Part shown: positions 1-64,000 of the stretch, in pieces | Numbering within the stretch: position 1 is the stretch's first letter | Layout: the number at the start of each line of letters is the position of its first letter | Assembly (NCBI GenBank): GCA_947084965.1 | Contig: CAMTUG010000001.1 | Span: 276,206 to 340,205, forward strand | Reading direction: 5' to 3' | From: an uncultured Parcubacteria group bacterium | GTDB taxonomy: Bacteria > Patescibacteriota > Patescibacteriia > UBA9934 > CAMTUG01 | Length of the DNA: 64,000 nucleotides | Notes under the pieces: model-generated | Told to the model about the DNA's origin: nothing | Databases searched by the model: none | The model's input: the letters and a program-made list of their open reading frames with translations, nothing else | Position numbers and translations under genes: made by a program

Positions 1-907
1 AAAGATCAAGAAGCACGCCTTTCACCTGTTGATCTTTTCGATCCTTCTCCTGATCCTAGTTTTTATCCCAGGGATCGGATCGAGCTTTGGAACTTCGCAT
101 AGCTGGATTACGCTTGGCGGACTGTTTTCGATTCAGCCGGCCGAGATCGTCAAGCTGACCTTTTTGTTTTATCTCGCGGCCTGGCTGGAAAAGCGCGGCG
201 GGGTTGTCAAAGATCTGGATGGACTGATGCCGTTTCTGATCGCCCTTGGATCGGTGCTTTTTCTGATCGCCCTTCAGCCAGATACCGGCACCATGGCGGT
301 GATCGCGGGGATGTCGTTCATCGTCTACTTTGTCGCCGGCGCTCCGATTCTTCATTTGGCTGGACTTGGAGGGATTGGGGCGGTCTTTTTGCTCATCCTC
401 ATTAAATCATCGACCTATCGCGCCGAACGATTCATGGCTTTTTTACACCCCGAGCTTGATCCCCAGGGGATCGGGTATCATATTAACCAGGCACTTCTGG
501 CGATTGGCTCTGGTGGGTTATTCGGTTTGGGCTACGGCTTGTCGCGTCAAAAGTTCGAGTACCTGCCGGAAGTCGTCGGAGACTCGATCTTTGCAGTGAT
601 CGCTGAAGAGATGGGATTCGTGATCGCCGCCGGTTTGGTCGTTCTCTTCGTCGCCTTTTTGTGGCGCGGCATGAAAATCGCCAAAGCAGCGCCCGACGCT
701 TTTGGGAAATATTTGGTCGTCGGGGTTGTTTCGTGGATTACGATTCAGGCCTTTGTGAACATCGGTTCGATGACCTCGATCATGCCGATGACCGGAGTGA
801 CGCTGCCATTCGTCAGCTACGGCGGAACGTCGCTCGTAGTGTGTATGTCGGCGGTCGGGGTGGTGCTTAGTGTGTCACGTGGAAACTATGGGAATGCAAA
901 ATCCTAA
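1..907 (+). CDS. ftsW: FtsW/RodA (SEDS) family cell-division/elongation protein, 5'-truncated by the window edge
   Basis: Reading frame is open from position 2. C-terminal SEDS-like motifs are present (GYHINQALLAIGSGGLFGLGYGLS, PEVVGDSIFAVIAEE). It sits immediately upstream of murG, as in dcw clusters. Confidence 0.75.
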   Translation, partial: KIKKHAFHLLIFSILLLILVFIPGIGSSFGTSHSWITLGGLFSIQPAEIVKLTFLFYLAAWLEKRGGVVKDLDGLMPFLIALGSVLFLIALQPDTGTMAVIAGMSFIVYFVAGAPILHLAGLGGIGAVFLLILIKSSTYRAERFMAFLHPELDPQGIGYHINQALLAIGSGGLFGLGYGLSRQKFEYLPEVVGDSIFAVIAEEMGFVIAAGLVVLFVAFLWRGMKIAKAAPDAFGKYLVVGVVSWITIQAFVNIGSMTSIMPMTGVTLPFVSYGGTSLVVCMSAVGVVLSVSRGNYGNAKS

Positions 908-1018
908 ATACGAAACACGAAACACGAAACAATCGGAAAGTTCGAATAGGAAATGTTTGAATATTTTTGATTTACGATTTGATTTTGTTTCGTATTTCGT
1001 ATTTCGTATTTCGTATTT
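908..1018. repeat. Intergenic inverted array of heptamer repeats (ACGAAAC x3 ... TCGTATT x4) forming a long imperfect hairpin between ftsW stop and murG start
   Basis: Seen directly: aaatacgaaacacgaaacacgaaacaatcggaaag ... gttttgtttcgtatttcgtatttcgtatttcgtattt. It is related to the element at 6425-6545. Confidence 0.7.
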
Positions 1019-2098
1019 ATGAAAGTCATGCTCACAGGCGGAGGAACGCTCGGTCCGGTGACGCCGCTTTTGGCGATCGCCGAAGTCTGGCGTCGGGAAG
1101 ATATCCGTGCGGAGTTTGTCTGGATCGGCACACCTGGCGGACCGGAACGGAGCGTTGTCGAAGCGGCCGGGATCCCATTTCATCCTTTGTTTGTTCCTAA
1201 GCTTGATCGTTATGCTCCCGGGAAGTGGGTGTTCATTCCCTTTCGGTTGCTTTGGTCGATGAAGATGGCCCTGCACCTGATTCAACGCGAGCGGCCGGAT
1301 GTGGTGGTGACGGCTGGGGGGTATGTCAGCGTTCCGCTCCTGTGGGCCGCCAAGCTGTACGGCATCCCAACCTGGGTGCATCAGCAAGATGTGCGCGCCG
1401 GACTTGCCAATAAACTCATGGCGCCGTTTGCGACCAAGATTTCCGTCGCTTGGACGCGGTCGCTGCACGCGTTTGATGAGAAAAAGACGATCCATATCGG
1501 GAATCCGGTACGGGATTCTGTTTTGCACGGATCGCAGCAACGCGGGGCGGAGCGATTCGGATTTGATCTGTCGCGTCCAACGGTTCTGGTTTTTGGTGGT
1601 GGCACGGGCGCGGCCTGGATCAATCACGCGATCGCTCAGGTCGTTCCTGAATTGTGTATGACCGCGAATGTTCTGCATATCACCGGGCGAGGGAAGTTGA
1701 CGTCGGTCGAGCCTCGACCAAACTATCAGGCCGTAGAGTTACTCACGACCGAGATGCCGGATGCGCTCGCTCTCGCCGATCTGGTCGTCTGTCGTGCTGG
1801 CATGGCCACGATTTCCGAACTTGCCGCATTAGCCAAACCGGCGATGGTGATTCCGATCCCAGATTCGCACCAAGAAGATAACACCGCCGCCCTAGAAGAA
1901 CTCAGTGCTGCGGTGATTGTTCACCAGGCGCAGACAACGCCGCAGATGCTCTTGCAGCACATCCTTGGTTTTCTTGAGAATCCAGAAGAACGACGTAAGC
2001 TCGGTGCGCGACTGCACGCCGCGTTACCAACCACGGACGTTGCCCTCAAACTGGCGCATCATTTGGAAGCTATGGTAAAACAAGGATCCTCCCGCTAA
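1019..2098 (+). CDS. murG: UDP-N-acetylglucosamine--N-acetylmuramyl-(pentapeptide) pyrophosphoryl-undecaprenol GlcNAc transferase MurG
   Basis: N-terminus MKVMLTGGGTLGPVTPLLAIAE, GT28 architecture, 359 aa, adjacent to ftsW. Confidence 0.85.
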   Translation: MKVMLTGGGTLGPVTPLLAIAEVWRREDIRAEFVWIGTPGGPERSVVEAAGIPFHPLFVPKLDRYAPGKWVFIPFRLLWSMKMALHLIQRERPDVVVTAGGYVSVPLLWAAKLYGIPTWVHQQDVRAGLANKLMAPFATKISVAWTRSLHAFDEKKTIHIGNPVRDSVLHGSQQRGAERFGFDLSRPTVLVFGGGTGAAWINHAIAQVVPELCMTANVLHITGRGKLTSVEPRPNYQAVELLTTEMPDALALADLVVCRAGMATISELAALAKPAMVIPIPDSHQEDNTAALEELSAAVIVHQAQTTPQMLLQHILGFLENPEERRKLGARLHAALPTTDVALKLAHHLEAMVKQGSSR

Positions 2099-2154
2099 CC
2101 AGAAAAGCTCCCCATAAACATGAGAAGCTTTTCTGGTGCGCTGGGCGGGGATCG
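2092..2154. repeat. Copy 1 of a 63-nt direct repeat: murG 3' end, a bidirectional terminator hairpin and the last 21 nt of tRNA-Lys
   Basis: Identical 63-mer at 2092-2154 and 2266-2328: ccgctaaccagaaaagctccccataaacatgagaagcttttctggtgcgctgggcggggatcg. The hairpin is ccagaaaagct...agcttttctgg. Confidence 0.8.
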
Positions 2155-2307
2155 TCCGTCGTGAGCCTCCCCATAGGGGCTTCCGCCCCTCTGGTCGTCG
2201 CTTCGCTCCTGTCACCCCCGGCATGTAAGGGGAGTGCCTCCCCTTACCATCCCCTCGTCCGATCCCCGCTAACCAGAAAAGCTCCCCATAAACATGAGAA
2301 GCTTTTC

Positions 2308-2383
2308 TGGTGCGCTGGGCGGGGATCGGACCCGCGACCTTGGGCTTAAAAGGCCCCTGCTCTACCACTGAGCTACCAGCGCA
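2308..2383 (-). tRNA. tRNA-Lys (anticodon TTT), CCA encoded
   Basis: The reverse complement folds as a cloverleaf: acceptor GCGCTGG/CCAGCGC, D-arm GCTCAGTGGTAGAGC, anticodon loop CTTTTAA, T-arm GCGGG-TCCGATC-CCCGC, discriminator A plus CCA. Confidence 0.8.
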
Positions 2384-2433
2384 TGCGCCCGAGATTATCA
2401 GAAAATAATGTGATTGGCAAGTGAAAGACCTCT

Positions 2434-3114
2434 ATGGGACTCAAGCATTTAGCAATGATCCTGGACGGCAACCGTCGGTGGGCAAAATCTAAGGGCTTAC
2501 CGACGCTCGAAGGCCATCGCCGCGGGTACGATAATGTGAAGACGATCGGGCTCGCTGCCCTCGAACGTGGGGTTGAGCAGTTCACTGTTTTTGCCTTTTC
2601 CACGGAAAACTGGAAGCGCTCCGAAGAGGAGGTTGGTTATTTGATGGATCTGTTGCACCACGCCCTCACGGCCGAAGTTGATTTTTACATGAAGCACAAC
2701 GTGCGCTTACGCGTGGTCGGTCGGCGCGAAGGATTGTCGGAAAAGATGATCACGGCGATTGGTGCGGCAGAGGCAAAGACGGCAGGGAACACGGCAGGAC
2801 AGATCAATTTGTGTATCAATTACGGCGGGCGGCCAGAGATCGTCGATGCGGTCAAGGCGCTCGTGGCCGACGGGGTTAAGCCAGAGGACGTGACCGAGGA
2901 TTTGCTCGCTTCGAAGATGTGGATGGCCGGGATCCCGGACCCTGATCTGATCGTGCGTACTTCGGGTGAACAGCGTCTGTCTGGGTTTCTCACGTGGTCA
3001 GGGGTGTACAGCGAACTATTATTTGTAGATAAACACTGGCCGGATTTTTCCGTTGAAGATTTAGATGCTGCGCTTGCCGAGTTTGATCAGCGTGGACGAA
3101 GGTTTGGCAAGTAA
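2434..3114 (+). CDS. uppS: Isoprenyl transferase (undecaprenyl diphosphate synthase)
   Basis: MGLKHLAMILDGNRRWAKSKGLPTLEGHRRGY; length 226 aa, typical of cis-prenyltransferases. Confidence 0.85.
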   Translation: MGLKHLAMILDGNRRWAKSKGLPTLEGHRRGYDNVKTIGLAALERGVEQFTVFAFSTENWKRSEEEVGYLMDLLHHALTAEVDFYMKHNVRLRVVGRREGLSEKMITAIGAAEAKTAGNTAGQINLCINYGGRPEIVDAVKALVADGVKPEDVTEDLLASKMWMAGIPDPDLIVRTSGEQRLSGFLTWSGVYSELLFVDKHWPDFSVEDLDAALAEFDQRGRRFGK

Positions 3115-3119
3115 GGGGA

Positions 3120-3151
3120 CTTGTCAGTGCCAGTTGCTTTTGATACGTTCC
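3120..3151 (+). promoter_or_regulatory. Putative sigma70 promoter of the GC-rich cassette gene (TTGTCA-17-TACGTT)
   Basis: Hexamers read directly upstream of an AAGGAG SD and the ATG at 3172. Confidence 0.35.
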
Positions 3152-3171
3152 TGCCGTCCCAAAGGAGTCCC

Positions 3172-3741
3172 ATGCCCCCTCGTTCTTCCGCCCCCGCCGG
3201 TCTCTCCTGCTCCTTCTGCACCAAGGCCGCCAACACCCCTGAGGTGAAGAAGGTCATCGCCGGCGTAAACGTCTACATCTGTGACGTCTGCGTCAAGGGG
3301 ATGGTCGCGCTCGTCGTTGTCCAACGTCCGGCTGACGCATCCTACCTCCTGCGTCGGCCCGAGCTCGATCTGCGCACCTTCACCATGACCGTCACGGGGT
3401 CGACGACGCTCGGTGACGTGCTCGGCTGGTACCTGCGTGTCTACCGTACGTTCCCTCACCTCCCCAAGGAGACCGGGACGGTCATCACGAGTGCTGCCTG
3501 CCGATTCTGCAGCCGGGTCGACCAGGTCGTGATCAGCCGCCTCGCGGCCAACATCTGCCTCGACTGCCTGCGGGACGTCGCCAAGATCCTGCTCAAGGAC
3601 GACCCTGCGCCGTCCTACCTGGTGCGTGATGCGGTGCTCGACTTGTGCCCGTTCGCCACCCTCCGCCTCGACGTGGATGAGCCGCACACCATCGGCGATG
3701 TTCTCAACGCCTACACGACCGCATCTCCGCCGCTGAACTGA
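3172..3741 (+). CDS. Small protein with two ClpX-type C4 zinc-finger motifs and no AAA+ domain. Extreme GC3 codon usage unlike the backbone
   Basis: AAGGAG SD 5 nt upstream. Motifs LSCSFCTKAANTPEVKKVIAGVNVYICDVCV and CRFCSRVDQVVISRLAANICLDCL resemble the ClpX N-terminal zinc finger. Third codon positions are almost all G/C, whereas the antisense ORF (3124-3756) lacks that signature. Confidence 0.7.
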   Translation: MPPRSSAPAGLSCSFCTKAANTPEVKKVIAGVNVYICDVCVKGMVALVVVQRPADASYLLRRPELDLRTFTMTVTGSTTLGDVLGWYLRVYRTFPHLPKETGTVITSAACRFCSRVDQVVISRLAANICLDCLRDVAKILLKDDPAPSYLVRDAVLDLCPFATLRLDVDEPHTIGDVLNAYTTASPPLN

Positions 3742-3829
3742 TCTTCGGCAGCTCACCTCGGCCGCCGATCTATACGGAACGCCGCTCGGAATACTCCCGG
3801 GCGGCGTCTGAACTTAATTGAATTTCAAA

Positions 3830-3857
3830 CCGCGCTCGTCCAGGACGGAGAGCGCGG
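3830..3857. terminator. Bidirectional hairpin terminator between convergent genes
   Basis: ccgcgctc-gtccaggacgga-gagcgcgg, followed by atttgatt. Confidence 0.6.
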
Positions 3858-3863
3858 ATTTGA

Positions 3864-5048
3864 TTACGGTCGTTCCTTGGGGCGGAGGAAGTAGAGGACG
3901 ATCGCGAGAATGACGAGCAGTCCGCCGGAAGCGAGCCAGACGTCAGCGATGTTCGCCGGCGTGTCCTCGCGGCCGGACATGTAGAAGGCGAGTGAGAAGA
4001 GGACGATCGCGGCGCCGATCTCTTCCATCAGCGACTGCAACGATCCGAACGTCGAGCGGTATTCGCTCGTAACGTGGTGGTTGGTGTAGCTGTCGAGGAG
4101 CGGTCGGAACGCCCCGCGGCCGACTTCGTGCACCACGCCCATCACGAGGACCAGTCCAAGCCCAGGAACTTGCCCGATGAGCGCCAGGCCAACCCCAGCG
4201 ACGACGAGGGCGATCATCACGGCTTTGGCTTCGGCCCCTGAAGCGATCTTCGCTTTGCGAATGATCATCCCGGCGATGAAGAGCGCCAGATAGAGCGGGC
4301 TCCAGATCAGTCCGAGCTGGCTGGTGGCCACAAACTGCTCGAAGTACTTCGGCCAGTAGTGGTTGAACGCCACGACCAGACCGCTCACCATCCCTACCGC
4401 CACGGCCCAGCGCAGCGCCGAGCTGTTGCGCAGGGCATTGACGCTCCGCTTGAGCGCCTCTTTCTCGCTGACCTTTTCGTGGGCCAGTACTTCGCCGTCG
4501 CCGTTCATGTAGCGGGTGACGACAAAGAGTCCGACGAGAGCAAAGAACGCACTAGCGATCCACGGCCACCGAAGGCCGAAGGTCGATCCGATCCACGAGC
4601 CAAAGATCGCCGCCGGTGCGGCCAGCAATCCTTTGACGATCGCGGCGTTGGCGAACGTCTGCCCCTTTTCGTTTTCGCGATTGTGCAACTTCAAGGCGTC
4701 GACGATCCAGGCCTGCTGAATCCCCGAGAGGAAGGTGAAGGCCAAACCGTTGACCACTTCGGCCGCCAGCGCCCACCAGACGTTCTCTGCCAGGAAGTAG
4801 ATCGCGTTGCCCAGAGCGAAGATCAGGAAGCCGATGCGCAAGGACCAGGCGCGGGAGCGGGCGTCGGCCCACATCCCGGTCGGGACTTCGAAGAGGATGA
4901 TCGCCACCCAGAACCAACCGTTGACCATCGAAACCTGGCTCAAGGTGAGCCCGATCGAGGTGAGGAACGGAACGTAGGTCGCCGTGGTGACCATGAACAT
5001 CAGGCCCAGGGCGGCGGAGAAGAGGATGTAGGCGCGGGAAGGGGACAT
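3864..5048 (-). CDS. MFS-type transporter (12 predicted TM helices), GC-elevated
   Basis: Hydrophobic helices throughout, GGAGG SD upstream, ~60% GC with a high-GC3 5' half. Confidence 0.65.
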   Translation of the reverse strand: MSPSRAYILFSAALGLMFMVTTATYVPFLTSIGLTLSQVSMVNGWFWVAIILFEVPTGMWADARSRAWSLRIGFLIFALGNAIYFLAENVWWALAAEVVNGLAFTFLSGIQQAWIVDALKLHNRENEKGQTFANAAIVKGLLAAPAAIFGSWIGSTFGLRWPWIASAFFALVGLFVVTRYMNGDGEVLAHEKVSEKEALKRSVNALRNSSALRWAVAVGMVSGLVVAFNHYWPKYFEQFVATSQLGLIWSPLYLALFIAGMIIRKAKIASGAEAKAVMIALVVAGVGLALIGQVPGLGLVLVMGVVHEVGRGAFRPLLDSYTNHHVTSEYRSTFGSLQSLMEEIGAAIVLFSLAFYMSGREDTPANIADVWLASGGLLVILAIVLYFLRPKERP

Positions 5049-5311
5049 AGAGCCTCCGGAGAGTCAAAAAAAGAACACGACCCGGGATGATTCCCAGGTC
5101 GTGCGAGGACTCATTATGCAAAAAATCATGCAATCAGTGCTCGACCACCTGAGAAATACAACGCTTTCGGCATATCGCAGCCGACGAACGCGCGTCCGGT
5201 AATGTGGAGAGACTGATAATTCATACTGTTTTTAGTAGACAGGACTTTGTGAGTGATGTCAAGTGACGGAGTCTATATAAAAGCCAGCGGTTACGGTAAA
5301 CTGTCCCCAGT

Positions 5312-6424
5312 ATGAAAATCGCCTTTATTGGGCAGAAAGCAATGGGAGTTGGAGGGCGAGGGGGTGGCATTGAACGGCATGTGACCGAAATTGCTACGCG
5401 GTTGGTTCGGCGCGGGCACGAAGTAACGGTCTATGCACGCAAGCTGTACATGCCAGACAAGGTGCGTGAATTTCGTGGGGTGAGGATTGTGTATGTGCCG
5501 ACGATCTACACCAAAAATTTTGAAGCGATCATTCACACATTTTTTTCAACGCTCCACGCCCTGTTTAAAAATTTTGATGTCTATCACTATCACGGCGTCG
5601 GTCCGGCAACGCTTGCTTGGATGCCGCGGCTTTTTCGTCCTCACGCTCGGGTGGTCGTCACCTTTCATTCGCAAGATCGTTTTCACAAAAAGTGGGGATG
5701 GTTCGCACGGAACTATCTGCACTTCGGCGAATGGGCCAGTGTCTGGTTTCCGCACGCTTGCATCGCGGTGTCTCATGTGATTCAGGTTTATGCGCGTAAT
5801 GTGTATAAACGCCAGGTGATTTACATTCCAAACGGTGCAGATGTGCAGAGCGTTTCGTCTGATCGTGAACTGGAAACGTTCGGCCTGACCAAAGGCGAAT
5901 ACATCGTCAACGTTGGGCGCATCGTGCCGCAGAAAGGACTGCAGTATCTCCTTGCGGCGTATCAAAAACTCGAGACGCAGAAAAAGCTTGTGATTGTCGG
6001 GACTCCAAGTTTTTCTGAACGCTACGCCGATGAATTAAAACGGATGGCGGCAGGAAATCCGAACATCCTTTTTGTTGGACATCAAGTTGGGGAAGCATTG
6101 CGACAGCTTTACGGCCATGCGTATCTTTTCGTGCAGCCGTCTGAATCAGAAGGCCTTTCGATCGTCGTGTTAGAAGCGATGAGCTACGGCCTTGCTCCTT
6201 TGGTTAGCGACATCCCGGAAAATCTTGAAGCGATTAAGAATACGGGATTCACCTTTAGTAATCGTGACGCGGATGATTTAGCGATGCGGTTGCGACAGCT
6301 CCTGCAGCATCCTGAATTGGTTGTTGAGATGGGCGTCAAGGCGCGCGAGCTGGTGCGCACCGATTTTAATTGGGATGTTATTGCGGATCGCACGGAAGGG
6401 ATTTATGTTTCGATTCGGCATTAG
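5312..6424 (+). CDS. Glycosyltransferase family 4 (GT4/GT-B)
   Basis: N-terminus MKIAFIGQKAMGVGGRGGGIERHVTEIATRLVRRGHEV, plus an E-x7-E-like C-terminal region. Confidence 0.75.
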   Translation: MKIAFIGQKAMGVGGRGGGIERHVTEIATRLVRRGHEVTVYARKLYMPDKVREFRGVRIVYVPTIYTKNFEAIIHTFFSTLHALFKNFDVYHYHGVGPATLAWMPRLFRPHARVVVTFHSQDRFHKKWGWFARNYLHFGEWASVWFPHACIAVSHVIQVYARNVYKRQVIYIPNGADVQSVSSDRELETFGLTKGEYIVNVGRIVPQKGLQYLLAAYQKLETQKKLVIVGTPSFSERYADELKRMAAGNPNILFVGHQVGEALRQLYGHAYLFVQPSESEGLSIVVLEAMSYGLAPLVSDIPENLEAIKNTGFTFSNRDADDLAMRLRQLLQHPELVVEMGVKARELVRTDFNWDVIADRTEGIYVSIRH

Positions 6425-6545
6425 TATGAAAATACGAAATCCGGAAATCGAAATTCGAAACAAATCAGAATCGGAAAGGGAAAATTTCAAACCTTTCACT
6501 TTTTTCTCTTTTCCGATCGTTTCGAATTTCGATATTTGAATTTCG
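6425..6545. repeat. Intergenic inverted-repeat element with TTCGAA(A/T)-type units forming a long hairpin. Related to 908-1018
   Basis: aatcgaaattcgaaac ... gtttcgaatttcgat; tcggaaag ... cttttccga. It shares aatcggaaag and acgaaa units with the ftsW-murG element. Confidence 0.7.
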
Positions 6546-6550
6546 AATAT

Positions 6551-8998
6551 ATGAACAAGGAAGTCCTGTTAAAAAATGAGCTCCCCTCAACGCCTCCTCC
6601 GGGGTACGGCGTGTTAGTGCTGAATCAACTGAAGTCGCCCCTGGTTTATATTTTGCTCGTCGCGGCTGGGTTGTCGGTTGCCGTTCATGAATATTTTGAT
6701 GCCGGCGTTATCTTATTCGCGGTTTTATTGAATACATCGTTAGGGTTTTTACAAGAGTTTAAGGCTTCGCGAGCGCTCGATGCCTTAAAAGCACTGGTGC
6801 AACCGGAAGCTCGGGTCAAGCGAGATGGTAAGATCGTCACGATCGCGGCGCGTGATGTGGTTGTGGGCGACACGCTCGTGCTTGAGACGGGGGATCGTGT
6901 CGCTGCAGATGCAAGAGTTTCCGTCGCGGTTGAATTACAGGTCAACGAATCAACGCTGACCGGAGAATCGATGCCGGTCACCAAAGTTTTTGATGGAAAG
7001 GAACAGGTCTTCATGGGCACAACGATTGTGGCCGGGCGCGGAGAAGCCGTGGTGACAGAGATCGGGATCAATACGCGCCTTGGACAGACGGCGGAGCTGG
7101 TTGCATCGATGGAAGAAGAAGATACACCGCTGCAAACGGAACTTGGGCGACTGTCACAGACGTTGTCGATCGCGGTTTTGGTGATCGGGCTCGTAGTGAT
7201 CGTGATCGGGGTGTCCAAAGGGGGCGAGGTGATCGAGATGGTTACGCTCGCCGCCGCCCTCGCCGTGGCTGCGATTCCCGAAGGACTGCTCGTCGGGCTG
7301 ACCGTTATTTTAGCGATCGGCATGCAGCGGATGCTCAAAGCCAAGGCATTGACGCGGCGTCTCGTCGCGGCTGAAACGCTGGGGAGCGTCTCTGTTATTT
7401 GTACAGATAAAACAGGAACGATCACTAAAGGCGAAATGGAAGTGACCGTAATCGAATCCGAGGATCGAAAAAAAGCGCTCAGGGTTGCCGCGCTCTGCAA
7501 CAACGCCGAACTTGAAGGGATGCAGGTGCGTGGAACGATGACGGAAATGGCCTTACTTACCGCAGCCATGCATGAAGGGTTGGTCAAGGAAGCGCTCGAG
7601 GCAGATTATCCGCGTCTGGATGAACGACCGTTTTCTTCGTCCGCTAAGTTTATGGCGACGCTGCATCGTCACGGGAGTCATAACATGATTCTGTTAAAAG
7701 GGGCTCCAGAGGTCGTTGCCAGTTTTTGTTCGAAGGGAGGAGAGATTGTGTCGCATCATGCCCCGAAGATGACAGAAAAAGGATTGCGGGTGATCGCTTT
7801 GGCGATGAAAGAGGTAGGACAGACAACAACCACGCTGCGGGATGAAGATCTGCACGGGTTGACCTGCGTAGGATTGATCGGGCTCAGCGACCCGATTCGT
7901 CCTGAAGCAGCGCAAACGATCAAAGAAGCCAAGGTCGCCGGGGTGCGCACGATTATCATTACCGGAGATCATCCAAGGACGGCCCAAACGATCGCTGAAC
8001 AGGCGGGGTTTGGTCCAGAGAATAAGCGCGTGATCACAGGTGAGGAACTGGACGCCCTTTCTGAATCTGATTTTGCGCGGCGTCTTTCTTCGATCGATAT
8101 TTATGCCCGTGTGTTGCCGGCGCACAAAGTTCGTATCGTTCAGGCATGGCGTCACGCCGGGGCGTCTGTGGCCATGATCGGAGATGGGGTCAACGATGCG
8201 CCTGCCCTCAAAGCCGCCGACATCGGTGTCGCTTTGGGCAGTGGGACAGAGGTGGCCAAGCAGACAGGGGATATGGTTTTGCTCGATAATAATCTGTCGA
8301 CGTTGGTTCATGCGATCGCTCAGGGCCGAGTCATTTTTGACAACATCCGTAAGGTCGTTGCGTATCTGCTGACAGATAGCTTTACGGAACTGCTCCTGAT
8401 CATCGCCACGTTTCTCATCGGATTGCCGATCCCGATCTTTCCGGCGCAGATTTTGTGGATCAACTTGGTGACCGATGGATTTCCACACATGGCCCTGACG
8501 ATTGAAAAACCTGAACGCGGAATCATGAACGAACCGCCGCGGCCACGCACCGAGCGCGTCATAAACAAAGAGATGCGGGTCATTATTTCGCTCGTCGGTC
8601 TCACCACGGTCGTTCTGCTTCTCGGTCTGTATATCTACCTTCTTTCCACAGAGATGCCGATCGAAAAGATCCGCACGGTCATCTTCACGGCCCTCGGATT
8701 AAACTCGCTTCTGTACGTTCTTTCGATCCGGACCTTCCGTTCATCGATGTTCACCTCAAATCCGTTACAAAATCCTTGGCTCGTCGCATCGATGTTCGTT
8801 GGATTCCTCTTTTTGCTCGCCCCACTCGTGATCCCATCGTTCCGTACTCTGTTCGGTTTTGTGCCGCTGACCTTCCTAGAATTCGGGGCATTAGTTATGC
8901 TAGCCTTAGGACGCCAGCTCTTAACAGAAGCGATCAAGTTTTACTACCATTATGGAAAACGAAAAGAATCCCGAACCGGCATGGCTCTTTCAGCGTAA
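6551..8998 (+). CDS. P-type cation-transporting ATPase, type II Ca2+/Mg2+-like
   Basis: DKTGTIT phosphorylation motif, TGDHPRTA, GDGVNDAPALKAADIGVA, multiple TM segments. Start taken at ATG 6551; an in-frame TTG at 6536 is possible. Confidence 0.85.
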   Translation: MNKEVLLKNELPSTPPPGYGVLVLNQLKSPLVYILLVAAGLSVAVHEYFDAGVILFAVLLNTSLGFLQEFKASRALDALKALVQPEARVKRDGKIVTIAARDVVVGDTLVLETGDRVAADARVSVAVELQVNESTLTGESMPVTKVFDGKEQVFMGTTIVAGRGEAVVTEIGINTRLGQTAELVASMEEEDTPLQTELGRLSQTLSIAVLVIGLVVIVIGVSKGGEVIEMVTLAAALAVAAIPEGLLVGLTVILAIGMQRMLKAKALTRRLVAAETLGSVSVICTDKTGTITKGEMEVTVIESEDRKKALRVAALCNNAELEGMQVRGTMTEMALLTAAMHEGLVKEALEADYPRLDERPFSSSAKFMATLHRHGSHNMILLKGAPEVVASFCSKGGEIVSHHAPKMTEKGLRVIALAMKEVGQTTTTLRDEDLHGLTCVGLIGLSDPIRPEAAQTIKEAKVAGVRTIIITGDHPRTAQTIAEQAGFGPENKRVITGEELDALSESDFARRLSSIDIYARVLPAHKVRIVQAWRHAGASVAMIGDGVNDAPALKAADIGVALGSGTEVAKQTGDMVLLDNNLSTLVHAIAQGRVIFDNIRKVVAYLLTDSFTELLLIIATFLIGLPIPIFPAQILWINLVTDGFPHMALTIEKPERGIMNEPPRPRTERVINKEMRVIISLVGLTTVVLLLGLYIYLLSTEMPIEKIRTVIFTALGLNSLLYVLSIRTFRSSMFTSNPLQNPWLVASMFVGFLFLLAPLVIPSFRTLFGFVPLTFLEFGALVMLALGRQLLTEAIKFYYHYGKRKESRTGMALSA

Positions 8999-9638
8999 CG
9001 AACTTGATCTCCTGGAGCAGGATTTTCGTGCCGCCTGGGCGGATGCTCTTGGAGCGGAACGACCGTTGACCGAAGTCGAAGAAGAAGTCATGGCCGAAGT
9101 CGATCAAATAGATGGCGCAGCGCATGCTGATCTTGAAGTCCTGTTTGCTGAGGCGGGGGTGGAAGACGATCGCTGTCCGGTGCACGGTGCCGATTGCCAT
9201 GGGGGGGAGGGGGACGCTTCAATCGCCGAGATGTTGGATGCGACGATCACCCACGATCCTCTCTCGTCGCGAGCGTTTCAGTTGGAGCGCGCGGTAGCCG
9301 ATTGGTGTCGGACGGCGGCGGTCCCGCAACCGATGTATCGTGATCTCTTTCGTTTGCGAATCAATGCTCCGCTCTTTGCCGCGAAGATCGTCTTTGCTGC
9401 ACAGGAAGAAGCGGTAGGGGATGCTCTCTCTATTCGGGTGGCGATAAAAGAATTAGAGGTAGGGGTCGCTTATCTGCGCCGCGCGACCGATGCGTTGAAC
9501 GTCTTGATGCATGGTGAGGCGCTCTCGCAAGGGATCGGGAGTGAGTGGCTACGCGAAGCCGAGGCGTTGTTGGTGCAGGCGCAAGAAAGACAACAACGTC
9601 TGCAATGGTTCATTCGTTTTCGTGGCAATGCGTTATGA
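8952..9638 (+). CDS. Hypothetical acidic protein. Start uncertain, with an alternative ATG at 9090
   Basis: ORF with backbone codon usage. Its stop overlaps the next start (ATGA). The 5' 47 nt would overlap the ATPase. Confidence 0.4.
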   Translation: MENEKNPEPAWLFQRNELDLLEQDFRAAWADALGAERPLTEVEEEVMAEVDQIDGAAHADLEVLFAEAGVEDDRCPVHGADCHGGEGDASIAEMLDATITHDPLSSRAFQLERAVADWCRTAAVPQPMYRDLFRLRINAPLFAAKIVFAAQEEAVGDALSIRVAIKELEVGVAYLRRATDALNVLMHGEALSQGIGSEWLREAEALLVQAQERQQRLQWFIRFRGNAL

Positions 9639-10297
9639 CCAGTATTGCGGCGATCGTGCCGGCCTACAATGAAGCACAGACGATTGCGGACGTCGTAGCG
9701 ACGCTCCGTCAGAGTGTATTGGTGCAGGAGGTGATCGTCGTTTCTGACGGTTCAACCGATGATACGGAAGCGTTGGCGGCCTCTGCGGGGGCGCGGGTCA
9801 TTCGTCTGTCAAAAAAAGGAGGGAAGGGAGCGGCGATGCTCCATGGACTCACACAGACCGATGCCCAGATTATTCTGTTTACTGACGCGGATTTGATTGG
9901 ATTTACCACTGAGCATGTTGAACGCCTCTTACTTCCGATCCTAAACGGAGCGCGGGTTATGAACGTCGGTTTGCGTGACCGAGGGCGCTTGATTACGGCT
10001 CTGGGAAGGTTCTTGCCTCTCATTGGCGGCGAGCGGGCGATTCGGCGATCGGTCATTGAACAGATTCCTCCTCACTTTTTGCAAGGATTTATGATAGAAT
10101 CTGCTTTGAACTACTTCTGTCGATCGCGGCGCTTGGCGTACGGTTCCGTAGCCCTGCCTGGGCTTACCATTCGACGCAAGTATCAAAAAGTGGGTTGGAA
10201 GGAAGGATTTAAACAATATGCTCGGATGTCGGGCCAGATCGTGACCGCTATGGTTCGTGTCCGTATCGCCCATTTGACTGGAACATTTCACGTATGA
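9636..10297 (+). CDS. Glycosyltransferase family 2, polyprenyl-phosphate sugar transferase-like
   Basis: AIVPAYNEAQTIADVV...VIVVSDGSTDDTEALA (GT2 DxD region). Translationally coupled to murD by ATGA. Confidence 0.75.
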
Positions 10298-11733
10298 AGA
10301 TCGAAGATTTTAAAGATGCAGTCGTAACCGTGATGGGACTCGGTCGCTTTAAGCAAGGGAGCGGTGTTGGCGCCACCAAATGGTTGATGCGCCATGGGGC
10401 GCAGGTGATTATCACGGATCTGAAGTCTGAGGCTGAGCTGAAAGAATCCGTTGATGAAGTGACGAATTGGTACGAGCAGTATCGCAAAGATCATCCTGAT
10501 CGCGAGATTTACCATCCGTTGTTTGTGCTTGGGGAACATCGCGAGGAGGATTTCACCGAATGCGCCGCTGTGCTGCAAAATCCAGACGTCAAACGAGAAG
10601 ATAAATTCGTCGCTTTAGCTCGGGCACACAACATCCCGATCTTTTCCGACGTCAGTCTGTTTTTTCACTTCTGTCCGTTTCCGATCACTGGCGTAACCGG
10701 TACGCGCGGAAAGACCACGACCACAGCATTGATTGGCGAAATGTACAAAGCGATGGATCCGCGAGCGATTACGGCTGGCAACATCAAAGTGTCTCCGCTG
10801 GAATATTTGGACGAGATTTTGAAGGATGAAAAGCCGCGCCCGATCGTCCTTGAATTATCATCGTCATTGATTGAAAGTTTGGGGGATTCTGGTCGTGGAC
10901 CAGATATTGGAGTTTTGACCAACATGTTTCCGGACCACCTCAATCGTTACGGATCGTATGAAGAATACCGACTGGCCAAAGAGATGATGTTTAAGATGCA
11001 AAAGCCCGACGCCTTCGCCATTATCAACAAAGACAACCTAGATGCTTCGGCGATCGCCCCGCGTGTCCCGAGCAAGCTGTATTGGTTCACCCGCGGCGAG
11101 GATTTAGCGGGGGTCGGAGGGACGTTTGTCAAAGATGGAATGCTCTTTTTCCGTCAGGGAGGAACAGACGAAGCCATCATCTCCGTCGCCGACATTGCCC
11201 TGGAGGGCGAACATAACCTTGAGAATGTGTTAGCGGCCGTTTGTGCGGCCAAAGTGCACGGAACGCCAAATGCGGCGATCGTGACCGCACTGAAGACCTT
11301 TAATGGGATGCCAGAGCGTCAGGAGGTGGTACGCGAAGTGAACGGCGTGACGTATGTTGATGACACGACGGCGACGTCACCAGAGGGGGCGATGGCTGCC
11401 CTCAAGCGCTTCGGACAAAAGGGGAAGGTGGTGTTGCTTGCGGGGGGTGCGTCCAAGAATTTGCCGCTCGATGATCTGGGAAAGATGATCCGTACGACCT
11501 GCAAGTACGTCGTGTTGTTTGAAGGGACCGCGACCGATGATTTTATGAAAGCGATTGGAGATTCTGTCCCGACCGTGCGGGTGAATTCGATGGTCGAAGC
11601 GATGCAGGCCGCTTCGAGTGTGGCGCAGTCGGGTGACATCGTTTTGCTTTCACCGGGCACGGCCAGTTTCGGGATCTTCAAAAATGAATTTGACCGCGGG
11701 GCCCAGTTTAAAGACGCGGTTGCCAAGCTCTAA
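10294..11733 (+). CDS. murD: UDP-N-acetylmuramoylalanine--D-glutamate ligase
   Basis: MurD-like N-terminal Rossmann domain (VMGLGRFKQGSG), Mur ligase P-loop GVTGTRGKTTTTALIGEMY. Confidence 0.8.
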   Translation: MKIEDFKDAVVTVMGLGRFKQGSGVGATKWLMRHGAQVIITDLKSEAELKESVDEVTNWYEQYRKDHPDREIYHPLFVLGEHREEDFTECAAVLQNPDVKREDKFVALARAHNIPIFSDVSLFFHFCPFPITGVTGTRGKTTTTALIGEMYKAMDPRAITAGNIKVSPLEYLDEILKDEKPRPIVLELSSSLIESLGDSGRGPDIGVLTNMFPDHLNRYGSYEEYRLAKEMMFKMQKPDAFAIINKDNLDASAIAPRVPSKLYWFTRGEDLAGVGGTFVKDGMLFFRQGGTDEAIISVADIALEGEHNLENVLAAVCAAKVHGTPNAAIVTALKTFNGMPERQEVVREVNGVTYVDDTTATSPEGAMAALKRFGQKGKVVLLAGGASKNLPLDDLGKMIRTTCKYVVLFEGTATDDFMKAIGDSVPTVRVNSMVEAMQAASSVAQSGDIVLLSPGTASFGIFKNEFDRGAQFKDAVAKL

Positions 11734-11780
11734 TCGGGCTTTCTTTATCGATTGAACGTAAGGGGATTTTCTGCTAAGTT

Positions 11781-13073
11781 GTGATGGCTATGGTTAAAGC
11801 CTTGTTGCGAAAAGTCCTCCCAACATCGTTGCTGAGCCTCTATCACTTCTGCCTTGCTCGGGCGGCAGCGTTTGTTTATGGCAACCCTTCGGAAAAGATG
11901 ATTGTGATTGGTGTCACGGGAACGAGCGGTAAGTCCACCACCGTTTCATTTATCGGGCAGATTTTAGAGCATGCGGGTCATCGGGTGGGATGGACCTCCA
12001 CCGCGACCTTTAAAGTTGGCTCGAAGGAATGGGCCAATGATCGCAAGATGACGAGTCTCGGTCGCTTTCAAACACAAAAGTTGCTCAAGGAGATGGTCAA
12101 CGCGGGTTGCACCCACGCTATTGTCGAAGTGACGTCTCAGGGGATCGTGCAGCACCGCCATCAGGGGATTAATTTTGATGTCGCCGTTTTTACTAATTTG
12201 TGGCCAGAACATATTGAATCGCACGGAAGTTTTGAGAATTACAAGCAAGCCAAGCTGAAGTTATTTCAACACCTGACCGCTCGTCCGCATAAACATCTTT
12301 TCGGAAAAGAAATTCCAAAGGTGATCGTTGCGAACGGCAACGATCCGCACGCCAATGATTTTCTTGCTCATAAGGCCGATCGAAAAGTTGCGTTCGAGGT
12401 AGATCCGGATCTTGAACTTACCGCAGCCGGTGCATCCTTTAGCGCTCTTGGCGTTGAGATGGACCTGCCTATACTCGGCGCCTTCAATGTACAAAATGCT
12501 TTGGCAGCTGCTTCGGTGGCGATGGTGCTCGATGTGCCCGTTTCTATTATTAAAGATGCTGTGGCGCGTTTGCGCGGGGTTCCAGGACGGCTCGAAAGAA
12601 TCGACGAAGGCCAGTCGTTCGGGGTGATCGTTGACTATGCCTTTGAACCTGTGGCCATGAAACGCATCTATGAGACGCTTTCCCTTTTGCCCTACGAACG
12701 GTTGATTCATGTGTTTGGCAGTTGTGGGGGTGGACGGGATGCCGCTCGGCGCCCAATTTTGGGGCGTATGTCTGGGGAGTTTGCTGATATCTGCATCGTC
12801 ACCAACGAAGATCCGTATGATGATGATCCGATGCAGATTATTCGAGAGGTGGCAGCCGGAGCGCGAGAAGTGGGAAAGAAGGATGGCGAAGACCTTTTTG
12901 TGATCGAGGATCGCGGAGAGGCGATTAAGAAAGCGATCCAGATGGCTGCGTCAAATGACCTCGTGCTTGTGACGGGCAAGGGGAGCGAACCTGTTATGGC
13001 GGTCGCTCATGGTAAACTGATCCCGTGGGACGATCGCGTTGAGGTAAGAAAAGCATTGCATGAACGTCAGTAA
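11781..13073 (+). CDS. murE: UDP-N-acetylmuramoyl-tripeptide ligase (MurE-like)
   Basis: GVTGTSGKSTT; C-terminal GRLERIDEGQSFGVIVDYAFEP...FGSCGGGRDAARRP...VTNEDPYDDDP...LVTGKGSE matches the MurE C-terminus. Confidence 0.75.
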   Translation: MMAMVKALLRKVLPTSLLSLYHFCLARAAAFVYGNPSEKMIVIGVTGTSGKSTTVSFIGQILEHAGHRVGWTSTATFKVGSKEWANDRKMTSLGRFQTQKLLKEMVNAGCTHAIVEVTSQGIVQHRHQGINFDVAVFTNLWPEHIESHGSFENYKQAKLKLFQHLTARPHKHLFGKEIPKVIVANGNDPHANDFLAHKADRKVAFEVDPDLELTAAGASFSALGVEMDLPILGAFNVQNALAAASVAMVLDVPVSIIKDAVARLRGVPGRLERIDEGQSFGVIVDYAFEPVAMKRIYETLSLLPYERLIHVFGSCGGGRDAARRPILGRMSGEFADICIVTNEDPYDDDPMQIIREVAAGAREVGKKDGEDLFVIEDRGEAIKKAIQMAASNDLVLVTGKGSEPVMAVAHGKLIPWDDRVEVRKALHERQ

Positions 13074-13569
13074 ACTCGTCCAATTAAAGCCCGAAGAAGA
13101 GGTCATCCTGGTCGTCCATCAGTCGCTCATTCCTTGGTGGCCCAAGTTTTTGTTGGCGATATTGTGGGTGTTACTGCCGTTTTTTCTGCTTTTTCCCCTC
13201 TTTCAGATGCGCTTTTGGGGGGTGATGATCTTTCTTGCACTTCTGGCGAGCGGCGCGATCTACGCTTGGCGTACCTTTTTGGCTTGGCATCGATCCATTT
13301 TCATCATCACTGACCGCCGCATCATCGATCACGACCAGCGTGGACTATTCAGTCGTGTCGTTTCCGAAGCCCCCTTTTCGACCATTCAGGACGTCAGCTA
13401 TAAGATTAGCGGTTTCTGGCCGACCGTTCTGCGCTACGGCGATGTGACGGTGCAGATTCGCGGCAATGCGGTGAATCTGGAGATCTTTCATGTCCGACGA
13501 CCGCACCACGTCCATGATTTGCTCAATGATCTGCGTCTGGATCTCGAAGAAAATTCGGAAAACCCATAA
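13060..13569 (+). CDS. Membrane protein with bacterial PH-like (YdbT/DUF304-type) domain
   Basis: Two N-terminal TM helices followed by a soluble domain; the match is weak. Confidence 0.45.
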   Translation: MNVSKLVQLKPEEEVILVVHQSLIPWWPKFLLAILWVLLPFFLLFPLFQMRFWGVMIFLALLASGAIYAWRTFLAWHRSIFIITDRRIIDHDQRGLFSRVVSEAPFSTIQDVSYKISGFWPTVLRYGDVTVQIRGNAVNLEIFHVRRPHHVHDLLNDLRLDLEENSENP

Positions 13570-13572
13570 TCC

Positions 13573-14043
13573 ATGGCTACCACAAACTTCATTCGCCGCC
13601 TGCTCGAACTACGTCTCTTCCTTGTGATTAACTTGGTGGCGCTCTTTTTCCTTTCACTTTCGTTCGGCCGCGAATATCTCCGTAATGCATCGATTGAGTC
13701 AGAAATTGCTTCGCTTAAAGCAGAAGAGTCAGCTCTTTCTGCCCGTAACCTAGAAATCATTGCTCTCTCTGAGTCTGTCCAAACTCAGTATTTTGTCGAA
13801 GGTGAGGGACGGGTCAAATACGGTTTACGCAAACCGGGGGAGGAATTGGTCGTTGTGACTCAAACGGAAACCGCCCAGCCACAGGCAACGGTGACGGACG
13901 GCCAGTCGGCCACGTCGAGCGACACAGGACCGACGGAATCAGAGGGGGAGGAGAACCGGGTAGGCAATCCGACGCGTTGGTGGTATTTCTTGTTCGATCA
14001 CCCGGCTTACGATCAACTGATCACAGACTATGGAAACGGCTGA
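13573..14043 (+). CDS. Septum formation initiator (FtsB/DivIC/FtsL-like)
   Basis: N-terminal TM, coiled coil, conserved YFVEGEGRVKYGLRKPGEELVVV tail. Confidence 0.65.
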   Translation: MATTNFIRRLLELRLFLVINLVALFFLSLSFGREYLRNASIESEIASLKAEESALSARNLEIIALSESVQTQYFVEGEGRVKYGLRKPGEELVVVTQTETAQPQATVTDGQSATSSDTGPTESEGEENRVGNPTRWWYFLFDHPAYDQLITDYGNG

Positions 14044-14935
14044 AGTCATCATTCATCCAAAACAGAAAACGCGCGCGCCTCGCTGGCCCTTCGCGATTTT
14101 ATTCGCGATCGCCTGTGTCGTGTTTGTTTGGTACGGCATGATGTATGGCCATAAGAGTGGTTGGGTCACGCGGTTTATCAGTGTTGTTCTCCCTGTGCCG
14201 GCGGTTGTGGTGAATGATGATACGATCACCTATCGCGATCTGCTGGTGCGGACGGATACGCTGTTATGGTTGAAGGGGGAGGACGCCGATCGCGAAGAGA
14301 CCTTTGCTCAGGCGATTAATGTGCTGATCGAGCAAGCACTTATTGAACAGATCGCTCGTGATTACGACGTCGAAGTGACCCGGGATGATAAGGATGCGGC
14401 GCTCTTGATGCTTGCAGGAGAGCTCGATGAAGATGCGTTTGCAGAAAAGATTCGCGACGAGTTGGATATGAGCTTGCGTCAGTTTGCGCGGGTGGTGGTC
14501 GAACCGCTCGCCTTGGCACAGAAACTTGAAATAGCGATTCATGAAGACGAGGCGACGCAAGCCGAAGTCCAGGCTAAGGCTGAAGAGGCGAGGGATAAGG
14601 TGTTGGCAGGGATGAGTTTTTCTGAAGCAGCAGCGCTCTATTCGCAAGATCCTTCGGGAGCAGAGGGCGGGGATGTTGGCTATATCACCAAAGCGACATT
14701 ACCAGCCGGTTGGGATATGTTGCTGACGTTACCAGAGGAGGGGGTGAGTGGGGTGATTGAAACAGAAGGGGAGTTCGTAATTTTGAAAGTCGCCTGGTTG
14801 GTTGGGGTCGGCGAAGATACACAGATCCGCACTCAGGCGATTATTCTCAAAAAGAAGACACTGTCAGAGATTGTTGCGTCGCGCCGCGAAACGAGTGATA
14901 TTTCGTACGTGGTGAAAAATGTTGATGGGCTCTAG
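14030..14935 (+). CDS. SurA/PrsA-like protein with PpiC (parvulin) peptidyl-prolyl isomerase domain
   Basis: N-terminal TM. C-terminal parvulin-like LAGMSFSEAAALYSQDPSGAEGGDVGYITKATLPAGWDMLLTLPEEGVSGVIETEGEFVILKV. Confidence 0.6.
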   Translation: METAEVIIHPKQKTRAPRWPFAILFAIACVVFVWYGMMYGHKSGWVTRFISVVLPVPAVVVNDDTITYRDLLVRTDTLLWLKGEDADREETFAQAINVLIEQALIEQIARDYDVEVTRDDKDAALLMLAGELDEDAFAEKIRDELDMSLRQFARVVVEPLALAQKLEIAIHEDEATQAEVQAKAEEARDKVLAGMSFSEAAALYSQDPSGAEGGDVGYITKATLPAGWDMLLTLPEEGVSGVIETEGEFVILKVAWLVGVGEDTQIRTQAIILKKKTLSEIVASRRETSDISYVVKNVDGL

Positions 14936-15012
14936 TTGGAGGTGCTTCAAAATACTGTTTTACAGTTCGTTTGAGCACATAATGTCGTCAAACGAACTGT
15001 AAAAGTACTTTT
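14936..15012. repeat. ~77-nt intergenic hairpin element, copy 1. Copy 2 is at 59868-59945
   Basis: ttttacaGTTCGTTTGAgcacataatgtcgTCAAACGAACtgtaaaag: 12-13 bp stem, 13-nt loop. ~85% identical to copy 2, including the flanks. Confidence 0.75.
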
Positions 15013-15034
15013 TAAGACACCCAACCTCGCGCGT

Positions 15035-15451
15035 ATGAAATCCATTCTTTATTTTGACTTCTTTGGCACGATCTACGACGGCACCCGGATCCCTCCGTCT
15101 ATGATTGATGTCATTCGAGAGCTTTCTAAAAGCTCTACCCTTGTGATCGTTTCATCAGCAGGAACTTCGTACATACGTGCGATCGTTGAACGCGAAGGGA
15201 TCGCCAATCATTTCCTCCACATCATGGGCGGTGACACGGGCGGATCAAAGTCAGACAAAATGATCGCGGTCGGGGTGACAGATGCCGTCATGATTACGGA
15301 TACGGCTGGGGATATCCGCGAAGCCAAAAAGGCTGGGGTTCGCGCGATCGGTGTCACCTGGGGATCAGATGCCGCTGAAGACCTTCTGGTGGCGGGGGCG
15401 GATGCTCTTGCTTCGGATGTGAAGGATCTTGCGGGCCTCTTGGCAAAATAA
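15035..15451 (+). CDS. HAD-superfamily hydrolase-like protein, short, with a degenerate motif I
   Basis: FDFFGTIYDG in place of DxDGT. Motifs III/IV ITDTAGDIREAKKAGVRAIGVTWG are present. Confidence 0.5.
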   Translation: MKSILYFDFFGTIYDGTRIPPSMIDVIRELSKSSTLVIVSSAGTSYIRAIVEREGIANHFLHIMGGDTGGSKSDKMIAVGVTDAVMITDTAGDIREAKKAGVRAIGVTWGSDAAEDLLVAGADALASDVKDLAGLLAK

Positions 15452-15481
15452 GCGCCTCCCGATATACTGACGCCGCCGTAT

Positions 15482-15555
15482 GCGGGATTAGTACAGTGGT
15501 AGTATGCAAGCTTCCCAAGCTTGAGAGGCGAGTTCGATTCTCGTATCCCGCTCCA
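15482..15555 (+). tRNA. tRNA-Gly (anticodon CCC)
   Basis: GCGGGAT acceptor, D-arm GTACAGTGGTAGTAT, anticodon loop TTCCCAA, T-arm AGAGGCGAGTTCGATTCTCG, ATCCCGC-T-CCA. Confidence 0.85.
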
Positions 15556-15715
15556 GGAACATCGTAAATTTTGGAACACTGCTTTGTTGCGGGTCCCTGC
15601 CACCTTCGTCGACGCACCTTTCAGTGCGCCTCCTCGGATGGCATCCCGCGCCTCGCATTGTTCTCAAAATTGACGATGTTCCTGGAAGCCAGTCCCGATG
15701 ACTGTTGATTTTGAT

Positions 15716-15790
15716 GCCGATGTAGCTCAGTGGTAGAGCAATGCTTTCGTAAAGCAGAGGTCGCGAGTTCGACTCTCGCCATCGGCTCCA
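15716..15790 (+). tRNA. tRNA-Thr (anticodon CGT)
   Basis: GCCGATG acceptor, GCTCAGTGGTAGAGC, anticodon loop TTCGTAA, T-arm GCGAGTTCGACTCTCGC, CATCGGC-T-CCA. Confidence 0.85.
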
Positions 15791-15820
15791 AAAAATCTTC
15801 ACTTTGGTGGAGATTTTTTG
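15791..15820 (+). terminator. Rho-independent terminator after the tRNA-Gly/Thr pair
   Basis: aaaatcttcac-tttg-gtggagatttt, followed by a T-run. Confidence 0.6.
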
Positions 15821-15840
15821 TTGTGCTATACTGTTGGCGT

Positions 15841-16521
15841 GTGATTCACTTTAAGAACGTGACCAAAACATATCCACCGAACGTGGTGGGGCTGAAGGAC
15901 TGCTCCTTGCACATCAAACCAGGGGAGTTTGTTTGCATCGTCGGGAGGAGCGGAACGGGGAAGTCTACTCTCGCCAAATGTCTGTTTGCAGAAGAGCGCG
16001 CGGAGCGTGGAACGGTGGAGATTGGCGGCTGGGATATTACCAACATTAAAGCGAGTGAAGTTCCGTTGCTGCGTCGTCAGATCGGTGTCGTCTTCCAGGA
16101 CTTTAAATTATTGCCGAAAAAAACGGCGGAGGAGAACGTTTCCTTTGCCCTGGAAGTTGCCGGCGAACGTCCCAAGCGTATCCGCGAAGTGGTGCCGAAC
16201 GTGATGCGGATCGTCGGGCTGGGGGACAAAATGCACCGCTATCCACATCAGCTTTCCGGAGGGGAACAGCAGCGCATTTCAATCGCTCGTGCCTTGGTGC
16301 ATCGTCCGAAAGTGCTCGTCGCCGATGAACCAACGGGAAATTTAGACACGGTCAACACGCACGAAATCATCGAACTGCTCAAAAAGATTAACGACTTTGG
16401 GACAACGATCGTGCTCGTGACCCACAATCGCGAGGTAGTCAACAAGTTAAAAAAACGGGTCGTCACGCTCGAGGGGGGAAAGATCATCTCCGACGTTGAA
16501 GAAGGAAAATACAAACTGTGA
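15841..16521 (+). CDS. ftsE: Cell-division ABC transporter ATP-binding protein FtsE
   Basis: Walker A GRSGTGKST, ABC signature LSGGEQQRISIARAL, Walker B VLVADEPT. GTG start at 15841. The ORF-track extension back to 15730 would run into the tRNA-Thr. Confidence 0.8.
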   Translation: MIHFKNVTKTYPPNVVGLKDCSLHIKPGEFVCIVGRSGTGKSTLAKCLFAEERAERGTVEIGGWDITNIKASEVPLLRRQIGVVFQDFKLLPKKTAEENVSFALEVAGERPKRIREVVPNVMRIVGLGDKMHRYPHQLSGGEQQRISIARALVHRPKVLVADEPTGNLDTVNTHEIIELLKKINDFGTTIVLVTHNREVVNKLKKRVVTLEGGKIISDVEEGKYKL

Positions 16522-17429
16522 TTACAGTTTATCGCATCGGAAAATTTGCGTTCCAGAACTTCTGGAGGAATATCTGGCTCTCGATCATCACCGTGACCAT
16601 TTTGGTGTTGACGTTGCTCACCGTGAACATCCTTTTGGTGTTGAATGTGATCGGACAGACGGCGGTCAAGACGATTGAAGCGAAGATCGACGTCTCCGTG
16701 ACGTTCACTCCGGAGACGAGTACAACCCTGATCGGCAACGCTCGCGGATATTTGCTCTCCTTGCCGCAAGTTAAGGATGTGCGCACGCTCTCTCCAGAGG
16801 AGGTGTTGCGGGACTTCCGTGCAGACAACGCGGGGAATCCAGATGTCCTCGCTTCGCTCGATGAGGTCGAAGGCAATCCATTCGGTGGTCAGTTGGTGAT
16901 CCTCGCCAACAATCCGGAGGATTTCGATTTCATTCTGGAGGCGCTGGAAAGTCCAGAATACAAACCGTCTATCGCGGACAAAGATTTTGAAGATCATCAG
17001 GTGGTGATTCAGAACATCACGACGACCTTCGACAAGATTCGTACGGGGGGGATTATTCTCGGTGGAATCTTTTTGTTGATCACCGTTCTTATTATCGTGA
17101 ATACGATCCGGGTTGCTATTTATACCCACCGAGAAGAGATCGGCATTATGCGCCTCGTCGGTGCACCAAACTTCTTCATCCGCGCTCCATTCCTCGTCGA
17201 GGCGATGCTGTATACCTTGATCGCTGTGCTCGTAACGATCGCGATCGTCTATCCGACGATCAGCCTGATTGAGCCGGCTCTTGATGCCTTCTTCCAAACC
17301 ACGCCTACCGGTTTGCTGAGCTATTTCACCGCCAACTTTGAGCTTATTTTCGGCTTGCAGCTGGCGGCGCTCTGTATCATCAACATGGTTGCGACGGGGT
17401 TTGCTATGCGCAAGTACCTTCAGGTTTGA
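16518..17429 (+). CDS. ftsX: Cell-division permease FtsX
   Basis: FtsX topology of TM, large extracellular loop and 3 TM; overlaps ftsE by 4 nt. Confidence 0.8.
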   Translation: MITVYRIGKFAFQNFWRNIWLSIITVTILVLTLLTVNILLVLNVIGQTAVKTIEAKIDVSVTFTPETSTTLIGNARGYLLSLPQVKDVRTLSPEEVLRDFRADNAGNPDVLASLDEVEGNPFGGQLVILANNPEDFDFILEALESPEYKPSIADKDFEDHQVVIQNITTTFDKIRTGGIILGGIFLLITVLIIVNTIRVAIYTHREEIGIMRLVGAPNFFIRAPFLVEAMLYTLIAVLVTIAIVYPTISLIEPALDAFFQTTPTGLLSYFTANFELIFGLQLAALCIINMVATGFAMRKYLQV

Positions 17430-17556
17430 TGAAACGAGGTAAATTCCTCGATTTGCTGCGTTATGGGGCCCCGACGACTCCTCAACGTACCGGCCATGTA
17501 CGTCTTGATCGTCGTCCTCCCCATGCCTTGCAACTCGAGTTTTTACCTCGTTTCAT
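17429..17556. repeat. 128-nt imperfect palindromic long-hairpin element (REP/MITE-like), family copy E1
   Basis: Perfect 15-bp terminal inverted repeats atgaaacgaggtaaa / tttacctcgtttcat. Nested inner stems and an apical hairpin acgtac-cggccat-gtacgt. Related to the element at 27258-27379. Confidence 0.7.
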
Positions 17557-17593
17557 TGACTTAGCATCATCATTGTAGTACTATCCGATCCTT

Positions 17594-19048
17594 ATGACAG
17601 AGAACACGTTTTTCGGGTTAGGGATTGCGCCAAAGCTGCTCGACGTTTTGCAAGCCAATAAATACGTCACGCCAACGCCGATTCAGCAAAAGGCGATCCC
17701 GATCGCCATTGAAGGGAAGGATATCGTTGGAATCGCACAGACCGGAACGGGAAAGACGCTCGCTTTTTCCATCCCGATGCTTCAGCGACTGGCCGCCACC
17801 GGGGGAAAAGGGTTGGTGATTTTGCCAACCCGCGAATTAGCGTTGCAGGTCGAAGAAACGGTCATGAAGATCGGCCGCACGGCTGGGATTCGCACCGCTG
17901 TTTTAATTGGTGGTGCGTCGATGGGGTTACAGAAGAAGATGATCGAACGCAAGCCGCACGTGATCGTGGCCACCCCAGGTCGCTTGAATGATCATTTGCA
18001 GCAGGGGACGGTCAAGCTCGATGACGTCCGAGTTTTGGTGCTCGATGAAGCGGATCGCATGCTCGATATGGGCTTTGCTCCGCAGATCAACAAGATCATG
18101 GTCAAGTTGCCAAAGGATCGCCAGACGATGTTGTTTTCGGCAACGATGCCGCAGGAGATCGCCAAGATGGCCGCGGAATTTATGAAGCTCCCGTTGCGCG
18201 TCGAGATCGCCCGTCAAGGGACGACGGCTGAGCGGGTGGTGCAAGAAATGTTTGTGGTCAACAAAGAAGACAAGCAGCGTCTGCTCGAAAAATTACTCAC
18301 GGAATATAAAGGTACGGTTCTTGTCTTTTCACGCACCAAGCACGGGGCAAAAAAGATTTGCAAAGCGATCCAGACGATGGGGCACACCTCGGCCGAAATC
18401 CATTCCAATCGCTCACTTGCCCAGCGTAAAGAGGCGTTGAATGGATTTAAGAGCGGGAAGTATCGCGTCCTTGTAGCCACCGACATCGCTGCTCGCGGGA
18501 TCGACGTTACGGGGATTGAACTGGTCATCAACTTTGATCTTCCGGATGCTTCCGAAGACTACGTCCATCGCATCGGCCGCACCGGCCGCGCCGGCATGGC
18601 TGGTCGCGCTATTTCCTTTGCTACACCAGATCAACGCGGAGACATTCGCCAGATCGAGCGCTTAGTGCGTACCCAATTCAACTTGTTGAAACCAGAAGGG
18701 TTGCCAGAGCGCCGTGCTGCGCCGCCTGCTGATCCTAAGGATCAACGCACCCATGGCGGTCCTGCGCGTCATGGTGGAGGCCCATCACGCCACGGCCGTT
18801 CGCCACAAGGCGGCCGCCCGAATCGTGATGCTTCCCGTTTTGAACAAAAATCTCATCCAGCCCCACAGCATCACGCTTCGACCGGCGGATCGTCCGCTCC
18901 TCGTCGTGACGACGCTCGTCCACCGCGCCGAGACGATTCGCGTCCACCCCGCCGCGAAGGCGGTCACGGCCGCTCATCCGGCGCCGGCAATCCAAACCGC
19001 CCACCCAAGCGCGGCCCCAAGAAGTATTTTTACGGTTCAGCCTGGTAA
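17594..19048 (+). CDS. DEAD-box ATP-dependent RNA helicase with Arg/Gly/Pro-rich disordered C-terminal tail
   Basis: Q-motif, GTGKT, DEAD (VLDEADRML), SAT, HRIGRTGRAG; the tail carries RPPRRDD repeats. Confidence 0.85.
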   Translation: MTENTFFGLGIAPKLLDVLQANKYVTPTPIQQKAIPIAIEGKDIVGIAQTGTGKTLAFSIPMLQRLAATGGKGLVILPTRELALQVEETVMKIGRTAGIRTAVLIGGASMGLQKKMIERKPHVIVATPGRLNDHLQQGTVKLDDVRVLVLDEADRMLDMGFAPQINKIMVKLPKDRQTMLFSATMPQEIAKMAAEFMKLPLRVEIARQGTTAERVVQEMFVVNKEDKQRLLEKLLTEYKGTVLVFSRTKHGAKKICKAIQTMGHTSAEIHSNRSLAQRKEALNGFKSGKYRVLVATDIAARGIDVTGIELVINFDLPDASEDYVHRIGRTGRAGMAGRAISFATPDQRGDIRQIERLVRTQFNLLKPEGLPERRAAPPADPKDQRTHGGPARHGGGPSRHGRSPQGGRPNRDASRFEQKSHPAPQHHASTGGSSAPRRDDARPPRRDDSRPPRREGGHGRSSGAGNPNRPPKRGPKKYFYGSAW

Positions 19049-19060
19049 TCTCTGCTTCGT

Positions 19061-19384
19061 ATGCCCGTCATCCGCATTGATTTCGACAACGAAAAAGTTT
19101 CGGAGGCGGAGGTGAAATCGCTTTCAGAAGCGACGCGTATGATTGTCCTCGAGACGACCGGCACAGATGATGTGATGGTCTACGCCAACAGCGCACAGAT
19201 CAAAGTCAACGTGCACCCGATCGAGATCTTCGTACAAATGAGTGCGCATAAAGTGAAGGATCTCGAGGAACTCGTGGCCACCATCAAATCTCGCCTCGCG
19301 GAGTGGAAGCAAACAAACAACTTTACCCACCCGATCAATTTTACCTTCATGCCGATGCAGTGGAAGATCGAAATTGGGATTTAG
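19061..19384 (+). CDS. Hypothetical protein, possibly tautomerase/MIF-superfamily (N-terminal Met-Pro)
   Basis: Begins MPVIRIDF... and is ~107 aa; the assignment rests on weak resemblance only. Confidence 0.35.
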   Translation: MPVIRIDFDNEKVSEAEVKSLSEATRMIVLETTGTDDVMVYANSAQIKVNVHPIEIFVQMSAHKVKDLEELVATIKSRLAEWKQTNNFTHPINFTFMPMQWKIEIGI

Positions 19385-19529
19385 CCGATCTCTTGATCGA
19401 TTTAAGATTTTGTCGTACGATCCCCACGCATTCCGGGAGCCGACTGCATCGGCCCCGTCGTTCGCTCGGGAATGTCGAAGCGGTGAGTTTCTCCATTGCG
19501 CTCACTCACTCCGGGATCGTCTAATGGCA

Positions 19530-19603
19530 GGACAGCGGCCTTTGAAGCCGTGAATCGTGGTTCGAATCCACGTCCCGGAACCAAGAAAAATGACCAGCGC
19601 GTG
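19530..19603 (+). tRNA. tRNA-Gln (anticodon TTG)
   Basis: TCCGGGA acceptor, anticodon loop CTTTGAA, T-arm CGTGGTTCGAATCCACG, TCCCGGA-A-CCA. Confidence 0.8.
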
Positions 19604-19637
19604 CTGGTCGTTTTTCTTTGTCGACGTGGATTCGAAT
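19604..19637. terminator. Bidirectional terminator hairpin between tRNA-Gln and mscL
   Basis: aaaaat-gaccagc-gcgt-gctggtc-gttttt. Confidence 0.65.
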
Positions 19638-19662
19638 GGGAAGAGGTGCCTCGCCCTGGGCC

Positions 19663-20061
19663 TTACACAGCAACTTGTGTACAAAAAGAACACCGTTTTG
19701 CTTGGCGTGGAATTTCACTCAGGCATTCCTTGCATTTTTTTGTTGTAGGGTCTTCTGAAGGTTTGTTGCGAGATTTGGAAACGAGTAGATTCATGGGTTT
19801 GACCACGAAAAAGAAGACAGCGGTGGCTACAAGAAAGAATCCAATGAGGGCATTAATAAAGTGACCGTAAAGGAATTGACTGCCGTTAATCGTAAATGTG
19901 AGTTCACTAAAATCAGGTACTTTGGCAACAGCGGCGATGAGCGGAGTAAGGAGGTCATTTACGAGAGACGAGACCACTGTTCCAAATGCCGTACCTATGA
20001 TGACCCCAACCGCCAGGTCTACGACATTTCCCCTCAATAAAAACTGCTTAAATTCATGCAT
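19663..20061 (-). CDS. mscL: Large-conductance mechanosensitive channel MscL with a C-terminal CxxC...CxxC extension
   Basis: FKQFLLRGNVVDLAVGVIIGTAFGTVVSSLVNDLLTPLI. Tail CKECLSEIPRQAKRCSFC. Confidence 0.8.
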   Translation of the reverse strand: MHEFKQFLLRGNVVDLAVGVIIGTAFGTVVSSLVNDLLTPLIAAVAKVPDFSELTFTINGSQFLYGHFINALIGFFLVATAVFFFVVKPMNLLVSKSRNKPSEDPTTKKCKECLSEIPRQAKRCSFCTQVAV

Positions 20062-20155
20062 ATATTCTATGGTGTATAAGTAAACAACCCACATCCTAAT
20101 TATACAGGAGCTTCCTAAGTTTCAACACGTCTGTTTGTGTTATACTTCGATATAT

Positions 20156-20644
20156 ATGAAAAAAATTCTGCTTTTAACTCTTGCTGTTTTTATTCTTGCG
20201 GTGGCCTACTGGCTCTTGTCACCATTTTTTATCGATAAGCAGGTTTCAGAAGATTCTCCTCTGTTGGAGCAGGGGACAGTAGAGATAAGCGATGAGACGG
20301 ATCCAGAACGCGTTCTTCCGCAGCAAGTCGCCAGCGGGATGTTTGTCGGTTTTGATGACATTCATCACGGGAGTGGTACGGCATCGCTCATAAAAACTGA
20401 CAGCGGCTATGTGTTGCGTTTCGAGGAGGACTTTGTTGTGGCCAATGGCCCTGATCTGTACGTAGGATTGGGAACTGATGGTCAGTATGTGAAGGATTCC
20501 GAGATCTCAAAACTAAAAGGTAATATCGGATCTCAGAATTACGAGCTCCCACCAGATTTCGACATCACCACGACGAACGAAGTTTGGATTTGGTGCCGAG
20601 CGTTTTCAACCCCGTTTGCGAGAGCCGTTCTGGATCAAAGATGA
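20156..20644 (+). CDS. Secreted/membrane-anchored DM13-domain protein
   Basis: Signal/TM N-terminus; GFDDIHHGSGTASLIKTDSGYVLRFEEDFVVANGPDLYVGL matches the DM13 pattern. Confidence 0.55.
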   Translation: MKKILLLTLAVFILAVAYWLLSPFFIDKQVSEDSPLLEQGTVEISDETDPERVLPQQVASGMFVGFDDIHHGSGTASLIKTDSGYVLRFEEDFVVANGPDLYVGLGTDGQYVKDSEISKLKGNIGSQNYELPPDFDITTTNEVWIWCRAFSTPFARAVLDQR

Positions 20645-21124
20645 TTATTTTTTGCCCGGAGTCAGGGCGAGCATCCAGCGAATGCGTAATTGAGAAGATT
20701 TTTTGATCCAAGGGAAAGGAAAGTCAAACCAAATGCGCATGAACGTTTCGTGATCCAGGGATCGCCGCTTTCCATTTTCTGGATCAATAAAGATCACACG
20801 CAGATCCGTTACGCCGACAACGACAGAATAATGGCCTTCGTTAACAGAAAACCAGTTAAAAATAACAGGAACGCCTTTTTCACAGTACGCACGTATATCA
20901 GCGATCGTGGAGTGCTTTTTCCATCGCCCGCGAAAACCGTAGTGGTGTGCTGCGGTGAGCATCTGTGAAGGAGATGTTCCGTGGGAAACGGTCGTTTTGG
21001 CGAGGCGGCCAATTTCGCGTTGGGTAGCGACAACTCCATAATACGCGAAGACCATCTGCAGGCTTGCAGGACCACAATACGAGGGATATTGACGATAGGC
21101 GGGAACGTCTAGGTTTTTTGACAT
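20645..21124 (-). CDS. Papain-like C39-type peptidase-domain protein
   Basis: YPSYCGPASLQMVFAYYG catalytic Cys context, with downstream His/Asp-like residues. Confidence 0.5.
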   Translation of the reverse strand: MSKNLDVPAYRQYPSYCGPASLQMVFAYYGVVATQREIGRLAKTTVSHGTSPSQMLTAAHHYGFRGRWKKHSTIADIRAYCEKGVPVIFNWFSVNEGHYSVVVGVTDLRVIFIDPENGKRRSLDHETFMRIWFDFPFPWIKKSSQLRIRWMLALTPGKK

Positions 21125-21136
21125 ACGAAACTCAAA

Positions 21137-21730
21137 TTAGTGCAGTTGTTTCTTTCTGCCGAGGAGGATCGCGGCTACGACGGCAAAGTTACAGATGAAA
21201 ATATAGAACGGGTAGGCGAGGAGGGGGAGGTCAATGACGCCGACAGCTAACAGGCCAAAGAATCCTCCGGTGCCAGAAAGGGCCCAAGTGATTAACGTTT
21301 CGCTCTCTGGATGTTCGTAGGATTTGATGACGGTCAGCCAGGCGCCCATGGCGTCAATCAATACGGTTAAGTAGACGGCGATGACCGCATTATCGGTAAA
21401 GTACCAGATGAGCAACGTTACCGCGGCCGCAAGAAGGGTGATTACATCGCGTTTGAGGAGTCCGCCGAATCCGTAGCGGATCGAGAGGAGAAGAACAATG
21501 ATCACGCCGATCCCTTGAATGCCTGGGAGCCAGAGGGAATGGGTAGCACCCACGGCGAGTTGGGTAAAGAACCCCATGGCAGTGAGCACGCTCCAAATTA
21601 GCCACGACGCACGTTCTGGCCTCACAGTCCCTTTCACGATGGCGATGATGTACGGCGGATAGGAGATCGCACTAAAAACTCCTGCCAGGATGCCGAAAAT
21701 AGCGAGAATGTTCATATAGTTACAACCCAC
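21137..21730 (-). CDS. Hypothetical polytopic membrane protein (~6 TM)
   Basis: Hydrophobic throughout; overlaps the FemAB gene by 11 nt, consistent with an operon. Confidence 0.5.
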   Translation of the reverse strand: MGCNYMNILAIFGILAGVFSAISYPPYIIAIVKGTVRPERASWLIWSVLTAMGFFTQLAVGATHSLWLPGIQGIGVIIVLLLSIRYGFGGLLKRDVITLLAAAVTLLIWYFTDNAVIAVYLTVLIDAMGAWLTVIKSYEHPESETLITWALSGTGGFFGLLAVGVIDLPLLAYPFYIFICNFAVVAAILLGRKKQLH

Positions 21731-22739
21731 GCTTTAAGCGGCGGAACGTTTCGATGGCGAAGTTGAGCCAGTACTTTTTGGTGAGCGGCAGGTCTTGGGC
21801 GTGAACGTACTCTTCGGGGAATCCACCGAATCCTTTTTTGAAAAGCGACAGTCCGGCCCAGGGGTGTTTGGGTTTGTTGTCCGGGGAGATTCCCCAGAAG
21901 TTATAGAGCGTACAGCCCCGGCGCTTGGCTTCTTGAATCGCTCGCCATTGCAAAAGCGATGAGGCGTTCAAGTGAGGGAAGATCTGAAGTGAACCGCTGT
22001 GGTGATAGTAGGCGGAACCGTTGTAGAAGATAATGATCGAGGCGGCGATGATCGTCCCTTGATAGGTGCCAAAGAAAAAGGCGGCCTGGTTGTCTTTAGC
22101 AAAAAGGTCAAACTCTTGTTTGAGGTAGGACTTGCTGAACGGCGTGTAGTGCTGACGATCCGCTGTCGCTTTGTACACTTTCCAAAAATCTTCCATCGCT
22201 TCCGGGTCGGTGCGCATGGTGATTTCGATCCTGTCCTTTTCTGACTTTTTGATCAGGTAGCGTGTTGTTTTGCGCATCTCTTTCAATAGCGTTTCCTCAT
22301 CTTTGGTGATGTCGAGGAGCCAGGAGAGTTCTGGATGCATGTGAATCGGTGCAGGGCGGAATCCTAGTGATGCGTAGAGACTTTTTTCCGTCACGGGTTG
22401 TAGTGGACAGATGCGAATGAAATCGCAGCGCTCGCGTTGTCCGATGTTAAGGAGTTCCTCGACGAGCACCTTGAGAATCCCAGCTGCGTCTGCATCTCTG
22501 GCGACCGTCGGACCGTGTGGACAGAGCAAAAAGGCTCCACGACGGGCGTTAATCTTAATGAGCAGAGCTACAGCCATCAATTGCTCCGCGCGATACACAC
22601 CCAGGCGGAAGATCTTTGATCCTGAGTGCTCGTACTGCAACCCCCATTTCCAGGAATGCAAAAACGTATGCGGACGCTGTTCTTGCATGAACGCTTCCCA
22701 ACGTTGTTCATCCTTTATTTCTGCAACGGAATAGTTCAT
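21720..22739 (-). CDS. FemAB-family aminoacyl-tRNA-dependent peptidyltransferase (FemX/MurM-like)
   Basis: 339 aa with FemAB-like motifs (HSWKWG, LLQWRAIQEAKRRG). Confidence 0.65.
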   Translation of the reverse strand: MNYSVAEIKDEQRWEAFMQEQRPHTFLHSWKWGLQYEHSGSKIFRLGVYRAEQLMAVALLIKINARRGAFLLCPHGPTVARDADAAGILKVLVEELLNIGQRERCDFIRICPLQPVTEKSLYASLGFRPAPIHMHPELSWLLDITKDEETLLKEMRKTTRYLIKKSEKDRIEITMRTDPEAMEDFWKVYKATADRQHYTPFSKSYLKQEFDLFAKDNQAAFFFGTYQGTIIAASIIIFYNGSAYYHHSGSLQIFPHLNASSLLQWRAIQEAKRRGCTLYNFWGISPDNKPKHPWAGLSLFKKGFGGFPEEYVHAQDLPLTKKYWLNFAIETFRRLKRGL

Positions 22740-23935
22740 ACCTCGTGTTGAGTGGCAAACCAGGCGTTCACTTCGCGTACAATGCGCTCGGCGTCGGCCT
22801 TGGAGATCGAACGGTGCGTCGGTAAGTTGAGAATCTGCTCAGAAACGAACTCCGACTGCGGGCACGTCCCGGTATAATCGGTCAGGTACATGTATTTTTT
22901 AGGTGCGATTGGAGCATCGTACCAAATGTCGCTGATGTAGATACGGCGCTTGCGCAGATAGGTGATCAGACCTTCTCGCTGTTTTACGAGAATCGGGAAG
23001 CGCAGATAGATCGCATCGTTATGATTCGCGGCTAACATTAAAAGATCTTTGCTAAGACCTGATTGATATATTTCGGTAATCATCTTGCGATGCGTAATCA
23101 TCTTCGGAAGAACGGTGTATTCATGCATCGCTTGCACGGTGTACCAACTCGGAAGTTCGTGCGCTTCGACCGTCATGCCAGGAGGAAGAGGTTTGGAAAG
23201 CAGATGCAAGGATCGGCAGACTTTGTGAAGTAGTTTCCCAATACCTAGCGCATGAGTGAGCCGAATTTTATAGGTGAGGGTCGGATAAAAACGATCGCGC
23301 AGTTGCTGTGAGCGAGAGATCTGTTTTGCTGGAGCGTGCGTTTTGTCGCTGTACTGCTTCGAACGGGTGATCAGCGCGCCGCCGGAAACGGCATCAATCA
23401 CTTTGTCTTGGCTAAACGAAAGGATCGTGAAGTCGCCGATCGTTCCGGCTTCTTCACCAGATGTGTATTGAACGCCGATCGAATGAGCCAAGTCCTCGAT
23501 CAACACCAACTGTTTTGATCGACAGAACTCGGCGATCTCTCGCGCTTCACACGGCTCGCCAAGCGTATTTTGAATGATGACAACGGTGATATCTGGGTTT
23601 GCTTCCACGGCGGTTTTCAACGCATCAAGGGAGAAGTTCAGCGAACCTGGTTCAATATCGAGGAGCTCGGCACGATATCCGCTGTTCACAATGGCCTGAT
23701 AGACGGCATAACAGGTGAAGCCGTTGATGATGACCGTACTTCCAGGCTTAGTGATTTTATTCAGAGCGAGGGCGATCGCTTCGCGGCCTTTGTAGGTGAG
23801 GGTCACTTCGCCGCCATAGCGTGACGATAAGAAATCAATAAAGCGCTGGCGTCTGGCCGGTGTGCCAACAGCCAGAAACGTTCGCCAAGCGTCGAAGAAT
23901 CCGTAGTTTGATCCGAGAGAGTTGAAGATGCTCAT
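22736..23935 (-). CDS. DegT/DnrJ/EryC1/StrS-family PLP-dependent aminotransferase (nucleotide-sugar aminotransferase-like)
   Basis: ILSFSQDKVIDAVSGGALITRS (PLP-lysine context), DLAHSIG, overall DegT-like. Confidence 0.7.
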   Translation of the reverse strand: MSIFNSLGSNYGFFDAWRTFLAVGTPARRQRFIDFLSSRYGGEVTLTYKGREAIALALNKITKPGSTVIINGFTCYAVYQAIVNSGYRAELLDIEPGSLNFSLDALKTAVEANPDITVVIIQNTLGEPCEAREIAEFCRSKQLVLIEDLAHSIGVQYTSGEEAGTIGDFTILSFSQDKVIDAVSGGALITRSKQYSDKTHAPAKQISRSQQLRDRFYPTLTYKIRLTHALGIGKLLHKVCRSLHLLSKPLPPGMTVEAHELPSWYTVQAMHEYTVLPKMITHRKMITEIYQSGLSKDLLMLAANHNDAIYLRFPILVKQREGLITYLRKRRIYISDIWYDAPIAPKKYMYLTDYTGTCPQSEFVSEQILNLPTHRSISKADAERIVREVNAWFATQHEV

Positions 23936-23936
23936 A

Positions 23937-24623
23937 CTAGGCGAGCTCCTGAATGATCTGTTCAGCGACAACTTCCGGATGCGTAACGTGTGGGGAGTGT
24001 CGCGCATTTGGAATCACAAAAAGCTTTGAATTCTCAATCGATCGGTGCATCAACTCACCGTCACTAAGCGGGGTGCTGCCGTCGTTCGCGCCCCAAATGA
24101 GGAGTGTTGGTGCTTTGATGCTTGATAAAACGGAACGCAGATCAACGCCGATCAGGTTAGCCATCGTTTTGCGCATGGCGGGACTTGCCTTCTCATAATC
24201 GCGTTCGCGGGCGGCACGATAGAGAAGTTTGCGTAGGCGATCGGATGAACTGAAGAGCTTTCCGACTTTGGCGAGGAGCCAAAAGACGCTGCGCTTGATG
24301 CGAATTTTTAAACCGTTCGGATAGATCCCGGCGCTGTCGATCAAAATCAATCGCTCAACTTTTTCTGGATATCGTGAAGCAAAAGCGATCGAGATGCGCC
24401 CGCCGTTTGAGTGGCCGACTAAGATGACCTTCTCTTCGTCTTTGAGTTCTGACTTCAACCAATCAACGTAATCATCGAGCGTCCAGGTGCGATCGGTGCC
24501 GTCGGTTAAGCCCGGAACGGGCAACAATTGCGAATCAATCCCGCTTTGCTTAAGCAGGGCGATGAGCGGATTCCAGGTGTCGGTGGTGTACGTCCAACCG
24601 TGGAGGATGTAAATCTTTTTCAT
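23937..24623 (-). CDS. Alpha/beta-fold hydrolase
   Basis: HGW...VGHSNGG nucleophile elbow, with Asp and His in the C-terminal part. Confidence 0.65.
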   Translation of the reverse strand: MKKIYILHGWTYTTDTWNPLIALLKQSGIDSQLLPVPGLTDGTDRTWTLDDYVDWLKSELKDEEKVILVGHSNGGRISIAFASRYPEKVERLILIDSAGIYPNGLKIRIKRSVFWLLAKVGKLFSSSDRLRKLLYRAARERDYEKASPAMRKTMANLIGVDLRSVLSSIKAPTLLIWGANDGSTPLSDGELMHRSIENSKLFVIPNARHSPHVTHPEVVAEQIIQELA

Positions 24624-25894
24624 AATGACCACTGCTTACGGCGAATCTGCCAGATCTGTTCGCGGCGGCAGAGCTTGTTTACATCGTCAGGGGAGGCAAG
24701 GAGATGTTCGATGACCCCTTCGAGGAATCGCGCGCCCTTAAATAGCAAAACCTCATCGCCTTTGATCGCAGACGAAAGATAATCAAGTGCGTCCTTCGGT
24801 TGGATGAATGATTCAATGTGCACTCCACGTTCTTCAAGTTCAGCTAACTTTGGCAGAGTGTACTTGGTGAGGCGTGGACCGACAAGAATGATCTGTTCGA
24901 AGTCGCTATCCACCAGGAGTTCAGCGAGGCCTTCGTGCTCGGTTTGCTCCTGTTCACCTTGCTCGATCAGATCACCAAGGATCGCCCACTTTTTTTCTGC
25001 TCGAAGTTGATTGACCATCGATACAATGACAGAGACAGAAGCGAGGTTGGCGTTATAGCTGCTGTCGATGATCGTTGTGTTTTTGATTCCAGCAAACAAC
25101 GAGCTCCGTCCTGGGGGCATGACAAGGCGTGAGAAGTGTTCGTCCGTTTGCTGTCCAAAGTATTCACAAATAACAGGCGTGGCAGCGATCGCATAGAACG
25201 TTTCTTTTGGAAGAAGATAGGGGAGATGATACGCGCGCCCACTGATCACAAATCCTGTCCCGGTCGTGGCAACGGAATATTCTTCGAGGTGGTCATCCTC
25301 GCGCACTTCGCGCCATTCGGCGGTCGTGCGTTTTTTCTGATCAACGATTAGTTTGTTGTCACCGTTCGTGATAACGAGTTTTGATGCCTGTTCGACGAAA
25401 TACCCAAACTCGTAGGCGATCGCCTCGTCTACGTTAGTAAACTTTCCTGTGCGCAGTAATTTTTCAAACTGCTGGCTGTGCGTTCGAGCACAGCTGAGCC
25501 AGATAACAATTTCTGGCTTGAGTAAAGCACTCAGGAAGCGACCTTCTCCTGGACGTTCCGCATCGGCTTCGACAACATAGATTTTCTCTGTCGGCGGTTT
25601 TTTCCAGGCCCGAATCGGAGCGAGAAGAAAAAGACCGATCCACTCAACGGGAGAAAACGTCGTACGTTTCAACCCGAGAATATCAAACGGAATTCCGTAA
25701 GTGCTGTTAGCGTGATGAGAATACTTGGCCGCTGTCTGCAGCTGCGATTCGAGCAGATGGAGGGCGGTCGTCTTTCCGTTTGATCCGGTAACAACAACAA
25801 TGCGCGGCTTCCAGAGGTGCAATTGAATCAACGCGCAATACTTAAAATAATGCGCGATAAAAAAATACAGTTTGTGCTTGATTTTCCTGAACAT
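24620..25894 (-). CDS. murF: Mur-ligase-family protein, MurF-like (lacks N-terminal domain; hydrophobic N-terminus)
   Basis: VVTGSNGKTT P-loop. C-terminal IIDSSYNANLASV...ILGDLIEQGEQE...LLFKGARF resembles MurF DDSYNAN...GDMAELG. Confidence 0.55.
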   Translation of the reverse strand: MFRKIKHKLYFFIAHYFKYCALIQLHLWKPRIVVVTGSNGKTTALHLLESQLQTAAKYSHHANSTYGIPFDILGLKRTTFSPVEWIGLFLLAPIRAWKKPPTEKIYVVEADAERPGEGRFLSALLKPEIVIWLSCARTHSQQFEKLLRTGKFTNVDEAIAYEFGYFVEQASKLVITNGDNKLIVDQKKRTTAEWREVREDDHLEEYSVATTGTGFVISGRAYHLPYLLPKETFYAIAATPVICEYFGQQTDEHFSRLVMPPGRSSLFAGIKNTTIIDSSYNANLASVSVIVSMVNQLRAEKKWAILGDLIEQGEQEQTEHEGLAELLVDSDFEQIILVGPRLTKYTLPKLAELEERGVHIESFIQPKDALDYLSSAIKGDEVLLFKGARFLEGVIEHLLASPDDVNKLCRREQIWQIRRKQWSL

Positions 25895-25967
25895 TTCGGC
25901 TGGTTATAGCCCCCCCGTGAACACCCTAAACCTTTCAGAGAATAACAGAATTCGAGCATTTTGACCA

Positions 25968-26025
25968 CAAAAATCAGAAGCCGCCCTCGGGAGAGTGTGT
26001 CGCGAAGGCGACTTCCGAGAGCGGC
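25968..26025 (-). terminator. Rho-independent terminator of the GC-rich Zn-ribbon cassette gene
   Basis: On the minus strand, gccgctctcgg...ccgagggcggc followed by ttctgatttttg. Confidence 0.55.
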
Positions 26026-26035
26026 GTGAGCCGGG

Positions 26036-26329
26036 TCAGTGGTAGAGGATGGTCGGATCGTCCGAACCGTCCGTGCCGGTGGTGGCGACCCTCCAGGCTC
26101 GGAGGATGCGTTGTAGTACCTCGTCTGGTTCGGCGGCCTTCGGCGTGACCGGAGGGTTCGAGGGCGTCATCGCGGCGTATCGATGACCGCAGTCCTCGCA
26201 GACGTACTCCGTCGTTGGGCGATCCGCCCCGAAGTTCACGATCTCCACGAGCTGGGTGTTCCGTCGCGGGCACCAGTCGCAGTCGCCGGTACACAGAGGG
26301 TTGCTCTGAAGCAGGCGGGTCTTAGACAT
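26036..26329 (-). CDS. Small Cys-rich zinc-ribbon protein, extreme GC3, inserted inside the operon
   Basis: GGAG SD 5 nt upstream. CTGDCDWC...CEDCGHRY forms two CxxC pairs. Almost all third positions are G/C. A putative TTGACG-17-TATTCC promoter lies in the 3' end of the RimK gene. Confidence 0.65.
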   Translation of the reverse strand: MSKTRLLQSNPLCTGDCDWCPRRNTQLVEIVNFGADRPTTEYVCEDCGHRYAAMTPSNPPVTPKAAEPDEVLQRILRAWRVATTGTDGSDDPTILYH

Positions 26330-26355
26330 GAGGTCTCCTGGTTGAACTAGGAATA

Positions 26356-27252
26356 TCAGTTTCGATTGAGGCCGTCAACTGTTTTGACAGCAAAGTCAAC
26401 GATCGCGCCAGCGACATCGACGCCCGATGCGCGTTCTAATTCTTCAAATCCTGGATTGGCGTTGACTTCGATCACCAGCGGTCCTCGTTTTGAGCGAAGG
26501 ATATCGACGCCGGCGATTTCAAGGCTGAACGCTTTTGCCGCCTCGATCGCCATGCGCATCTCTTCTTCTGTCAGTTCAACCGCTGTGCCAACTCCACCAA
26601 GCGACGCGTTGGCACGAACGTCACCGATGATTGCGGTGCGTTCCATCGCTGCAATCACTTGGTCACCAACAACAAAGGCGCGCAGATCTTTGCGACCCGC
26701 TTCGGCGATAAACTCCTCAACGATGATCGGGTTTTTGTCACGAATATGTAAATATTCAACGATCGGGGAGAGCGTTTCCACGTTCTCGGCGTAAAAAATC
26801 CCTTTGCCGTGGGTACCGAAGGCAACTTTTAAAATGATCGGATAGCCGATTTTGGCCGCCTCCGCTCGGGCATGATCCGAGGTGCGGCAGATCGCCCAGC
26901 GCGGCATGGCCACGCCAGCACGCGAGAGAATGAAATGTTGCGCCAGCTTATTTTTGGCGATCCCTCCGAGCGGGGAGTGGTTGATCACGCGAAAACCAAG
27001 AGCAACGAGCGCGTCCGTCGTAACGGCGTGCAAGCTCGGCTCTTCGACGAACCCTGGTCGGTTAATAATCACATCGAGCTTCGGTAACTCAGCTCCCATG
27101 TGCGTGACGATGCCTCCGGCGATGACGATCTCCGGCTCATGGAGCATCGTCACCTCGTGTCCCATCGCTCGTGCGGCCTGAATCAACCGCGGTGCGAGCG
27201 CTGGGTCGTCGATCTGTTTTGGGCGGCCGCTGGTTAAGATTCCAATGTGCAT
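26356..27252 (-). CDS. RimK-family ATP-grasp ligase (alpha-L-glutamate ligase-like)
   Basis: ATP-grasp motifs (GYPIILKVAFGTHGKGIFY, EEFI...GRKDLRAFVVGDQVIAAMER, GVDILRSKRGPLVIEVNANPGF). Confidence 0.75.
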   Translation of the reverse strand: MHIGILTSGRPKQIDDPALAPRLIQAARAMGHEVTMLHEPEIVIAGGIVTHMGAELPKLDVIINRPGFVEEPSLHAVTTDALVALGFRVINHSPLGGIAKNKLAQHFILSRAGVAMPRWAICRTSDHARAEAAKIGYPIILKVAFGTHGKGIFYAENVETLSPIVEYLHIRDKNPIIVEEFIAEAGRKDLRAFVVGDQVIAAMERTAIIGDVRANASLGGVGTAVELTEEEMRMAIEAAKAFSLEIAGVDILRSKRGPLVIEVNANPGFEELERASGVDVAGAIVDFAVKTVDGLNRN

Positions 27253-27257
27253 AATGT

Positions 27258-27379
27258 GGATCTTTAGAAAACTGCGTCTTTTCGTTTCACGGGTCCCGTC
27301 GACCCACTCAACGTAGAATCCCTACGTCTCGCGGGCTCGACACCCGTTCAACGAAAATACATCAGTTTTCTAAAGATCC
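27258..27379. repeat. 122-nt imperfect palindromic long-hairpin element, family copy E2
   Basis: Perfect 17-bp terminal inverted repeats ggatctttagaaaactg / cagttttctaaagatcc. Apical hairpin acgtag-aatcc-ctacgt. Inner motif ccgtcgacccactcaacgta is similar to E1 ccccgacgactcctcaacgta. Confidence 0.7.
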
Positions 27380-28324
27380 AAGAGCTAGTTCGAGATCTTC
27401 GATCGTCGAGATCGCGTGGAGTTTTTCGCGCATCATTTTGGCTCCGGGCAGGCCTTTGAAGTACCACATCAAATGCTTCCGGAAAGAGACGATCCCTTTG
27501 GGGCCGTACTGTTCAACGTGAAGTTCTGCATGACGGCGGATGACGCGCAGGCGTTCTTCAAAGCTCACTGGTGTTGGTGTTTTCCCATTCAATATTTCGT
27601 GCATCTGCGAAAAGATCCACGGATTGCCGAGCGCTCCGCGGGCGATCAGTACGCCGTCGCAGCCGGACGCTCTGAGCGCTTCGGGCATCAACTCGGCTTT
27701 ATGAATGTCACCGTTACACAATACAGGAATCGACACGGCAGACTTTACCTTACCAACCTGCACCCAATCAGCGGTACCAGAATAGCCTTGCATTTTCGTG
27801 CGTCCATGAACGGTGATCAGATCAGCTCCGGCCGCTTCAAGCACCTTAGCAAACTCCACGCACTGTTCAGGGTCGTTCCATCCAAGACGGATTTTGACTG
27901 AAAGTGGAACGTTGATCACCGCCTTCATCGCTTTTATAATCTCGCCGGCTAACTTTGGTTCTTTCATCAGCGCCGCGCCATTAAAGTTGTGGACGATTTT
28001 ATACACCGGGCATCCCATGTTGATGTCGAACCCTTCCGGGTTATGCTCAGCCGCGATGATCCGTGCCGACTCGGCCATCGTGGCCGGGTCGCTTCCAAAG
28101 ATCTGCTGCACCAAAGGCCGTTCCGCTGGGTGAATCTCGGTCATCCCGAGCGTTTTGTCCGATCCGCGTACCACCGCTTCGGCCGAAACCATCTCACGAA
28201 ATTCAACCAAGTTCACTTCCGGAGGAGTGACTTCGCGCACCACGCGACAAAAGGCCGAGTCGGTCATGTCGGCCATCGGCGAAAGCGCAATGATCGGGCG
28301 TGGGAGAGATTTCCAATCGAGCAT
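27362..28324 (-). CDS. tRNA-dihydrouridine synthase (DusB-like)
   Basis: ALSPMADMTDSAFCRV, TIM-barrel FMN motifs, catalytic-Cys region NMGCPV. Confidence 0.8.
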   Translation of the reverse strand: MLDWKSLPRPIIALSPMADMTDSAFCRVVREVTPPEVNLVEFREMVSAEAVVRGSDKTLGMTEIHPAERPLVQQIFGSDPATMAESARIIAAEHNPEGFDINMGCPVYKIVHNFNGAALMKEPKLAGEIIKAMKAVINVPLSVKIRLGWNDPEQCVEFAKVLEAAGADLITVHGRTKMQGYSGTADWVQVGKVKSAVSIPVLCNGDIHKAELMPEALRASGCDGVLIARGALGNPWIFSQMHEILNGKTPTPVSFEERLRVIRRHAELHVEQYGPKGIVSFRKHLMWYFKGLPGAKMMREKLHAISTIEDLELALGSLEN

Positions 28325-28405
28325 AGCAAGGCAGGATGATACATCCACAGGACGCGTCAGTCAATTCTGTGCTATACTTTTAGCAATTAATCTAACGTCA
28401 TTTTT

Positions 28406-29245
28406 ATGCGTACGCGAGGCATGACAAACGGCGGCAACGGGGGATGCCCCGAATGCCCCGAGCATAAATCATTTTGGCCGAGCTGGCACGGCAACACGCC
28501 GTTCGCCCTCGTCCTTCTTCTGATCGGTGCGTTCACCGTCGTTTACTTGATGGCACGCATCACTCAGATTCAGACCGAAACAAAAGAGATCGGTAAGCCG
28601 ATGCCGTATGAACATCAGATTACCGTTGATGGTCAGGGTCGCGTTGTTGGTACGCCAGACGTGGCAACGGTGAGCATGTCGGTGGAAACAAAGGGTGATG
28701 ACGTGGCGGCTACACAAACGCAGAACTCAGCAACGATGACGGCATTGATCGAAAAGATCAAAGCGCTCGGCGTCGCCGCGGCGGACGTGCAGACCAGTTC
28801 CTACAGTGTCTACGAAAACACAGTTTGGAACGCGGAGACACAGACGTATGATGCAAACGGTTGGGTCGTCAGTCAGTCGCTGACCGTCAAGGTACGCGAC
28901 ACGGCCAAGATCGCTTCGGTTCTTGAAACAGCTGGTCAGAACGGCGCGACGAACATCTACGGTCCGAATTTCGAGATCGATGACACCACAGCGTTGAAGA
29001 ATGAGGCCCGCGAGGAAGCGATGCAAAAAGCGCAGGAGAAGGCGATGATGCTTGCAAGCAAACTCGGTGTCCGCTTGGAAAAAGTGGTTGGCTACAGTGA
29101 ATGGGAAGACATGGGACCTTATCCGTACTACGATGGTTACATGGTGGGAGAATCGAGCGCGTCATTGAAAGCCGCTCCAGCGATCGAAGCCGGTTCGCAG
29201 GAGGTGACGCTGAACGTTTCGATCACCTACAAGTTGGTGGACTAG
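28406..29245 (+). CDS. SIMPL/DUF541 (BP26/OMP28-like) periplasmic protein
   Basis: N-terminal TM, then SIMPL-like YSVYENTVWNAETQTYDANGWVVSQSLTVKVRD... Confidence 0.6.
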   Translation: MRTRGMTNGGNGGCPECPEHKSFWPSWHGNTPFALVLLLIGAFTVVYLMARITQIQTETKEIGKPMPYEHQITVDGQGRVVGTPDVATVSMSVETKGDDVAATQTQNSATMTALIEKIKALGVAAADVQTSSYSVYENTVWNAETQTYDANGWVVSQSLTVKVRDTAKIASVLETAGQNGATNIYGPNFEIDDTTALKNEAREEAMQKAQEKAMMLASKLGVRLEKVVGYSEWEDMGPYPYYDGYMVGESSASLKAAPAIEAGSQEVTLNVSITYKLVD

Positions 29246-29456
29246 CGAACAGGATTCAATAAGGCGGGGCACATTTGATGTCGCTCCGTCTTTTGATTTT
29301 GTATCTCGCGCATGTCTGAGTGTCTCAAAGTACTCGCATTCAAAATTTTTGAGCACGAAAAGTAGTCAAAAAGTTTGAAATCAACAATTTTTAAAGTCCA
29401 CATTTCCTTGCACTACACACAACGATCGACTACCCTATGAGTAATTAATTATCACT

Positions 29457-30290
29457 ATGAAAAATATTGGCTTGTGGATCGTGCTTGTCCTCGCTGTGGT
29501 TCTTGGTGCCTGGGTGTGGATGGAAACGTCGGACACCACGGAGGATCAGGAGGTCCAGGAAATGGTGTTGAATGAAACCGAGGACAGGGTCGAAGATGAG
29601 GAAGACGTGGCACCACAGGAGGCTGTCTGTACGCCATCGGATGCTAAGGTGGTCGTTGTGTCGAATGATGACATGACCTCACACACGGTGATGGTAAACG
29701 GAACGGCGGTTGGCACGCTTAGGGCGAGTGACAACGAATGGACAGAGTCCGCGGCCGAAGTTTGGCGCCAGACAGATTGCTACACGTTCATTGACTTCTC
29801 CCCAACCGGTCTCGGTGGCGCCATTTATTATGGCGGGCCATTCCGTCTGTACGTCGTAGATAAAGCCGAAGGAACGATGCGTTCTATTCCGACCGAAGGA
29901 TTCGTTGCCGACATTTCTCCAGACGGGCAGTGGGTGGCGGCGCGGGCGGAGTTCGACGGAAAGCAGTCTGTTGTTGGTGTGCAAATCGTCGGGACGGCTG
30001 CCGGGAGCGTCGCTCAACTGATCGCTCCGCCGGATGATTCCGGATTCGATGACGGGATCAGTGCGAAGTTTTCTCCGGACGGGACGAAACTTGCATATAC
30101 GGTAGCCGCACGCTGGAGTTGTGTTGAAGGAGATGGTGTTGATGTCTGTGATGTGGGTGCCTATATCATTGATTTAGACACCGGTTTGCAGACGGAATTA
30201 GAGATCAGTTCAACGATTCGAGATGGCTATCCTGTTTACGTCAGTGGTTGGAGTGATAACAACACCCCAATGATCACAGACGAGATGTAA
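29457..30290 (+). CDS. Secreted protein with TolB/PD40-like beta-propeller repeats
   Basis: Signal/TM, then ISPDGQWVA and FSPDGTKLAY repeats. Confidence 0.5.
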   Translation: MKNIGLWIVLVLAVVLGAWVWMETSDTTEDQEVQEMVLNETEDRVEDEEDVAPQEAVCTPSDAKVVVVSNDDMTSHTVMVNGTAVGTLRASDNEWTESAAEVWRQTDCYTFIDFSPTGLGGAIYYGGPFRLYVVDKAEGTMRSIPTEGFVADISPDGQWVAARAEFDGKQSVVGVQIVGTAAGSVAQLIAPPDDSGFDDGISAKFSPDGTKLAYTVAARWSCVEGDGVDVCDVGAYIIDLDTGLQTELEISSTIRDGYPVYVSGWSDNNTPMITDEM

Positions 30291-30307
30291 GATTTTGAAA
30301 TGCCGAA

Positions 30308-30333
30308 CCCCACCTGCGTTCCAGGTGGGGTTT
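30308..30333. terminator. Bidirectional terminator hairpin
   Basis: ccccacctg-cgttc-caggtgggg followed by ttt. Confidence 0.6.
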
Positions 30334-30348
30334 CGTGCGTCAGGTCGG

Positions 30349-30726
30349 CTAGCGTGCGACGACCACGTAGATGCCGTCGCGGTACTGACCGAGGAGGTAG
30401 AAGATCAGACCCTCGACCGTGATCCGCAGCGGGCGCAAGTGCGGCTCGAGCGGGACCGTGCCAAGGAGCATCCTTTCGACCGTGGCGGTGGTGCCGCCCA
30501 GCCGCAGGATGTGCACGGCGCTGATGGCGGGGTGGACCTGGGCCTGCAGCGTCCGGATGATCGCTGTGATGATCGGGTTGGGCGTGCCAGGCTTCGTGCC
30601 GGCCAGCTCGCCAGACGCGAGCTCCTCGCGCCGGATCGCGAGGGTGACCATGATCGGTCGGATGCGCAGCTCGGCCTCGGGCCCGAGCGTGGTACGAAGG
30701 TGGTTGCGCAGTCGGGCGGTGTCCAT
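30349..30726 (-). CDS. Hypothetical 125-aa protein, extreme GC3 (cassette gene)
   Basis: GGAG SD 9 nt upstream; putative promoter TTGACG-17-TATGAT. About 93% G/C at third positions but ~45% at second positions. Overlapping antisense ORFs were rejected. Confidence 0.6.
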   Translation of the reverse strand: MDTARLRNHLRTTLGPEAELRIRPIMVTLAIRREELASGELAGTKPGTPNPIITAIIRTLQAQVHPAISAVHILRLGGTTATVERMLLGTVPLEPHLRPLRITVEGLIFYLLGQYRDGIYVVVAR

Positions 30727-30791
30727 GGCAGATCTCCGTTGGGGACCCTGGATCATATGCGTTTTTGACGTTCGCGTCAAGGATTGCTAGG

Positions 30792-31313
30792 ATGAAAACA
30801 TCAATTATGTCGAACACCTGTCTTTTTATCGGTCGCTTCCAGCCCTTTCATCGCGGGCATTTGATGGTCGTGCAAGGGATGCGCAAAGTGTGCGGGCGGA
30901 TTATTATCGGCGTTGGTTCGGTTCATGCGCCAGAATCGGCGGCAGATCCGTTTAATGTTCAGGAACGTCACGAAATGATCAGTGCTGCGTTGCTTGACGC
31001 GGACATCCCAGACGCCGACATTTACGATATTCCAGATATTGAACACGACCAGGAATGGGTCGATCATGTGGTGAAGATCACGGGCCCGATCGACACGGTT
31101 TGGACCGGAAATGATCAGGTGGAGAAGTTGTTTGTTGAGAAGGGGATCAACGTCCAAAAAATCAAAGAGGTGCCGGGAATTAGTTCCACCGAAATCCGCG
31201 CTCGGTTGCTGAACGGTGATGATTGGCGCGAACTCGTTCCAGACGGTGTGGCCAGTGTGTTATCGAAGATCGCAGCGATGGATCGCATGCGCACGTTAGC
31301 AAAGCGCGGCTAG
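30792..31313 (+). CDS. Archaeal-type nicotinamide-nucleotide adenylyltransferase / cytidylyltransferase-like (NadM-like)
   Basis: CLFIGRFQPFHRGHLMVVQ nucleotidyltransferase motif; AAGGA SD upstream of ATG 30792. Confidence 0.65.
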   Translation: MKTSIMSNTCLFIGRFQPFHRGHLMVVQGMRKVCGRIIIGVGSVHAPESAADPFNVQERHEMISAALLDADIPDADIYDIPDIEHDQEWVDHVVKITGPIDTVWTGNDQVEKLFVEKGINVQKIKEVPGISSTEIRARLLNGDDWRELVPDGVASVLSKIAAMDRMRTLAKRG

Positions 31314-31322
31314 CTCGCGTGT

Positions 31323-32132
31323 ATGAAGATCGTCTCGTTGAACTGTTTCATGGGGCACGTCTTCGAGTCCCTGTTAGATTTTTTAGTACGTGAGTCGGCA
31401 ACAACCGACGTTTTTTGTTTGCAGGAGATGCAGAGTAATCCGAAAGGGGACCTGTCCGTACTCCCAAGACACGGCCGGGCCGATATTCTAGAGCAGATTA
31501 AAAAACGATTGCCGGGATTCGTCTGTTATTTCGCTCCGGCGCAGGATGATTTTGATATAGAACCGGCCTATCGAGGACAGATGCAGCTTGGCAACGCGAC
31601 CTTTTATCGTCCGTCGCTTCCTGTGTCTGAAGCAGGGAGCTTTTTTATCTACAACGGATTCAATACGTACACCGGAGCAAAGCAGTGGGAAACGCTCGGG
31701 CACGTCGCCATCTCCCTTTCCATCGACGGACCAACACCGTTGACGATCGTCAATGTGCACGGTAATTCTCAGCCGGCAGACAAACTTGATTCGCCGAAGC
31801 GTTTGGAACAGTCACAAAAGATTATTGATTTCTTGGCAGAGCGAACGGGCGAAAAGATCGTCATGGGGGATTTTAATTTGCTCCCGGATACAGAGAGTGT
31901 GCGGGTGTTTGAACGCTCGGGATATCGCAACTTGGTGGCGGAATATAAGATTTCGACGACACGCGGTTCACATATGCGCAAGCTCTTCCCGGAGTATGAG
32001 CACGGGCCGTACGGGTTCCAGGAATTTGCAGATTATACGTTTGTTTCTCCAGGGATAAATGTGTCCAAATTTGAAGTTCCAGACGTTCCGATCTCCGATC
32101 ATCTTCCGATGATCCTAGAGATTGATGGTTGA
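31323..32132 (+). CDS. Endonuclease/exonuclease/phosphatase (EEP) family protein
   Basis: VSLNCF...CLQEM N-terminus, SDHLP C-terminal motif. Confidence 0.6.
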   Translation: MKIVSLNCFMGHVFESLLDFLVRESATTDVFCLQEMQSNPKGDLSVLPRHGRADILEQIKKRLPGFVCYFAPAQDDFDIEPAYRGQMQLGNATFYRPSLPVSEAGSFFIYNGFNTYTGAKQWETLGHVAISLSIDGPTPLTIVNVHGNSQPADKLDSPKRLEQSQKIIDFLAERTGEKIVMGDFNLLPDTESVRVFERSGYRNLVAEYKISTTRGSHMRKLFPEYEHGPYGFQEFADYTFVSPGINVSKFEVPDVPISDHLPMILEIDG

Positions 32133-32213
32133 CCCTGGTCTCTCTTTTTGTTACTGTGGCCTTACAATTTGCTTATGACCCCCTAGAGCGCACGCTCTCG
32201 GGGCATTTGCTGT

Positions 32214-34304
32214 ATGGAGTTTAAAATCCATTCGAAATACAAGCCGGCGGGGGATCAGCCAGTAGCGATTGCGCAATTGGTTGATGGGGTGAATAAAGGT
32301 CTCAACATGCAGACCTTGCTTGGTGTTACCGGTTCGGGGAAGACGTTTACGATGGCGAACGTGATTGAAAAGACGCAAAAACCAACGCTGATCATCGCGC
32401 ACAACAAAACGCTCGCCGCCCAGCTATGCAATGAGTTTCGCGAGTTTTTTCCGGAGAACGTCGTGGAATACTTTGTTTCGTACTACGACTACTACCAGCC
32501 GGAGGCGTACATGCCGCGGACGGACACATATATTGAGAAAGAAGCGATGATCAACGACGAGATCGATCGGCTGCGTCACGCCGCGTCCCAGGCGTTGTTG
32601 ACCCGGCGCGACGTGATCATCGTTGCCTCTGTTTCGTGTATTTACGGTTTGGGCTCGCCAGTAGAGTATGAACGCTCGGTGTTGCATTTAGTGTCCGCGA
32701 AAGAGGAAAGAGGTGAGAGGAAAGAGGAAGGACTCGGACGTGCCGAACTATTGCATCGTCTGATCGATATGCAGTTTGAGCGGACGAATGCAGATTTAAA
32801 GCGCGGAAGTTTCCGTGCTCGTGGGGAGGTGATTGAAATCATGCCGATGCAAGAGGAGGTCGTCTATCGATTGATTTTCGAAGGCGATGTTATTCGCGAG
32901 ATCTTTTTGCTTGATCCTGTGTCGCGAGCAGAAAAGAGCAAAACGCAAGATGTTTGGATCTTTCCTGCCAAGCATTATGTTGTTTCACCAAAACAGAAGT
33001 CCACGGCGTTAGCGCAAATTCGCGCCGAGTTAAAAGCTCAGCTGGAGAAGTTCGATAAAGAAGGCAAGGTGCTGGAAGCCGAACGTCTGTCGCGTCGCAC
33101 TCGTTATGACATCGAAATGATTGAACAGGTCGGCTACTGCAACGGGATCGAAAATTACTCGCGCCATTTTGATGGTCGTGCTCCGGGCGAACCACCGTTT
33201 ACGTTAATGGATTATTTCCCGGATGACTTTTTGACGATCATCGACGAATCACATGTGACGGTGTCACAAGTTGGTGGGATGTTTAACGGCGACCAGGCGC
33301 GCAAAAACATGCTGATCGAGCACGGATTTCGTTTGCCGTCGGCGCGCGATAACCGTCCGCTCAAGTTTGAAGAGTTTGAAGAGCGCTTGGGGCAGACGAT
33401 CTTTACCTCAGCAACACCTGGGGAATACGAAGGAGAGCATTCTGAACAGATCGTTGAGCAGATTATTCGTCCAACAGGGTTGGTTGATCCAGAAGTAGAC
33501 GTGCGACCGGTAACTGGGATCGGCGGGAAAAAGGGGCAGGTGGATGACTTGATCGGTGAAATCGAAGAGCGGGTCAAGCTCGGCGAGCGCACGTTGGTCA
33601 CCACACTCACCAAAAAGATGGCCGAAGATCTGACGACGTTTTTGATTGAGAGGAAGATCAAGGTGCAATATCTGCACTCAGACGTCGACACATTGGAGCG
33701 CATTACCGTTCTGACCGATCTACGCAAAGGGAAGTACGACGTGCTCGTTGGAGTCAACTTGTTGCGCGAAGGGCTCGACTTACCAGAAGTTACGCTGGTG
33801 GCGATTCTTGACGCGGATAAAGAAGGGTTCTTGCGTTCAGACACGTCGATCATTCAGACGATCGGGCGTGCGGCGCGCAACGTCAAAGGGAAAGTTATTC
33901 TGTACGCGGACGTGATGACCGGTTCGATGAAGCGAGCGATCAAAGAAACGGATCGTCGTCGTGTCAAACAATTGGCGTATAACAAGGAACACGGCATTAC
34001 GCCGAAGAGCGTTGAAAAGGGGATCAAAGATATTCGCGCCATGCTCGGGGTCAGCGAGGAGGTTGATATCAAGTCCATTCTCAAACTGGAATTGACTGTA
34101 GAGCCACATGAGATTGACGAGGTGATCAAGCAGAAGGGGATCGAGATGCGATTAGCGGCCCGCGATTTGGACTTTGAACTGGCGGCGCTTCTACGTGATG
34201 AGATCGAGCTCTTAAAAAACGAACAGAAACAAAAAAAACGCACGGGCGCGAAAGATAAGGAGACTGCCACCCCGAAGAAGTTTTCCTCGGGGGGCAGGGA
34301 GTGA
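32214..34304 (+). CDS. uvrB: Excinuclease ABC subunit B
   Basis: [15 protein letters not shown], helicase motifs, C-terminal UVR domain; a small lineage-specific insertion ([11 protein letters not shown]). Confidence 0.9.
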
Positions 34305-34501
34305 TGTAGTGAGTCGATCTTGCACTCAGTCAGACGCCTTCGGGGCCTGGAGTCAGTTCCAGATGACGGGCGGTGCCGGGACCTTGCGGCCGCTGCTCTG
34401 CTCGTTCGGACGATTCTTCCTCTTCGGCCACCAGTCGGGAAATCCGCCTGGACACTTGATCGGCTCCGCCGGAAGGTGGGAACTTGCGCCCCCGCCGCCG
34501 A

Positions 34502-34518
34502 CGTGAACGCTGTTCACG
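34502..34518. promoter_or_regulatory. Palindrome CGTGAAC-GCT-GTTCACG ~85 nt upstream of uvrA (candidate operator; LexA-like GAAC...GTTC half-sites with atypical 3-nt spacer)
   Basis: Seen directly; location between the SOS-type genes uvrB and uvrA. Confidence 0.3.
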
Positions 34519-34605
34519 GTACTCTCTCCTCACCCAACGGAAGGGTTGGGCTACACCTAATTACATCAAAAAAATTCATCTTCGAAAAATTGTTTGTGGA
34601 TAAGT

Positions 34606-37128
34606 ATGCACGATAAGATCACCATCAAAGGCGCGCGCGAGCACAACCTAAAAAACATCTCGCTTGAGATGCCACGCAATAAACTTGTGTGCATCACCGG
34701 GCTTTCTGGATCAGGAAAGTCGAGTTTAGCGTTCGATACAATCTTTGCCGAAGGCCAGCGTCGTTACGTGGAGTCGTTGTCGGCCTACGCTCGGCAGTTT
34801 TTGGGACAGATGCAGAAGCCAGATGTCGATGAAATCGAAGGGTTATCCCCGGCGATTTCTATCGATCAAAAGGCGCATTCCGCCAACCCGCGTTCGACCG
34901 TGGCGACGATCACCGAAGTGTACGACTATCTGCGTGTGTTATTTGCGCGCGTCGGTCATCCCCACTGTCCCATCTGCAAGCGCGAGATTCAGAAGCTGAC
35001 CGTGGATGAGATGGTTGATTTGGTTATTGAAGAAAGTGGTAAGCAGAAAGGAGTAAGGACAGACACAAAAGGAAAGGAACTTCTCGTCCTGGCGCCGGTC
35101 GTGCGTGGTCGCAAAGGGAATTACTTTCAGTTGCTCTACGATCTTTATAACTCTGGGTTTGCTCGCGTCCGCATCGATGGCAAGGTTTTTTCTTTGTCCG
35201 AACGTATTGATCTCGCTCGATTTAAACAGCACACGATTGAAGTGATCGTCGACACGATCCCGGTGGTTGATCTTGCCACCAAGGAAGGTCGTCAGCGCTT
35301 GGCCGAAGCGATCGAAACGTCGATCAAGCACGGCGAAGATACGGTGCAAGTCATCTTCCCTGACAAAACTGAGCGCTTACTGTCAGCTAAGTTTTCTTGT
35401 CCGGATGATGGATTCTCGTTCCCGGAAATCGAACCGCGCCTGTTCAGTTTCAACTCACCGTATGGAGCCTGTCCTGATTGCACCGGGCTCGGCACGAAGG
35501 AGCTTTTTTCTGAGGACCTGTGCCCGAGCTGTCTTGGGATGCGTCTGCGTCGCGAATCGATGTTCGTGTGGCTTCCAGGTAATCGCTCGATTGTGGACGT
35601 GACGTTCATGTCGATAGACGAAGCGGTCAAATACTTTGATGAACTGACACTTAGCGAAAAGGAGATGGAGATCGCCACGACGATCTTAAAAGAGATCCGC
35701 AATCGTTTGCAATTCATGCTTTCGGTCGGGTTGCACTATCTGACACTCAATCGTATGGCTGGAACGCTTTCGGGTGGAGAAGCACAGCGTATTCGTTTGG
35801 CTTCACAAGTTGGAACGCGCCTGACAGGAGCGATGTATGTCCTTGATGAACCGACGATCGGCCTGCATCAGCGCGATAACGAACGGTTAATCGAAACGCT
35901 TCTCGAACTGCGCGACTTGGGCAACACCGTGATCGTTGTCGAACATGATGAAGACACGATTCGCGCTTCGGATTACATGATCGAAATCGGTCCGGGTGCT
36001 GGCGTCCACGGTGGGAATGTCATGGCGAGCGGCACCGTGCCGGAGATTTTTAAGGATAAAAAGTCGTTGACGGCGGCCTATTTGCGCGGGGACAAAAAGA
36101 TCCCAGTTCCAGAAAAGCGCCGCGCGCCGGGGCATGATGCGATCAGGATCCAGGGAGCGAAAGAAAATAACTTGAAGAATATCGACGTGGAAATTCCATT
36201 GCGTCGGTTTGTCTGCATCACCGGCGTCTCTGGTTCAGGGAAGTCGTCGTTGACCCGCGATATTTTGTATCGCGAACTGTCGCGTCGTTTGTACAGCTCG
36301 CGCGAAAAGCCTGGGGAGCACAAAGCCGTATTCGGAACGGATTACATCGATAAGTGTATTCTTGTGGACCAGTCAGCGATCGGCCGCACGCCGCGTTCAA
36401 ATCCAGCGACCTACACCGGTGCCTGGGGCCCGATTCGCGATATCTTTGCTGCTACGGCTGAAGCACGCTACCGCGGCTACAAGCCAGGACGGTTTAGTTT
36501 TAACACTCCGGGTGGACGCTGTGAAAACTGCGAAGGTCACGGGCTAATCGCCATTGAAATGCACTTCTTGCCAACGGTCTATGTGACCTGCGAGGTCTGC
36601 AAGGGCAAGCGCTTTGATCGTGAAACACTCGAGATCGAGTTCAAAGAAAAAAATATTCACGATATTTTGGAGATGACGATCGAAGAAGCCGAAGTTTTTT
36701 TCCGCGAGATTCCGTTGGTGCACGACAAACTCAAGACGCTCGTTGAAGTCGGACTCGGTTATCTGAAAGTCGGTCAAGGGGCGCCAACGCTTTCCGGTGG
36801 GGAAGCACAGCGTGTTAAACTCGCGGCGGAATTATCAAAGCGCCAAACGGGGCGGACGTTATATTTGCTCGATGAGCCGACGACCGGTCTGCACTTCGAG
36901 GACGTTAAGAATCTTCTGGAGGTGTTGCACAAGTTAGTCGATAAAGGAAATTCCGTCTTGGTGATCGAACACAACTTGGACGTGATCAAAACCGCGGACT
37001 GGATTATCGACCTCGGCCCCGAGGGGGGCGATCGCGGGGGCGAATTGGTTGCCTTCGGCACACCAGAAGATATTGTGCGATCTGCGCGATCGCACACGGG
37101 ACGCTATTTGAAGAAGTATCTAGCTTAG
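34606..37128 (+). CDS. uvrA: Excinuclease ABC subunit A (short form, 841 aa)
   Basis: Two ABC modules (GLSGSGKSS / GVSGSGKSS, two LSGGE signatures), zinc-finger Cys pairs. Confidence 0.9.
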
Positions 37129-37340
37129 CAACGTCGGCGGCGGAGGTGCGAGCTGACGAGTTCTCTTTTCGCGCGCAGTCGTGTCCTTTCTTAGAGACGA
37201 GCACGAAAAGAGTGTCAGCGAGACCGAGTACGACGACGTTTGGTCGCCCTCTCCACGCGCTTCGCAGAATCCCGCCGCGACATAGATTCTTGGCCATTAA
37301 TGTCGCGGACGTGATCCTGCTTCGCGGTGGATCGGGCGAC

Positions 37341-37736
37341 TTAGCTCGTTTTTGCTTTGTGCTTGAGCATTGTTTTGTGTCTTTCCGGCAGCGATTGCCA
37401 GAACAGAGCGATCGTTCCGGTGGCGAGTCCGATGTCGCGGACAGTAATTTCGTTGATACCAGAAACAATCAGAATGCCGACGAGATGCACGGTGGCGAGA
37501 AGGGCGACGACCCACGGCAACAGGTTGATGAGCATCATGAATCCGAGGATGATATCAAAAACCGCTGTGCCGAGAATCGTTTGCACCGGATCGATTGGGA
37601 TCAGTTCACGCACCCAAGGATTGATGAACGCGGCCCAAGTTTGTGGATCGCGGAAGATCAACACCCCGATCCAGATAAAGGTGATCCCCATCCCGACCCG
37701 CAAGATGTGATACGACGCGTTTGGTTTACCGTCCAT
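37341..37736 (-). CDS. DoxX-family membrane protein
   Basis: 4-TM DoxX-like small membrane protein. Confidence 0.55.
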   Translation of the reverse strand: MDGKPNASYHILRVGMGITFIWIGVLIFRDPQTWAAFINPWVRELIPIDPVQTILGTAVFDIILGFMMLINLLPWVVALLATVHLVGILIVSGINEITVRDIGLATGTIALFWQSLPERHKTMLKHKAKTS

Positions 37737-37742
37737 AATATG

Positions 37743-38177
37743 TTAGATGCGTGAAGTTAGAGCGGCGACGTCAAAGCCGCTGATGATAATGATCAGAGCC
37801 ATCAGACCGACGGTGAGCGAAGACATCAAGCACCAAAAGCACCAGTGTTTGACAATCTTCCATTGGATAAAGATGAGGACGAGCGACATGATCGCCGAGC
37901 CACCGACCATGAGTATCAGAAGTTTATTCCACAGATCTGTTGGTCCAACTTGGACGACGAACAGGCCGGAGATGATGCAGACGGCGACATAAAACCCAAA
38001 TCCGAGGATGTCGTTATGCACCCCGAACATACGGTTATACTTGCTTTCCAGGACCGCACGGCATCCGCCGCCGATCGGGCAGACCGGTTTCTCAGATGCG
38101 TAGCGTTTCTCGATAAGGTATGCTGTTTCTGCGATCCCGAACGCGGCCAGGGTGAAAAGAAGGGCGAGTGATGTCAT
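37743..38177 (-). CDS. Vitamin K epoxide reductase (VKOR)-family protein
   Basis: CPIGGGC loop cysteines and CFWC active-site CxxC within a TM helix. Confidence 0.65.
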   Translation of the reverse strand: MTSLALLFTLAAFGIAETAYLIEKRYASEKPVCPIGGGCRAVLESKYNRMFGVHNDILGFGFYVAVCIISGLFVVQVGPTDLWNKLLILMVGGSAIMSLVLIFIQWKIVKHWCFWCLMSSLTVGLMALIIIISGFDVAALTSRI

Positions 38178-38197
38178 AATGGGCTTATTGTAACACT

Positions 38198-38635
38198 ATG
38201 GAAGATGTACGAAAACTCGTGACCGAAGTTCTTGATGCTGGCTATTTGATGAGTTTAGCAACGATCGATGCATCCGGAGCGTGGGCGAGTGTCGTCGTTT
38301 TTATCCACGATGCGGATTTTAATTTGTACTGGTTGTCTCTCCCAACGCGCCGTCATTCCGTTGCTGTTGAGAACGATCCCCGTGCCGCGGCGACGATCAC
38401 GTTGGCTCAAAAACATGGCGACGAAAAAATCGGTTTGCAAGTTTCTGGTCGTGCGGAGCGACTCAGTTCTGCTCCAGCGGAGATCGTGGAAGCATATGGG
38501 CGTCGCATGCAAAAGACCTCGATCGACGGACAAGTTTTCGCGCCGGGTCAAGCTTGGTACGTCCTTCGCCCAACAAAGATCGACCTTATCCATCAACCGC
38601 TCTTCGGGTACGAAAAAAAGTTTCTTGAGCTGTGA
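38198..38635 (+). CDS. Pyridoxamine 5'-phosphate oxidase-like FMN-binding split-barrel protein
   Basis: YLMSLATIDASGAWASVVVFIHD..NLYWLS pattern. Confidence 0.6.
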   Translation: MEDVRKLVTEVLDAGYLMSLATIDASGAWASVVVFIHDADFNLYWLSLPTRRHSVAVENDPRAAATITLAQKHGDEKIGLQVSGRAERLSSAPAEIVEAYGRRMQKTSIDGQVFAPGQAWYVLRPTKIDLIHQPLFGYEKKFLEL

Positions 38636-39627
38636 TTGAATTTGTTTCACAACGCGCTGTGAGTGATTGGCTCCAAGACCATGTTGCGAAGTCAAAGGTT
38701 GTGTTGAAGCCTCTAACCGGCGGATTGTTAAATCAAAACTTGTTGGCGGACGTCGGTGATTCTCGTGTGGTGGTAAAAGTTTACGACGTCATGATGGACA
38801 CAGTAAAGGTGAAAGAGCTTCATCGAATGCTTGCCCACGCAGTGAAGGACGGTATTCCCGTCGCTCAACCAATTTTGGAAGGAAAGATTGATCGTCATGT
38901 TGTGGCCGTCTATCCGTTTATCAATGGAAAGCACCCGCCGCGTTATCGAAATACGCAATCAAGGATTCGAACGATGGGTGCGATGCTTGGAAAGATCGAT
39001 ACTTCACTCGAGTCGTTTCACTCTAAGGTGGAGCAGACAGATCGAGCGAAGCTTTTGCTGAGAATTAATCCTGAACGTTTTTTGTCGGAGATCAAAGACG
39101 TGCGAGCTTCACTGCGGGGCAAGCCGTCGTCATTGCAACGCATCGTGCGAGAAAATCTTGATCGACTTCAGAGAATCGCGGAAACGCATGACTGGCTGGA
39201 GCAGGGGATGGATAAGCTCCCGTTGCGGATGTGTCACGGTGATTATCACATCAAAAATGTGTTGATGCGCGGCGAGGAGATTACGGCGGTCCTCGATTGG
39301 GATAAAGCCGGGAAGGACTGGCGTGGCTTCGAGATCATGCGTTCGGTGATGTTTAATTGTCGACGTGACGACTCACATTTAAGCTGGCCGTTGGTCGAAA
39401 CGTATCTCAAGAGCTACAAGCGTCACGCACCTGCGCTCAGTGAGCTCGAGAAAGTTCTGGTTTTTGAATGTGGATTTCGCCGCGCGTTGTTTTCTTTGTG
39501 GTCGGTCAAGCAATACATTGCCGGAGAACAGAGCGTAGTCAGTAACTTTATCCGTCGCGTGCATTTGTTTCAGTCACTGGCAGAACATCGTGCTGAATAC
39601 GCCGAACGCATCGCGAAGTTGCTTTGA
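38632..39627 (+). CDS. Aminoglycoside/choline-kinase-like phosphotransferase (APH family)
   Basis: Brenner motif HGDYHIKNVL and LDWDKAG (DFG-equivalent). Confidence 0.7.
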   Translation: MIEFVSQRAVSDWLQDHVAKSKVVLKPLTGGLLNQNLLADVGDSRVVVKVYDVMMDTVKVKELHRMLAHAVKDGIPVAQPILEGKIDRHVVAVYPFINGKHPPRYRNTQSRIRTMGAMLGKIDTSLESFHSKVEQTDRAKLLLRINPERFLSEIKDVRASLRGKPSSLQRIVRENLDRLQRIAETHDWLEQGMDKLPLRMCHGDYHIKNVLMRGEEITAVLDWDKAGKDWRGFEIMRSVMFNCRRDDSHLSWPLVETYLKSYKRHAPALSELEKVLVFECGFRRALFSLWSVKQYIAGEQSVVSNFIRRVHLFQSLAEHRAEYAERIAKLL

Positions 39628-39644
39628 TTGTGCACAATTTACAA

Positions 39645-39673
39645 TTGACAAATGGAGTTTTTTCTGGTTAAAT
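39645..39673 (+). promoter_or_regulatory. Near-consensus sigma70 promoter (TTGACA-17-TTAAAT) driving the candidate ncRNA
   Basis: Hexamers read directly. Confidence 0.45.
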
Positions 39674-39679
39674 AGAGTG

Positions 39680-39944
39680 ACAATAAGGTAGTAGGGTGCA
39701 AAGGAAGACCCTCGAAATCATTTGATGATCTCGGGGGATTTTGTTTGTCGAGACTTGGGATCCGTGGGCCCTGATACGGTTATCCTGCTGAACCTCATCA
39801 ATTCGGCACGAGGGGTTCGACTCCCCTAGGGTCCACGGCTTCAGGTCTTGACCAAATGTCACTTTTTCTAGTAGGTTTAAATCGATGAGGTTCAGCTGAT
39901 GATACCTATCAGAAACAAAACAGAGCGCAATGGCGCTCTGTTTT
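39680..39944 (+). ncRNA. Candidate structured ncRNA (~265 nt) with a tRNA-like acceptor/T-arm module. Identity unresolved (tmRNA-like, tRNA-derived or novel)
   Basis: Promoter upstream and a strong terminator at 39917-39944 (aaaacagagcgc-aatg-gcgctctgtttt). A perfect T-arm AGGGG-TTCGACT-CCCCT is followed by the acceptor 3' strand AGGGTCC; the 5' strand GGGCCCT (39766-39772) pairs with it. A 13-nt long-range inverted repeat (gctgaacctcatc at 39787-39799, gatgaggttcagc at 39884-39896) is present, plus several local hairpins. Confidence 0.35.
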
Positions 39945-39968
39945 GCAACTCCGTGATAAAATAGTTTC

Positions 39969-41294
39969 ATGATTCCCAAATTCATCACCACCAAAAACGC
40001 TGAGCTTCCGGATAATCCGGGGGTGTATTTTTACTATGATACGAAAGGGAAGTTGCTGTACATCGGCAAGGCGACGAGTTTGAAAAAACGCGTGGGATCA
40101 TATTTCACCAAAGCGCATGATAATCGCATCGCCGATTTGGTAACGAAGATTGCGCGGATTGATTACATCGAAACACCGACCGTTATCGAAGCGCTAGTGC
40201 TTGAAGCGAATCAGATCAAAGCGCATACGCCGCCGTACAATGTTTTGCAGCGCGATGACAAAAGTTTTCTGTATGTGGCGATCACCAATGAAGACTTTCC
40301 CAAGCCGACGTTGCTTCGCGGGTTGGAGTTGCAGCGCATGGGAGTTGATCCGTTTGCGCCGACGCTCTCGCTCAAAGCCAAGCGCAAGTTCAAGGCGATT
40401 TATGGTCCGTACACCAGCGGGCATTCGTTGAAGATCGCTCTCGATCTGATTCGTAAGAGCATTCCTTGGACAACCTGTGAACCGCCAGAAGTGACGGGAG
40501 TAGCCAAAGCCTGTTTTTATCGCCACCTTGGCCAGTGTCCAGGAGTTTGTACAGGAGAGATCACCAAGCGTGATTATGCGAAGATTATTCGCAGTCTGAT
40601 GCTGTTTTTTGAGGGCAAAAAGGAACAGATCATACGCCAGATGCGTCGGGAGATGAAGTCTGCGGCGAATGATTTAGATTTTGAACGCGCCGCGGAATTG
40701 AAGCGTAAGACTTTCGCGTTAACGCATATTCAAGACGTGGCGTTGGTGAGTCACGAAGAGCCGTTGCCGTACAATCGCGAGTCGAAGCCGTACATTGATA
40801 TTCTCGGGCGCATCGAAGCGTACGACATCAGTAATATTTCTGGCACCTCCGCAGTTGGATCGATGGTTGTGTTTGATGACGGGAAGCCAGCCAAACAGCA
40901 CTATCGCAAGTTTAAAATCAAAACCGTGGTTGGCGCGAACGACGTGGCGTGTTTAGAGGAGGTGATGCGTCGTCGTTTGGCGCGTGCGGAGCTGCAGCCA
41001 AAAGCTTGGCCGTTGCCAGAGCTGATGGTGATTGATGGCGGCAAGCCGCAAGTCAATCGGGTGCAAGAAGTGCTCGATGAGTTGCAGGTTGCACTGCCGA
41101 TTGTTGGGCTGGCCAAAGGATTTGATCGCAAGCAGGACGTGTTGATTTTTGATCCTGCCAATCGCGAGTTAAAGCGTGTCGTCGAAACGAACAAAGAGAT
41201 CCTCCAGCGCGCCCGCGACGAAGCGCATCGCTTTGCTATCAGCTACCATCGTAAACTACGAGGAAAACGCTCATTATTGGGCCCTCATACTTGA
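39969..41294 (+). CDS. uvrC: Excinuclease ABC subunit C (short form, 441 aa, lacks C-terminal HhH region)
   Basis: GIY-YIG N-terminus (GVYFYYDTKGKLLYIGKATSLKKR), Cys-rich region, UVR domain, RNase H-like endonuclease domain. Confidence 0.85.
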   Translation: MIPKFITTKNAELPDNPGVYFYYDTKGKLLYIGKATSLKKRVGSYFTKAHDNRIADLVTKIARIDYIETPTVIEALVLEANQIKAHTPPYNVLQRDDKSFLYVAITNEDFPKPTLLRGLELQRMGVDPFAPTLSLKAKRKFKAIYGPYTSGHSLKIALDLIRKSIPWTTCEPPEVTGVAKACFYRHLGQCPGVCTGEITKRDYAKIIRSLMLFFEGKKEQIIRQMRREMKSAANDLDFERAAELKRKTFALTHIQDVALVSHEEPLPYNRESKPYIDILGRIEAYDISNISGTSAVGSMVVFDDGKPAKQHYRKFKIKTVVGANDVACLEEVMRRRLARAELQPKAWPLPELMVIDGGKPQVNRVQEVLDELQVALPIVGLAKGFDRKQDVLIFDPANRELKRVVETNKEILQRARDEAHRFAISYHRKLRGKRSLLGPHT

Positions 41295-41319
41295 CAGGGA
41301 TCGATTTTTGCTTTATCTT
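41291..41319 (+). promoter_or_regulatory. Putative sigma70 promoter of cassette gene (TTGACA-17-TATCTT), overlapping the uvrC stop
   Basis: Read directly. Confidence 0.4.
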
Positions 41320-41343
41320 TACCCTCCACCCCAAGGAGTCTCA

Positions 41344-41688
41344 ATGTCCGAGTCCGTCACCGCCTTCCGTCCCGATCCGGCCAAGATCTACGAGATCACG
41401 CTCCTCGAGGGCGACGTGGATCAGATCTGGAACCTCGCCCACGAAGGGGGTCGTTCGATCCTGCTTCTCGTGCGAGACCAGGCCGATCCCGCCGCGCCCG
41501 AGCAGGGGCTCTCCCTCATCCTCTACTCCGTCGCCTGGGAGGGCGGCGACAAGGAAAACCACCCGAACGAGGTCGTCGTCCGCGGCCGCATCCACGGCCG
41601 TACCGCGGACGAGCCGAACCCGGTGATCGGGTTTTGCTGGGACGACAAGTCCCGGACCGGTCTCCTCAACGTGGTCCTCCCGGTCTAG
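41344..41688 (+). CDS. Hypothetical 114-aa protein, extreme GC3 (cassette gene)
   Basis: AAGGAG SD 5 nt upstream of ATG 41344. G/C-ending codons dominate. Followed by terminator 41744-41802. Confidence 0.6.
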   Translation: MSESVTAFRPDPAKIYEITLLEGDVDQIWNLAHEGGRSILLLVRDQADPAAPEQGLSLILYSVAWEGGDKENHPNEVVVRGRIHGRTADEPNPVIGFCWDDKSRTGLLNVVLPV

Positions 41689-41743
41689 ACGTCCGGGCCT
41701 CGCCCTGCACGTCCGACCGGCTGCGATTCTCGCACCCGCCCCG

Positions 41744-41802
41744 GCATGAGCCCCTCGCTCACACTGCCGCGGTGGGTGCTCATGCTTTTATCGTCTTTTT
41801 TT
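41744..41802 (+). terminator. Rho-independent terminator of cassette gene
   Basis: gcatgagc...gctcatgc stem followed by ttttatcgtcttttttt. Confidence 0.55.
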
Positions 41803-41804
41803 GA

Positions 41805-42983
41805 ATGCCGTGTTACATTGTCCCTACTATGAAACATTATCTTTCTGGTCCGTTATTTTTGGGACTTATCGTGACTATGGGCTTTATTCCAATGTCGGTT
41901 TGGGCGGCGAGTGCCTGGCCGGCGTCCACGCAAGGGACGAGTATTGGCGGAGGGTTTGCGGGGATGACTCCGGCATTTGAACCGAGTGGGATTGAATGGT
42001 TGAGTGGGCGTTCTCAATTTGTCGTGGTCGGGGACGAAGGTCAGGTGGCGACGATGAATGCGGACGGAAGTGCTGCCAAGGTCTGGGATCTCGGTCGCAG
42101 CTATGACTTAGAAGGGGTCGCCGTAGCAGATGGGAATTCGAGCCGCGTCTATCTACTCGATGAAAACACCAGCTCGGCATTGGAGTTTGATTTGACGACC
42201 GGAACGCTGACCGGAAAAGTTTGGAGCTTTGCTGACAAACTTTCTGAAATCGACGGTTCTGGAGCGGAAGCTCTCGCTTATGCCAACGGCGCTTTCTATG
42301 TTGGCTGGCAGTACGACGGCGACATTTACGTCTATCCCGCAGATTTGGCGGTTAGTGGCTCGCAAGTTTTTGAACGCGAAATTCACATGACCTCTGGATA
42401 CGTTGATCTTGCTGGACTCACCTACAACAGCGACACCCAAAGACTCTACGCGCTATATGACGGGCTTAACTTGATCGAAGAGCGCTCGCTTAGTGGGGAA
42501 TTGCTCGCTTCCTACACAGCCCCTGGTGTGAATCAGGAGGGTATTGCTTTTGTGAACAACTGCGCTGGATCAAATGCAACGGTGGCGATCGCGGAAGATT
42601 CGGGGAATGTGGTGAGTTACGCGGGGTATCCGATCTCCTGTATTTCTCCGGCCCCAGCTCCTGCCCCTGCACCAGAACCTACGCCAGAGCCAACCCCGGA
42701 GCCAGCTCCTGAACCAGAGCTCATTACGATCACCTCCGTTTCCGGCGTGCGCGATGGGGACATTCTCGTTGCTTACTCCGACGGATCAACGGTGCGTTAC
42801 TCGATCTGGAGCAAAACAACTCGCACCAAGACCTCTGTTCAGCCGCTCACAGATCCGACCCATTACTTAGTGATCCTTGGGAAACAGGTCGCGGTCGTTG
42901 ATGCGATGGATGGTACGATTCTTGGTACGCGCAGCAAACCGCGATCCTCGTCAGTGCTGTACAGCTGGGCCAATTCGTTCTAA
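41805..42983 (+). CDS. Secreted hypothetical protein with beta-propeller-like N-domain, (PAPAPEPTPEP) linker and C-terminal domain
   Basis: Signal peptide, Pro/Ala/Glu linker. Alternative start at 41829. Confidence 0.45.
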   Translation: MPCYIVPTMKHYLSGPLFLGLIVTMGFIPMSVWAASAWPASTQGTSIGGGFAGMTPAFEPSGIEWLSGRSQFVVVGDEGQVATMNADGSAAKVWDLGRSYDLEGVAVADGNSSRVYLLDENTSSALEFDLTTGTLTGKVWSFADKLSEIDGSGAEALAYANGAFYVGWQYDGDIYVYPADLAVSGSQVFEREIHMTSGYVDLAGLTYNSDTQRLYALYDGLNLIEERSLSGELLASYTAPGVNQEGIAFVNNCAGSNATVAIAEDSGNVVSYAGYPISCISPAPAPAPAPEPTPEPTPEPAPEPELITITSVSGVRDGDILVAYSDGSTVRYSIWSKTTRTKTSVQPLTDPTHYLVILGKQVAVVDAMDGTILGTRSKPRSSSVLYSWANSF

Positions 42984-43011
42984 AGAAATTCAAGAGAAAC
43001 AAATCCGGCTC

Positions 43012-43045
43012 ACGGGGCCGGATTTGTGTTTTGGAGTTATCCACA
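43012..43045 (+). terminator. Rho-independent terminator
   Basis: aatccggc-tcacgggg-gccggatt followed by tgtgttttgg. Confidence 0.6.
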
Positions 43046-43074
43046 TTTTGCAACTTTTCTAAGGGAAAAAGGTG

Positions 43075-43103
43075 TTGACGCGTGTCACTGAGTGGAATAG
43101 AAT
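43075..43103 (+). promoter_or_regulatory. dcw-type promoter upstream of mraZ (TTGACG-17-TAGAAT), with a ~145-nt leader carrying GTGGG(G) direct repeats (candidate MraZ boxes)
   Basis: Hexamers read directly. GTGGG at 43122 and GTGGGG at 43133 are spaced ~10 nt apart; a third GTGGGG is at 43189. Confidence 0.5.
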
Positions 43104-43247
43104 GGGGTTACAGGGAACGAAGTGGGTAACTGTGGGGAAGGTCGATCAACGCGTCGGCGTCCTCATTTTTATTCTCCTGTGGGGTACAAAGCAATCGCAA
43201 AACAAAAACAAAAAGTGCCTGCTAAGTAACGTGACCGTGAGTCCACT

Positions 43248-43679
43248 ATGTTTCTCGGAGAATATCATCACTCCATAGACGAGAAAGGCCGACTGGCAGT
43301 GCCAGTGAAGTTTCGGGCTGACTTGTCGAAGGGGGCGGTGATCACTCGGGGACTCGACGGCGCGTTATTCTTGTTTCCCCAGGAGGAGTGGGGAAAGCTT
43401 GCAGAGAAATTGGCAAGCTTGCCCTTGGGGCGAGCAAACTCACGTGCATTCGCCCGGCTCATGCTTGCGGGCGCAATGGACGCTTCACTCGATAAACAAG
43501 GCCGCGTCGTCGTCCCCGAGTTCCTCCGGGAGTATGCGGGTATTGCCAAAACGGTGGTAATCGCTGGTCTCTATAACCGTCTGGAAATTTGGGATGAAGC
43601 GAAGTGGGCTTTATACAAAACCGAAACAGAAGGGGAGGCAGGCGGGATTGCAGAACAGTTGGGTGAGCTTGGGCTCTAG
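43248..43679 (+). CDS. mraZ: Transcriptional regulator MraZ
   Basis: MFLGEYHHSIDEKGRLAVPVKFR..., two MraZ repeats, 143 aa. Confidence 0.85.
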   Translation: MFLGEYHHSIDEKGRLAVPVKFRADLSKGAVITRGLDGALFLFPQEEWGKLAEKLASLPLGRANSRAFARLMLAGAMDASLDKQGRVVVPEFLREYAGIAKTVVIAGLYNRLEIWDEAKWALYKTETEGEAGGIAEQLGELGL

Positions 43680-43681
43680 CT

Positions 43682-44614
43682 ATGCAACACATCCCCGTTT
43701 TAGCCGAAGAAGTCCTCCGCGCCCTGCATCCAGAACCTGGGCAGGATTTTATCGACGGTACGGTCGGACTTGGTGGACATGCCAAGCTGATCCTCGAAGC
43801 CACGGCCCCGAACGGACGATTGCTCGCCTTTGATAAGGATGCGGCCAATCTGGCGACCGCGAAAGAACATCTGAAATCGTTTGGCGACCGTGTCGTTTTT
43901 GTAAACGCCTCGTACGCCACTTTGAAAGAAAACGTGTATGTACATGGATTTGGTGAAGCTCGCGGTTTACTCTTGGACCTTGGCTTCAGCTCAGTTCACA
44001 TCGAAGATCCAGAACGCGGATTTTCTTTCCAAAGTGCAGGACCTTTGGACATGAGGTATGACCTCCGCCAGGAACTCACAGCCGAAACGATTGTGAATTC
44101 ATGGCGGGCGGAAGATCTGACCGATATCTTCCGTGTCTACGGAGAGGAACGACATGCCGGGAAGATTGCCAGACGCCTCGTGGAGGAACGCCGACGCGAA
44201 CGGATCCAAACAACGGATCGTCTCGCCCAAATCATCTCAAGCGTCGTGCCACGCAGCGGAAAAATTCATCCAGCCACTCGCGTTTTCCAAGCGCTCCGCA
44301 TTGCGGTAAATGACGAGCTCAATGAGCTCGAAACAGTACTGCCTGAGACGCTAGACGTATTACCGGCTGGGGCAACCCTTGCCGTCATATCGTTCCACTC
44401 CCTCGAAGACCGCATCGTCAAGCAATTCATGAAGGCGCATGCGGGGAACGGGTTGGAGGTGAAGACAAAAAGACCGATCGAACCGAGCGAAGCAGAAATC
44501 AAAAAAAATCCGCGGGCACGGAGCGCTAAGCTTCGGGTCGCGGAAGTCACTGGGGGATATGAACGCGCAAACAAAAATCAACACATCGAGAATCGTCCTC
44601 CTGAACACTGTTAG
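43682..44614 (+). CDS. rsmH: 16S rRNA (cytosine1402-N4)-methyltransferase RsmH (MraW)
   Basis: HIPVL, DGTVGLGGH, FHSLEDRIVK motifs. Confidence 0.85.
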   Translation: MQHIPVLAEEVLRALHPEPGQDFIDGTVGLGGHAKLILEATAPNGRLLAFDKDAANLATAKEHLKSFGDRVVFVNASYATLKENVYVHGFGEARGLLLDLGFSSVHIEDPERGFSFQSAGPLDMRYDLRQELTAETIVNSWRAEDLTDIFRVYGEERHAGKIARRLVEERRRERIQTTDRLAQIISSVVPRSGKIHPATRVFQALRIAVNDELNELETVLPETLDVLPAGATLAVISFHSLEDRIVKQFMKAHAGNGLEVKTKRPIEPSEAEIKKNPRARSAKLRVAEVTGGYERANKNQHIENRPPEHC

Positions 44615-44870
44615 CTTCTGTCTTGTCATTGTGATGGGGGTCGGCTATATTGCTCAAATCAACCGGAGCGCCAGTCACGGGTTCGAGATGAAGGCGCTTG
44701 AGGAACGGATTGCCGCACTGAACGTAGAGAACGAAGGACTGGAATTTGCGGTTGCAGAACATCAAAGTGTGGACACGGTGACGCGCAAATTAAAGATGCT
44801 CGGGATGGTCCCCGTTGACCAGATCGCCTATACGAGCGGCGCAACGTCTTCCGTTGCCATCAATCGATAA
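44559..44870 (+). CDS. Cell-division protein FtsL-like (TM + coiled coil)
   Basis: Position after rsmH, single TM, leucine-zipper-like region. Overlaps rsmH by 56 nt, so the start is uncertain. Confidence 0.5.
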   Translation: MNAQTKINTSRIVLLNTVSFCLVIVMGVGYIAQINRSASHGFEMKALEERIAALNVENEGLEFAVAEHQSVDTVTRKLKMLGMVPVDQIAYTSGATSSVAINR

Positions 44871-44872
44871 AC

Positions 44873-45910
44873 ATGAAATCGTTTACTACTTCGCACGGGA
44901 CAATTCAGTTTCCAGAGTTCATGCCGATCGCCACCAAAGGCGCGGTCAAAACGCTGGATGTGGGGGATCTGCGACACTTAGGTGCGCAGATCATTTTGTC
45001 GAATACGTATCATTTGCTGTTGCGTCCTGGGCTTGAAGGGATGAAGAAACTTGGCGGTCTGCATCGTTTTATGGGTTGGGATGGGCCGATCTTAACGGAT
45101 AGCGGTGGATACCAAGTATTTTCTCTGCCCAACAAAACGACCGAAGAAGGGGTGGAGTTTAAATCCCCGATCGACGGAGCCAAGATTTTTTTGACTCCGG
45201 AATTGTCGATGGAGATGCAGACCGCGATCGGTTCAGACATTGTGATGCAGTTTGATGACGTTGCGGCAGGAGATTCTGATCGTGTGCGCTACGAAGAAGC
45301 GATGCAGCGATCACTGCGATGGGCCAAGCGATGCAGAGAATCGTACAACGGTCCTGGAAAACTGTTTGGGATTGTTCAAGGGGGGACGCATGAAGATTTG
45401 CGCGAGAGATCAGCGACAGAGTTGATGAAGATCGGCTTTGATGGCTACGCCATCGGCGGTCTTTCCGTAGGGGAAAAACGCGAGGATGCATTTCGTATTG
45501 CCAAGCACGTGGCGGCGATGCTTCCGGCGGACAAGCCGCGGTATTTTATGGGCGGCGGGTTTCCGGAGGAGATCGTCTATTATGTTTCTGTTGGCATCGA
45601 CATGTTTGATTGTGTTCTCCCGACGCGTAATGCACGGCACGGAACGTTATTTGTGTGGAAAGGGGAGCCAGGAGAGTGTGTGCGAAAGGCGTATGATTTG
45701 GCGTTGTCGGGGGGACCAGATAAAGAAATAGCGGCCGTTTTGTACGAACAGTTGCATGTGACGAACGAAAAGTTCGCGTTCGATGAACAATGGGGCTACT
45801 TGCGGCATCTGTTTATGGTCGGGGAGCCGCTGGCGATGCGATTGGCCACTCTCCACAACCTGAAGTTTTATTTGCAGCTGATGGAAGAGTTGAGAGGTAT
45901 CAAAAAATAA
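44873..45910 (+). CDS. tgt: Queuine tRNA-ribosyltransferase (tRNA-guanine transglycosylase)
   Basis: ILTDSGGYQVFSL catalytic-Asp motif, TIM-barrel TGT pattern. Confidence 0.8.
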   Translation: MKSFTTSHGTIQFPEFMPIATKGAVKTLDVGDLRHLGAQIILSNTYHLLLRPGLEGMKKLGGLHRFMGWDGPILTDSGGYQVFSLPNKTTEEGVEFKSPIDGAKIFLTPELSMEMQTAIGSDIVMQFDDVAAGDSDRVRYEEAMQRSLRWAKRCRESYNGPGKLFGIVQGGTHEDLRERSATELMKIGFDGYAIGGLSVGEKREDAFRIAKHVAAMLPADKPRYFMGGGFPEEIVYYVSVGIDMFDCVLPTRNARHGTLFVWKGEPGECVRKAYDLALSGGPDKEIAAVLYEQLHVTNEKFAFDEQWGYLRHLFMVGEPLAMRLATLHNLKFYLQLMEELRGIKK

Positions 45911-45920
45911 TGCCGAATCG

Positions 45921-45944
45921 AATATGCCTCTCGAGAGGCATATT
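45921..45944. terminator. Perfect 24-nt palindrome (aatatgcctctc|gagaggcatatt) between convergent genes
   Basis: Seen directly. Confidence 0.6.
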
Positions 45945-45955
45945 GCTATGGGCCA

Positions 45956-46624
45956 TTATTTTGCTACAGCCACCTCGGATTCGCGTTCAGAGTATTGGCG
46001 ATCACTAAGCCGTTTGAGTTCAAGGAGAAGGCGAGCGATTTTGGTCGCCTCTGGGACGAGCGCTTCTTCGAGTCCTTGAATCGATTTGGTGATGCGGGTA
46101 ACGGCGGCAGGGTCGTCTGACTTTTCTTTTAGGAGTTCACGCTTCATCTCTATTGCAGAAAGGATTGGGAAGTATCCGTTCAATTTCTGGGCGAGATAAT
46201 TTGTGATCGTTGGGAGATTGGCAGAGGTGCTGACATCGGCCAGTGAGGAATTGCGATAAAGTTCCTCGATCGATTTCGGATACGGAAGCGGATGACCGTG
46301 TTCGTCGTCGCGTTTAAAAAGCTCGAGATCTCGGGTGAAAAGTTGATCGATCTGTTCTTGGTCCATCAGTTCTGTTGAACGGAGGATTTCCTGAAAGAGC
46401 GGCTGGGCGAGGAGCGTTTCGAGGTTTGCTTGGAGCTGACGGGTGGTGAATTCTGTCCCTTCTTTTGCTCGCTCTATCTCCCAAACATGGTTAAGGGCCG
46501 GCAGGTGTGCATAATCAACCGGCGGCGCATTGGGTGCCTCTGGTGCTGTAAACATCTGTTCTGAAAAACCTTCTTCTCCGGACATAGTGTGGTGATTATC
46601 GCACAGGGATGGTAAAATAGGCAA
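45956..46624 (-). CDS. Hypothetical protein
   Basis: ORF with backbone codon usage; no recognisable motif. Confidence 0.4.
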   Translation of the reverse strand: MPILPSLCDNHHTMSGEEGFSEQMFTAPEAPNAPPVDYAHLPALNHVWEIERAKEGTEFTTRQLQANLETLLAQPLFQEILRSTELMDQEQIDQLFTRDLELFKRDDEHGHPLPYPKSIEELYRNSSLADVSTSANLPTITNYLAQKLNGYFPILSAIEMKRELLKEKSDDPAAVTRITKSIQGLEEALVPEATKIARLLLELKRLSDRQYSERESEVAVAK

Positions 46625-46627
46625 CGT

Positions 46628-47005
46628 ATGGCACAGAACGCGGTTGCCCTTAGTGCGAAGTATTTTGTGGTCGATCTCATCGGTGGGATCGTCCTTTTTC
46701 CGGTCTGGTGGTACACGCGCGGATTGGTGAAAATGGGGAGCGGTGTGTTGGACTTTTGGACAGCGGAGCGCAGTTCGCTAGCGATCGGTGTTTGGATCAA
46801 GAACATCTTCACCCCCATGTACGGTACGCACGATATCGCTGGGCGATTGATCAGCTTTTTCATGCGCATCGTGCAGATCATCGGTCGAACGATTGTGCTC
46901 CTGATTTGGACCGTGCTCTTGCTCCTCTTTTTTGTGGCCTATCTCGTTTTTCCTGCCTTTGTCGCTCTGGAAGTAGTCTATCACCTTGTTGGATCGCTTT
47001 TATGA
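46628..47005 (+). CDS. Small membrane protein (3-4 TM), translationally coupled (ATGA) to the ClpB-like gene
   Basis: Hydrophobic; stop overlaps ATG 47002. Confidence 0.5.
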   Translation: MAQNAVALSAKYFVVDLIGGIVLFPVWWYTRGLVKMGSGVLDFWTAERSSLAIGVWIKNIFTPMYGTHDIAGRLISFFMRIVQIIGRTIVLLIWTVLLLLFFVAYLVFPAFVALEVVYHLVGSLL

Positions 47006-49593
47006 AGGGACTTGTTGTAAACAGTAAGCCGTTCGCCTTCACGGAACGCGTCGATGAAGTATCTATCATGTTGAAGCACGCACGTGATGGGGTGCAGAAA
47101 CTGATCGATCTCGTTGTGTTAGCTGGTGTCGTGCTCCTTCTGGCAATTTTTGCTCTCGGTACATTCGTGCTTAGCGATCCGGCAGAGATGATTGAACTTC
47201 TCTTTTGGACGACCCCAAGCGCTTATCTGTTCTGCTTCTGGTCTGCCATCTTTTTGATTCTGTTCTTCATCTATCGTCGGCTTGAGGCACGCCGCGAACA
47301 CGCCGTTCTGCCGACGCTCGAGCCTGACGCCGCTGCAGCGCTCGCACCAACCGATCTTTCTCACGGCCACAATATTCGCCAGTTCATGGATGACGAGGCG
47401 GTCAAATCCGTTGAACAAGGATTTGAAACGGCGCATAAGTTCAAACATGGAAGCGTTGATGCCCTTCACCTGTTTATCGGATCGCTGACCACACGTGAGG
47501 CATCCATCGTCTTTGCGCGCCTCGGATTATCATTCGATACGATGCGTGATGCGGTTGTGCGTCGACTTGCTTCCTTGCCCGCGGCGGGTGGAACGACTCT
47601 CGGTGACAACGCGCAGAAGATTTTGGCGCAGGCCATGAAGTCCGCTATCGTCCATCGACGCCGTCACATTACCCCGGTTGAGCTGATGATCGCTGCGTAT
47701 GACGCAGACGAATTTTTACAGGAGTTATTGTACAGTAAAAAAATTGAACGCCAGGATTTCGAAAACGTCTTGCAGTGGATTCGCATCAACGACGAACAGC
47801 GCCGCCGGATCAAAGAGTTTTCTCGGGCCGCGTCCCTCAAGCCAAAGGGGCCGGTCAACCGTGCCTACACGTCGGTGGCGACACCGTTTCTTGATTCTGT
47901 TTCGGACGACCTGACGCGTGCCGCGGCTTGGGGGCAGTTGCCAATGCTGGTTGGACGCGCTCAGGAATTGACCTCTGTGTTTCGGGCGATCGAAGGGGGG
48001 AATCAGAGCGTTGTTTTGGTTGGGCTACCAGGAGTGGGAAAGGACGCGTTGATTTCGGGGATCGCCGAAGCGATGGTTGAAGAGCGCGTGCCAGAGATTT
48101 TACAAGACAAGCGCTTAGTGAAAATTTCTCTGCCACACATTATTGCCGGATCAAGCGGTACGCAGGCTGAGGCTAAGCTTCTGCAAGCTCTGCGCGAAAT
48201 TGCGATTTCTGGAAACATCGTTACGGTCATCACCGACATCGACCAGATGATCGGGCAGGGGCTCGATCTTTCGGCAATTTTGTCGCAAGAGCTGGATCGT
48301 CGCTACACGTTTGTGATCGCTACCACAACGCCGGAAGGGTATGCCAGCAAGGTGGAGCGCTCGGTGCTCGGACAGAAGCTGATTAAAATTGACGTTCAAG
48401 AGCCGAAGCAAAACGAAGCCATTCATATCCTTGAAGCCAAGATCGGATCGATTGAATATAAGCACAACGTCGTCTTTACGTATGAAGCGGTCAGCCGTGT
48501 CGTTTCCTTAACCGATCGCTACATGCACGATCGTCAGTTGCCAGAAAAGGCGATCGAAGTGGCTCAAGAAGTTGCCCTCGAGGTGCATAAAAAGAAGGGC
48601 GACGGAGCGCGGGTGGTTGGGGAAGATGTTGCCGCGATCATCAGCGAAAAAACGCGTGTGCCGGTGACCGAAGTCGCCAGCGAGGAAAAAGAGAAGTTGC
48701 TGCACTTGGAAGAGCGGATGCACGGCCGTGTCGTTGGTCAAGACGAGGCGGTCAAAGCGATTGCGGCGGCGTTGCGTCGCGCCCGTGCGGACTTGCGTTC
48801 CCAAGATCGTCCGATCGCCAACTTTTTGTTTCTTGGGCCAACCGGGGTCGGAAAAACGGAGCTGGCCAAAACGGTCAGTGAAGTGTACTTCGGCAGCGAA
48901 GGGGCGATGCTTCGCTTTGATATGTCGGAATATCAGGAGCAGGGGAGCATTAATCGTCTGATCGGTGCGGCCGGGCAAGGGGGGTTGATTACTGAAGCGG
49001 TGCGTAAAGCTCCGTTCTCTTTATTGCTCCTCGATGAACTTGAGAAGGCGCATCCAGATATTTTGAACCTCTTCCTGCAAGTGATGGATGACGGCCGTTT
49101 GACCGACGGCGCGGGTCGCACGATCGACTTTACCAACGTTATTTTGATCGCCACGTCAAACGCCGGGGCGCAGTATCTGCAGCAGGCGGTCCGTCAGAAC
49201 ATTCCAATGGAGCAGATCAAGGAGAACCTGATCGAAAACGAACTCAAGGGCATTTATCGTCCAGAGTTTTTGAACCGCTTCGATGGAATTATCGTTTTCA
49301 AGCCGCTTGGGATGGAAGAGGTTGTGCAGATCGCTTATCTCATGATTTCTAAAGTTACGGAACGATTGAAGGCGAAGGGGATTACGTTCCGCGCCAGCGA
49401 CGAAGCGGTGTACGAATTGGCGCAAAAAGGATTTGATCCAAAGTTTGGTGCGCGTCCGTTGCGCCGAGTGATTCAGGAAGAGGTCGACAACGCCGTGGCG
49501 ACCGTCCTTTTGAAAGGGGAAGTGGGACGTCGCGATACGCTGGTGCTTGAAGCAGGGGGCAAGATTCACGTCGAAAAGGCGGCCGAGCTGTAG
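47002..49593 (+). CDS. Membrane-anchored ClpB/ClpC-type AAA+ protein with Clp_N domain, degenerate D1 (GVGKD, no Walker-B Glu) and canonical D2
   Basis: Two N-terminal TM helices. Clp_N repeat (HLFIGSLTTREASIVFARLG). D1 GLPGVGKDALISGIAE / TVITDIDQ. D2 GPTGVGKTELAKTV / LLLLDELEKAHPD. The ORF-track N-extension from 46708 was rejected. Confidence 0.75.
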   Translation: MKGLVVNSKPFAFTERVDEVSIMLKHARDGVQKLIDLVVLAGVVLLLAIFALGTFVLSDPAEMIELLFWTTPSAYLFCFWSAIFLILFFIYRRLEARREHAVLPTLEPDAAAALAPTDLSHGHNIRQFMDDEAVKSVEQGFETAHKFKHGSVDALHLFIGSLTTREASIVFARLGLSFDTMRDAVVRRLASLPAAGGTTLGDNAQKILAQAMKSAIVHRRRHITPVELMIAAYDADEFLQELLYSKKIERQDFENVLQWIRINDEQRRRIKEFSRAASLKPKGPVNRAYTSVATPFLDSVSDDLTRAAAWGQLPMLVGRAQELTSVFRAIEGGNQSVVLVGLPGVGKDALISGIAEAMVEERVPEILQDKRLVKISLPHIIAGSSGTQAEAKLLQALREIAISGNIVTVITDIDQMIGQGLDLSAILSQELDRRYTFVIATTTPEGYASKVERSVLGQKLIKIDVQEPKQNEAIHILEAKIGSIEYKHNVVFTYEAVSRVVSLTDRYMHDRQLPEKAIEVAQEVALEVHKKKGDGARVVGEDVAAIISEKTRVPVTEVASEEKEKLLHLEERMHGRVVGQDEAVKAIAAALRRARADLRSQDRPIANFLFLGPTGVGKTELAKTVSEVYFGSEGAMLRFDMSEYQEQGSINRLIGAAGQGGLITEAVRKAPFSLLLLDELEKAHPDILNLFLQVMDDGRLTDGAGRTIDFTNVILIATSNAGAQYLQQAVRQNIPMEQIKENLIENELKGIYRPEFLNRFDGIIVFKPLGMEEVVQIAYLMISKVTERLKAKGITFRASDEAVYELAQKGFDPKFGARPLRRVIQEEVDNAVATVLLKGEVGRRDTLVLEAGGKIHVEKAAEL

Positions 49594-49594
49594 T

Positions 49595-50650
49595 ATGCAA
49601 TTCTTCTGGTTTCTTTGGGCGGGTCTCGGGTTTCTCGTTGCCTTCCTAGCGATCCCGTTGATCGCTAGGTTTGCCGAACGCGCCGGAGTGGTAGCTCGGC
49701 CTTCTGGACACCCCAAAGAGGTGCACAAAAGCCCCGTTCCATTGCTTGGTGGGCTCGCAGTTTTTTTAGGTGTCGGTGTGCCCCTCCTGTTGATCTTAGC
49801 GACGAGTGACGCTCTGACCGACGGATTGATCCATGCCAGTCACTATCTTGGGTTTCTTCTTGGCGGTGCGGTTCTCATGATCGGTGGATTTTTAGACGAC
49901 AAATACAACCTCCCTCCCAAGGTCACGATTCTTTTTCCCATGATCGCCGCGGCCACGGCCGTCCTTTTCGGGATCGGGGTTGATCGACTGACAAATCCCT
50001 TTGGTGAAACGCCGTTTTTTCTCGCAGACTGGCAATCTTCTTTGCTGACGTTTGTCTGGTTGATGGTCGTCATGTACACCACAAAGTTTCTTGATGGTCT
50101 CGACGGCTTAGCAAGTGGCGTCAGTGGGATCGGTGCGTTTATGATGTTCTTGCTGGCTGTCACGGTGACGTATTTTCAACCGGACGTGGCATTATTCTCG
50201 TTGATTGCGGTCGGGGCGCTGGCAGCATTTTTTGTCTGGAACTTTCATCCGGCCGTTATTTTTCTTGGTGAAGGCGGGAGTACGTATGTCGGATTTTTAC
50301 TCGGCGTGCTTTCGGTCATCGGTGGAGCCAAACTCGGTACACTCCTTCTCGTTCTGGCTATTCCGTTCCTTGATGTGTTGTGGGTCGTGTTGCGCCGTGT
50401 GTTCGTTGAGCATAAATCACCGACGTCCGGTGACCGCAAGCATCTTCATCATCGTCTGCTTGATCTTGGATTGTCTCAGCGTCAAGTGGTCGTCCTCTAC
50501 GTCGGTGTCGCTGCCGCGTCCGGTATGTCGACCCTTCTGCTTCAAAGTCGCGACAAGATTATTACCTTTGGCGTCATCGCTACGCTGATGATCATCGCCG
50601 CGACCTATATTGTTATCACCAGTCGCAAGCGCCTTGAGCACAACGTATGA
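49595..50650 (+). CDS. Polyprenyl-phosphate HexNAc-1-phosphate transferase family (MraY/WecA-like)
   Basis: 10-11 TM, DDKYNLPP and FLDGLDGLASG motifs; MraY versus WecA not resolved. Confidence 0.65.
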   Translation: MQFFWFLWAGLGFLVAFLAIPLIARFAERAGVVARPSGHPKEVHKSPVPLLGGLAVFLGVGVPLLLILATSDALTDGLIHASHYLGFLLGGAVLMIGGFLDDKYNLPPKVTILFPMIAAATAVLFGIGVDRLTNPFGETPFFLADWQSSLLTFVWLMVVMYTTKFLDGLDGLASGVSGIGAFMMFLLAVTVTYFQPDVALFSLIAVGALAAFFVWNFHPAVIFLGEGGSTYVGFLLGVLSVIGGAKLGTLLLVLAIPFLDVLWVVLRRVFVEHKSPTSGDRKHLHHRLLDLGLSQRQVVVLYVGVAAASGMSTLLLQSRDKIITFGVIATLMIIAATYIVITSRKRLEHNV

Positions 50651-51114
50651 TCAAACGCTCTTGGCGATTGTTGATTCTTCTCGCTGCTATCGTGATCATC
50701 GCGATCATGGTGATGAGGATGTCGTCGCCGTCGATCGGTGTGCCCGATGACGGATCTGTTGCATTCGAAGGTGGACCGATCGTTCCGGTGGAGATCTCGG
50801 ATTCACAAGACGAACAGGTTCGTGGACTCTCGGGGCGCGATGGGCTCGCTCCAGGATCAGGAATGCTCTTTGTCTACGATGATCAAAAGGTCCGGACATA
50901 TTGGATGAAAGAGATGCGTTTCTCGATCGATATTATTTGGATTGCGGACGGACAGGTGATCGGGTTTGTCGAGCGCGCTGTGCCGCCGATCGGTCCGGGC
51001 GACCCGCTTGATCTGTACCGGTCCCCAGAACCCGCTGATCGTGTTCTTGAAGTTGAGGCGGGTTTTATCGAAGAACACGGGGTCTTCATCGGGCAGACGG
51101 TGGTAACCAATTGA
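50647..51114 (+). CDS. DUF192-domain protein
   Basis: GLSGRDGLAPGSGMLFVY...SIDIIWIADGQVIG pattern. Confidence 0.55.
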   Translation: MIKRSWRLLILLAAIVIIAIMVMRMSSPSIGVPDDGSVAFEGGPIVPVEISDSQDEQVRGLSGRDGLAPGSGMLFVYDDQKVRTYWMKEMRFSIDIIWIADGQVIGFVERAVPPIGPGDPLDLYRSPEPADRVLEVEAGFIEEHGVFIGQTVVTN

Positions 51115-51215
51115 CGTTTTTCGTCTTCTTTGCTACTATTTTCGCGTCATTCACAGCGCTGGCCAATGGGTTTCAAGAGCTGAAAAGCCCCCAGGTGCCG
51201 CGGTAATTTAAGAGT

Positions 51216-51524
51216 ATGTTCGCAGTTATTAAGACGGGTGGTAAGCAGGAGATCGTCCGCGAAGGACAGCTTTTGACCACCGAAAAGCTCGAGATCGAAG
51301 TCGGTAAGCCCGTAGAATTCGAGGTATTGCTCACCGCCGAAGATGACGGATCGTCGGTCGAAGTCGGCAAGCCGGTGCTCAAAACGGTGGTCAAAGGGAC
51401 GGTCGTTGAACACGGTAAGGGCGATAAAGTGTCGGTTATCAAATACAAAGCCAAGTCGCGTTACCGCCGCAACGGCAGCCACCGACAGCCATTCACCAAA
51501 GTCAAAATCGAAAAGATCGGATAA
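51216..51524 (+). CDS. rplU: 50S ribosomal protein L21
   Basis: MFAVIKTGGKQEIVREGQLL...; 102 aa. Confidence 0.9.
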   Translation: MFAVIKTGGKQEIVREGQLLTTEKLEIEVGKPVEFEVLLTAEDDGSSVEVGKPVLKTVVKGTVVEHGKGDKVSVIKYKAKSRYRRNGSHRQPFTKVKIEKIG

Positions 51525-51528
51525 GGAG

Positions 51529-51556
51529 AGCGGGGTCATGCGCCCCGCTTTTTCGT
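51529..51556 (+). terminator. Rho-independent terminator after rplU
   Basis: agcgggg-tcatgcg-ccccgct followed by ttttcgtttc. Confidence 0.6.
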
Positions 51557-51632
51557 TTCAAAAACAGAAGCGCGCACCCGGAGAGAGCGGCTAGCCGGGT
51601 GGGCTTCTGCCGCGCTTCAGGTGCGCGTGACC

Positions 51633-52100
51633 TCAGCCGTAGAAGCCGAGGCGTTGGTAGAGGTGGGGTGGGAAGGAGACGCTGGGGGTCAGCGCCTGGT
51701 CCTCTGTGGTCGAGGTGGCGACGACCTGGTTGGTGCCGAGGTCCGTGTTCACGAAGAACTGGAACTCGACCGCTCCGGTCCCGAAGAAGGTGGAGATCAC
51801 GGCCACGCCCTGCTCGTTCGAGCGGACGTACCCGTAGTAGTCGAACCCGCTGTAGCCGATCAGCGGGATCTCGAGCTTGAACCCGACCAGCGCGCAGAAC
51901 GGTCGGTCGCCCCTGAGGACGATGTTCTGCATGCTGCGCTCGAGCCCTTCCGCCTTCGCACCGCGGTAGGTGTAGCGGACCATCTGGTTGGAGTACTTGA
52001 TGAAGTCGGCCATGAAGCCGAACTTCTTCAGGAATTCCTTGCTGAGGAAGACCGCCAGTGTGGTGGAGAGGACGAGGCAGGTGGTGAGGAGAACGGTCAT
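51633..52100 (-). CDS. Secreted/membrane-anchored hypothetical protein (155 aa), extreme GC3 (cassette gene)
   Basis: GGAAGG SD upstream. Near-consensus promoter TTGACT-17-TATATT, whose + strand reverse complement lies at 52146-52174. Terminator hairpin gaagcgcg...cgcgcttc plus T-run after the stop. The antisense ORFs 51621-52190(+) and 51502-52155(-) were rejected. Confidence 0.65.
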   Translation of the reverse strand: MTVLLTTCLVLSTTLAVFLSKEFLKKFGFMADFIKYSNQMVRYTYRGAKAEGLERSMQNIVLRGDRPFCALVGFKLEIPLIGYSGFDYYGYVRSNEQGVAVISTFFGTGAVEFQFFVNTDLGTNQVVATSTTEDQALTPSVSFPPHLYQRLGFYG

Positions 52101-52238
52101 CGGAACCTTCCTGTAAGCCGCGGCGGGGATGCCATGCGGGGGATGAATATAGCATATTTTGGGCAAAAAGTCAACGGTTCAGAAAGGTGATTTCTACAAA
52201 AAGTAACAAAAAACAGCCCTTTCTTAACGAAAGAACTG

Positions 52239-52841
52239 TTAAACTTCTTTTCTGCCAGTCAGTGATTCGCCTAACGTCACTTCGTCGGCGAATTCGAGCT
52301 CGGCGCCGAGCGGGAGACCGCGGGCGAGGCGAGTGACTTTGCGCCCGAGGGGACGCAGGAATTTTGATAAATAGTGGGTCGTCGTTTCGCCGTGGACGTT
52401 GGGAGAAACAGCAAGGATGATTTCGGTGATTCCCGGTTCGGCTTCAAGACGAACGACCAATTCACGGATATTCAAAACGTCAGGTGTGACCCCTTCGACA
52501 GGATTCAACAACCCACCAAGAACGAAGTAGCGGCCGCGGAATTCGCCGGTGTCTTCGATCGTGGCGATGTCGCGCGGTTCGGCGACCACACAGAGTGTCT
52601 GGGTTACGCGCTTAGGGTCACCGCAAATTTCGCACGGCGTGCGTTCGGAGTAGGTGCGACACAGATCGCAAACGGTGATGTCGCGTGTCAACGCCACAAG
52701 CGAACGGGCGAAGTGCTCAACTTCACCTTTGGGCTGGCGCAGCAAGGCAAAAACATACCGGAGGGCGGTTTTTGGACCGACCCCCGGAAGCGTGGAAAAT
52801 GCTGCCACGAGATTATGAATAGGAGCGGGAAACTTTCGCAT
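52239..52841 (-). CDS. recR: Recombination protein RecR
   Basis: HhH (LPGVGPKTALR), C4 zinc finger CDLC...CEIC, Toprim. Confidence 0.9.
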   Translation of the reverse strand: MRKFPAPIHNLVAAFSTLPGVGPKTALRYVFALLRQPKGEVEHFARSLVALTRDITVCDLCRTYSERTPCEICGDPKRVTQTLCVVAEPRDIATIEDTGEFRGRYFVLGGLLNPVEGVTPDVLNIRELVVRLEAEPGITEIILAVSPNVHGETTTHYLSKFLRPLGRKVTRLARGLPLGAELEFADEVTLGESLTGRKEV

Positions 52842-52870
52842 GTCGTTAACCTTTTTCTCTCACCTCTAAC

Positions 52871-53170
52871 TTATAATCCAAGATCCTTGAATGCATCAAG
52901 CCCTCCCATCTCTTTCATCTTGCCGGCGAGTTCTTTATGTAGCTTTTTGAGAGCGTCGTTGAAGGCGTCCTTGATCCCTTGCTGAAGTTTGACGACATCG
53001 TTCATCATCTCTGGGTCGATCTTTACATTTTCGACCTGTTGATTCCCGTCGATCATGACCGAAACTTTTCCCCAGCAGGCCGAGCCTTCGCAGTGAACTT
53101 CGGCGAGCACGGACTGCATGCCTTTGGCTTTGTCGCGTAAGTCCTTAATCGCTTTAATTTTGTTGAACAT
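52871..53170 (-). CDS. ybaB: Nucleoid-associated protein YbaB/EbfC
   Basis: 99 aa with the YbaB pattern. Confidence 0.8.
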   Translation of the reverse strand: MFNKIKAIKDLRDKAKGMQSVLAEVHCEGSACWGKVSVMIDGNQQVENVKIDPEMMNDVVKLQQGIKDAFNDALKKLHKELAGKMKEMGGLDAFKDLGL

Positions 53171-53179
53171 AGGTAGTGA

Positions 53180-54643
53180 TTAGAATGGGTGAGCTGGCGG
53201 GGCCGGTGGCGGTGGGGGCGGCGGTGGCAATGCACGTCCGCCGTTCGGCCCGATCCCCGCAGGGATCGCGGCACCTGGTGGCGGAGGGGTATTGCTTCGG
53301 CGTTCGAGATTTTTAAAGCTGGCGCGGGTAGAGTCAAAAAAGACGTTGACCACCCCGGTCGGGCCGTTACGATGTTTGCTGATATGGATTTCAGCCAAAT
53401 TTTTCTCTTCTGGGGCCAAATCTTCGAGCCGGAAGTTCTTATCCGCCGCTTTGCGGTAGATAAATAATACCACATCGGCGTCCTGTTCAATGGAACCGGA
53501 TTCACGCAAGTGAGCGAGTTTTGGAATGGCCGGTTTTACCAGTTCCACGGCACGGTTCAGCTGGGAGAGGCAGAGCACAGGGATGTTCAACTCACGAGCA
53601 AGTTGTTTGAGCGAACGGCTGATTTCAGAAACTTCTTGCACGCGGTTGTCACCCCCGTTGTACTTATGCGATTCCATCAGCTGTAAGTAGTCGATGATGA
53701 TCAATCCCAAGCCGTGTTCTGCCTGCAAACGTCGGGCTTTGGTGCGAATTTCAAGCGCCGTACAGCCGGCGGAGTCGTCGATGAAGATCGGTGCTTCGGA
53801 CAAAACCCCGAGCGCCTGGCCGATCCGCGGAAAATCATCATCGCGTTCGGAAAGTTTACCGGTGCGCAATCGCCACAAGTCGATTCCGGCTTCGGCACAG
53901 ATCATACGATCCACCAGCTGTTCTTTGGACATTTCCAGTGAAAAGATCCCCACCGCCTTTTTTGTTTTAACCGCGGCGTTGCGGGCAATGTCCAAAGCCA
54001 GCGACGTCTTTCCAACCGAAGGACGGGCAGCGAGAATAATCAGGTCCGAGTTTTGCAGACCGGCCAAAATATTGTCGAGTTCGGTGAATCCCGTTGTCAG
54101 GCCACGTAACTTGCCGCGTTCTTTGTGCAGTTCGTCGATGCGTTCGAAAGCGTCAGAAAGGACAGAGCGAATGGGGGAGAAGGACTGCTTCAAAAAGTTA
54201 CTGGAGACGTTGAAAAGTTTTTGTTCCGCCCCGTCAAGCAGAACGTCAGTGTCTTTTTCTTCATCATAGCCCATTTCGGTGATCTCGCTTGCGGTACGAA
54301 TCAACCGCCGCAGTGTCGCCTTCTTCTGAATAATTTTGGCGTAGTGGGCGCAGTTGCCAGACGTAGCCACGGCGTTCGCGAGCTCAGCGAGAAAAGACCG
54401 TCCGCCAATCTGGGTTAGCATCCCGCGTTCGTCCAAGCGGTTTCCCACAGATAGCAGATCGATCGGCTCGTGCCGTTCGAACAATTCAATAATCGTCTCA
54501 AAAACCATCCGGTGGGCGTCTTTATAAAAATCGTCCGCCCGCACCAGGTCGGCCACTTTAATGATCGCATCCGGATCGATCAAAATCGACCCGATCAGTG
54601 AGATCTCAGCTTCCAGGTTTTGTGGGGGGATGCGGTCTGCCAT
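53180..54643 (-). CDS. dnaB: Replicative DNA helicase DnaB with a Pro-rich C-terminal extension
   Basis: N-terminal IPPQNLEAEISLIGSIL, Walker A ARPSVGKTS, and an RecA-like core. The last ~45 aa are PPPPGAAIPAGIGPNGGRALPPPPPPPPAPPAHPF. Confidence 0.85.
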   Translation of the reverse strand: MADRIPPQNLEAEISLIGSILIDPDAIIKVADLVRADDFYKDAHRMVFETIIELFERHEPIDLLSVGNRLDERGMLTQIGGRSFLAELANAVATSGNCAHYAKIIQKKATLRRLIRTASEITEMGYDEEKDTDVLLDGAEQKLFNVSSNFLKQSFSPIRSVLSDAFERIDELHKERGKLRGLTTGFTELDNILAGLQNSDLIILAARPSVGKTSLALDIARNAAVKTKKAVGIFSLEMSKEQLVDRMICAEAGIDLWRLRTGKLSERDDDFPRIGQALGVLSEAPIFIDDSAGCTALEIRTKARRLQAEHGLGLIIIDYLQLMESHKYNGGDNRVQEVSEISRSLKQLARELNIPVLCLSQLNRAVELVKPAIPKLAHLRESGSIEQDADVVLFIYRKAADKNFRLEDLAPEEKNLAEIHISKHRNGPTGVVNVFFDSTRASFKNLERRSNTPPPPGAAIPAGIGPNGGRALPPPPPPPPAPPAHPF

Positions 54644-54717
54644 AAGCGACGGTATCTTACCACTGGCCCCTGCCGGGACAAGTGTAAAACGTGTGGGTAG
54701 TGTATACTGTGGTCATT

Positions 54718-55866
54718 ATGCTCAAGGTTTTGGAAGGTCGATCGTTTCGTGCTGTGCTACTGATGACGAGTGGGGTTGTTGGGGTGGGGGTTTTGGGTCT
54801 GCCGTACGTCATGAGTCAGTCCGGCTATTTGGTCGGATTTTTGCAGTTGGTCTTGATTACGATGGTGATGGTGATCATCGCCCTCATGTACGCTGAGATC
54901 ACCGTCCAGACAGAAGGGAAGCACCGGTTCGTCGCCTACATCGGTCGATTTTTAGGGGAACGTGGGAGAAAGGTCGCCACCTTTGCCTTTTTGTTCAGTA
55001 CGCTTGGGGGGTTGACCGCGTTCGTTATCCTTTCCGGAGAAGCACTTTCATCTGTCACCCACGGGGCGCTCACCCCCTTTTGGGCGTCGATCACGGTAAC
55101 GGTCGCTGTGGCGCTCATCGCCTTTCAAGGGCTTTTCTTCGTTTCAAAAATCGCCAGCTGGGCGATCGGATTCATCTTGATTTTTTACGTGGCACTCATC
55201 GTCGCTGCGTTGCCGTCGCTGCAGGTTCCTCACATGACAGTCATTGGCGAATCGTGGCGCGAACTGCTGATGCCCTACGGGGTGTTAATCTTTTCCCTGG
55301 CAGGGATGGGAGTTATTCCTGAAGTGCATGACCTGTTAGGCAGGCAGGTGAAAAAGCTTTCTGGAGCGATTATGGTGAGTTATGCCATGATCTTTGTGTT
55401 GTACGCCGTGTTTCCACTGGCGATGATCGGTGCACTCGGGGATCGTGTTTCTTCGGTAGCGTTGACGGATCTGCCGCAGATCGTTTCCGCACCGTTGGCC
55501 ACGGTCGGAACACTCCTCGGATGCCTGTCGGTCGCCTCGATCTTCCTCGTTCTTTCTTGGGAGTTGATCGCCACCTTGACGATCGATTTCAAACTGAGCA
55601 AACCGCTTGCTTGGTTGACGACCTTCGGCGTGCCCCTCATCCTCTTTTTCCTCGGCGTGCGGGAATTCATCGATACGATCGGGTTTGTTGGCAGTATCTT
55701 TGGTGGAACGACCGGTATCTTAGTGATCCTTGCGTACGAAAAGTTAAAGCGCACGCGCGGGTGTGAACAGCACAAGTGCTTCCGTCTCCCCACAAGTATT
55801 TCCATGATCGTCGGCGCGGCATTTCTTTTCGGCATCTTGATTGAAATTTGGTATACTCTTACCTAG
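54718..55866 (+). CDS. Amino-acid permease (aromatic/hydroxy amino acid transporter-like, 11 TM)
   Basis: Polytopic. The GVLGLPY motif is typical of the Tyr/Trp permease family. Confidence 0.6.
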   Translation: MLKVLEGRSFRAVLLMTSGVVGVGVLGLPYVMSQSGYLVGFLQLVLITMVMVIIALMYAEITVQTEGKHRFVAYIGRFLGERGRKVATFAFLFSTLGGLTAFVILSGEALSSVTHGALTPFWASITVTVAVALIAFQGLFFVSKIASWAIGFILIFYVALIVAALPSLQVPHMTVIGESWRELLMPYGVLIFSLAGMGVIPEVHDLLGRQVKKLSGAIMVSYAMIFVLYAVFPLAMIGALGDRVSSVALTDLPQIVSAPLATVGTLLGCLSVASIFLVLSWELIATLTIDFKLSKPLAWLTTFGVPLILFFLGVREFIDTIGFVGSIFGGTTGILVILAYEKLKRTRGCEQHKCFRLPTSISMIVGAAFLFGILIEIWYTLT

Positions 55867-56290
55867 TATGACAGCAAAACGTTTTGCCGCTTTTTGGGCC
55901 ATCGATTATGTCGTTGCCGGAGTGATCGTCTTCACCCTTGTGAATGGGGCTGTCCTTCTTGGCTTGCCGACGATCCTGCGACAGGCGATCGCTGTGTTTG
56001 TTCCGCTCTCAACGTTGTTTTTTGCCTGGGTCGCTTTTCATGGATCAACAAAAGAGCCCGCCCATCGTTATACGGTGGCGGCGCTTTGGCTCGGGCTCTC
56101 GATCTTCCTTGATGTGTTGACGGTCGCGCTTTTTTATCAAGCGTCGCCACTGGTGTTGTTCACTTCACCGCCGACGATCCTTGCCTATGGCTTTAAGTTT
56201 TTTGCGGTCGTTGGAGCCGGTACGCTTTCACGACGTTCAGCATCAGCATCGCTACCGTCACCGGACCTACTCCCCCCGGCACAGGCGTAA
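55841..56290 (+). CDS. Hypothetical membrane protein
   Basis: Hydrophobic ORF. Overlaps both neighbours, so it is uncertain. Confidence 0.3.
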   Translation: MKFGILLPSMTAKRFAAFWAIDYVVAGVIVFTLVNGAVLLGLPTILRQAIAVFVPLSTLFFAWVAFHGSTKEPAHRYTVAALWLGLSIFLDVLTVALFYQASPLVLFTSPPTILAYGFKFFAVVGAGTLSRRSASASLPSPDLLPPAQA

Positions 56291-57029
56291 GGGCGCCAGC
56301 CACCGGTTCAACGGACTCAAATTCCACGTCCCCGAGCACTTGATCGCCCACTTTGGTGGTGCCAACGTCAATGACGATGGCCCCTTTTTTGATCATCGAC
56401 CCTTTGATCCGTTTCGGCTGACCAACAGCGACGATCAGCACATCTGCTTCGAGGCAGATGGCTGCGAGCTCCGCTGAGTCGGGGTGCACGATCTTGCTTT
56501 CGATTCCACCTTCCTTCAACAAAGCGACGAGAGGCCGAGCGAAGATTTCGGAGCAGACGAGTGTGGCTCGCTTCACGTGTGTTTGATGCGCTGTATCGAT
56601 CAGCTTCATCACCCCCATCGCTACAGGTGAAATCAATCCTGGAAGCCCATGCTCCAATCGGCGTAGGTTTTCTGGATGAAATCCGTCAATATCTTTGTTG
56701 GGATCGATCGCGCGAATGACGTCATCTGGGTTTTGATGGGGGAGGGGGAGCTGAACTAAGATGCCCTGGATATCTTCGCGAGCGTTCAAGGCATGGATCT
56801 TTGCGATTAAATCAGTTTGAGAAATCGTGGCGTCAAATACGTGCTTCTCAAAGCGAATCCCAACTTCATTACACGCCTTTTCTTTTAATGACACGTACAG
56901 ATGTGACGCCGGATCGTCGCCAACTAAAAGCGCGGCCATGCCCGGGGTGTCGGGAGAGCCTTTAATCATCTCTTTGACTTTGTCGCGGATGCGCGCGGCG
57001 ATCTCGCGGCCGTTCAATATCTGCGCCAT
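56193..57029 (-). CDS. folD: Bifunctional methylene-THF dehydrogenase/methenyl-THF cyclohydrolase
   Basis: MAQILNGREIAARIR..., YVSLKEKA, GILVQLPLP. Confidence 0.9.
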   Translation of the reverse strand: MAQILNGREIAARIRDKVKEMIKGSPDTPGMAALLVGDDPASHLYVSLKEKACNEVGIRFEKHVFDATISQTDLIAKIHALNAREDIQGILVQLPLPHQNPDDVIRAIDPNKDIDGFHPENLRRLEHGLPGLISPVAMGVMKLIDTAHQTHVKRATLVCSEIFARPLVALLKEGGIESKIVHPDSAELAAICLEADVLIVAVGQPKRIKGSMIKKGAIVIDVGTTKVGDQVLGDVEFESVEPVAGALTPVPGGVGPVTVAMLMLNVVKAYRLQRPQKT

Positions 57030-57030
57030 G

Positions 57031-58272
57031 TTAGTAGGAAAGCCCGGGATAGAGCGGGAATTTCGAAGTCATCTCTTTAACCTGATTTCTGATTTCCGTC
57101 AATGCGGTTTCGTCGTTCGTGTGCGTGATGGCGAGGTCGATCCAAGCAGCAATCAATTTCATCTCTTCTTCCTTCATCCCGCGGGTGGTGAGCGCCGGCG
57201 TGCCGAGGCGGATGCCGGAAGGATCCATCGGTCCGCGTGGGTCGTCTGGAATCGCGTTTTTATTGACCGTGATTCCGGCGGCGTCGAGGGCGATCTGGGC
57301 TTGCTTACCCGTGACGTTTTTGTTGGTGAGGTCGAGCAAGAGCAAATGATTTTCTGTGTGACCAAAACAAATGGAGTATCCGCGGGCGATGAATTCTGCT
57401 TCAAGCACTTTGGCGTTTGCCTTGATCTGCCTTGCATACGCCTTGAATTCCGGCAAAAGGGCTTCTTTGAACGCCACGGCTTTGGCGGCGATAACATTTT
57501 CGTGCGGTCCGCCTTGTAATCCCGGGAAGACTGCCTTGTCGATCGCTTTGGCATGGATTGCCTTGCACATGATCATCCCGCCGCGAGGGCCGCGGAGTGT
57601 TTTGTGTGTGGTTGTTGAAACAACGTCGAAGATCGGCACCGGGTTGTTCATCTCACCCGCGGCGATGAGTCCAGCGATGTGGGCGATGTCGGCCATCGTC
57701 AGCGCGCCCACTTCATCAGCAATCTCTTTGACCCGGGCGTAGTTAATCTCGCGCGAATAAGCGCTGTAGCCGACCAGGATCAACTTCGGCTTATGCTCGA
57801 GCGCCATCTGACGTAAGTTGTCGTAATCAATCGAACCATCGGCCACTGTTTTGTAGCGGATGAAGTTGTAGATGCCTGCGCTGAACGTCACCGGGTGCCC
57901 GTGCGTTAAGTGGCCGCCGTGAGACAAGTCCATCCCGAGGACGGTATCGCCTGGGGAGAGAAGAGCGGCATAGACGGCGATGTTGGCTGGTGCACCGGAA
58001 AGCGGCTGGACGTTGACGTGTTCCGCACCAAATAATTGCTTGGCACGTTCAATCGCCAGGCCCTCCATCACATCGATGAATTCGCAGCCGCCGTAGTAGC
58101 GTTTGCTGATATACCCTTCAGAATATTTGTTTGTGGCGACGCTACCGAGGGCTTCAAGGACTGCTCGTGAAACGAAGTTTTCACTTGGAATCATCTCTAA
58201 TCCTTCACGTTCACGATCGAGTTCATTTTGTAATGCTCCAGCGATATCAGGATCAAATTGTTTCAAAAACAT
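57031..58272 (-). CDS. glyA: Serine hydroxymethyltransferase
   Basis: Tetrapeptide [14 protein letters not shown] around the PLP-lysine, plus the SHMT signature. Confidence 0.9.
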
Positions 58273-58646
58273 ACAAGCGTTAAAGATCATGGATTATCCG
58301 TTACAGTTTGTACATTCTACAACATATTCCTGACTTGCACCTGCAAATTTTCTGGCCGGTGACGTACTTCGTTGGCTTATTTAGGCCTCGGTTGAATGAA
58401 AGAAAATGTAAAAAAGTTGAGGCGGCCGCGCACGTGGGGCGGCCGCCTGGGAGCTGGCTTGGTATCTGCAGACGTGGGGACCGTGAAGCGGTCCCCGGGA
58501 CTCAGGCGACGCAGGTCGTCATGCGATCCTCCTTGCCGTTCGGCTCGGGGGTTGCTGGCTGCGGGTTGCACGCACCGAACAAGCTGTATTCGGTGCGATT
58601 TTTACTCTAGCAGGCGTTCGCAATTCTTGCTAGAGTTTGTGTGGAT

Positions 58647-59867
58647 ATGTTTGAGTCAGTACAAAAGGCCCATTTAATCGGTGTGGGAGGGATAGGCGTT
58701 TCGGCGCTCGGGAAGTTGTTTTTGCATTTGGGGAAAGTGGTTAGCGGATCGGATAGCTATCCAAACGAGCAGGTCGATGCCTTGCGTGCGCTTGGGGCAC
58801 ACGTGACGATCGGTCAGAGTGCAGACAACATCACCGAAGATATCGATCTGATTATTTACTCGCCGGCCGTGCCGGTTGATAATGCTGAACGTGCTCGAGG
58901 ACGAGAACTCGGGTTGATTGAGATGAGCTATCCAGAAGTGCTCGGCGAGATCTGCAAACAAAAACGTTGTGTGGCGATCGCGGGCACGCACGGCAAGTCG
59001 ACCACCACGGCGATGATCGGATTGGTCCTCGAAGCAGCTGGTCTCGATCCACTCGTGATCGTTGGATCAAAAGTGCCGACGTGGAAAGACGGCAACTTGC
59101 GCATGGGGCACGGCGAGATCTTCGTTGTCGAAGCGTGCGAGCACATGGCGAGCTTTCTGAAGCTGCATCCAGAGATCGCGGTCGTTACCAACATCGAAAT
59201 GGATCACCCAGATTTTTATCGCGACCTGGCGCATGTGCAGGAAACGTTTGCGAAATTTAAATTGCAATCTAAGCGCGTGATTGATGCTGGGACATGGTCT
59301 GGTAATCTGTCGCTCAAAGTTCCTGGTGCATTCAATATCGAAAATGCGCGACTGGCCGCGACCGTTGCCAAGGAATTTGATGTGCGTGATGAAGTCATCA
59401 CTGATGCGCTCAACACGTTTACTGGCTTGTGGCGCCGATTTGAGCGCGTCGGGCAGTATCGTGGTGCGGATGTCATCAGTGACTACGCCCATCACCCAAC
59501 GGCGATCGCGAAAACACTTCAAGCGACACGCGAGGCTTTTCCGAATCGACGCATCGTCCTTTGTTTCCAGCCACACCAACACGCTCGCACGAAGGAATTG
59601 TTCAATGCATTTGTTCCTGCGTTTGATAACGCGGATCGGATTATCCTGGTAGAGATTTACGCGGTTGCTGGACGGCTTGAGGTGGCAGGGGAGGTTTCCA
59701 GTAAGGACCTTGCTCGGTCCATTAAGGAACGGGGGAAGGATGTCTCATACGCAGTGGATCTCGTAGATGCGGAGAAACAAGTAAGAGATGTGGTCCAGGC
59801 GGGAGATGTCGTGCTGATCATGGGGGCGGGGGACGTCGATGATGTTGCGCGGAGGATCATAGAATAG
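58647..59867 (+). CDS. murC: UDP-N-acetylmuramate--L-alanine ligase
   Basis: HLIGVGGIGVSALG, GTHGKSTTTAMIG, DYAHHP. Confidence 0.8.
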   Translation: MFESVQKAHLIGVGGIGVSALGKLFLHLGKVVSGSDSYPNEQVDALRALGAHVTIGQSADNITEDIDLIIYSPAVPVDNAERARGRELGLIEMSYPEVLGEICKQKRCVAIAGTHGKSTTTAMIGLVLEAAGLDPLVIVGSKVPTWKDGNLRMGHGEIFVVEACEHMASFLKLHPEIAVVTNIEMDHPDFYRDLAHVQETFAKFKLQSKRVIDAGTWSGNLSLKVPGAFNIENARLAATVAKEFDVRDEVITDALNTFTGLWRRFERVGQYRGADVISDYAHHPTAIAKTLQATREAFPNRRIVLCFQPHQHARTKELFNAFVPAFDNADRIILVEIYAVAGRLEVAGEVSSKDLARSIKERGKDVSYAVDLVDAEKQVRDVVQAGDVVLIMGAGDVDDVARRIIE

Positions 59868-59945
59868 TTGGGTACGCAAAAATCACTTTTACAACTCGTT
59901 TGAGCACAAAATGTATTCAAACGAACTGAAAACTTACTTTATGGA
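59868..59945. repeat. ~78-nt intergenic hairpin element, copy 2 (see 14936-15012)
   Basis: ttttacaaCTCGTTTGAgcacaaaatgtatTCAAACGAactgaaaac. It starts right after a TAG stop, as copy 1 does. Confidence 0.75.
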
Positions 59946-60360
59946 CACACCCATCACTCTCTTCACAAAATTTCTTAATCGCGTCGGCGAGACGTCGGGT
60001 CAGCTTCTCTATCTTTCCTGCGGGGATGAACCGGCAATGAAGGAGCTTGCGGAAAAGGGGTATGACGTCGAAGCGTTCTGCCCGACCGTCACCGATGCGT
60101 GGCCGCAAAAAGATGACACCTACCATCTCGCGGTCGACACGTCGTTCTTCAAAAATCTTACGGATCCAGAAGAACGCGCTTACTGGCGCCGTGAGTTAAC
60201 CCGCGTTCTTCGAGAAGATTCTCTCGCTCTGGTTGTTCTTGGTGACATGATTGATCTCGATGATGCGGAAGCATTACTTGCTCCAGAGTTTAAAGTCGTC
60301 AACTACGATGGCCCGGCGTTCATCTTCAAAAAAGACGCGATCACCGTTTCTCAGGAGTAA
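59941..60360 (+). CDS. Hypothetical protein
   Basis: ORF. Start moved to ATG 59941 because the upstream ATG 59911 lies in the repeat hairpin loop. Confidence 0.4.
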   Translation: MDTPITLFTKFLNRVGETSGQLLYLSCGDEPAMKELAEKGYDVEAFCPTVTDAWPQKDDTYHLAVDTSFFKNLTDPEERAYWRRELTRVLREDSLALVVLGDMIDLDDAEALLAPEFKVVNYDGPAFIFKKDAITVSQE

Positions 60361-60362
60361 GT

Positions 60363-60794
60363 ATGGCAGACGAAACGATGCAGTTCGGTGAACCAAAAGG
60401 AGAGTACCCGACGCGGCGAAGCGCCTACGCGGTCGTGATCGATGACCGTAAGATTCTCTGCCTTTTGGTGCGCGGAAAGTACCATCTTCCAGGCGGGGGG
60501 ATTGATGAAAACGAAGATGCCGAGGAAGCGCTCAAACGCGAGATGCGGGAAGAGACGGGTTATCAGGTCATGGCACTGACAGAGATTGGTAAGGCGAATC
60601 AGTTTTTCGAAATGACAAAAGAAGGCCATCCACTCAACAAACTTGGTACGTTCTATACAGCGACCGTTGATCTTACGCACGTCGGACAAGGTCAGGAGGC
60701 AGATCATGAGCCGTGCTGGATTCCCGTTGATGCCTTTCTCAACTCGACCGCGGGCGACTTTCAGAAGTGGGCGGTTAAACAAGCGATGCTATGA
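60363..60794 (+). CDS. NUDIX hydrolase
   Basis: Nudix box GGGIDENEDAEEALKREMREETGY. Confidence 0.75.
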   Translation: MADETMQFGEPKGEYPTRRSAYAVVIDDRKILCLLVRGKYHLPGGGIDENEDAEEALKREMREETGYQVMALTEIGKANQFFEMTKEGHPLNKLGTFYTATVDLTHVGQGQEADHEPCWIPVDAFLNSTAGDFQKWAVKQAML

Positions 60795-61348
60795 AGCTCC
60801 CAGAATCAGCGGTGCGGGTGTTCAAAGGAGTTATCTTTGATGTCTATCAATGGCCGCAGAAGATGTTTGATGGAAGCACGGAAACGTTTGAGATGTTGAA
60901 GCGCCCGAGTACGGTCACCGTTCTGGCGACGCATGGAGAATCGATCATCGTTCACGAAGAAGAGCAGCCAGGGAAGCCGCCGTTTGTGACAATCCCTGGC
61001 GGACGGCGCGAGGAAGGGGAAGATCCGCTGGCTACAGCAAAGCGCGAGTTGCTCGAGGAGTCGGGGATGGAGTCAGACGATTGGGAAGAATTGCGTGTCT
61101 ACTCACCGGCGACGAAGATCGATTGGGAGATCTATGTTTTTGTTGCGCGTAACTGTCGTAAGGTGGCGGACCAGATGCTCGACGTTGGAGAGAAGATTCG
61201 TGTGCGCGAAGTAAGCTGGGAAGAGTTCTTGCAGATCGCTTGCGGAGAGCGGTTCTCGGAGACCGAGCTGGGCGCAGAGATCATGCGTCTGCGATTAGAT
61301 CCTGATCAGAGTAAGATGGACGCGTTCCGCAAAAAGATTTTTAGATAG
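60791..61348 (+). CDS. NUDIX hydrolase (ADP-ribose pyrophosphatase-like)
   Basis: Nudix box GGRREEGEDPLATAKRELLEESGM. Confidence 0.75.
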   Translation: MKLPESAVRVFKGVIFDVYQWPQKMFDGSTETFEMLKRPSTVTVLATHGESIIVHEEEQPGKPPFVTIPGGRREEGEDPLATAKRELLEESGMESDDWEELRVYSPATKIDWEIYVFVARNCRKVADQMLDVGEKIRVREVSWEEFLQIACGERFSETELGAEIMRLRLDPDQSKMDAFRKKIFR

Positions 61349-61349
61349 T

Positions 61350-62216
61350 ATGACGATCAAAGAAAACGAAGTGATGAGCAAACACACAACGTTCCGTATT
61401 GGCGGACCGGCGAGGTTGTATGTTGAGGTGGCGAACGTTGATGAGTTAAAGCAAGCGATCGCGTTAGCTGACGAAAAACAACTTCCATGGTTTGTACTCG
61501 GTGGCGGGAGCAACACCCTCGTGGCAGACAAAGGTTACGACGGCGTAGTGATCGCGATGGCCAATCGTGACGTGTCGATTGATGGTGATCGTGTGACGGC
61601 TGGTGCCGGAGCGATTTCGGTCGCTGTGGCGCGTGCCGCTGGTGGTGCAGATCTCGCAGGGATTGAATGGATGGTCTCTTTGCCAGGAACGATCGGCGGC
61701 GCGGTGCGCGGAAATGCTGGATGTTTTGGTGGGGAGATGCAGCAGGTCGTAGAGACAGTCCGCGTGTTTCGTAATGGGGAAGTTGTCGAGGTGTCTAACA
61801 GTGACTGTCAGTTTGGCTATCGCGAATCGATCTTTAAGCATAATGGCGACGTGGTGATCGATGTGACACTGAAACTTGCGAAGGGTGATCCTGCGGCGAT
61901 CAAAGCCAAGATGGACGAAGTGCTCAGCAAGCGTAAATCGACACAACCTACGGCGAGTGGCACAGCCGGATGCGCCTTCAAAAATCCTCTTGTCGACGGT
62001 AAATTGCAATCGTGTGGAAAAATTATCGACAACCTTGGTCTGAAAGGAACACAGATCGGCGGGATCAGTATTAGCGATGTGCACGGCAATTTTTTGATCA
62101 ACGACGGCACCGCCACGGCCGACCAAGTGCTTCAGCTCGTGAGCCTTATCAAAATGCGCGCTCGCGACGAACTTGGTGTACACTTACAAGAAGAGATTCA
62201 ATATCTAGGATTTTAG
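61350..62216 (+). CDS. murB: UDP-N-acetylenolpyruvoylglucosamine reductase
   Basis: FAD-binding N-terminus (HTTFRIGGPARLYVEV, VLGGGSNTL), MurB C-terminal domain. Confidence 0.8.
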   Translation: MTIKENEVMSKHTTFRIGGPARLYVEVANVDELKQAIALADEKQLPWFVLGGGSNTLVADKGYDGVVIAMANRDVSIDGDRVTAGAGAISVAVARAAGGADLAGIEWMVSLPGTIGGAVRGNAGCFGGEMQQVVETVRVFRNGEVVEVSNSDCQFGYRESIFKHNGDVVIDVTLKLAKGDPAAIKAKMDEVLSKRKSTQPTASGTAGCAFKNPLVDGKLQSCGKIIDNLGLKGTQIGGISISDVHGNFLINDGTATADQVLQLVSLIKMRARDELGVHLQEEIQYLGF

Positions 62217-62218
62217 CT

Positions 62219-63334
62219 ATGGAGCGCAGCGGCGAATTTCATACAGGGCAAGCAGATGAAGAACGTCGCCAGGCCGTTGGTGAACATCTTCGCGTGCTTC
62301 ACGAACATCCGATGATCAAAAAGTATCAACCGACCTTGTTGGGCGAAGGGATGCACCACGCCGTCTTTACAGTAGAAAATCAAAAAGGACTTCCTCGGAA
62401 CGTGGTAGCCAAAGTGCGTCGTTGGCACGCCATCAGGTCGATTGAAGAAGCCGGTAATGAAGATTTCCCCAAGGTACTTCAGGAAACGTTAGAACGAGAG
62501 AAAGAAAGCGTTCGTGTGTTTAAAGAGTACTTCGGTCGGGCGGCCCTTGCGGAAAAAGTAATGATACAGAACGTTCCGGTAACGGCAGAGCTTCTTCGGA
62601 CCGCTTCTCCGGAGGACGAGCCGATGGGACGCATCCCTGCCGGAGTGCATGAAGCAGCGACCTTGGTCACCATTCAGGAAAAGGCTCCCGCAGAAGCGTT
62701 TGGTGCCGAATCGATTGGAGTACAAACATTTTATTTGGAAGACCATCCGTATATCATTGATGGCACGGCCTTGGATGATTATCAGACGTTGAATCGTGCG
62801 TTTATCGATAATGTCCCACAGAATGATCCGGCGTTCGCTAGTTCACTTACCCCCGAGGAAGGGGACGCGGCGACGTTGTTTGAACAGATCGACCGTGAAC
62901 CGAAGTTGCGCGAGGCCCTGAGCGAAGTGGTGCGCAATGCTATTCAGTACAGCGCGGAAACAGGTGAGTATCTTGATTTTGTCGGCGATAATAATATTCG
63001 GGTGTATCCGGAGCAAAAAGATGGGGAGAAGCAGTGGAGGGTCGTGTTGATCGATGCACGCGTGTCAGGGAACGTTTTTGGAGAGGGGCGCGCAGCCCTC
63101 AAGAAAATGCTCAATCAGGAACCGCTTAGCGATCGGGAAATTGCGAAAGCCGAAATGGCGATGACGTACACCCGTTTTGTGAATGCTTTGGCGAGCCGAT
63201 TGGGGATGAGCGAACGTCTTACGATCAGCGATCGGCCGGTTGCTGAGCAAGGAGCGTTTTTGATGGGTTACTTCAATATGCTGCGAGAGCATCAGGAGGA
63301 AATGTTGAAAGAGGCCACCGCGCAAGGTGGGTAA
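62219..63334 (+). CDS. Hypothetical protein, possibly atypical protein-kinase-like fold
   Basis: GEGMHHAVFTV...VAKV is Gly-loop/Lys-like and VLIDARVSGN is DFG-like, but both matches are weak. Confidence 0.35.
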   Translation: MERSGEFHTGQADEERRQAVGEHLRVLHEHPMIKKYQPTLLGEGMHHAVFTVENQKGLPRNVVAKVRRWHAIRSIEEAGNEDFPKVLQETLEREKESVRVFKEYFGRAALAEKVMIQNVPVTAELLRTASPEDEPMGRIPAGVHEAATLVTIQEKAPAEAFGAESIGVQTFYLEDHPYIIDGTALDDYQTLNRAFIDNVPQNDPAFASSLTPEEGDAATLFEQIDREPKLREALSEVVRNAIQYSAETGEYLDFVGDNNIRVYPEQKDGEKQWRVVLIDARVSGNVFGEGRAALKKMLNQEPLSDREIAKAEMAMTYTRFVNALASRLGMSERLTISDRPVAEQGAFLMGYFNMLREHQEEMLKEATAQGG

Positions 63335-63361
63335 GGAGATTATTCTTAGGGGTACATCATT

Positions 63362-64000
63362 ATGCAACGCCTGTTCACCGTTCTCTGTATCTGCACGCCG
63401 CTCATGCTTGGTGGATTTGGATGTGAAACAGCGATCGAATCATCGAAGACGTTGACTTCAGATTTTGTGCCGCCAACCGGGAAGGCGAGCAACCCGCCGC
63501 CCGCCAGCGCGGGGGAACGTCGATTGCTCACAGCAACATCGACAGACGGTATGACATTTACTCCCACCGGCGAAGTTTTTACAGATCAGGCTAACGTTTC
63601 TGACATGGTCGTGGCGGATGATGGCACAATCTACGTTTATTACATTGGGCAAGGGGTCGGAATTGAACCGGAATGGACCGTTGTCGCTATCTCGACTGAC
63701 AACGGCGCAACTTGGGTGTACAAACATCTCGTTTTGGAAGATTGGCCATCACAACGTGCCCCGAGCGATCCGGATGTCGTTTTGCTCGAAGATGGCACGT
63801 TCCGTATGTACTACACCGGGGAAGTGAATCCGCGCCCCGACAATCAACTCGGCATCAATTACGGCACCTCAACCGACGGCATTCACTTTACGTACGGCGG
63901 CACAGCGCTCAAAATGGATTTCACCGTCATTGATTCAACAACGTTCTATTTTAATGGGATGTGGCACATGTACGTTCTCGACGAAAAACAGCCGCGGCAA
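63362..64000 (+). CDS. Lipoprotein with predicted beta-propeller (BNR/GH-like) domain, 3'-truncated by window end
   Basis: ATG 63362, signal plus lipobox-like LGGFGC, open to the window end. Repeated TDG/STDG motifs. Confidence 0.45.
   Translation, partial: MQRLFTVLCICTPLMLGGFGCETAIESSKTLTSDFVPPTGKASNPPPASAGERRLLTATSTDGMTFTPTGEVFTDQANVSDMVVADDGTIYVYYIGQGVGIEPEWTVVAISTDNGATWVYKHLVLEDWPSQRAPSDPDVVLLEDGTFRMYYTGEVNPRPDNQLGINYGTSTDGIHFTYGGTALKMDFTVIDSTTFYFNGMWHMYVLDEKQPRQ

What the first reader, a model, noticed from the sequence alone, without database searches (positions are those of the whole stretch)
26036..26329. Foreign GC3-rich zinc-ribbon gene wedged between RimK and MurF-like genes with its promoter inside the RimK coding end
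The 97-aa ORF has CxxC x2 pairs, its own GGAG SD and terminator, and a TTGACG-17-TATTCC promoter whose -35 lies within the last codons of the upstream RimK gene. It is an insertion into an operon that preserved both flanking ORFs. It could be a regulatory zinc ribbon co-opted by the pathway, or a selfish cassette.
Basis: partly seen in the sequence, partly recalled or inferred. Interest (0 to 1): 0.55.

Follow-up and report, generated by a model that had tools for sequence, protein, structure and literature searches.

The report
Imported orphan zinc-ribbon gene after rimK
A 97-codon gene of clearly foreign composition, with no relative in billions of known proteins, has landed just after the rimK gene of an uncultured groundwater-type (Patescibacteria) bacterium; it is a real, recent import of a known kind, not part of the neighbouring pathways.

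Summary
The ORF is real and lies on the minus strand (26036-26329). It has five Cys, including C17xxC20 and C44xxC47, an AGGAG 5 nt before the ATG, and a 16-bp hairpin plus U-run after the stop. GC3 is 0.80 against 0.58±0.06 in resident genes.

It is a strict orphan: it matched only itself in two protein collections (5.8 and 1.84 billion sequences). None of 35 related loci carries it.

"Insertion into a RimK-MurF operon" is wrong. Relatives have two separate units, dus-rimK and Mur-ligase/hydrolase/DegT/FemAB, which are never adjacent. The closest rimK relative has an empty site. The DNA just after the ORF's stop is homologous to DNA just after rimK's stop in one relative, so the gene sits between rimK and resident rimK 3' sequence. 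That resident sequence supplies the terminator's 3' arm and U-run.

The proposed promoter is no better than chance.

The gene is one of six GC3-rich, Shine-Dalgarno-led, hairpin-ended ORFs in this window, in a genome whose own genes lack Shine-Dalgarno sites.

Best reading: a recently acquired passenger gene for a small zinc-ribbon protein of unknown partner. If it is transcribed at all, this is by read-through from dus-rimK. This is a new member of a known kind; interest is low to moderate.

The parts
26036..26329 (-). 97-aa orphan ORF ('Z97'): a 4-Cys zinc-ribbon core at about residues 13-51, a Pro-rich linker, a helix at about 68-83 and an acidic tail. pI 5.2, 10.8 kDa.
   Evidence: ORF list. 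GC123 0.60/0.53/0.80. Periodicity p = 1.5e-4 and a codon-usage log-likelihood of +21 bits for the 'island' table over the core table. Only self-hits in two protein collections. AF2 single-sequence model has strands 27-32 and 39-44 and a helix 68-83, with pLDDT 59.
26335..26339 (-). Shine-Dalgarno-like AGGAG, 5 nt upstream of the ATG. This is a donor-type signal in a genome that does not use such sites.
   Evidence: Sequence. At the longest-ORF start, 3 of 47 resident genes have an SD-like 4-mer. With a liberal test the count is 6/6 island ORFs against 6/47 resident genes, Fisher p = 4e-5.
25969..26018 (-). Intrinsic-terminator-like hairpin (16-bp stem, 25974-26018) plus a U-run (25969-25973). 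It ends the rimK/Z97 transcript ahead of the Mur-ligase leader.
   Evidence: The 111-nt RNA fold is -39.9 kcal/mol, z = -4.3. No terminator-like site lies between rimK and Z97.
25970..26005 (-). 36-nt stretch (the terminator's loop, 3' arm and U-run) homologous to DNA that lies 50 nt after the rimK stop codon in relative L010. This is resident rimK 3' sequence and marks the 3' edge of the insert.
   Evidence: 31/36 identical, blastn E = 2.7e-5. Smith-Waterman score 47 against shuffles 13.8±2.2, max 27. Colinear over about 75 nt in alignment A4. Unique in the window.
26350..26378 (-). The -35 is at 26373-26378 inside rimK's non-conserved tail, and the -10 is at 26350-26355 just after the rimK stop.
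   Evidence: The sequence is present, but 0.37 matches are expected by chance and 33/100 shuffles match. The promoter scan does not call it.
26356..27252 (-). Resident rimK (ATP-grasp ligase), the distal gene of the conserved dus-rimK pair. Its last 8 codons (26359-26382, ..TVDGLNRN) have no counterpart in six of the seven relatives aligned and are unrelated in the seventh. The stop codon is at 26356-26358.
   Evidence: Pfam RimK 1.4e-47. Alignment A1 shows the C-terminal extension. The dus-rimK pairing is seen in 4/4 plus about 20/26 related loci.
24620..25894 (-). Resident Mur-ligase-family gene. It is the first gene of the conserved Mur-ligase / alpha-beta-hydrolase / DegT / FemAB unit, which is separate from dus-rimK.
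   Evidence: Pfam Mur_ligase_M and Mur_ligase_C. The four-gene order is seen complete in L004 and L007 and as far as the contig reaches in L003, L005 and L006, each with a different upstream neighbour.
25939..25944 (-). TATTCT within the roughly 75-nt Mur-ligase leader. It is conserved (GGTATTCT) in relatives L003 and L007, so it is probably part of the Mur unit's own promoter or leader, downstream of the terminator.
   Evidence: Alignments A2 and A3.

Best explanation
Z97 is a real protein-coding gene recently acquired by horizontal transfer from a high-GC organism, or its phage or plasmid, that uses Shine-Dalgarno sites.

A segment of about 330 nt, consisting of a short leader with AGGAG plus the ORF, lies between the end of the resident rimK gene and rimK's own 3' region. 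This spot is a synteny breakpoint and is variable in all relatives.

Inferred mechanism:
- The gene has no convincing promoter of its own. It is 26 nt downstream of rimK with no terminator in between, so if it is transcribed it is as the last cistron of the dus-rimK message.
- That message stops at a hairpin whose 3' arm and U-run are resident DNA. The Mur-ligase unit then starts from its own conserved leader.
- The product would be a 10.8-kDa acidic protein. It has a three-stranded 4-Cys zinc ribbon (C17xxC20 ... C44xxC47), a proline-rich linker and one amphipathic helix. This is the build of small adaptor proteins that bind a nucleic acid or a partner protein.
- I consider it an accessory or near-neutral passenger, not a component of the RimK or Mur-ligase pathways.

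Shown: the coding periodicity, the foreign composition and signals, orphan status, absence from relatives, and the insertion junction.
Inferred: the transcription route, zinc binding, and the binding role.
For: Coding and foreign:
- GC3 is 0.80 against 0.583±0.061 in resident genes.
- Periodicity p = 1.5e-4. Synonymous-codon log-likelihood is +21 bits for the table built from the five other GC3-rich ORFs over the core table, while all 47 core genes score negative.
- A canonical AGGAG-5-ATG is present, in a genome where 3/47 genes have any SD-like 4-mer at the longest-ORF start.
- A Parcubacteria subgroup is reported to lack the anti-SD motif (PMC9297842).

Orphan:
- It matched only itself among 5.8 billion clustered proteins and 1.84 billion representatives scanned by phmmer.
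- It has no viral, phage or plasmid relative.

Insertion:
- It is absent from 5 Mur-ligase loci, 4 rimK loci and 26 further rimK loci.
- In L013 (RimK 67% identical), rimK's stop is followed by a hairpin, about 160 nt and a convergent cold-shock gene, so the site is empty.
- Sequence after the Z97 stop is homologous to sequence after the rimK stop in L010.
- rimK has a non-conserved 8-codon tail.

Context:
- Five other ORFs in the window share the same three traits.
- Similar ORFs lie downstream of rimK in L009 and L010.
- Genomic islands and transferred genes are documented in Patescibacteria (PMC12455944).

Fold:
- The best PDB sequence hits are all TFIIS/Rpb9/RPC10 zinc ribbons aligned across residues 16-51.
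- AF2 gives a beta-hairpin plus a helix.
Against: - There is no homologue, so no evidence of purifying selection. The gene could be decaying.
- There are no expression data. If the host ribosome lacks an anti-SD, the AGGAG is only a relic and translation efficiency is unknown.
- All family matches are below the curated cut-offs, and the structure model has low confidence (pLDDT 59).
- No donor was identified.
- No close strain (at least 90% identity) exists in the collections. The empty site is therefore inferred from relatives only 61-67% identical in RimK, and loss in those lineages cannot be strictly excluded.
Confidence: 0.7

Rival explanations
1. It is a dead fragment of a larger foreign element, for example the N-terminal zinc-ribbon and first-helix part of an IS1-type (InsA-like) transposase or another DNA-binding protein. 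It is no longer functional and remains an open frame only because GC-rich DNA has few stop codons.
For: The best plasmid tblastn hits are the N-termini of Deinococcus IS1-family transposases over residues 5-75. They show the same order of ribbon, linker and helix. The protein ends about 14 residues after its only predicted helix. Two more ORFs, of 55 and 106 aa, stay open in other frames of the same stretch.
Against: The IS1 hits have E = 0.7-10, which is not significant. No Pfam IS1 or IS1595 zinc-ribbon family appears even at E <= 0.1. There is no InsB remnant, no inverted repeats and no room for them, since the insert is about 330 nt. The ORF has an intact ATG with a correctly spaced AGGAG, and its stop lies directly against resident DNA.
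Confidence: 0.13
2. It is a partner of RimK. It would be a small zinc-ribbon carrier or substrate protein for the ATP-grasp ligase, like LysW for LysX/ArgX, or a regulator recruited by the RimK or Mur-ligase pathway.
For: It lies 26 nt downstream of a RimK-family ligase on the same strand. LysW is also a small zinc ribbon with a flexible acidic C-terminal part, and it shares a local 'VCEDCG' knuckle with Z97. The RimK here has a faint LysX pre-ATP-grasp hit, E = 0.029.
Against: None of 30 related rimK loci has such a neighbour. No LysW chain appears among the PDB hits at E <= 10, although LysW is in that library. The C-terminus is ...DDPTILYH, not the EDWGE-type tail ending in Glu that the ligase extends (established knowledge of LysW). 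There are no lysY/Z/J/K-type neighbours. The composition shows the gene arrived recently, next to an old and conserved dus-rimK pair.
Confidence: 0.05
3. It is not a gene but a spurious ORF in a GC-rich non-coding insert or structured RNA.
For: It is an orphan. At 66% GC, an open frame of about 100 codons is expected by chance in at least one of six frames (my estimate is about 0.1 per frame). There is no promoter above chance.
Against: Strong codon-position periodicity appears in exactly this frame (p = 1.5e-4). The synonymous-codon pattern is shared with five other ORFs, two of which have solid Pfam domains, MFS_1 at 4.7e-25 and zf-C4_ClpX at 4.9e-9. The AGGAG is at the right distance. The two CxxC pairs are spaced as in zinc ribbons, with predicted beta-strands between them. 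There is no Rfam family here.
Confidence: 0.08
4. It is a self-mobile cassette (integron cassette, MITE-like element or other selfish unit) that targets the 3' ends of operons.
For: It is a compact ORF followed by a hairpin, placed between a stop codon and a terminator. A short imperfect direct repeat lies at the two edges, CGGCCTCA at 26367-26374 and CGGC-TCA at 26027-26033. Five similar islets are in the window, and similar ones sit at the same spot in L009 and L010. A serine recombinase sits at the equivalent boundary upstream of the Mur ligase in L003.
Against: There are no attC core sites on the gene strand around the hairpin. The hairpin's 3' arm is resident DNA. There are no terminal inverted repeats, and no second copy of any part in the window. 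The island proteins are unrelated to each other. No integrase or transposase lies nearby. The 7-8 nt repeat is within chance.
Confidence: 0.04

Closest known systems
Horizontally transferred genes and small genomic islands in Patescibacteria/CPR genomes (PMC12455944)
   Same: The composition is foreign, the gene is absent from relatives, and it sits in a variable inter-operon spot of a streamlined genome. That study reports hundreds of islands and transferred genes, covering up to 13% of genome length.
   Different: That survey detects transfers through donor-recipient pairs, mostly between Patescibacteria. It notes that it found no unique, recent imports. Here the import is a single 330-nt orphan gene with no identifiable donor. 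It is recognisable by higher GC3 and by a Shine-Dalgarno site in a genome that does not use them.
TFIIS / Rpb9 / RPC10-type C-terminal zinc ribbon (Pfam PF01096)
   Same: It has a CxxC-x23-CxxC ribbon with a local motif 'GADRPTTEYVCEDCGHRY', compared with 'SADEPMTTF.VC.ECGNRW'. This family gives five of the top six, and eight of the twelve, PDB sequence hits, aligned over the whole ribbon.
   Different: E-values are only 0.008-0.4. The Pfam score is 13.9 bits against a cut-off of 21. The catalytic acidic pair DE reads DR. The other TFIIS/Rpb9 domains are absent. That family works on archaeal and eukaryotic RNA polymerases.
LysW amino-group carrier protein with LysX/ArgX (RimK-family ATP-grasp ligases)
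   Same: It is a small zinc-ribbon protein encoded beside a RimK-family ligase, with a flexible C-terminal part carrying acidic residues.
   Different: There is no detectable sequence relationship. The tail does not end in Glu/EDWGE. There are no downstream lys/arg genes, and the adjacency is unique to this genome.
FmdB-family / Zn_ribbon_8 small zinc-ribbon proteins (PF09723, TIGR02605) and DUF7685 (PF24734)
   Same: These are stand-alone small CxxC...CxxC proteins. The 'EYVCEDCGHRY' knuckle resembles the FmdB N-terminal knuckle, and DUF7685 aligns across residues 17-50.
   Different: All scores are below the curated cut-offs: 17.4 against 34.4, 15.4 against 31.3, and 18.9 against 27. The FmdB match covers one knuckle only.
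Phage 'morons' and similar add-on genes placed between resident transcription units
   Same: It is a single foreign ORF with its own translation signal, set between a resident gene and a terminator, and deviant in composition.
   Different: There is no prophage context, no promoter of its own above chance, and no phage relative.

Membership tests
Zinc ribbon (generic fold class) | Two Cys-x2-Cys knuckles separated by about 15-30 residues that form beta-hairpins | tested here: met
   C17xxC20 and C44xxC47 are 23 residues apart. AF2 places strands at 27-32 and 39-44, but at low confidence, with block pLDDT of 69-81.
Zinc ribbon (generic fold class) | Zinc is actually bound | not testable with these tools
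   This needs purified protein and metal analysis.
Any curated zinc-ribbon family (Pfam DUF7685, Zn_ribbon_8, Zn_ribbon_TFIIS; NCBIfam FmdB) | Score at or above the family's curated cut-off | tested here: not met
   Scores against cut-offs are 18.9/27, 17.4/34.4 and 13.9/21, and 15.4/31.3.
TFIIS/Rpb9-type C-terminal ribbon | Acidic hairpin (D-E) between strands 2 and 3, and accompanying TFIIS or Rpb9 domains | tested here: not met
   The aligned motif reads A-D-R-P instead of A-D-E-P. The rest of the protein is a linker plus one helix.
LysW amino-group carrier protein | Sequence relationship to LysW | tested here: not met
   No LysW chain is among the PDB hits at E <= 10, although the library holds LysW chains 3wwl, 5k2m and 3vpb. 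The pairwise match covers one knuckle only.
LysW amino-group carrier protein | C-terminal acidic tail ending in Glu (EDWGE-type), which the ligase extends | tested here: not met
   The C-terminus is ...GSDDPTILYH. The defining feature comes from established knowledge of LysW.
LysW amino-group carrier protein | Conserved adjacency to the ATP-grasp ligase and to lysY/Z/J/K-type genes | tested here: not met
   The adjacency is seen only in this genome; 0 of 30 related rimK loci have it. The neighbours are dus and a Mur-ligase unit.
IS1-family InsA-like N-terminal domain | Significant similarity, an InsB or transposase remnant, and terminal inverted repeats | tested here: not met
   tblastn E = 0.7-10. 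There are no inverted repeats at the edges, and the insert is only about 330 nt.
Integron gene cassette | An attC site with R'' (RYYYAAC) and R' (GTTRRRY) core sites flanking the hairpin downstream of the ORF | tested here: not met
   There are no such sites on the gene strand near 25960-26035. The hairpin's 3' arm is resident DNA.
Horizontally acquired gene or islet | Composition and codon usage deviate from the resident genome | tested here: met
   GC3 is 0.80 against 0.583±0.061. Codon log-likelihood is +21 bits, while all core genes are negative.
Horizontally acquired gene or islet | Absent from the orthologous site in relatives | tested here: met
   It is in 0 of 35 related loci. L013 has an empty site. 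Junction homology with L010 is shown. Caveat: the nearest relatives are only 61-75% identical in the flanking proteins.
Horizontally acquired gene or islet | An identifiable donor or mobility genes | tested here: not met
   No homologue was found anywhere, and no recombinase is nearby in the window.
   TATTCC lacks T6 and is not called by the scan. The pattern is expected 0.37 times by chance. Promoter rules in this lineage are unknown.
Intrinsic terminator | A GC-rich hairpin followed by a U-run | tested here: met
   A 16-bp stem is followed by UUUUU; z = -4.3.

The most novel reading that the evidence does not exclude
Z97 may be one visible member of a steady stream of very recent single-gene imports into this Parcubacteria-type lineage. 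The source would be one kind of donor that is high-GC and uses Shine-Dalgarno sites, possibly the unknown host cell or its phages.

The imports are recognisable by three joint traits: GC3 of 0.77-0.89, a canonical AGGAG or GGAGG site before the ATG, and a GC-rich hairpin after the stop. The resident genes of this genome lack Shine-Dalgarno sites.

The imports tend to land at the 3' ends of resident transcription units, where they can ride on resident transcription. If this is true, these islets could be used to infer the host or donor of an uncultured episymbiont. They would also allow a test of whether a ribosome that does not use Shine-Dalgarno sites can translate mRNAs led by them.
Probability: 0.2. 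Interest if true: 0.55.

Novelty: new member of a known kind. Interest (0 to 1): 0.3.

Why it matters
By itself the gene matters little. It is one more orphan small protein acquired by horizontal transfer, and nothing ties it to RimK or to the cell-wall-type Mur-ligase unit.

Its value is as a clean example. The insert is about 330 nt, and its 3' edge can be placed within a few bases, between a resident stop codon and resident 3' sequence.

It also led to a wider pattern. In a genome whose own genes lack Shine-Dalgarno sites, six ORFs in 64 kb combine high GC3, a canonical Shine-Dalgarno site and a hairpin after the stop. This gives a simple, testable marker for recent imports in such lineages, and it may be a lead to their donors or hosts.

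Tried and rejected
Homology searches that found nothing:
- A word-indexed search of 5.8 billion proteins and a full phmmer scan of 1.84 billion representatives returned the query only.
- PHROGs, PADLOC and NCBIfam gave nothing usable.
- IMG/VR pattern scan: no relative.
- tblastn and blastn against phage and plasmid records: only chance-level hits or none.
- Rfam over the whole window: four tRNAs only.

Searches for relatives and context:
- An exact-pattern scan of metagenome contigs for the conserved 26-mer of the 3' element found nothing.
- 90%-identity clusters of Z97, RimK, Mur ligase and the MFS protein each have a single member. There is therefore no strain-level relative for a true presence/absence test.

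Structure:
- The AF2 single-sequence model has pLDDT 59.
- Foldseek against PDB gave no hit with E <= 0.001. Rpb9 chains and the small Thermus zinc-finger protein ZifS appear only at E > 3.

Ideas considered and dropped:
- A LysW-like carrier for RimK.
- An IS1 InsA remnant.
- An integron cassette.
- A leader peptide or attenuator for the Mur unit. Relatives keep the Mur leader without the ORF, and 97 codons is far too long.
- A shared origin of the six islets. Their proteins are unrelated.
- NUDIX genes as a link between the rimK and Mur neighbourhoods. They are not orthologous.

Other attempts:
- A donor guess from the MFS islet using plasmid tblastn was uninformative, with 24-31% identity to Firmicutes and archaeal transporters.
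- A literature search for ZifS returned only materials-chemistry papers.
Full report
**What is in the sequence**

The ORF lies on the minus strand at 26036-26329 and encodes 97 aa. The protein is:

MSKTRLLQSNPLCTGDCDWCPRRNTQLVEIVNFGADRPTTEYVCEDCGHRYAAMTPSNPPVTPKAAEPDEVLQRILRAWRVATTGTDGSDDPTILYH

- Cys residues are at 13, 17, 20, 44 and 47; pI is 5.2.
- AGGAG sits at 26335-26339, 5 nt before the ATG.
- After the stop there is a small hairpin and then a 16-bp hairpin (25974-26018) followed by UUUUU. The 111-nt stretch folds at -39.9 kcal/mol, z = -4.3 against shuffles.
- Local GC reaches 0.66-0.67 in a genome of 0.53.

**Is it coding, and is it foreign?**

ORF length is no argument here. Two other ORFs, of 55 and 106 aa, stay open in other frames of this GC-rich stretch. 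The evidence is as follows.

- GC by codon position is 0.60/0.53/0.80. The permutation test for such periodicity gives p = 1.5e-4. No other open frame puts the GC-rich position third.
- Resident genes of at least 150 aa have GC3 0.583±0.061 (n=50), so this ORF is about 3.5 SD out.
- Its synonymous-codon choice fits a table built from five other GC3-rich ORFs of the window better than the resident table, by +21 bits. All 47 resident genes score negative.
- The host essentially does not use Shine-Dalgarno sites. Only 3 of 47 resident genes have any SD-like 4-mer at the longest-ORF start.
- With an equally liberal test, all 6 GC3-rich ORFs have a correctly spaced site, against 6 of 47 resident genes (Fisher p = 4e-5).
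- A published survey reports that a Parcubacteria subgroup often lacks the anti-SD motif of 16S rRNA (PMC9297842). The AGGAG is therefore better read as a signature of the donor than as proof of expression in this host.
- An independent assembly of run ERR3478686 (locus L001) is 100% identical over 7.7 kb across the site. The junctions are therefore not a quirk of one assembler, although both assemblies may draw on the same reads.

**Orphan status**

- The protein matched only itself among 5.8 billion clustered proteins and 1.84 billion representatives read in full by phmmer.
- There were no hits in PHROGs or PADLOC, and only a sub-cut-off FmdB match in NCBIfam. IMG/VR had no relative.
- Phage and plasmid records gave nothing at the DNA level and only chance-level protein matches.
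- Pfam gives only sub-threshold zinc-ribbon matches: DUF7685 at 18.9 bits (cut-off 27), Zn_ribbon_8 at 17.4 (cut-off 34.4) and TFIIS at 13.9 (cut-off 21).
- Against PDB sequences, five of the top six hits, and eight of the twelve, are TFIIS/Rpb9/RPC10 C-terminal ribbons. The best, 1TFI, aligns over residues 16-51 at E = 0.008. The match includes '...ADRPTTEYVCEDCGHRY' against '...ADEPMTTFVVCNECGNRW'.
- I treat this as a lead on fold type only.
- A single-sequence AlphaFold model has low confidence (pLDDT 59). It places strands at 27-32 and 39-44 and a helix at 68-83.
- Foldseek against PDB finds nothing significant.

**Genomic context and the 'operon insertion' claim**

Names given to homologues of the flanking genes place the genome in Patescibacteria, in the Kaiserbacteria/Paceibacteria area.

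Mur-ligase side:
- Relatives carrying the Mur-ligase gene (65-75% identical protein) show Mur-ligase / alpha-beta-hydrolase / DegT / FemAB in the same order. The order is complete in L004 and L007 and extends as far as the contig reaches in L003, L005 and L006.
- Each has something different upstream. L003 has a serine recombinase plus a large helicase. L004-L006 have small hypothetical genes and a NUDIX gene.
- The roughly 75-nt Mur leader, including GGTATTCT, is conserved in L003 and L007 and lies downstream of the Z97 terminator. The Mur unit therefore has its own start.

rimK side:
- Relatives carrying rimK (61-67% identical) show the block UvrA-UvrB-cytidylyltransferase-SIMPL, divergent from dus-rimK. 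What follows rimK is variable and mostly convergent.
- A further 26 rimK loci from metagenomes confirm the dus-rimK pair in about 20. None has a Mur ligase or Z97 within 3.5 kb.
- In L013, with the most similar RimK (67% identity), rimK's stop is followed by a hairpin, about 160 nt, a convergent cold-shock gene and then tRNA-Gln. This is an empty site.
- The window has no cold-shock gene. Its tRNA-Gln(ttg) is 6.8 kb away, on the strand opposite to that expected from relatives.
- rimK and the Mur unit have therefore been brought together here by rearrangement, and Z97 sits exactly at that breakpoint.

**The junction**

- The 36 nt at 25970-26005 comprise the terminator's loop, 3' arm and U-run. 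They are 31/36 identical to L010 5936-5971, which lies 50 nt after L010's rimK stop. Blastn gives E = 2.7e-5, and the Smith-Waterman score is 47 against 13.8±2.2 for shuffles.
- The two sequences are colinear over about 75 nt. The colinear stretch starts right after the Z97 stop in the window and about 21 nt after the rimK stop in L010.
- The ORF therefore lies between rimK and DNA that is rimK's own 3' region elsewhere. At least half of 'its' terminator is resident.
- On the other side, rimK carries an 8-codon tail (TVDGLNRN). Six of the seven relatives aligned have no counterpart, and the seventh has an unrelated tail.
- A short imperfect direct repeat lies at the two edges: CGGCCTCA at 26367-26374 and CGGC-TCA at 26027-26033. 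It is within chance, so I give it no weight.

**The promoter**

TTGACG-17-TATTCC is present, but the pattern occurs at chance frequency: 0.37 matches expected, and 33/100 shuffles match. The consensus scan does not call it. With 26 nt and no terminator between rimK and Z97, read-through from dus-rimK is the simplest route to a transcript. This is an inference.

**Function**

No homologue means no direct evidence of function. I tested the ideas the layout suggests, and each failed.

- *LysW.* This is the zinc-ribbon carrier used by RimK-family ligases. No LysW chain appears among the PDB hits at E <= 10, although the library contains LysW. The C-terminus is ...DDPTILYH rather than a tail ending in Glu. 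The adjacency is unique to this genome.
- *IS1 InsA-like fragment.* The hits have E of at least 0.7, and there are no inverted repeats and no InsB.
- *Integron cassette.* There are no attC core sites, and the hairpin is partly resident DNA.
- *Attenuator for the Mur unit.* Relatives keep the Mur leader without the ORF.

My committed reading is a recently imported passenger gene for a small zinc-ribbon adaptor protein, not connected to its neighbours.

**Wider pattern (outside the finding)**

- Five more ORFs in the window share high GC3, a canonical Shine-Dalgarno site and a GC-rich hairpin after the stop:
  - 3172-3741(+), with a ClpX-type zinc finger and a second, similar Cys-rich segment;
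  - 3864-5048(-), an MFS transporter;
  - 30349-30726(-);
  - 41344-41688(+);
  - 51633-52100(-).
- The 30349-30726 ORF lies between SIMPL and the cytidylyltransferase gene, which are adjacent in L009 and L011.
- Relatives L009 and L010 carry ORFs of the same style just downstream of rimK.
- The proteins are unrelated to one another.
- Horizontal transfer and genomic islands are documented in Patescibacteria, at up to 13% of genome length (PMC12455944). The kind of event is therefore known. The Shine-Dalgarno contrast as a marker is the part I have not seen described. My literature check was limited to two relevant full-text searches.

**Verdict**

The gene is foreign and inserted. It was not inserted into an operon, and there is no sign of co-option or of selfish mobility.
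- This is a new member of a known kind. Interest is 0.3.

Noticed in passing
window 3172-3741(+), 3864-5048(-), 30349-30726(-), 41344-41688(+), 51633-52100(-): Five further ORFs share three traits with Z97: GC3 of 0.77-0.89, a canonical AGGAG/GGAGG/GGAG site 4-8 nt before an ATG, and a GC-rich hairpin after the stop. Two have solid domains, MFS_1 at 4.7e-25 and zf-C4_ClpX at 4.9e-9. The other three have no family match. The proteins are unrelated to each other.
   Followed up: partly
whole window (47 resident genes): Resident genes essentially lack Shine-Dalgarno sites: 3/47 at the longest-ORF start, which is below the chance expectation. This fits the reported loss of the anti-SD motif in a Parcubacteria subgroup (PMC9297842). 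No 16S gene is in the window, so this could not be checked directly.
   Followed up: partly
window 29457-30780, compared with L009 2586-3942 and L011 2609-3946: SIMPL and the cytidylyltransferase gene are adjacent in relatives. In the window they are separated by a 277-aa gene of resident composition plus the GC3-rich ORF 30349-30726. This is a second insertion site with an empty-site comparison.
   Followed up: partly
L009 6609-6827(-), L010 6034-6486(-), L013 6859-7335(-): Relatives also carry GC3-rich ORFs (0.78-0.80) near rimK. L009 has a 72-aa orphan with AGGAG-5-ATG. L010 has a probable lipoprotein (lipobox LTIAGC) with GGAG-6-ATG. L013 has a P-loop kinase-like ORF. The rimK 3' region therefore looks like a recurrent landing spot in this lineage.
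   Followed up: partly
window 19510-19583(+) compared with L010, L011 and L013: In relatives the order is rimK, then a convergent cold-shock gene, then tRNA-Gln(ttg) on rimK's strand. The window has no cold-shock gene, and its tRNA-Gln is 6.8 kb from rimK on the opposite relative strand. This suggests an inversion or rearrangement with one breakpoint at the Z97 site.
   Followed up: partly
L003 1-5892: In the closest Mur-ligase relative (75% identical), the gene directly upstream of the Mur unit is a large serine recombinase, next to a 1636-aa DUF4011/AAA_11/AAA_12 helicase. A mobile element sits at the same boundary where the window has Z97.
   Followed up: no
window 21720-25894(-): A conserved four-gene unit, Mur-ligase-family (no N-terminal domain hit) / alpha-beta hydrolase / DegT aminotransferase / FemAB-family transferase, is widespread in Patescibacteria. 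Some sources name the first gene 'cyanophycin synthetase'. Its product is unknown.
   Followed up: no
window 17594-19048(+), especially 18700-19048: One GC-rich stretch is not foreign. It encodes the Arg/Gly/Pro-rich low-complexity C-terminal tail of a DEAD-box helicase.
   Followed up: yes
window 27253-27361: dus and rimK are separated by 109 nt here, whereas they overlap by a few bases in relatives L008-L011. I did not examine what fills the gap.
   Followed up: no
L008 5115-5191(-) and 5237-5632(+): In L008 a tRNA-Thr lies 66 nt after rimK. The called 131-aa ORF downstream is the antisense of a cold-shock gene, so it is a mis-call in the source annotation.
   Followed up: yes

What the first reader, a model, noticed from the sequence alone, without database searches (positions are those of the whole stretch)
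27258..27379. Second long-hairpin palindromic element (E2) upstream of the RimK-Mur-ligase operon, related to E1
Perfect 17-bp terminal inverted repeats (ggatctttagaaaactg / cagttttctaaagatcc) enclose an inner region. That region shares ccgtcgac-c-ctcaacgta and an apical ACGTAG...CTACGT hairpin with E1, while the terminal repeats differ. It sits at the 5' end of the candidate biosynthetic operon, so it may carry that operon's promoter or regulate it.
Basis: seen in the sequence. Interest (0 to 1): 0.55.

Follow-up and report, generated by a model that had tools for sequence, protein, structure and literature searches.

The report
Dispersed 130-nt hairpin repeat, CPR bacteria
The palindrome is real and is one copy of a widespread, apparently undescribed family of about 130-base hairpin-forming repeats in tiny "candidate phyla radiation" bacteria. 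This copy was inserted between two co-oriented genes (dus and rimK) and shows no sign of being that operon's promoter.

Summary
Window 27257-27380 is a 124-nt near-perfect hairpin with an 18-bp perfect basal stem (RNA MFE -76 kcal/mol on the - strand, z about -10). It is related to E1 (17429-17556) and to a third copy, E3 (15552-15686). One covariance model hits all three, 14 copies in related Uhrbacteria/Patescibacteria genomes, and 89 matches (85 copies) in 80 metagenome loci. Rfam, the searched papers, and the phage and plasmid collections gave no match.

One strand is the selected one: it folds better in 99 of 102 copies and carries tandem G.A loops. Its arm-to-arm mismatches are G.T far more often than A.C (340 vs 131), and purine-purine far more often than pyrimidine-pyrimidine.

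E2 lies in that sense orientation inside a dus-rimK transcription unit. The dus stop codon is in its 5' arm and the rimK ATG is 5 nt after its 3' arm. The three nearest relatives have dus and rimK overlapping or less than 20 nt apart, so E2 is a lineage-specific insertion. No sigma-70-like promoter was found.

Best reading: an ERIC/REP-like mobile hairpin repeat acting in RNA at transcript junctions. The exact role and the way it moves are unknown. In all 15 tRNA-abutting copies, the same end of the element faces the tRNA.

The parts
27257..27380 (-). E2: a full copy of the hairpin repeat. The canonical (selected) strand is the - strand, which is the sense strand of the dus and rimK mRNA.
   Evidence: fold; covariance model R1, 102.5 bits, E about 1e-18, model positions 1-130.
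27363..27380 (-). 5' arm of the 18-bp perfect basal helix. It encodes the last Dus residues G-S-L-E-N; the stop codon begins inside the arm and ends one base beyond it.
27362..27364 (-). dus stop codon (TGA), straddling the inner edge of the 5' arm of the hairpin.
   Evidence: ORF 27362..28348; Pfam Dus, E 1e-83.
27257..27274 (-). 3' arm of the basal helix. It ends 5 nt before the rimK-like ATG.
27310..27328 (-). Apical stem-loop GACGUAG-GGAUU-CUACGUU. It holds the family's near-invariant CGUA...UACG core.
   Evidence: columns 71-74 pair with 116-119 in 85-87 of 88 distinct sequences.
27329..27330 (-). 5' half of the conserved 2x2 GA/GA internal loop that flanks the apical stem. Its partner is at 27308-27309.
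27308..27309 (-). 3' half of the conserved GA/GA internal loop.
27295..27297 (-). Unpaired GGG on the 3' side, an asymmetric internal loop. E1 has GGGG and E3 has GGGA at the same place.
27250..27252 (-). Start codon of the rimK-like ATP-grasp gene, 5 nt after the base of the hairpin.
   Evidence: P0001, 100% identical, 298 aa; M1 invariant in 20 homologues.
17429..17556 (-). E1: a second family copy. It is antisense to its flanking genes. Its canonical 3' end abuts the ftsX stop codon, and 37 nt lie between it and the DEAD-box helicase ATG.
15552..15686 (-). E3: a third family copy. It starts in the CCA end of tRNA-Gly(ccc) and ends 30 nt before tRNA-Thr(cgt). Its canonical 3' end faces the tRNA-Gly.

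Best explanation
E2 is one copy of a dispersed family of about 130-nt imperfect-palindrome repeats found in Patescibacteria (CPR; the source looks Uhrbacteria-like). The family resembles ERIC, REP and Correia elements in kind.

Shown:
- The family exists, and the whole hairpin is the repeated unit.
- Copies have reached new loci.
- E2 is a lineage-specific insertion exactly at a formerly tight dus|rimK junction.
- One strand, the canonical strand, is the one under constraint. It carries a perfect basal helix of roughly 18-20 bp with an A-tract/T-tract, a bulged A, two tandem G.A loops, fixed U.G and G.U pairs, and an invariant CGUA..UACG apical stem.

Inferred:
- The selected form is a folded single strand, most simply RNA, because host genes and tRNAs must be transcribed through many copies.
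- In E2 the canonical strand is the sense strand of a dus-E2-rimK transcript.
- There the hairpin most likely acts as a junction element. It could be a very stable stem-loop that blocks 3'-to-5' exonucleases, or a double-strand-specific processing site, or both. Either role would uncouple the upstream and downstream RNAs.
- Because the dus stop codon and the rimK start codon sit at the two sides of the helix base, the hairpin probably also makes rimK initiation depend on melting or cleavage of that helix.

E2 is not a promoter. How the element spreads is unknown: no target duplication, no conserved termini and no linked transposase were found.
For: Family membership. CM R1 hits E2, E3 and E1, 14 copies in 9 of 59 related genomes, and 89 matches (85 distinct copies) in 80 metagenome loci. 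All are about 130 nt, with GC from 0.28 to 0.65.

Structure. 88.8% of pair cells form standard pairs, against 59.5% in shuffles and about 37% when partners are slid. 38 of 42 pairs show changes on both sides (the alignment was fitted to the model).

Strand specificity.
- The canonical strand is more stable in 99 of 102 copies, by a mean of 12.5 kcal/mol.
- Arm-to-arm mismatches: G.T 340 vs A.C 131 (p 2e-22); G/A mismatches 730 vs T/C 18.
- The bias also holds in the 26 copies that lie antisense to both neighbours (G.T 90 vs A.C 29).

Spread to new loci.
- L065 and L077 are 98.7% identical over 154 nt on one contig, with unrelated flanks.
- L074 and L117 are 88% identical exactly over the hairpin, with unrelated flanks.

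E2 as an insertion. Dus is 75% identical in L001, where dus and rimK overlap by 19 nt. L002 and L003 also have gaps under 20 nt. dus-rimK synteny holds in 35 of 59 loci, and none has a family copy at the junction.

Placement at transcript junctions.
- The canonical 3' end lies within 25 nt of a gene end in 55 of 84 cases (median 3 nt). For the 5' end the figure is 25 of 93 (median 79 nt); p 2.5e-7.
- 49 copies sit right after a stop codon.
- 12 copies sit 0-8 nt before a tRNA 5' end, and 10 of those 12 have a same-strand gene upstream. That implies co-transcription through the hairpin.

No promoter was found in E2.
Against: - There are no transcript data, so RNA rather than single-stranded DNA is an inference.
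- Canonical-strand features persist in copies antisense to both neighbours, and those copies have no fixed upstream promoter. A purely cis, sense-RNA role does not explain this.
- No classical terminator is called at E2. The T-run lies inside the stem.
- Closely related copies differ mainly by double, pair-preserving changes, including 22 of the transversion/flip type. A DNA-level arm-to-arm correction process could produce these as well as selection on RNA could.
- Copies within one genome are as divergent as copies between genomes (0.50 vs 0.48 identity). That is unlike a recently active MITE.
Confidence: 0.5

Rival explanations
1. A purely selfish, non-autonomous mobile DNA element. It would resemble a MITE or REPIN and be moved as a folded single DNA strand by an enzyme encoded elsewhere in the genome. 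The strand-specific loops would be the enzyme's recognition features. The host-gene context would only reflect where insertions are tolerated.
For: - Near-identical copies occur at unrelated loci.
- The element is present or absent at the dus-rimK junction and upstream of tRNA-Gln among relatives.
- There is a truncated half copy in L003 and a tandem pair in L009.
- Strand asymmetry is independent of neighbouring gene orientation.
- The absence of a target duplication fits single-strand transposition of the IS200/IS605 or RAYT type.
Against: - No transposase, RAYT, integrase or reverse transcriptase was found in the 56 window ORFs scanned against Pfam (10 of the 66 candidate ORFs were not scanned). 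None recurs next to 85 metagenome copies.
- The termini are not conserved and no target motif is seen.
- Most copies within a genome are only 40-60% identical yet keep about 90% pairing with G.T far exceeding A.C. That argues for maintenance in place rather than neutral decay after insertion.
Confidence: 0.25
2. A trans-acting small structured RNA, such as a protein-binding scaffold or a precursor. It would be made from its own or a neighbour's promoter. When followed by a tRNA, RNase P would release it with an exact 3' end.
For: - Sequence-invariant paired and unpaired positions (GAUGAGAU, GAG.CGUA..UACG.UGAG, AGAUCGC) span GC contents from 0.28 to 0.65.
- Room is left on the canonical 5' side (median 79 nt) but not on the 3' side (median 3 nt).
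- All 15 tRNA-abutting ends are canonical 3' ends (p 6e-5). On the canonical strand, both arrangements read hairpin, then 0-4 nt, then an acceptor-type helix.
Against: - No promoter sits at a fixed distance.
- E2 and 12 other copies are wedged between co-oriented genes with no room for their own promoter.
- No partner protein gene is linked.
- Tens of divergent copies per genome would be unusual for a trans-acting RNA.
Confidence: 0.13
3. One reading: E2 carries the promoter of, or is a dedicated regulator of, the RimK/Mur-ligase biosynthetic operon.
For: E2 ends 5 nt before the rimK-like ATG, so its structure could affect rimK translation.
Against: - No promoter-like site was found.
- The dus gene runs into the element.
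- The nearest relatives with the same operon lack the element.
- Family copies flank unrelated genes.
Confidence: 0.05
4. A stem-loop guide RNA unit of a TIGR-Tas system. These are known in CPR bacteria.
For: It is CPR-derived. It has a variable palindromic stem around a conserved interior, and small clusters of units occur (L009, L091). The features were compared with PMC12045711 and bioRxiv 10.64898/2026.09.09.750476.
Against: - tigRNA units need two unpaired spacers of 8-12 nt, each flanked by box D and box C. Here the arms are complementary throughout.
- Copies are dispersed rather than arrayed.
- No Nop-domain or Tas gene was found among the scanned window ORFs, and none recurs near other copies.
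Confidence: 0.02

Closest known systems
ERIC / IRU elements of Enterobacteriaceae and Vibrio (about 127-bp imperfect palindromes)
   Same: Same size class. Imperfect palindromes in transcribed intergenic regions, found in either orientation, with no known transposase and conserved well beyond a single species.
   Different: A different phylum, and no sequence relation was shown. Here the ends are the least conserved part and the interior non-Watson-Crick loops the most conserved. No TA target duplication. There is strict polarity towards tRNA ends.
REP / BIME / REPIN elements with RAYT transposases
   Same: Intergenic, hairpin-forming, strand-specific and commonly at gene 3' ends. REPINs are long hairpins maintained over long periods.
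   Different: REPs are 20-40 nt with a conserved GTAG/CGTC head (PMC3733652, seen only as a title and abstract), and copies within a genome are nearly identical. Here the unit is one 130-nt hairpin, the ends are variable, copies within a genome are about 50% identical, and no RAYT gene was seen.
Correia (CREE/NEMIS) elements of Neisseria and other bacterial MITEs (RUP, BOX, RPE)
   Same: Non-coding repeats of about 100-150 bp that fold as hairpins in mRNA. They are often co-transcribed and may run into the ends of ORFs, as E2 supplies the last dus codons.
   Different: Those elements have conserved terminal inverted repeats and target-site duplications. Both were tested here and not found.
Intercistronic RNase III hairpins (phage T7 early region; rRNA operon processing stems)
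   Same: A helix of roughly 20 bp with internal loops, placed exactly between co-transcribed units, leaving a hairpin at the upstream 3' end. This is an analogy for the proposed mode of action.
   Different: Those are single-locus signals rather than a dispersed homologous family. Cleavage was not tested here.
TIGR-Tas stem-loop tigRNA units
   Same: Found in CPR bacteria, with a variable palindromic stem and a conserved interior.
   Different: No unpaired dual spacers, no box C/D layout, no array and no tas gene.

Membership tests
The hairpin family defined here (model R1) | Full-length match to the covariance model on one strand | tested here: met
   E2 scores 102.5 bits over model positions 1-130 on the - strand, against 40.7 bits on the + strand. 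E2 was one of the 12 seed sequences. Independent copies score 85-116 bits.
The hairpin family defined here (model R1) | Conserved motifs: A-tract, bulged A, UGA-GA-U / A-GA-UCG, C-GA-G.CGUA..UACG.U-GA-G | tested here: met
   E2 has GAAAACUG-A-UGU.., CGAGACGUA..UACGUUGAG and AGACGC. Its basal GAUGAGAU motif is degenerate (GAUGUAU).
MITE (non-autonomous cut-and-paste transposon) | Terminal inverted repeats conserved among copies | tested here: not met
   Every copy has inverted termini, but their sequence is the least conserved part of the element.
MITE (non-autonomous cut-and-paste transposon) | Target-site duplication flanking the element | tested here: not met
   The distribution of flanking direct repeats equals that obtained with shuffled partners. 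One pair, L065/L077, shares a 10-11-nt flanking repeat, but it is the same sequence in both copies.
MITE (non-autonomous cut-and-paste transposon) | Near-identical copies at different loci | tested here: inconclusive
   A few such pairs exist (98.7% and 88%). Most copies within a genome are 36-68% identical. Only fragments of genomes were available.
MITE (non-autonomous cut-and-paste transposon) | A cognate autonomous element or transposase in the genome | not testable with these tools
   None was found in the window ORFs scanned or near other copies. Whole genomes could not be read.
REP/REPIN-RAYT | A short REP unit with a conserved GTAG/CGTC head, and a RAYT gene | tested here: not met
   No conserved terminal tetranucleotide was found, and no Y1 transposase domain in the scanned ORFs.
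ERIC/IRU | Sequence homology to the ERIC consensus | not tested
   No ERIC consensus was available to align. The resemblance is in architecture and context only.
Intrinsic (rho-independent) terminator | A short G+C-rich stem directly followed by a U-run | tested here: not met
   The scan calls none at E2 on either strand. The conserved T-run is base-paired to the A-tract inside the basal helix.
Sigma-70-type promoter | -35 and -10 hexamers with 16-18 nt spacing upstream of rimK | tested here: not met
   0 sites in 27100-27550. There is no positional enrichment of -10-like hexamers across the family.
TIGR-Tas stem-loop tigRNA | Two unpaired 8-12-nt spacers, each between box D and box C, inside a stem; arrayed next to a tas gene | tested here: not met
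   The arms are complementary throughout. No Nop/Tas gene was seen.
Integron attC site | R''/R' core sites RYYYAAC ... GTTRRRY at the ends, following a cassette ORF in an array | tested here: not met
   Reading of the termini of about 100 copies shows no such cores. Copies flank tRNAs and housekeeping genes rather than cassettes.
Any Rfam 15 family | A match to a curated covariance model | tested here: not met
   Only tRNAs matched in the window at gathering score. Nothing matched at E<=10 in 27150-27480. Nothing relevant matched in four loci holding 8 copies.

The most novel reading that the evidence does not exclude
The family is a previously unrecognised class of structured RNA in CPR bacteria, not just a selfish repeat. 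It would be a roughly 130-nt rod-like RNA with sequence-specific G.A loops. It would be produced from the canonical strand and cut to exact ends by the tRNA-processing machinery; the hairpin sits flush against an acceptor-type helix on either side of tRNA genes. It would have a dedicated protein partner and a role in RNA processing or decay, or in defining the ends of nearly leaderless mRNAs and tRNAs in these minimal genomes.
Probability: 0.25. Interest if true: 0.75.

Novelty: new member of a known kind. Interest (0 to 1): 0.58.

Why it matters
CPR/Patescibacteria have genomes of roughly 1 Mb with very little non-coding DNA. A 130-nt element kept in tens of copies is therefore conspicuous. 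Its density in the window is 3 copies per 64 kb, and it spans organisms with GC contents from 28 to 65%.

The family shows unusually clear single-strand constraint: fixed G.A loops, G.T far exceeding A.C, and heavy pair-preserving change. It also shows a strict geometric rule towards tRNA and gene ends. It was not found in Rfam or in the searched literature.

If it acts in RNA, it would reveal how these uncultured organisms punctuate and stabilise their polycistronic transcripts. If it is selfish, it is a mobile element with no recognisable transposition signature.

For annotation, it explains odd C-terminal extensions such as the GSLEN tail of Dus, and the long 'intergenic' gaps seen in CPR genomes.

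Tried and rejected
1. Outer stems as inverted duplications of the local flank. The idea came from the dus codons in E2, the CCA end in E3, and the tRNA-Gln T-arm hairpin at 19561-19636. Rejected for this family. Outer stems of different copies share a weak consensus (..GAGATyTCT..AAAA..). The L001 empty site shows that the whole hairpin, stems included, is the inserted DNA.
2. Target-site duplications and conserved flanking motifs: none found.
3. An own promoter at a fixed distance: none found.
4. A small ORF starting at the conserved ATGAGAT. E2 hits a stop after 4 codons, and the stems covary (reading).
5. Orientation set by replication direction. Copies in opposite orientations lie under 200 nt apart in L091, L132 and L009.
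6. A linked protein gene. Clustering 326 neighbouring ORFs gave no family present in more than 3 loci.
7. Viral origin. There was one pattern match in 2.9 million viral contigs, and it scores only 15.8 bits.
8. Plasmid and phage collections: no blastn match.
9. Fetching the source genome by exact protein look-up failed twice, so the genome-wide copy number is unknown.
10. Extra structure just downstream of the canonical 3' end: only a small effect (-5.5 vs -4.4 kcal/mol), which I treat as inconclusive.
11. Enrichment of tRNA neighbours per element end is not significant (p 0.21). Only the polarity is.
12. A first sliding-window folding script timed out.

Full report
**1. The observation**

Window 27257-27380 contains an 18-bp perfect inverted repeat: TGGATCTTTAGAAAACTG pairs with CAGTTTTCTAAAGATCCA, with 88 nt between the arms. 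The whole 124 nt folds into one long stem-loop. The RNA MFE is -76.2 kcal/mol on the - strand and -64.0 on the + strand. The z-scores are -10.6 and -9.6, and 0 of 200 shuffles fold as well on either strand.

All three are more stable on the - strand. E1 and E2 share GGGnCCCG.CGAC..CTCAACGTA. The local alignment score is 28, z is 5.6, and 0 of 1000 palindrome-preserving shuffles reach it. The similarity appears only in the same orientation.

**2. Context of E2**

On the - strand, a Dus-family gene (27362..28348; Pfam Dus, E 1e-83) runs into the element. Its last codons G-S-L-E-N and its TGA stop (27362-27364) lie in or at the edge of the 5' arm.

A RimK-like ATP-grasp gene (26356..27252) starts 5 nt after the 3' arm. 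It is followed by a Mur-ligase-like gene, an alpha/beta hydrolase, a DegT aminotransferase and a FemAB-like gene. No sigma-70-like promoter is found on either strand in 27100-27550. The simplest reading is a single dus-rimK transcript that contains E2 in the sense orientation.

RimK homologues identify the organism as a Patescibacteria (CPR) bacterium near Uhrbacteria. One NCBI protein is 100% identical, and the next best is 67%. The source contig could not be fetched.

**3. A family, not a pair**

I fetched 59 loci around RimK homologues from GTDB species genomes, all of them Patescibacteria/Uhrbacteria MAGs. I scanned them for long hairpins.

Many carried about 130-nt hairpins that align with E1-E3 in one orientation. 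The consensus runs: variable stem, AAAAnTGG, A, TGA, GA, T.., C-GA-G.CGTA (loop) TACG.T-GA-G.. A-GA-TCG, CCAnTTTT, variable stem.

A covariance model built from 12 of them (R1) gave these results:
- E2 scores 102.5 bits, E3 78-81 bits and E1 57.3 bits.
- It finds 14 copies in 9 of the 59 related loci.
- A filter-free scan finds no other copy in the window.

In the 80 loci returned, R1 found 89 matches, which are 85 distinct copies. Nearly all are full length (about 130 nt), and GC ranges from 0.28 to 0.65.

The same pattern found one weak, partial match in 2.9 million viral contigs. Rfam 15 has no matching family. Three literature searches found no description. blastn against the plasmid and phage collections found nothing.

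**4. One strand is the constrained one**

On the model-fitted alignment, 88.8% of pair cells are standard pairs. The figure is 59.5% in column shuffles and about 37% with slid partners. 38 of 42 pairs change on both sides. That alignment leans towards the structure, so I also made an alignment-independent comparison of the two arms of each copy.

- The canonical strand folds better in 99 of 102 copies, by a mean of 12.5 kcal/mol.
- Arm-to-arm mismatches: G.T 340 vs A.C 131 (p 2e-22). In the outer 18 nt the counts are 116 vs 18.
- G/A mismatches number 730 and T/C mismatches 18.
- Several positions are fixed in sequence: a U.G pair and a bulged A at the top of the basal helix, two 2x2 GA/GA loops, a G.U/G-C pair closing the apical stem, and an invariant CGUA..UACG.

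A double-stranded DNA site would not conserve mismatches between its arms. The selected object is therefore a folded single strand.

The asymmetry is just as strong in the 26 copies that lie antisense to both neighbours (G.T 90 vs A.C 29).

**5. Where copies sit**

I examined 102 copies with a rough ORF caller and ARAGORN.

- The canonical 3' end lies within 25 nt of a neighbouring gene end in 55 of 84 cases (median 3 nt).
- The 5' end does so in 25 of 93 cases (median 79 nt); p 2.5e-7.

| Neighbour within 25 nt | Copies |
|---|---|
| Stop codon of an opposite-strand gene, at the canonical 3' end | 31 |
| Stop codon of a same-strand gene, at the canonical 5' end | 18 |
| tRNA 5' end on the same strand, 0-8 nt downstream | 12 |
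| CCA end of a tRNA on the other strand (overlapping) | 4 |

All 15 element ends that abut a tRNA are canonical 3' ends (p 6e-5). On the canonical strand, both tRNA arrangements read hairpin, then 0-4 nt, then an acceptor-type helix.

tRNA neighbours as such are not over-represented per element end (p 0.21).

Ten of the 12 copies upstream of a tRNA have a same-strand gene or tRNA upstream. Those tRNAs must therefore be transcribed through the hairpin.

In the window:
- E1 abuts the ftsX stop codon, antisense to ftsX, and is followed by a TTGACT-17-TACTAT promoter for a DEAD-box helicase.
- E3 starts in the CCA end of tRNA-Gly and ends 30 nt before tRNA-Thr.
- E2 belongs to the class of 13 copies that are wedged, in sense orientation, between co-oriented genes with tight junctions on both sides.

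**6. Mobility**

E2 is an insertion. In L001, Dus is 75% identical to the window protein and dus overlaps rimK by 19 nt. The sequence there is ..ATCTTATGCGCATTGGCATCTTAA, with the rimK ATG inside the end of dus. L002 and L003 also have gaps under 20 nt. dus-rimK synteny holds in 35 of 59 loci, and none has a family copy at the junction.

Several other lineages carry unrelated long hairpins at that same junction.

Copies have reached new loci:
- L065 and L077 are 98.7% identical over 154 nt on one contig, with unrelated flanks.
- L074 and L117 are 88% identical exactly over the hairpin, with unrelated flanks.
- L009 has a tandem pair, and L003 has a truncated half copy.

The classical signatures of transposition are missing, however:
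- No target duplication.
- No conserved termini or flank motif.
- No recurrent neighbouring gene.
- No transposase, RAYT, integrase, reverse transcriptase or Nop/Tas domain among the 56 window ORFs scanned.

Copies within a genome are mostly as divergent as copies between genomes (0.50 vs 0.48 identity).

Close pairs (75-92% identity) differ by 48 double Watson-Crick-to-Watson-Crick changes, 22 of them transversions or flips. By comparison they show 62 single changes. That is far more than independent mutation would give. It points either to strong selection on pairing or to arm-to-arm templated correction.

**7. Explanation**

What is shown: E2 is a lineage-specific insertion of a member of a widespread, structurally constrained hairpin repeat family of CPR bacteria. 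Its canonical strand is the sense strand of dus-rimK. No promoter signal was found in it.

What is inferred: the constrained single strand is RNA. Host tRNAs and genes must be transcribed through many copies. The element sits at transcript junctions, and its basal helix of about 18-20 bp and G.A loops are typical RNA features.

The most likely action is as a junction hairpin. It could protect the upstream 3' end, or serve as a double-strand-specific processing site, or both. For E2, the dus stop and the rimK start would be held at the base of one helix, so rimK initiation would depend on melting or cleavage of that helix.

I put 0.5 on this package. Family identity and insertion status are near certain; the RNA-level junction role is much less so.

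The rivals are:
- A purely selfish single-strand DNA element (0.25).
- A trans-acting small RNA released by tRNA processing (0.13).
- A TIGR-Tas guide unit (0.02). This is excluded because the arms are fully complementary, with no unpaired dual spacers, and no tas gene is present.

**8. Comparison with known systems**

In kind, this is closest to ERIC/IRU, REP/REPIN and Correia-type intergenic palindromic repeats. It fails the defining tests for MITEs (conserved termini and target duplication), REP/RAYT, attC sites, intrinsic terminators, sigma-70 promoters and tigRNAs.

I therefore file it as a new family of a known general kind. Its unusual traits are:
- Variable ends around a conserved interior of non-Watson-Crick loops.
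- Strong single-strand asymmetry, independent of neighbouring gene orientation.
- The rule that the canonical 3' end sits flush against gene and tRNA ends.

These traits are unexplained, and they are the reason for the moderate-to-high interest score.

Noticed in passing
window 2091-2158 and 2264-2331: A direct repeat of about 68 nt. The second copy overlaps the 3' end of tRNA-Lys(ttt) (2308-2382, - strand), and each copy contains a terminator-like hairpin. It looks like an att-type duplication of a tRNA 3' end only 173 bp apart, possibly the scar of an integrated element.
   Followed up: partly
window 19561-19636: The T-arm of tRNA-Gln (TTCGAATCCACGTC) is repeated in inverted orientation 48 nt downstream. 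The two copies enclose a classical A-tract/T-tract terminator hairpin. The whole region folds at -49.8 kcal/mol (z -6.7).
   Followed up: partly
window 893-1022 and 6432-6548: AT-rich long hairpins built from short ACGAAA(C/T)- and TCGAAAT-type repeats. They are a different repeat class from E1-E3 and score only 18-24 bits with model R1.
   Followed up: partly
window 14941-15021: An 81-nt hairpin of unrelated sequence, starting 6 nt after the stop codon of the SurA/PpiC-like gene (14030..14935). MFE -37.5 kcal/mol, z -5.7.
   Followed up: partly
window 39771-39912: 33-nt imperfect inverted repeats enclose a T-arm-like GGGGTTCGACTCCCC, but neither ARAGORN nor Rfam calls a tRNA or tmRNA there.
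   Followed up: no
window 17557-17596: TTGACT-17-TACTAT lies only 9 nt before the ATG of the DEAD-box helicase gene. That suggests a leaderless or nearly leaderless mRNA in this organism.
   Followed up: no
L012 4772-4879; L043 9715-9804; L037 about 9930-9990: Another hairpin repeat family in related CPR genomes, with ends ATGTCATTGCGAG...CTCGCAATGACA. One copy lies at the dus-rimK junction of L037.
   Followed up: no
L012 1196-1340; L036 9790-10001; L053 9810-10001; L058 9805-10001: The dus-rimK junction has independently acquired unrelated long hairpins in several lineages, while most relatives have the two genes abutting.
   Followed up: partly
L040 5227-5388: A 168-nt hairpin (-109 kcal/mol). 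It shares the family's outer stem, A-tract and CGAGCCGTAG motif, but carries a long AT-rich apical extension. R1 scores it at only 22.7 bits.
   Followed up: no
L065 809-830 and 955-977; L077 4251-4276; L127 10807-10906: A short AAATCTT(T)AATCTT-type repeat recurs in these contigs. It directly flanks both near-identical hairpin copies (L065/L077) as a 10-11-nt direct repeat. It could be a preferred target or part of a larger repeat unit.
   Followed up: partly

What the first reader, a model, noticed from the sequence alone, without database searches (positions are those of the whole stretch)
39645..39950. Promoter- and terminator-bounded candidate ncRNA with embedded tRNA-like acceptor/T-arm module between an APH-kinase gene and uvrC
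A consensus -35/-10 and a strong intrinsic terminator delimit ~265 nt with no ORF.

Two structural features stand out:
- A canonical T-arm (G53-TTCGACT-C61 pattern) followed by a 7-nt strand that pairs with GGGCCCT located 38 nt upstream of the T-arm. This forms an acceptor-stem-like helix, but no standard D or anticodon arms.
- A perfect 13-nt long-range inverted repeat bracketing the T-arm region, plus additional hairpins.

It is too short and wrongly ordered for a standard or permuted tmRNA. It is not a canonical tRNA, RNase P or SRP RNA by eye. It could be a tRNA-derived regulatory RNA or a novel tRNA-like element.
Basis: seen in the sequence. Interest (0 to 1): 0.65.

Follow-up and report, generated by a model that had tools for sequence, protein, structure and literature searches.

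The report
Mini-tmRNA-like RNA with antisense partner
The flagged spacer in this Candidatus Uhrbacteria genome holds a real, strongly structured small-RNA locus: a 70-nt copy of just the tRNA-like end of tmRNA, plus a second RNA built to pair with it. It belongs to a previously uncatalogued family that is scattered through related uncultured bacteria, sometimes inside protein-coding genes.

Summary
Window 39766-39835 (+) folds into a tRNA-like cloverleaf:
- a 7-bp acceptor stem with G3·U70 and A73;
- a mini D hairpin;
- a long arm;
- a canonical T arm.

The 13-nt long-range complement, the upstream promoter and the terminator are all present.

The locus is not a tRNA, and no Rfam family reaches its threshold. 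A pattern scan of metagenomes recovered about 60 distinct relatives.
- Their cloverleaf covaries strongly: 17 of 23 pairs carry compensatory changes.
- Their best Rfam match is tmRNA, matched end to end with the roughly 306-nt middle deleted.
- A model built without the window copy scores that copy at 38.9 bits (E 1.5e-8).

In 50 of 61 members a near-consensus internal promoter sits just after the tRNA-like domain. Its predicted start coincides with a segment complementary to the domain's 5' half. That duplex is about 34 bp, contains G·U pairs, and is more stable on the + strand in 57 of 61 members.

Copies occur in unrelated contexts. Some lie in frame inside inteins and surface-protein genes.

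My best reading is a dispersed two-RNA module: a mimic of the tmRNA tRNA-like domain, controlled by a cis-encoded anti-RNA. Its cellular role is inferred, not shown. It appears to be new.

The parts
39645..39673 (+). Upstream sigma70-like promoter: TTGACA (39645-39650), 17-nt spacer, TTAAAT (39668-39673)
   Evidence: Read directly. The same TTGACA-N17-TTAAAT layout sits at the equivalent position in relatives L295, L234, L222 and L207. The consensus scan did not call it, because the -10 hexamer lacks an A at position 2.
39709..39747 (+). Leader hairpin (CCCUCGAAAUCAUUUGAUGAUCUCGGGGG) followed by a U-rich tract (AUUUUGUUUG). It looks like an intrinsic terminator or attenuator placed ahead of the tRNA-like domain.
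   Evidence: Present in the minimum-free-energy fold. The sequence is conserved in L201. An equivalent GC-rich hairpin plus U tract followed by (U)CGAG occurs in L207, L235, L239, L258, L266 and L278.
39748..39765 (+). 5' strand of an extension of the acceptor stem (UCGAGACUUGGGAUCCGU). It pairs with 39835-39852.
   Evidence: Minimum-free-energy fold. The helix covaries among the subfamily members L201, L207, L235, L239, L258, L266 and L278. The innermost 4 bp change from CCGU/ACGG to CUGU/ACAG in L221 and L246.
39766..39835 (+). The tRNA-like domain, resembling the tRNA-like domain of tmRNA. Acceptor 39766-39772 / 39828-39834 with G3·U70; mini D hairpin 39773-39784; long arm 39786-39808 with loop 39793-39801; T arm 39811-39827; A73 at 39835. 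No CCA is encoded.
   Evidence: Fold. Model R2, built without this copy, scores it 38.9 bits, E 1.5e-8, over its full length. Family covariation is shown. Other family members match the ends of the Rfam tmRNA model. The best Rfam hit for this copy itself is tRNA-Sec at 24.1 bits, below threshold. ARAGORN finds nothing here.
39836..39852 (+). 3' strand of the acceptor-stem extension (CGGCUUCAGGUCUUGAC). It overlaps the -35 hexamer of the internal promoter.
39848..39877 (+). Internal promoter-like site: TTGACC (39848-39853), 18-nt spacer, TAGGTT (39872-39877). The -10 hexamer is weak in this copy.
   Evidence: Positional homologue of the near-consensus TTGACA-N17-TATAAT/TATACT found in 50 of 61 family members, against 2 expected by chance. 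L201 has TTGACC-N17-TATTAT at the same place.
39880..39912 (+). Anti-RNA segment, complementary to the 5' half of the tRNA-like domain (39771-39803). The perfect core is 39884-39896, starting 6 nt after the -10 hexamer.
   Evidence: I1: 33 nt, 76% complementary. Predicted duplex of -40.4 kcal/mol with 30 pairs. The complement covaries across the family, with a median perfect run of 12 nt against 6 nt in shuffles. In L201 the pairing sequences are entirely different: GGUUAGUCACCU / AGGUGACUAACC.
39916..39945 (+). Intrinsic terminator hairpin: 13-bp stem flanked by an A run and a U run
   Evidence: I3. Conserved in L201. Equivalent terminators of the form CCAAAAnCCGC...GCGGnUUUUUGG close the module in most relatives.

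Best explanation
Window 39645-39945 is one copy of a compact two-RNA module that is dispersed among CPR/Patescibacteria-type genomes.

**RNA 1.** This is a 67-70-nt mimic of the tRNA-like domain (TLD) of tmRNA. It has:
- an acceptor stem carrying the alanine identity set (G1-C72, G2-C71, G3·U70, A73);
- a GG-containing mini D hairpin;
- a canonical T arm;
- a long bulged arm capped by a U-turn loop, in place of the mRNA-like and pseudoknot body of tmRNA.

**RNA 2.** This RNA starts at an internal sigma70-type promoter a few dozen bases downstream and ends at the shared terminator. Its 5'-terminal 30-35 nt are complementary to the loop and the whole 5' half of the TLD.

**Inferred mechanism.** The free 5' end of RNA 2 nucleates on the U-turn loop. 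Pairing then zips down through the arm, the D hairpin and into the acceptor stem. This unfolds the TLD and creates a long duplex that is a plausible RNase III substrate. The logic is that of classical 5'-end-to-loop antisense pairs such as IS10 RNA-IN/RNA-OUT or hok/sok. The anti-RNA would thereby set how much folded TLD exists.

The folded TLD most likely acts as a tRNA/tmRNA mimic on the translation or ribosome-rescue machinery (AlaRS, SmpB, EF-Tu, RNase P). Which partner it uses, and whether the outcome helps the host or is selfish (toxin/antitoxin-like), is open.

**Window copy.** It belongs to a subfamily in which the TLD has no promoter of its own. It is reached from the upstream promoter through a terminator-like leader hairpin, and its acceptor stem is extended by about 18 bp.

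**Shown versus inferred.**
- Shown: the structure, its covariation, family membership, promoter and terminator conservation, complementarity, and the dispersed and intragenic distribution.
- Inferred: transcription itself, RNA-RNA pairing in vivo, processing, and any function.
For: **Structure.**
- z = -7.45.
- The + strand folds better than the - strand, with 13 G·U pairs against 4.

**Homologue found independently of any RNA pattern.** L201 lies upstream of the closest UvrC (80% identity).
- The acceptor stem changes from GGGCCCU/AGGGUCC to GGGGGUA/UACCUCC while keeping G3·U70.
- The first T-stem pair changes from A-U to C-G.
- The long-range complement changes completely but stays complementary.

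**Family.**
- 99 metagenome loci, with about 60 distinct 66-70-nt cores.
- RNAalifold finds 17 of 23 pairs with compensatory changes.
- 93.5% of cells are paired, against 71% in shuffles. The covariation score is 0.639, against 0.20 in shuffles (0 of 500 reach it) and 0.09-0.17 for slid partners.
- The leave-out model R2 scores the window copy 38.9 bits (E 1.5e-8) and L201 59.6 bits. The window's real tRNAs score 12 bits or less.

**tmRNA likeness.** RF00023 matches members across model positions 1-374 with about 306 positions deleted, at 17-38 bits and E 1e-9 to 1e-12.

**Anti-RNA.**
- The perfect complement is 11 nt or longer in 40 of 61 members (median 12, shuffled median 6).
- The internal promoter is present in 50 of 61 members, against 2 expected.
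- The complement begins 5-10 nt after the -10 hexamer, most often 7-8 nt.
- The duplex averages 34 bp with about 5 G·U pairs. Median energy is -49 kcal/mol, against -38.7 for the complementary strands. The + strand is more stable in 57 of 61 members.

**Identity set.** It is kept in extra copies that did not fit the scan pattern.

**Dispersal.**
- A single copy in the window, and none in 82 Uhrbacteria uvrC loci.
- Second copies on some contigs.
- Copies inside a GyrA intein and other ORFs.
Against: - There are no expression data. Promoters and terminators are sequence predictions only.
- The scan pattern itself fixed GGG...UCCA, the CCGU/ACGG flanks and the T loop. Those features are invariant by construction in 59 of the 61 aligned sequences. 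Independent support comes only from L201 and five extra copies.
- The gene lacks an encoded CCA, and its 3' trailer pairs with the leader. All four canonical tRNA genes in the window do encode CCA. This argues against simple maturation into an aminoacylatable RNA.
- The internal -10 hexamer of the window copy is weak (TAGGTT). Its duplex contains only one G·U pair and shows no strand preference.
- One-strand hairpin selection could also operate on single-stranded DNA. IS200-like Y1 transposase genes lie near six distinct family loci.
- All tmRNA-model scores are below the Rfam threshold of 47 bits. For the window copy the best hit in that clan is tRNA-Sec.
Confidence: 0.5

Rival explanations
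1. It is a housekeeping minimal tmRNA. In these reduced genomes the TLD-only RNA would be matured (RNase P cleavage, 3' trimming, CCA addition), charged with alanine, and used with SmpB to release stalled ribosomes without tagging. This is what has been proposed for the TLD-only tmRNA of jakobid mitochondria. The anti-RNA would merely tune its level.
For: - End-to-end match to the tmRNA model with the middle deleted.
- The G3·U70/A73 identity set is conserved, including in copies outside the scan pattern.
- U at position -1, which I recall is favoured by bacterial RNase P (my own knowledge).
- One copy in the 64-kb window.
Against: - No CCA is encoded, although this genome's tRNA genes do encode it.
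- The position is not syntenic: it is absent upstream of uvrC in all but the closest relative.
- Some contigs carry two copies, including a tandem pair.
- Some copies sit inside inteins and surface-protein ORFs.
- A dedicated inhibitor RNA with its own strong promoter is unusual for a housekeeping RNA.
- Whether a canonical ssrA gene co-exists could not be tested.
Confidence: 0.17
2. It is primarily a mobile DNA element of the MITE, REPIN or RPE type. On this view the conserved hairpins are recognised as single-stranded DNA by a transposase acting in trans, for example the IS200-like Y1 transposases seen nearby. The RNA-like features would then be inherited from a tmRNA or tRNA gene fragment rather than used.
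For: - The contexts are dispersed, with insertions inside ORFs and inteins in frame.
- Some contigs carry second copies.
- Y1_Tnp genes occur in 11 of 99 family loci (6 distinct contexts, two of them flanking the element in the L218 group), against 0 of 80 uvrC loci.
- Presence is patchy among close relatives.
Against: - No terminal inverted repeats or target duplications were recognised.
- Conservation runs exactly from a promoter to a terminator.
- Two near-consensus promoters, the T-loop consensus and the alanine identity set make sense for RNA, not for a transposase substrate.
- Mobility and an RNA function are not mutually exclusive.
Confidence: 0.12
3. It is an invertible promoter switch. 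The two arms of the inverted repeat (TLD 5' half and the downstream complement) would be recombination sites flanking the internal promoter, which a site-specific recombinase flips.
For: - A 12-16-bp perfect inverted repeat flanks a roughly 100-bp segment that contains a strong promoter.
- The repeat has a partly conserved TTATCA/TTGTCA core.
Against: - The repeat sequences differ almost completely between copies.
- The complementarity extends to about 34 bp through G·U pairs and favours the + strand in 57 of 61 members.
- The downstream arm lacks the second half-site.
- No recombinase gene recurs nearby.
- This reading does not explain the covarying cloverleaf.
Confidence: 0.04
4. It is a cis-acting leader or attenuator of uvrC, or a 3' UTR element of the kinase gene. 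A tRNA-like fold would control read-through of the terminator at 39916-39945.
For: The layout is promoter, structured RNA, terminator, then the uvrC ATG 24 nt later.
Against: - Family members sit next to unrelated genes, often on the opposite strand or inside ORFs.
- Uhrbacteria with uvrA-uvrC or APH-uvrC adjacency have no such leader.
- Neither alternative fold competes with the terminator stem.
Confidence: 0.03
5. It is a decaying pseudogene or att-site remnant of a tRNA or tmRNA gene, with no function.
For: - It is not detected by ARAGORN or by Rfam at threshold.
- It lacks CCA.
- tmRNA and tRNA genes are common integration sites (my own knowledge).
Against: - There are compensatory changes in 17 of 23 pairs across about 60 distinct copies.
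- The partner RNA, promoters and terminator are conserved.
- The element is retained between genomes only 80% identical in UvrC.
Confidence: 0.02

Closest known systems
tmRNA (SsrA), tRNA-like domain; Rfam RF00023
   Same: - 7-bp acceptor stem with G3·U70 and A73.
- A GG-containing D-loop analogue directly after the acceptor strand.
- A helix in the position of P2a.
- A canonical T arm.
- Family members align to both ends of the tmRNA model.
   Different: - There is no mRNA-like domain, no tag reading frame and no pseudoknots. About 306 model positions are deleted.
- The helix is closed by a 7-9-nt loop.
- No CCA is encoded.
- Scores of 17-38 bits are below the 47-bit threshold.
- A dedicated complementary RNA accompanies it.
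TLD-only tmRNA of jakobid mitochondria (Rfam mt-tmRNA family; recalled from the literature, not tested here)
   Same: A tmRNA reduced to the tRNA-like domain, without a tag-coding part.
   Different: - That RNA is organellar, single-copy and at a fixed locus, with no partner anti-RNA known.
- Here the host is bacterial, and copies are dispersed and sometimes intragenic.
- Membership could not be scored, because only the best hit within the Rfam clan is reported.
YrlA bacterial Y RNAs (tRNA-like module; recalled from the literature)
   Same: A close tRNA mimic that lacks a free CCA end and is embedded in a longer helix.
   Different: - In YrlA the tRNA-like module is joined to the Ro-binding stem through the anticodon-stem equivalent, and the gene lies next to rsr.
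- Here it is the acceptor stem that is extended.
- No Rfam Y-RNA hit was found.
5'-end-to-loop antisense pairs: IS10 RNA-IN/RNA-OUT, hok/sok (recalled from the literature)
   Same: The free 5' end of one RNA is complementary to the U-turn loop, and to one whole side, of a bulged stem-loop in the other. The complementarity spans about 35 nt. The structured partner is expected to be stable.
   Different: - Those pairs are transcribed from opposite strands of the same DNA and control an mRNA (a transposase or a toxin).
- Here both RNAs are on the same strand, complementary through an inverted repeat, and neither encodes a protein.
Small mobile repeats tolerated in genes: Rickettsia palindromic elements, Correia elements (PMC2229807, PMC10969869)
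   Same: Short, protein-less, structured elements found between genes and in frame inside genes. Some carry promoters.
   Different: - No terminal inverted repeats were identified here.
- This element is a complete promoter-to-terminator RNA locus with a covarying cloverleaf.
- Copy number per genome appears low.

Membership tests
Canonical tRNA (RF00005) | Cloverleaf with a 3-4-bp D stem, a 5-bp anticodon stem and a 7-nt loop; detected by ARAGORN or by Rfam at 29 bits or more | tested here: not met
   ARAGORN and Rfam at gathering threshold find only the four ordinary tRNAs of the window. The arm here has 7 bp and a 9-nt loop, and positions 8-9 are missing.
Canonical tRNA (RF00005) | 3' CCA encoded, as in the other tRNA genes of this genome | tested here: not met
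   All four tRNA genes are followed by CCA. The element is followed by CGG.
tmRNA (RF00023) | tRNA-like domain: G3·U70 acceptor stem, D-loop analogue, T arm | tested here: met
   Read directly. Family members align to model positions 1-30 and 345-374.
tmRNA (RF00023) | mRNA-like domain with a resume codon and tag reading frame, plus pseudoknots | tested here: not met
   Only 38 nt lie between the acceptor strand and the T arm. No conserved reading frame was found in the flanks (read by eye). ARAGORN finds no tmRNA here.
tmRNA (RF00023) | Rfam gathering score of 47 bits | tested here: not met
   Family members score 16.9-37.8 bits. For the window copy the best hit in the clan is tRNA-Sec at 24.1 bits.
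Permuted (two-piece) tmRNA | Gene order with the acceptor piece (P2 3' strand, T arm, acceptor 3' strand) ahead of the coding piece (acceptor 5' strand, P2 5' strand, tag) | tested here: not met
   The order here is acceptor 5' strand, D analogue, arm, T arm, acceptor 3' strand, then the complement. This is not a circular permutation of tmRNA (reasoning). No hit was found in the window.
New TLD-like family defined here (model R2) | Full-length match to a covariance model built from 59 relatives without the window copy | tested here: met
   38.9 bits, E 1.5e-8, model positions 1-68. The window's genuine tRNAs score 12.3 bits or less.
New TLD-like family defined here (model R2) | Internal promoter followed within 5-10 nt by a segment complementary to the TLD 5' half, then a terminator | tested here: met
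   TTGACC-N18-TAGGTT, with the complement starting 6 nt later (39884) and the terminator at 39916-39945. The -10 hexamer is weaker than in most members.
YrlA / Y RNA | Ro/Rsr-binding stem, a neighbouring rsr gene, and an Rfam match | tested here: not met
   No Rfam hit. The neighbouring genes are uvrA, VKOR, PNPOx, APH and uvrC.
MITE / RPE-type mobile repeat | Multiple dispersed copies, including in-frame insertions in genes | tested here: met
   - Unrelated contexts and second copies.
- An open reverse frame in 37% of members, against 0-2% for the other frames.
- A copy inside a GyrA intein, where the ORF is called as a single gene.
MITE / RPE-type mobile repeat | Terminal inverted repeats and/or target-site duplication | tested here: inconclusive
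   Conservation begins at the extended -10 hexamer and ends at the terminator. No terminal repeats were seen in anchored alignments. No filled-versus-empty site pairs were analysed.
Type I toxin-antitoxin or antisense-controlled mRNA | One partner encodes a protein (toxin or transposase) | tested here: not met
   No conserved ORF was found in either RNA. Downstream + strand genes are unrelated to each other.

The most novel reading that the evidence does not exclude
This would be a protein-free, self-contained RNA-RNA 'addiction' or defence module.
- A stable mimic of the tmRNA tRNA-like domain would engage or poison the ribosome-rescue or alanylation machinery.
- A shorter-lived RNA antitoxin, transcribed from its own (in many copies DnaA-box-flanked) promoter, would hold it in check.
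- The roughly 250-bp unit would spread through CPR genomes and persist even inside inteins and surface-protein genes.
Probability: 0.2. Interest if true: 0.9.

Novelty: new variant of a known kind. Interest (0 to 1): 0.78.

Why it matters
If this reading holds, CPR/Patescibacteria carry a widespread small-RNA family that no Rfam model reaches threshold on and that I found in no paper searched. It is a natural 'TLD-only' derivative of tmRNA that comes with its own complementary RNA.

It would matter for three reasons.
- **A new question.** What does a tmRNA stripped of its message do in a cell: rescue, decoy or toxin? Ready-made natural variants and a natural inhibitor would make this testable.
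- **A new architecture.** It would add an all-RNA regulatory pair built on a tRNA mimic.
- **Genome evolution.** It would show that an RNA locus of this kind can sit, translated in antisense, inside inteins and essential genes of ultra-small genomes.

It also has a practical use. Model R2 can annotate these loci, which standard tRNA and tmRNA finders miss.

Tried and rejected
- **Synteny search.** nhmmer with the element, and a T-arm/acceptor regular expression, against 80 Uhrbacteria uvrC loci found nothing. Only the closest UvrC relative (P0022, locus L201) carries it.
- **Exact-protein look-ups.** Look-ups of the window's own APH and UvrC proteins failed.
- **Exact 24-mer in viral contigs.** No match.
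- **Family pattern in viral contigs.** It returned one unrelated sequence.
- **Standard or permuted tmRNA.** I tried to map the locus onto each, and looked for a tag reading frame in the leader, the spacer and the anti-RNA. The order of parts does not fit. The frames are not conserved, because the spacing between the -10 hexamer and the complement varies.
- **A decoding tRNA with an unusual anticodon.** The loop is mostly 8 nt, with a pyrimidine where position 37 would be, so this is unlikely.
- **uvrC leader, inverton and pseudogene readings.** Rejected, as set out under the rival explanations.
- **Autonomous parent element.** I looked for a conserved downstream gene and found none.
- **smpB.** A tblastn search with E. 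coli SmpB (sequence from memory) found nothing in the window or any locus. This is uninformative.
- **ARAGORN tmRNA scan of all fetched DNA.** It found tmRNAs only in unrelated viral loci and in L219 and L243, which carry canonical tRNA-Ala genes rather than the element.
- **Literature.** Searches on tRNA-like RNAs and tmRNA in Patescibacteria, Parcubacteria and inteins found no description of this family.
Full report
**1. The observation**

- TTGACA (39645-39650), a 17-nt spacer, then TTAAAT (39668-39673).
- A 13-bp terminator hairpin at 39916-39945.
- A T arm, AGGGG-UUCGACU-CCCCU (39811-39827).
- A 7-nt strand, AGGGUCC (39828-39834), that pairs with GGGCCCU (39766-39772). The third pair is G·U, and A73 follows.
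- A perfect 13-nt inverted repeat, 39788-39800 / 39884-39896. It extends to 33 nt at 76% complementarity.

The structure is not a chance result.
- RNAfold gives z = -7.45 for 39670-39955.
- The + strand folds at -92.4 kcal/mol with 13 G·U pairs. The - strand folds at -71.0 kcal/mol with 4.
- The 70-nt core folds into a cloverleaf with a reduced D hairpin (GAUA-CGGU-UAUC), a 7-bp arm with a 9-nt loop, and a normal T arm. The acceptor stem continues into a further helix of about 18 bp formed by leader and trailer.

ARAGORN and Rfam at threshold find only the window's four ordinary tRNAs. In permissive mode the best hit over the core is tRNA-Sec at 24.1 bits against a threshold of 47 bits.

**2. 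Organism and synteny**

UvrC relatives identify the window as Candidatus Uhrbacteria, a member of the CPR/Patescibacteria.

In most relatives uvrA, VKOR or APH abuts uvrC directly. None of 80 such loci contains anything similar to the element.

The one exception is the closest UvrC relative, at 80% identity. Its contig, L201, carries a clear homologue upstream of uvrC. Between the two copies:
- the acceptor stem changes from GGGCCCU/AGGGUCC to GGGGGUA/UACCUCC while keeping G1-C72, G2-C71, G3·U70 and A73;
- the first T-stem pair changes from A-U to C-G;
- the long-range complement is replaced by a different pair, GGUUAGUCACCU / AGGUGACUAACC.

**3. The family**

I derived a pattern from the blocks shared by the two copies: CCGTGGG, a gap of 35-60 nt, GGTTCRANTCC, 7 nt, then TCCACGG. 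It found 99 metagenome loci. About 60 of them carry distinct 66-70-nt cores with one architecture. The rest are a few ordinary tRNA-Ala genes and other odd sequences.

One caveat applies throughout. The pattern fixes GGG...UCCA, the 4-bp leader/trailer pairing and the T loop, so these features cannot be counted as observed conservation in those sequences.

Everything else is free to vary, and it covaries.
- RNAalifold finds 23 pairs, 17 of them with compensatory changes.
- On the alignment without the window copy and L201, 93.5% of cells are paired, against 71% in shuffles.
- The covariation score is 0.639. Shuffles give 0.20 (0 of 500 reach the observed value), and slid partners give 0.09-0.17.
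- The covariance model built from that alignment scores L201 at 59.6 bits and the window copy at 38.9 bits (E 1.5e-8), both full length. The window's true tRNAs score 12 bits or less.

The window copy is therefore a divergent but clear member.

These had not matched the scan pattern. They still keep G1-C72, G2-C71, G3·U70 and A73. In two of them the leader/trailer pairing covaries from CCGU/ACGG to CUGU/ACAG.

**4. What it resembles**

No Rfam family reaches threshold on 13 member loci. In permissive mode, however, the members' best match is tmRNA (RF00023). The match runs end to end over model positions 1-374 with about 306 internal positions deleted, at 17-38 bits and E 1e-9 to 1e-12 in an 8-kb search.

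The RNA is therefore best described as the tRNA-like domain of tmRNA with its P2 helix closed by a loop. It has no mRNA-like domain and no pseudoknots. The order of its parts excludes both standard and permuted tmRNA genes.

**5. The partner RNA**

In most members the 3' trailer is followed by a near-consensus sigma70 promoter, TTGACA-N17-TATAAT or TATACT. It is present in 50 of 61 members, against 2 expected from shuffles.

The segment complementary to the TLD begins 5-10 nt after the -10 hexamer, most often 7-8 nt. That is the expected transcription start.

The complementarity has these properties.
- The perfect run is 11 nt or longer in 40 of 61 members (median 12, against 6 in shuffles).
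- With G·U pairs and usually one bulge it extends to about 34 bp. It covers the loop, the 5' strand of the arm, the D hairpin and part or all of the acceptor 5' strand.
- The median duplex energy is -49 kcal/mol, against -38.7 when the complementary strands are folded instead.
- The + strand is more stable in 57 of 61 members.

A terminator follows 30-40 nt later, so this second RNA would be about 75 nt long.

The arm it targets is a 9-bp stem. It usually has one bulged base and a 7-8-nt loop of the form N-U-U-R-N-C-A. This is the U-turn type of loop used as a nucleation site by classical antisense pairs (my own knowledge).

Most members also have an extended -10 promoter (TGnTATAAT) placed so that transcription would start about 5 nt before G1.

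The arrangement varies between members. In some, the anti-RNA unit lies upstream of the TLD, behind a TTGACA-N17-TTAAAT promoter (L217, L222, L234, L288, L291, L295). Some have units on both sides (L279, L294).

The window copy belongs to a subfamily with L201, L207, L235, L239, L258, L266 and L278. This subfamily has four features.
- No promoter lies next to the TLD.
- An upstream promoter is followed by a terminator-like hairpin and a U tract (window 39709-39747).
- The acceptor stem has a covarying extension whose 3' strand contains the -35 hexamer of the internal promoter.
- The anti-RNA unit lies downstream. In the window the internal promoter is TTGACC-N18-TAGGTT, and the complement starts 6 nt later.

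**6. Distribution**

Gene neighbourhoods are unrelated from locus to locus.

In about a third of members one reverse-strand frame is open across the whole module: 21% for one frame and 16% for another, against 0-2% for the other four frames. These copies lie inside long ORFs on the opposite strand.
- **GyrA intein.** The linker between the splicing blocks of the intein is exactly the element. The ORF is called as a single 1042-aa gene in public annotations, with Pfam domains DNA_topoisoIV, Intein_splicing, DNA_topoisoIV and DNA_gyraseA_C.
- **Other hosts.** A second intein-containing protein, and DUF2341/LamG and DUF4012 proteins.

IS200-like Y1 transposase genes lie within 3 kb in six distinct contexts. 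That is 11 of 99 family loci, against 0 of 80 uvrC loci.

Together with the patchy presence among close relatives, this points to a dispersed and probably mobile module. I could not identify its ends or how it moves.

**7. Mechanism**

My best-supported reading is a two-RNA module in which the anti-RNA controls the amount of folded TLD mimic.
- The free 5' end of the anti-RNA pairs with the U-turn loop.
- Pairing then extends through the 5' half of the TLD.
- This unfolds the domain and creates a long duplex.

What the folded TLD does is inferred from what it mimics, namely interaction with tRNA- or tmRNA-handling factors.
- For aminoacylation: the alanine identity set is retained.
- Against aminoacylation: the gene has no CCA (it reads UCCA|CGG), and the trailer pairs with the leader, whereas all four tRNA genes of the window encode CCA.

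The rivals are a housekeeping minimal tmRNA, a DNA-level mobile element whose hairpins serve a transposase, an invertible promoter, a uvrC leader and a pseudogene. They are weighed in the rival-explanations section. The last three conflict with the family's contexts, its strand-specific G·U pairing and its covariation.

**8. Novelty**

Rfam 15 has no family that reaches threshold. Full-text searches found no description of this family.

The closest known things are:
- the tmRNA tRNA-like domain;
- the TLD-only tmRNA of jakobid mitochondria;
- the YrlA tRNA-like Y RNAs;
- 5'-end-to-loop antisense pairs;
- small mobile repeats tolerated in genes (PMC2229807, PMC10969869).

I rate it a new variant of a known kind. 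If the selfish RNA-RNA module reading is right, it would border on a new category.

Noticed in passing
L214 8889-8963 (-), also held as L305 and L306; L220; L263; L212; L280; L262; L298; L238: The whole module lies in frame and free of stop codons inside long ORFs on the opposite strand. Hosts include a GyrA mini-intein, whose linker is exactly the element, a second intein-containing protein, and DUF2341/LamG and DUF4012 proteins. Two reverse frames are used: the T arm is read either as G-I-E-P-P or as G-N-R-T-P.
   Followed up: partly
About 10-12 nt after A73 in 20 of 61 family members (for example L214, L220, L251, L252, L283); absent from the window copy: A DnaA-box-like 9-mer, TTATCCACA with at most one mismatch, sits just upstream of the -35 hexamer of the internal promoter. 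It occurs in 20 members, against 0.8 expected from shuffles.
   Followed up: partly
L209; the L218 group (L218, L226, L228, L270, L281, L292); L221; L247; L262; L298: IS200-like Y1 transposase genes (Pfam Y1_Tnp) lie within a few kb of the element. In the L218 group one lies on each side of it. None occurs in 80 Uhrbacteria uvrC loci.
   Followed up: partly
L216 1326-1404 and 1417-1483: Two tRNA-like RNAs sit in tandem. The second is a 66-nt TLD-only sequence, GGGGGUAUCAGGUUCGAC...GGACGGGGGUUCAAUCCCUCUACCUCCA. It has the highest tmRNA-model score of all (37.8 bits) but is not of the family architecture.
   Followed up: no
window 39969-41294 and 41176-41688: UvrC is only 441 aa here and in all relatives, which match query residues 1 to about 435. 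A 170-aa ORF with no Pfam match overlaps its 3' end in another frame, and is conserved in L001 (36% identity).
   Followed up: no
window 39668-39994 (-): A 108-aa TTG-start ORF with no Pfam match runs antisense across the whole element and 26 nt into uvrC. It is the only family member in which this particular reverse frame is open. It is probably spurious.
   Followed up: partly
L201 and L202, position 1: Two independent Logan assemblies (SRR8931243 and SRR8931244) both break at the same base inside the leader hairpin of the element, 344 nt upstream of uvrC. This may reflect a repeat or a structure-related assembly break.
   Followed up: no
window 34594-39627 compared with L001-L080: In most Uhrbacteria uvrA abuts uvrC. 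In this genome four genes (a 202-aa protein of unknown function, VKOR, a PNPOx-like protein and an APH-family kinase) plus the RNA locus lie between them. The nearest APH homologue in 5.8 billion proteins is only 50% identical.
   Followed up: no
L241, L220, L297: Genes for the 23S rRNA-intervening-sequence protein family (PF05635, four-helix bundle) recur near some family loci.
   Followed up: no
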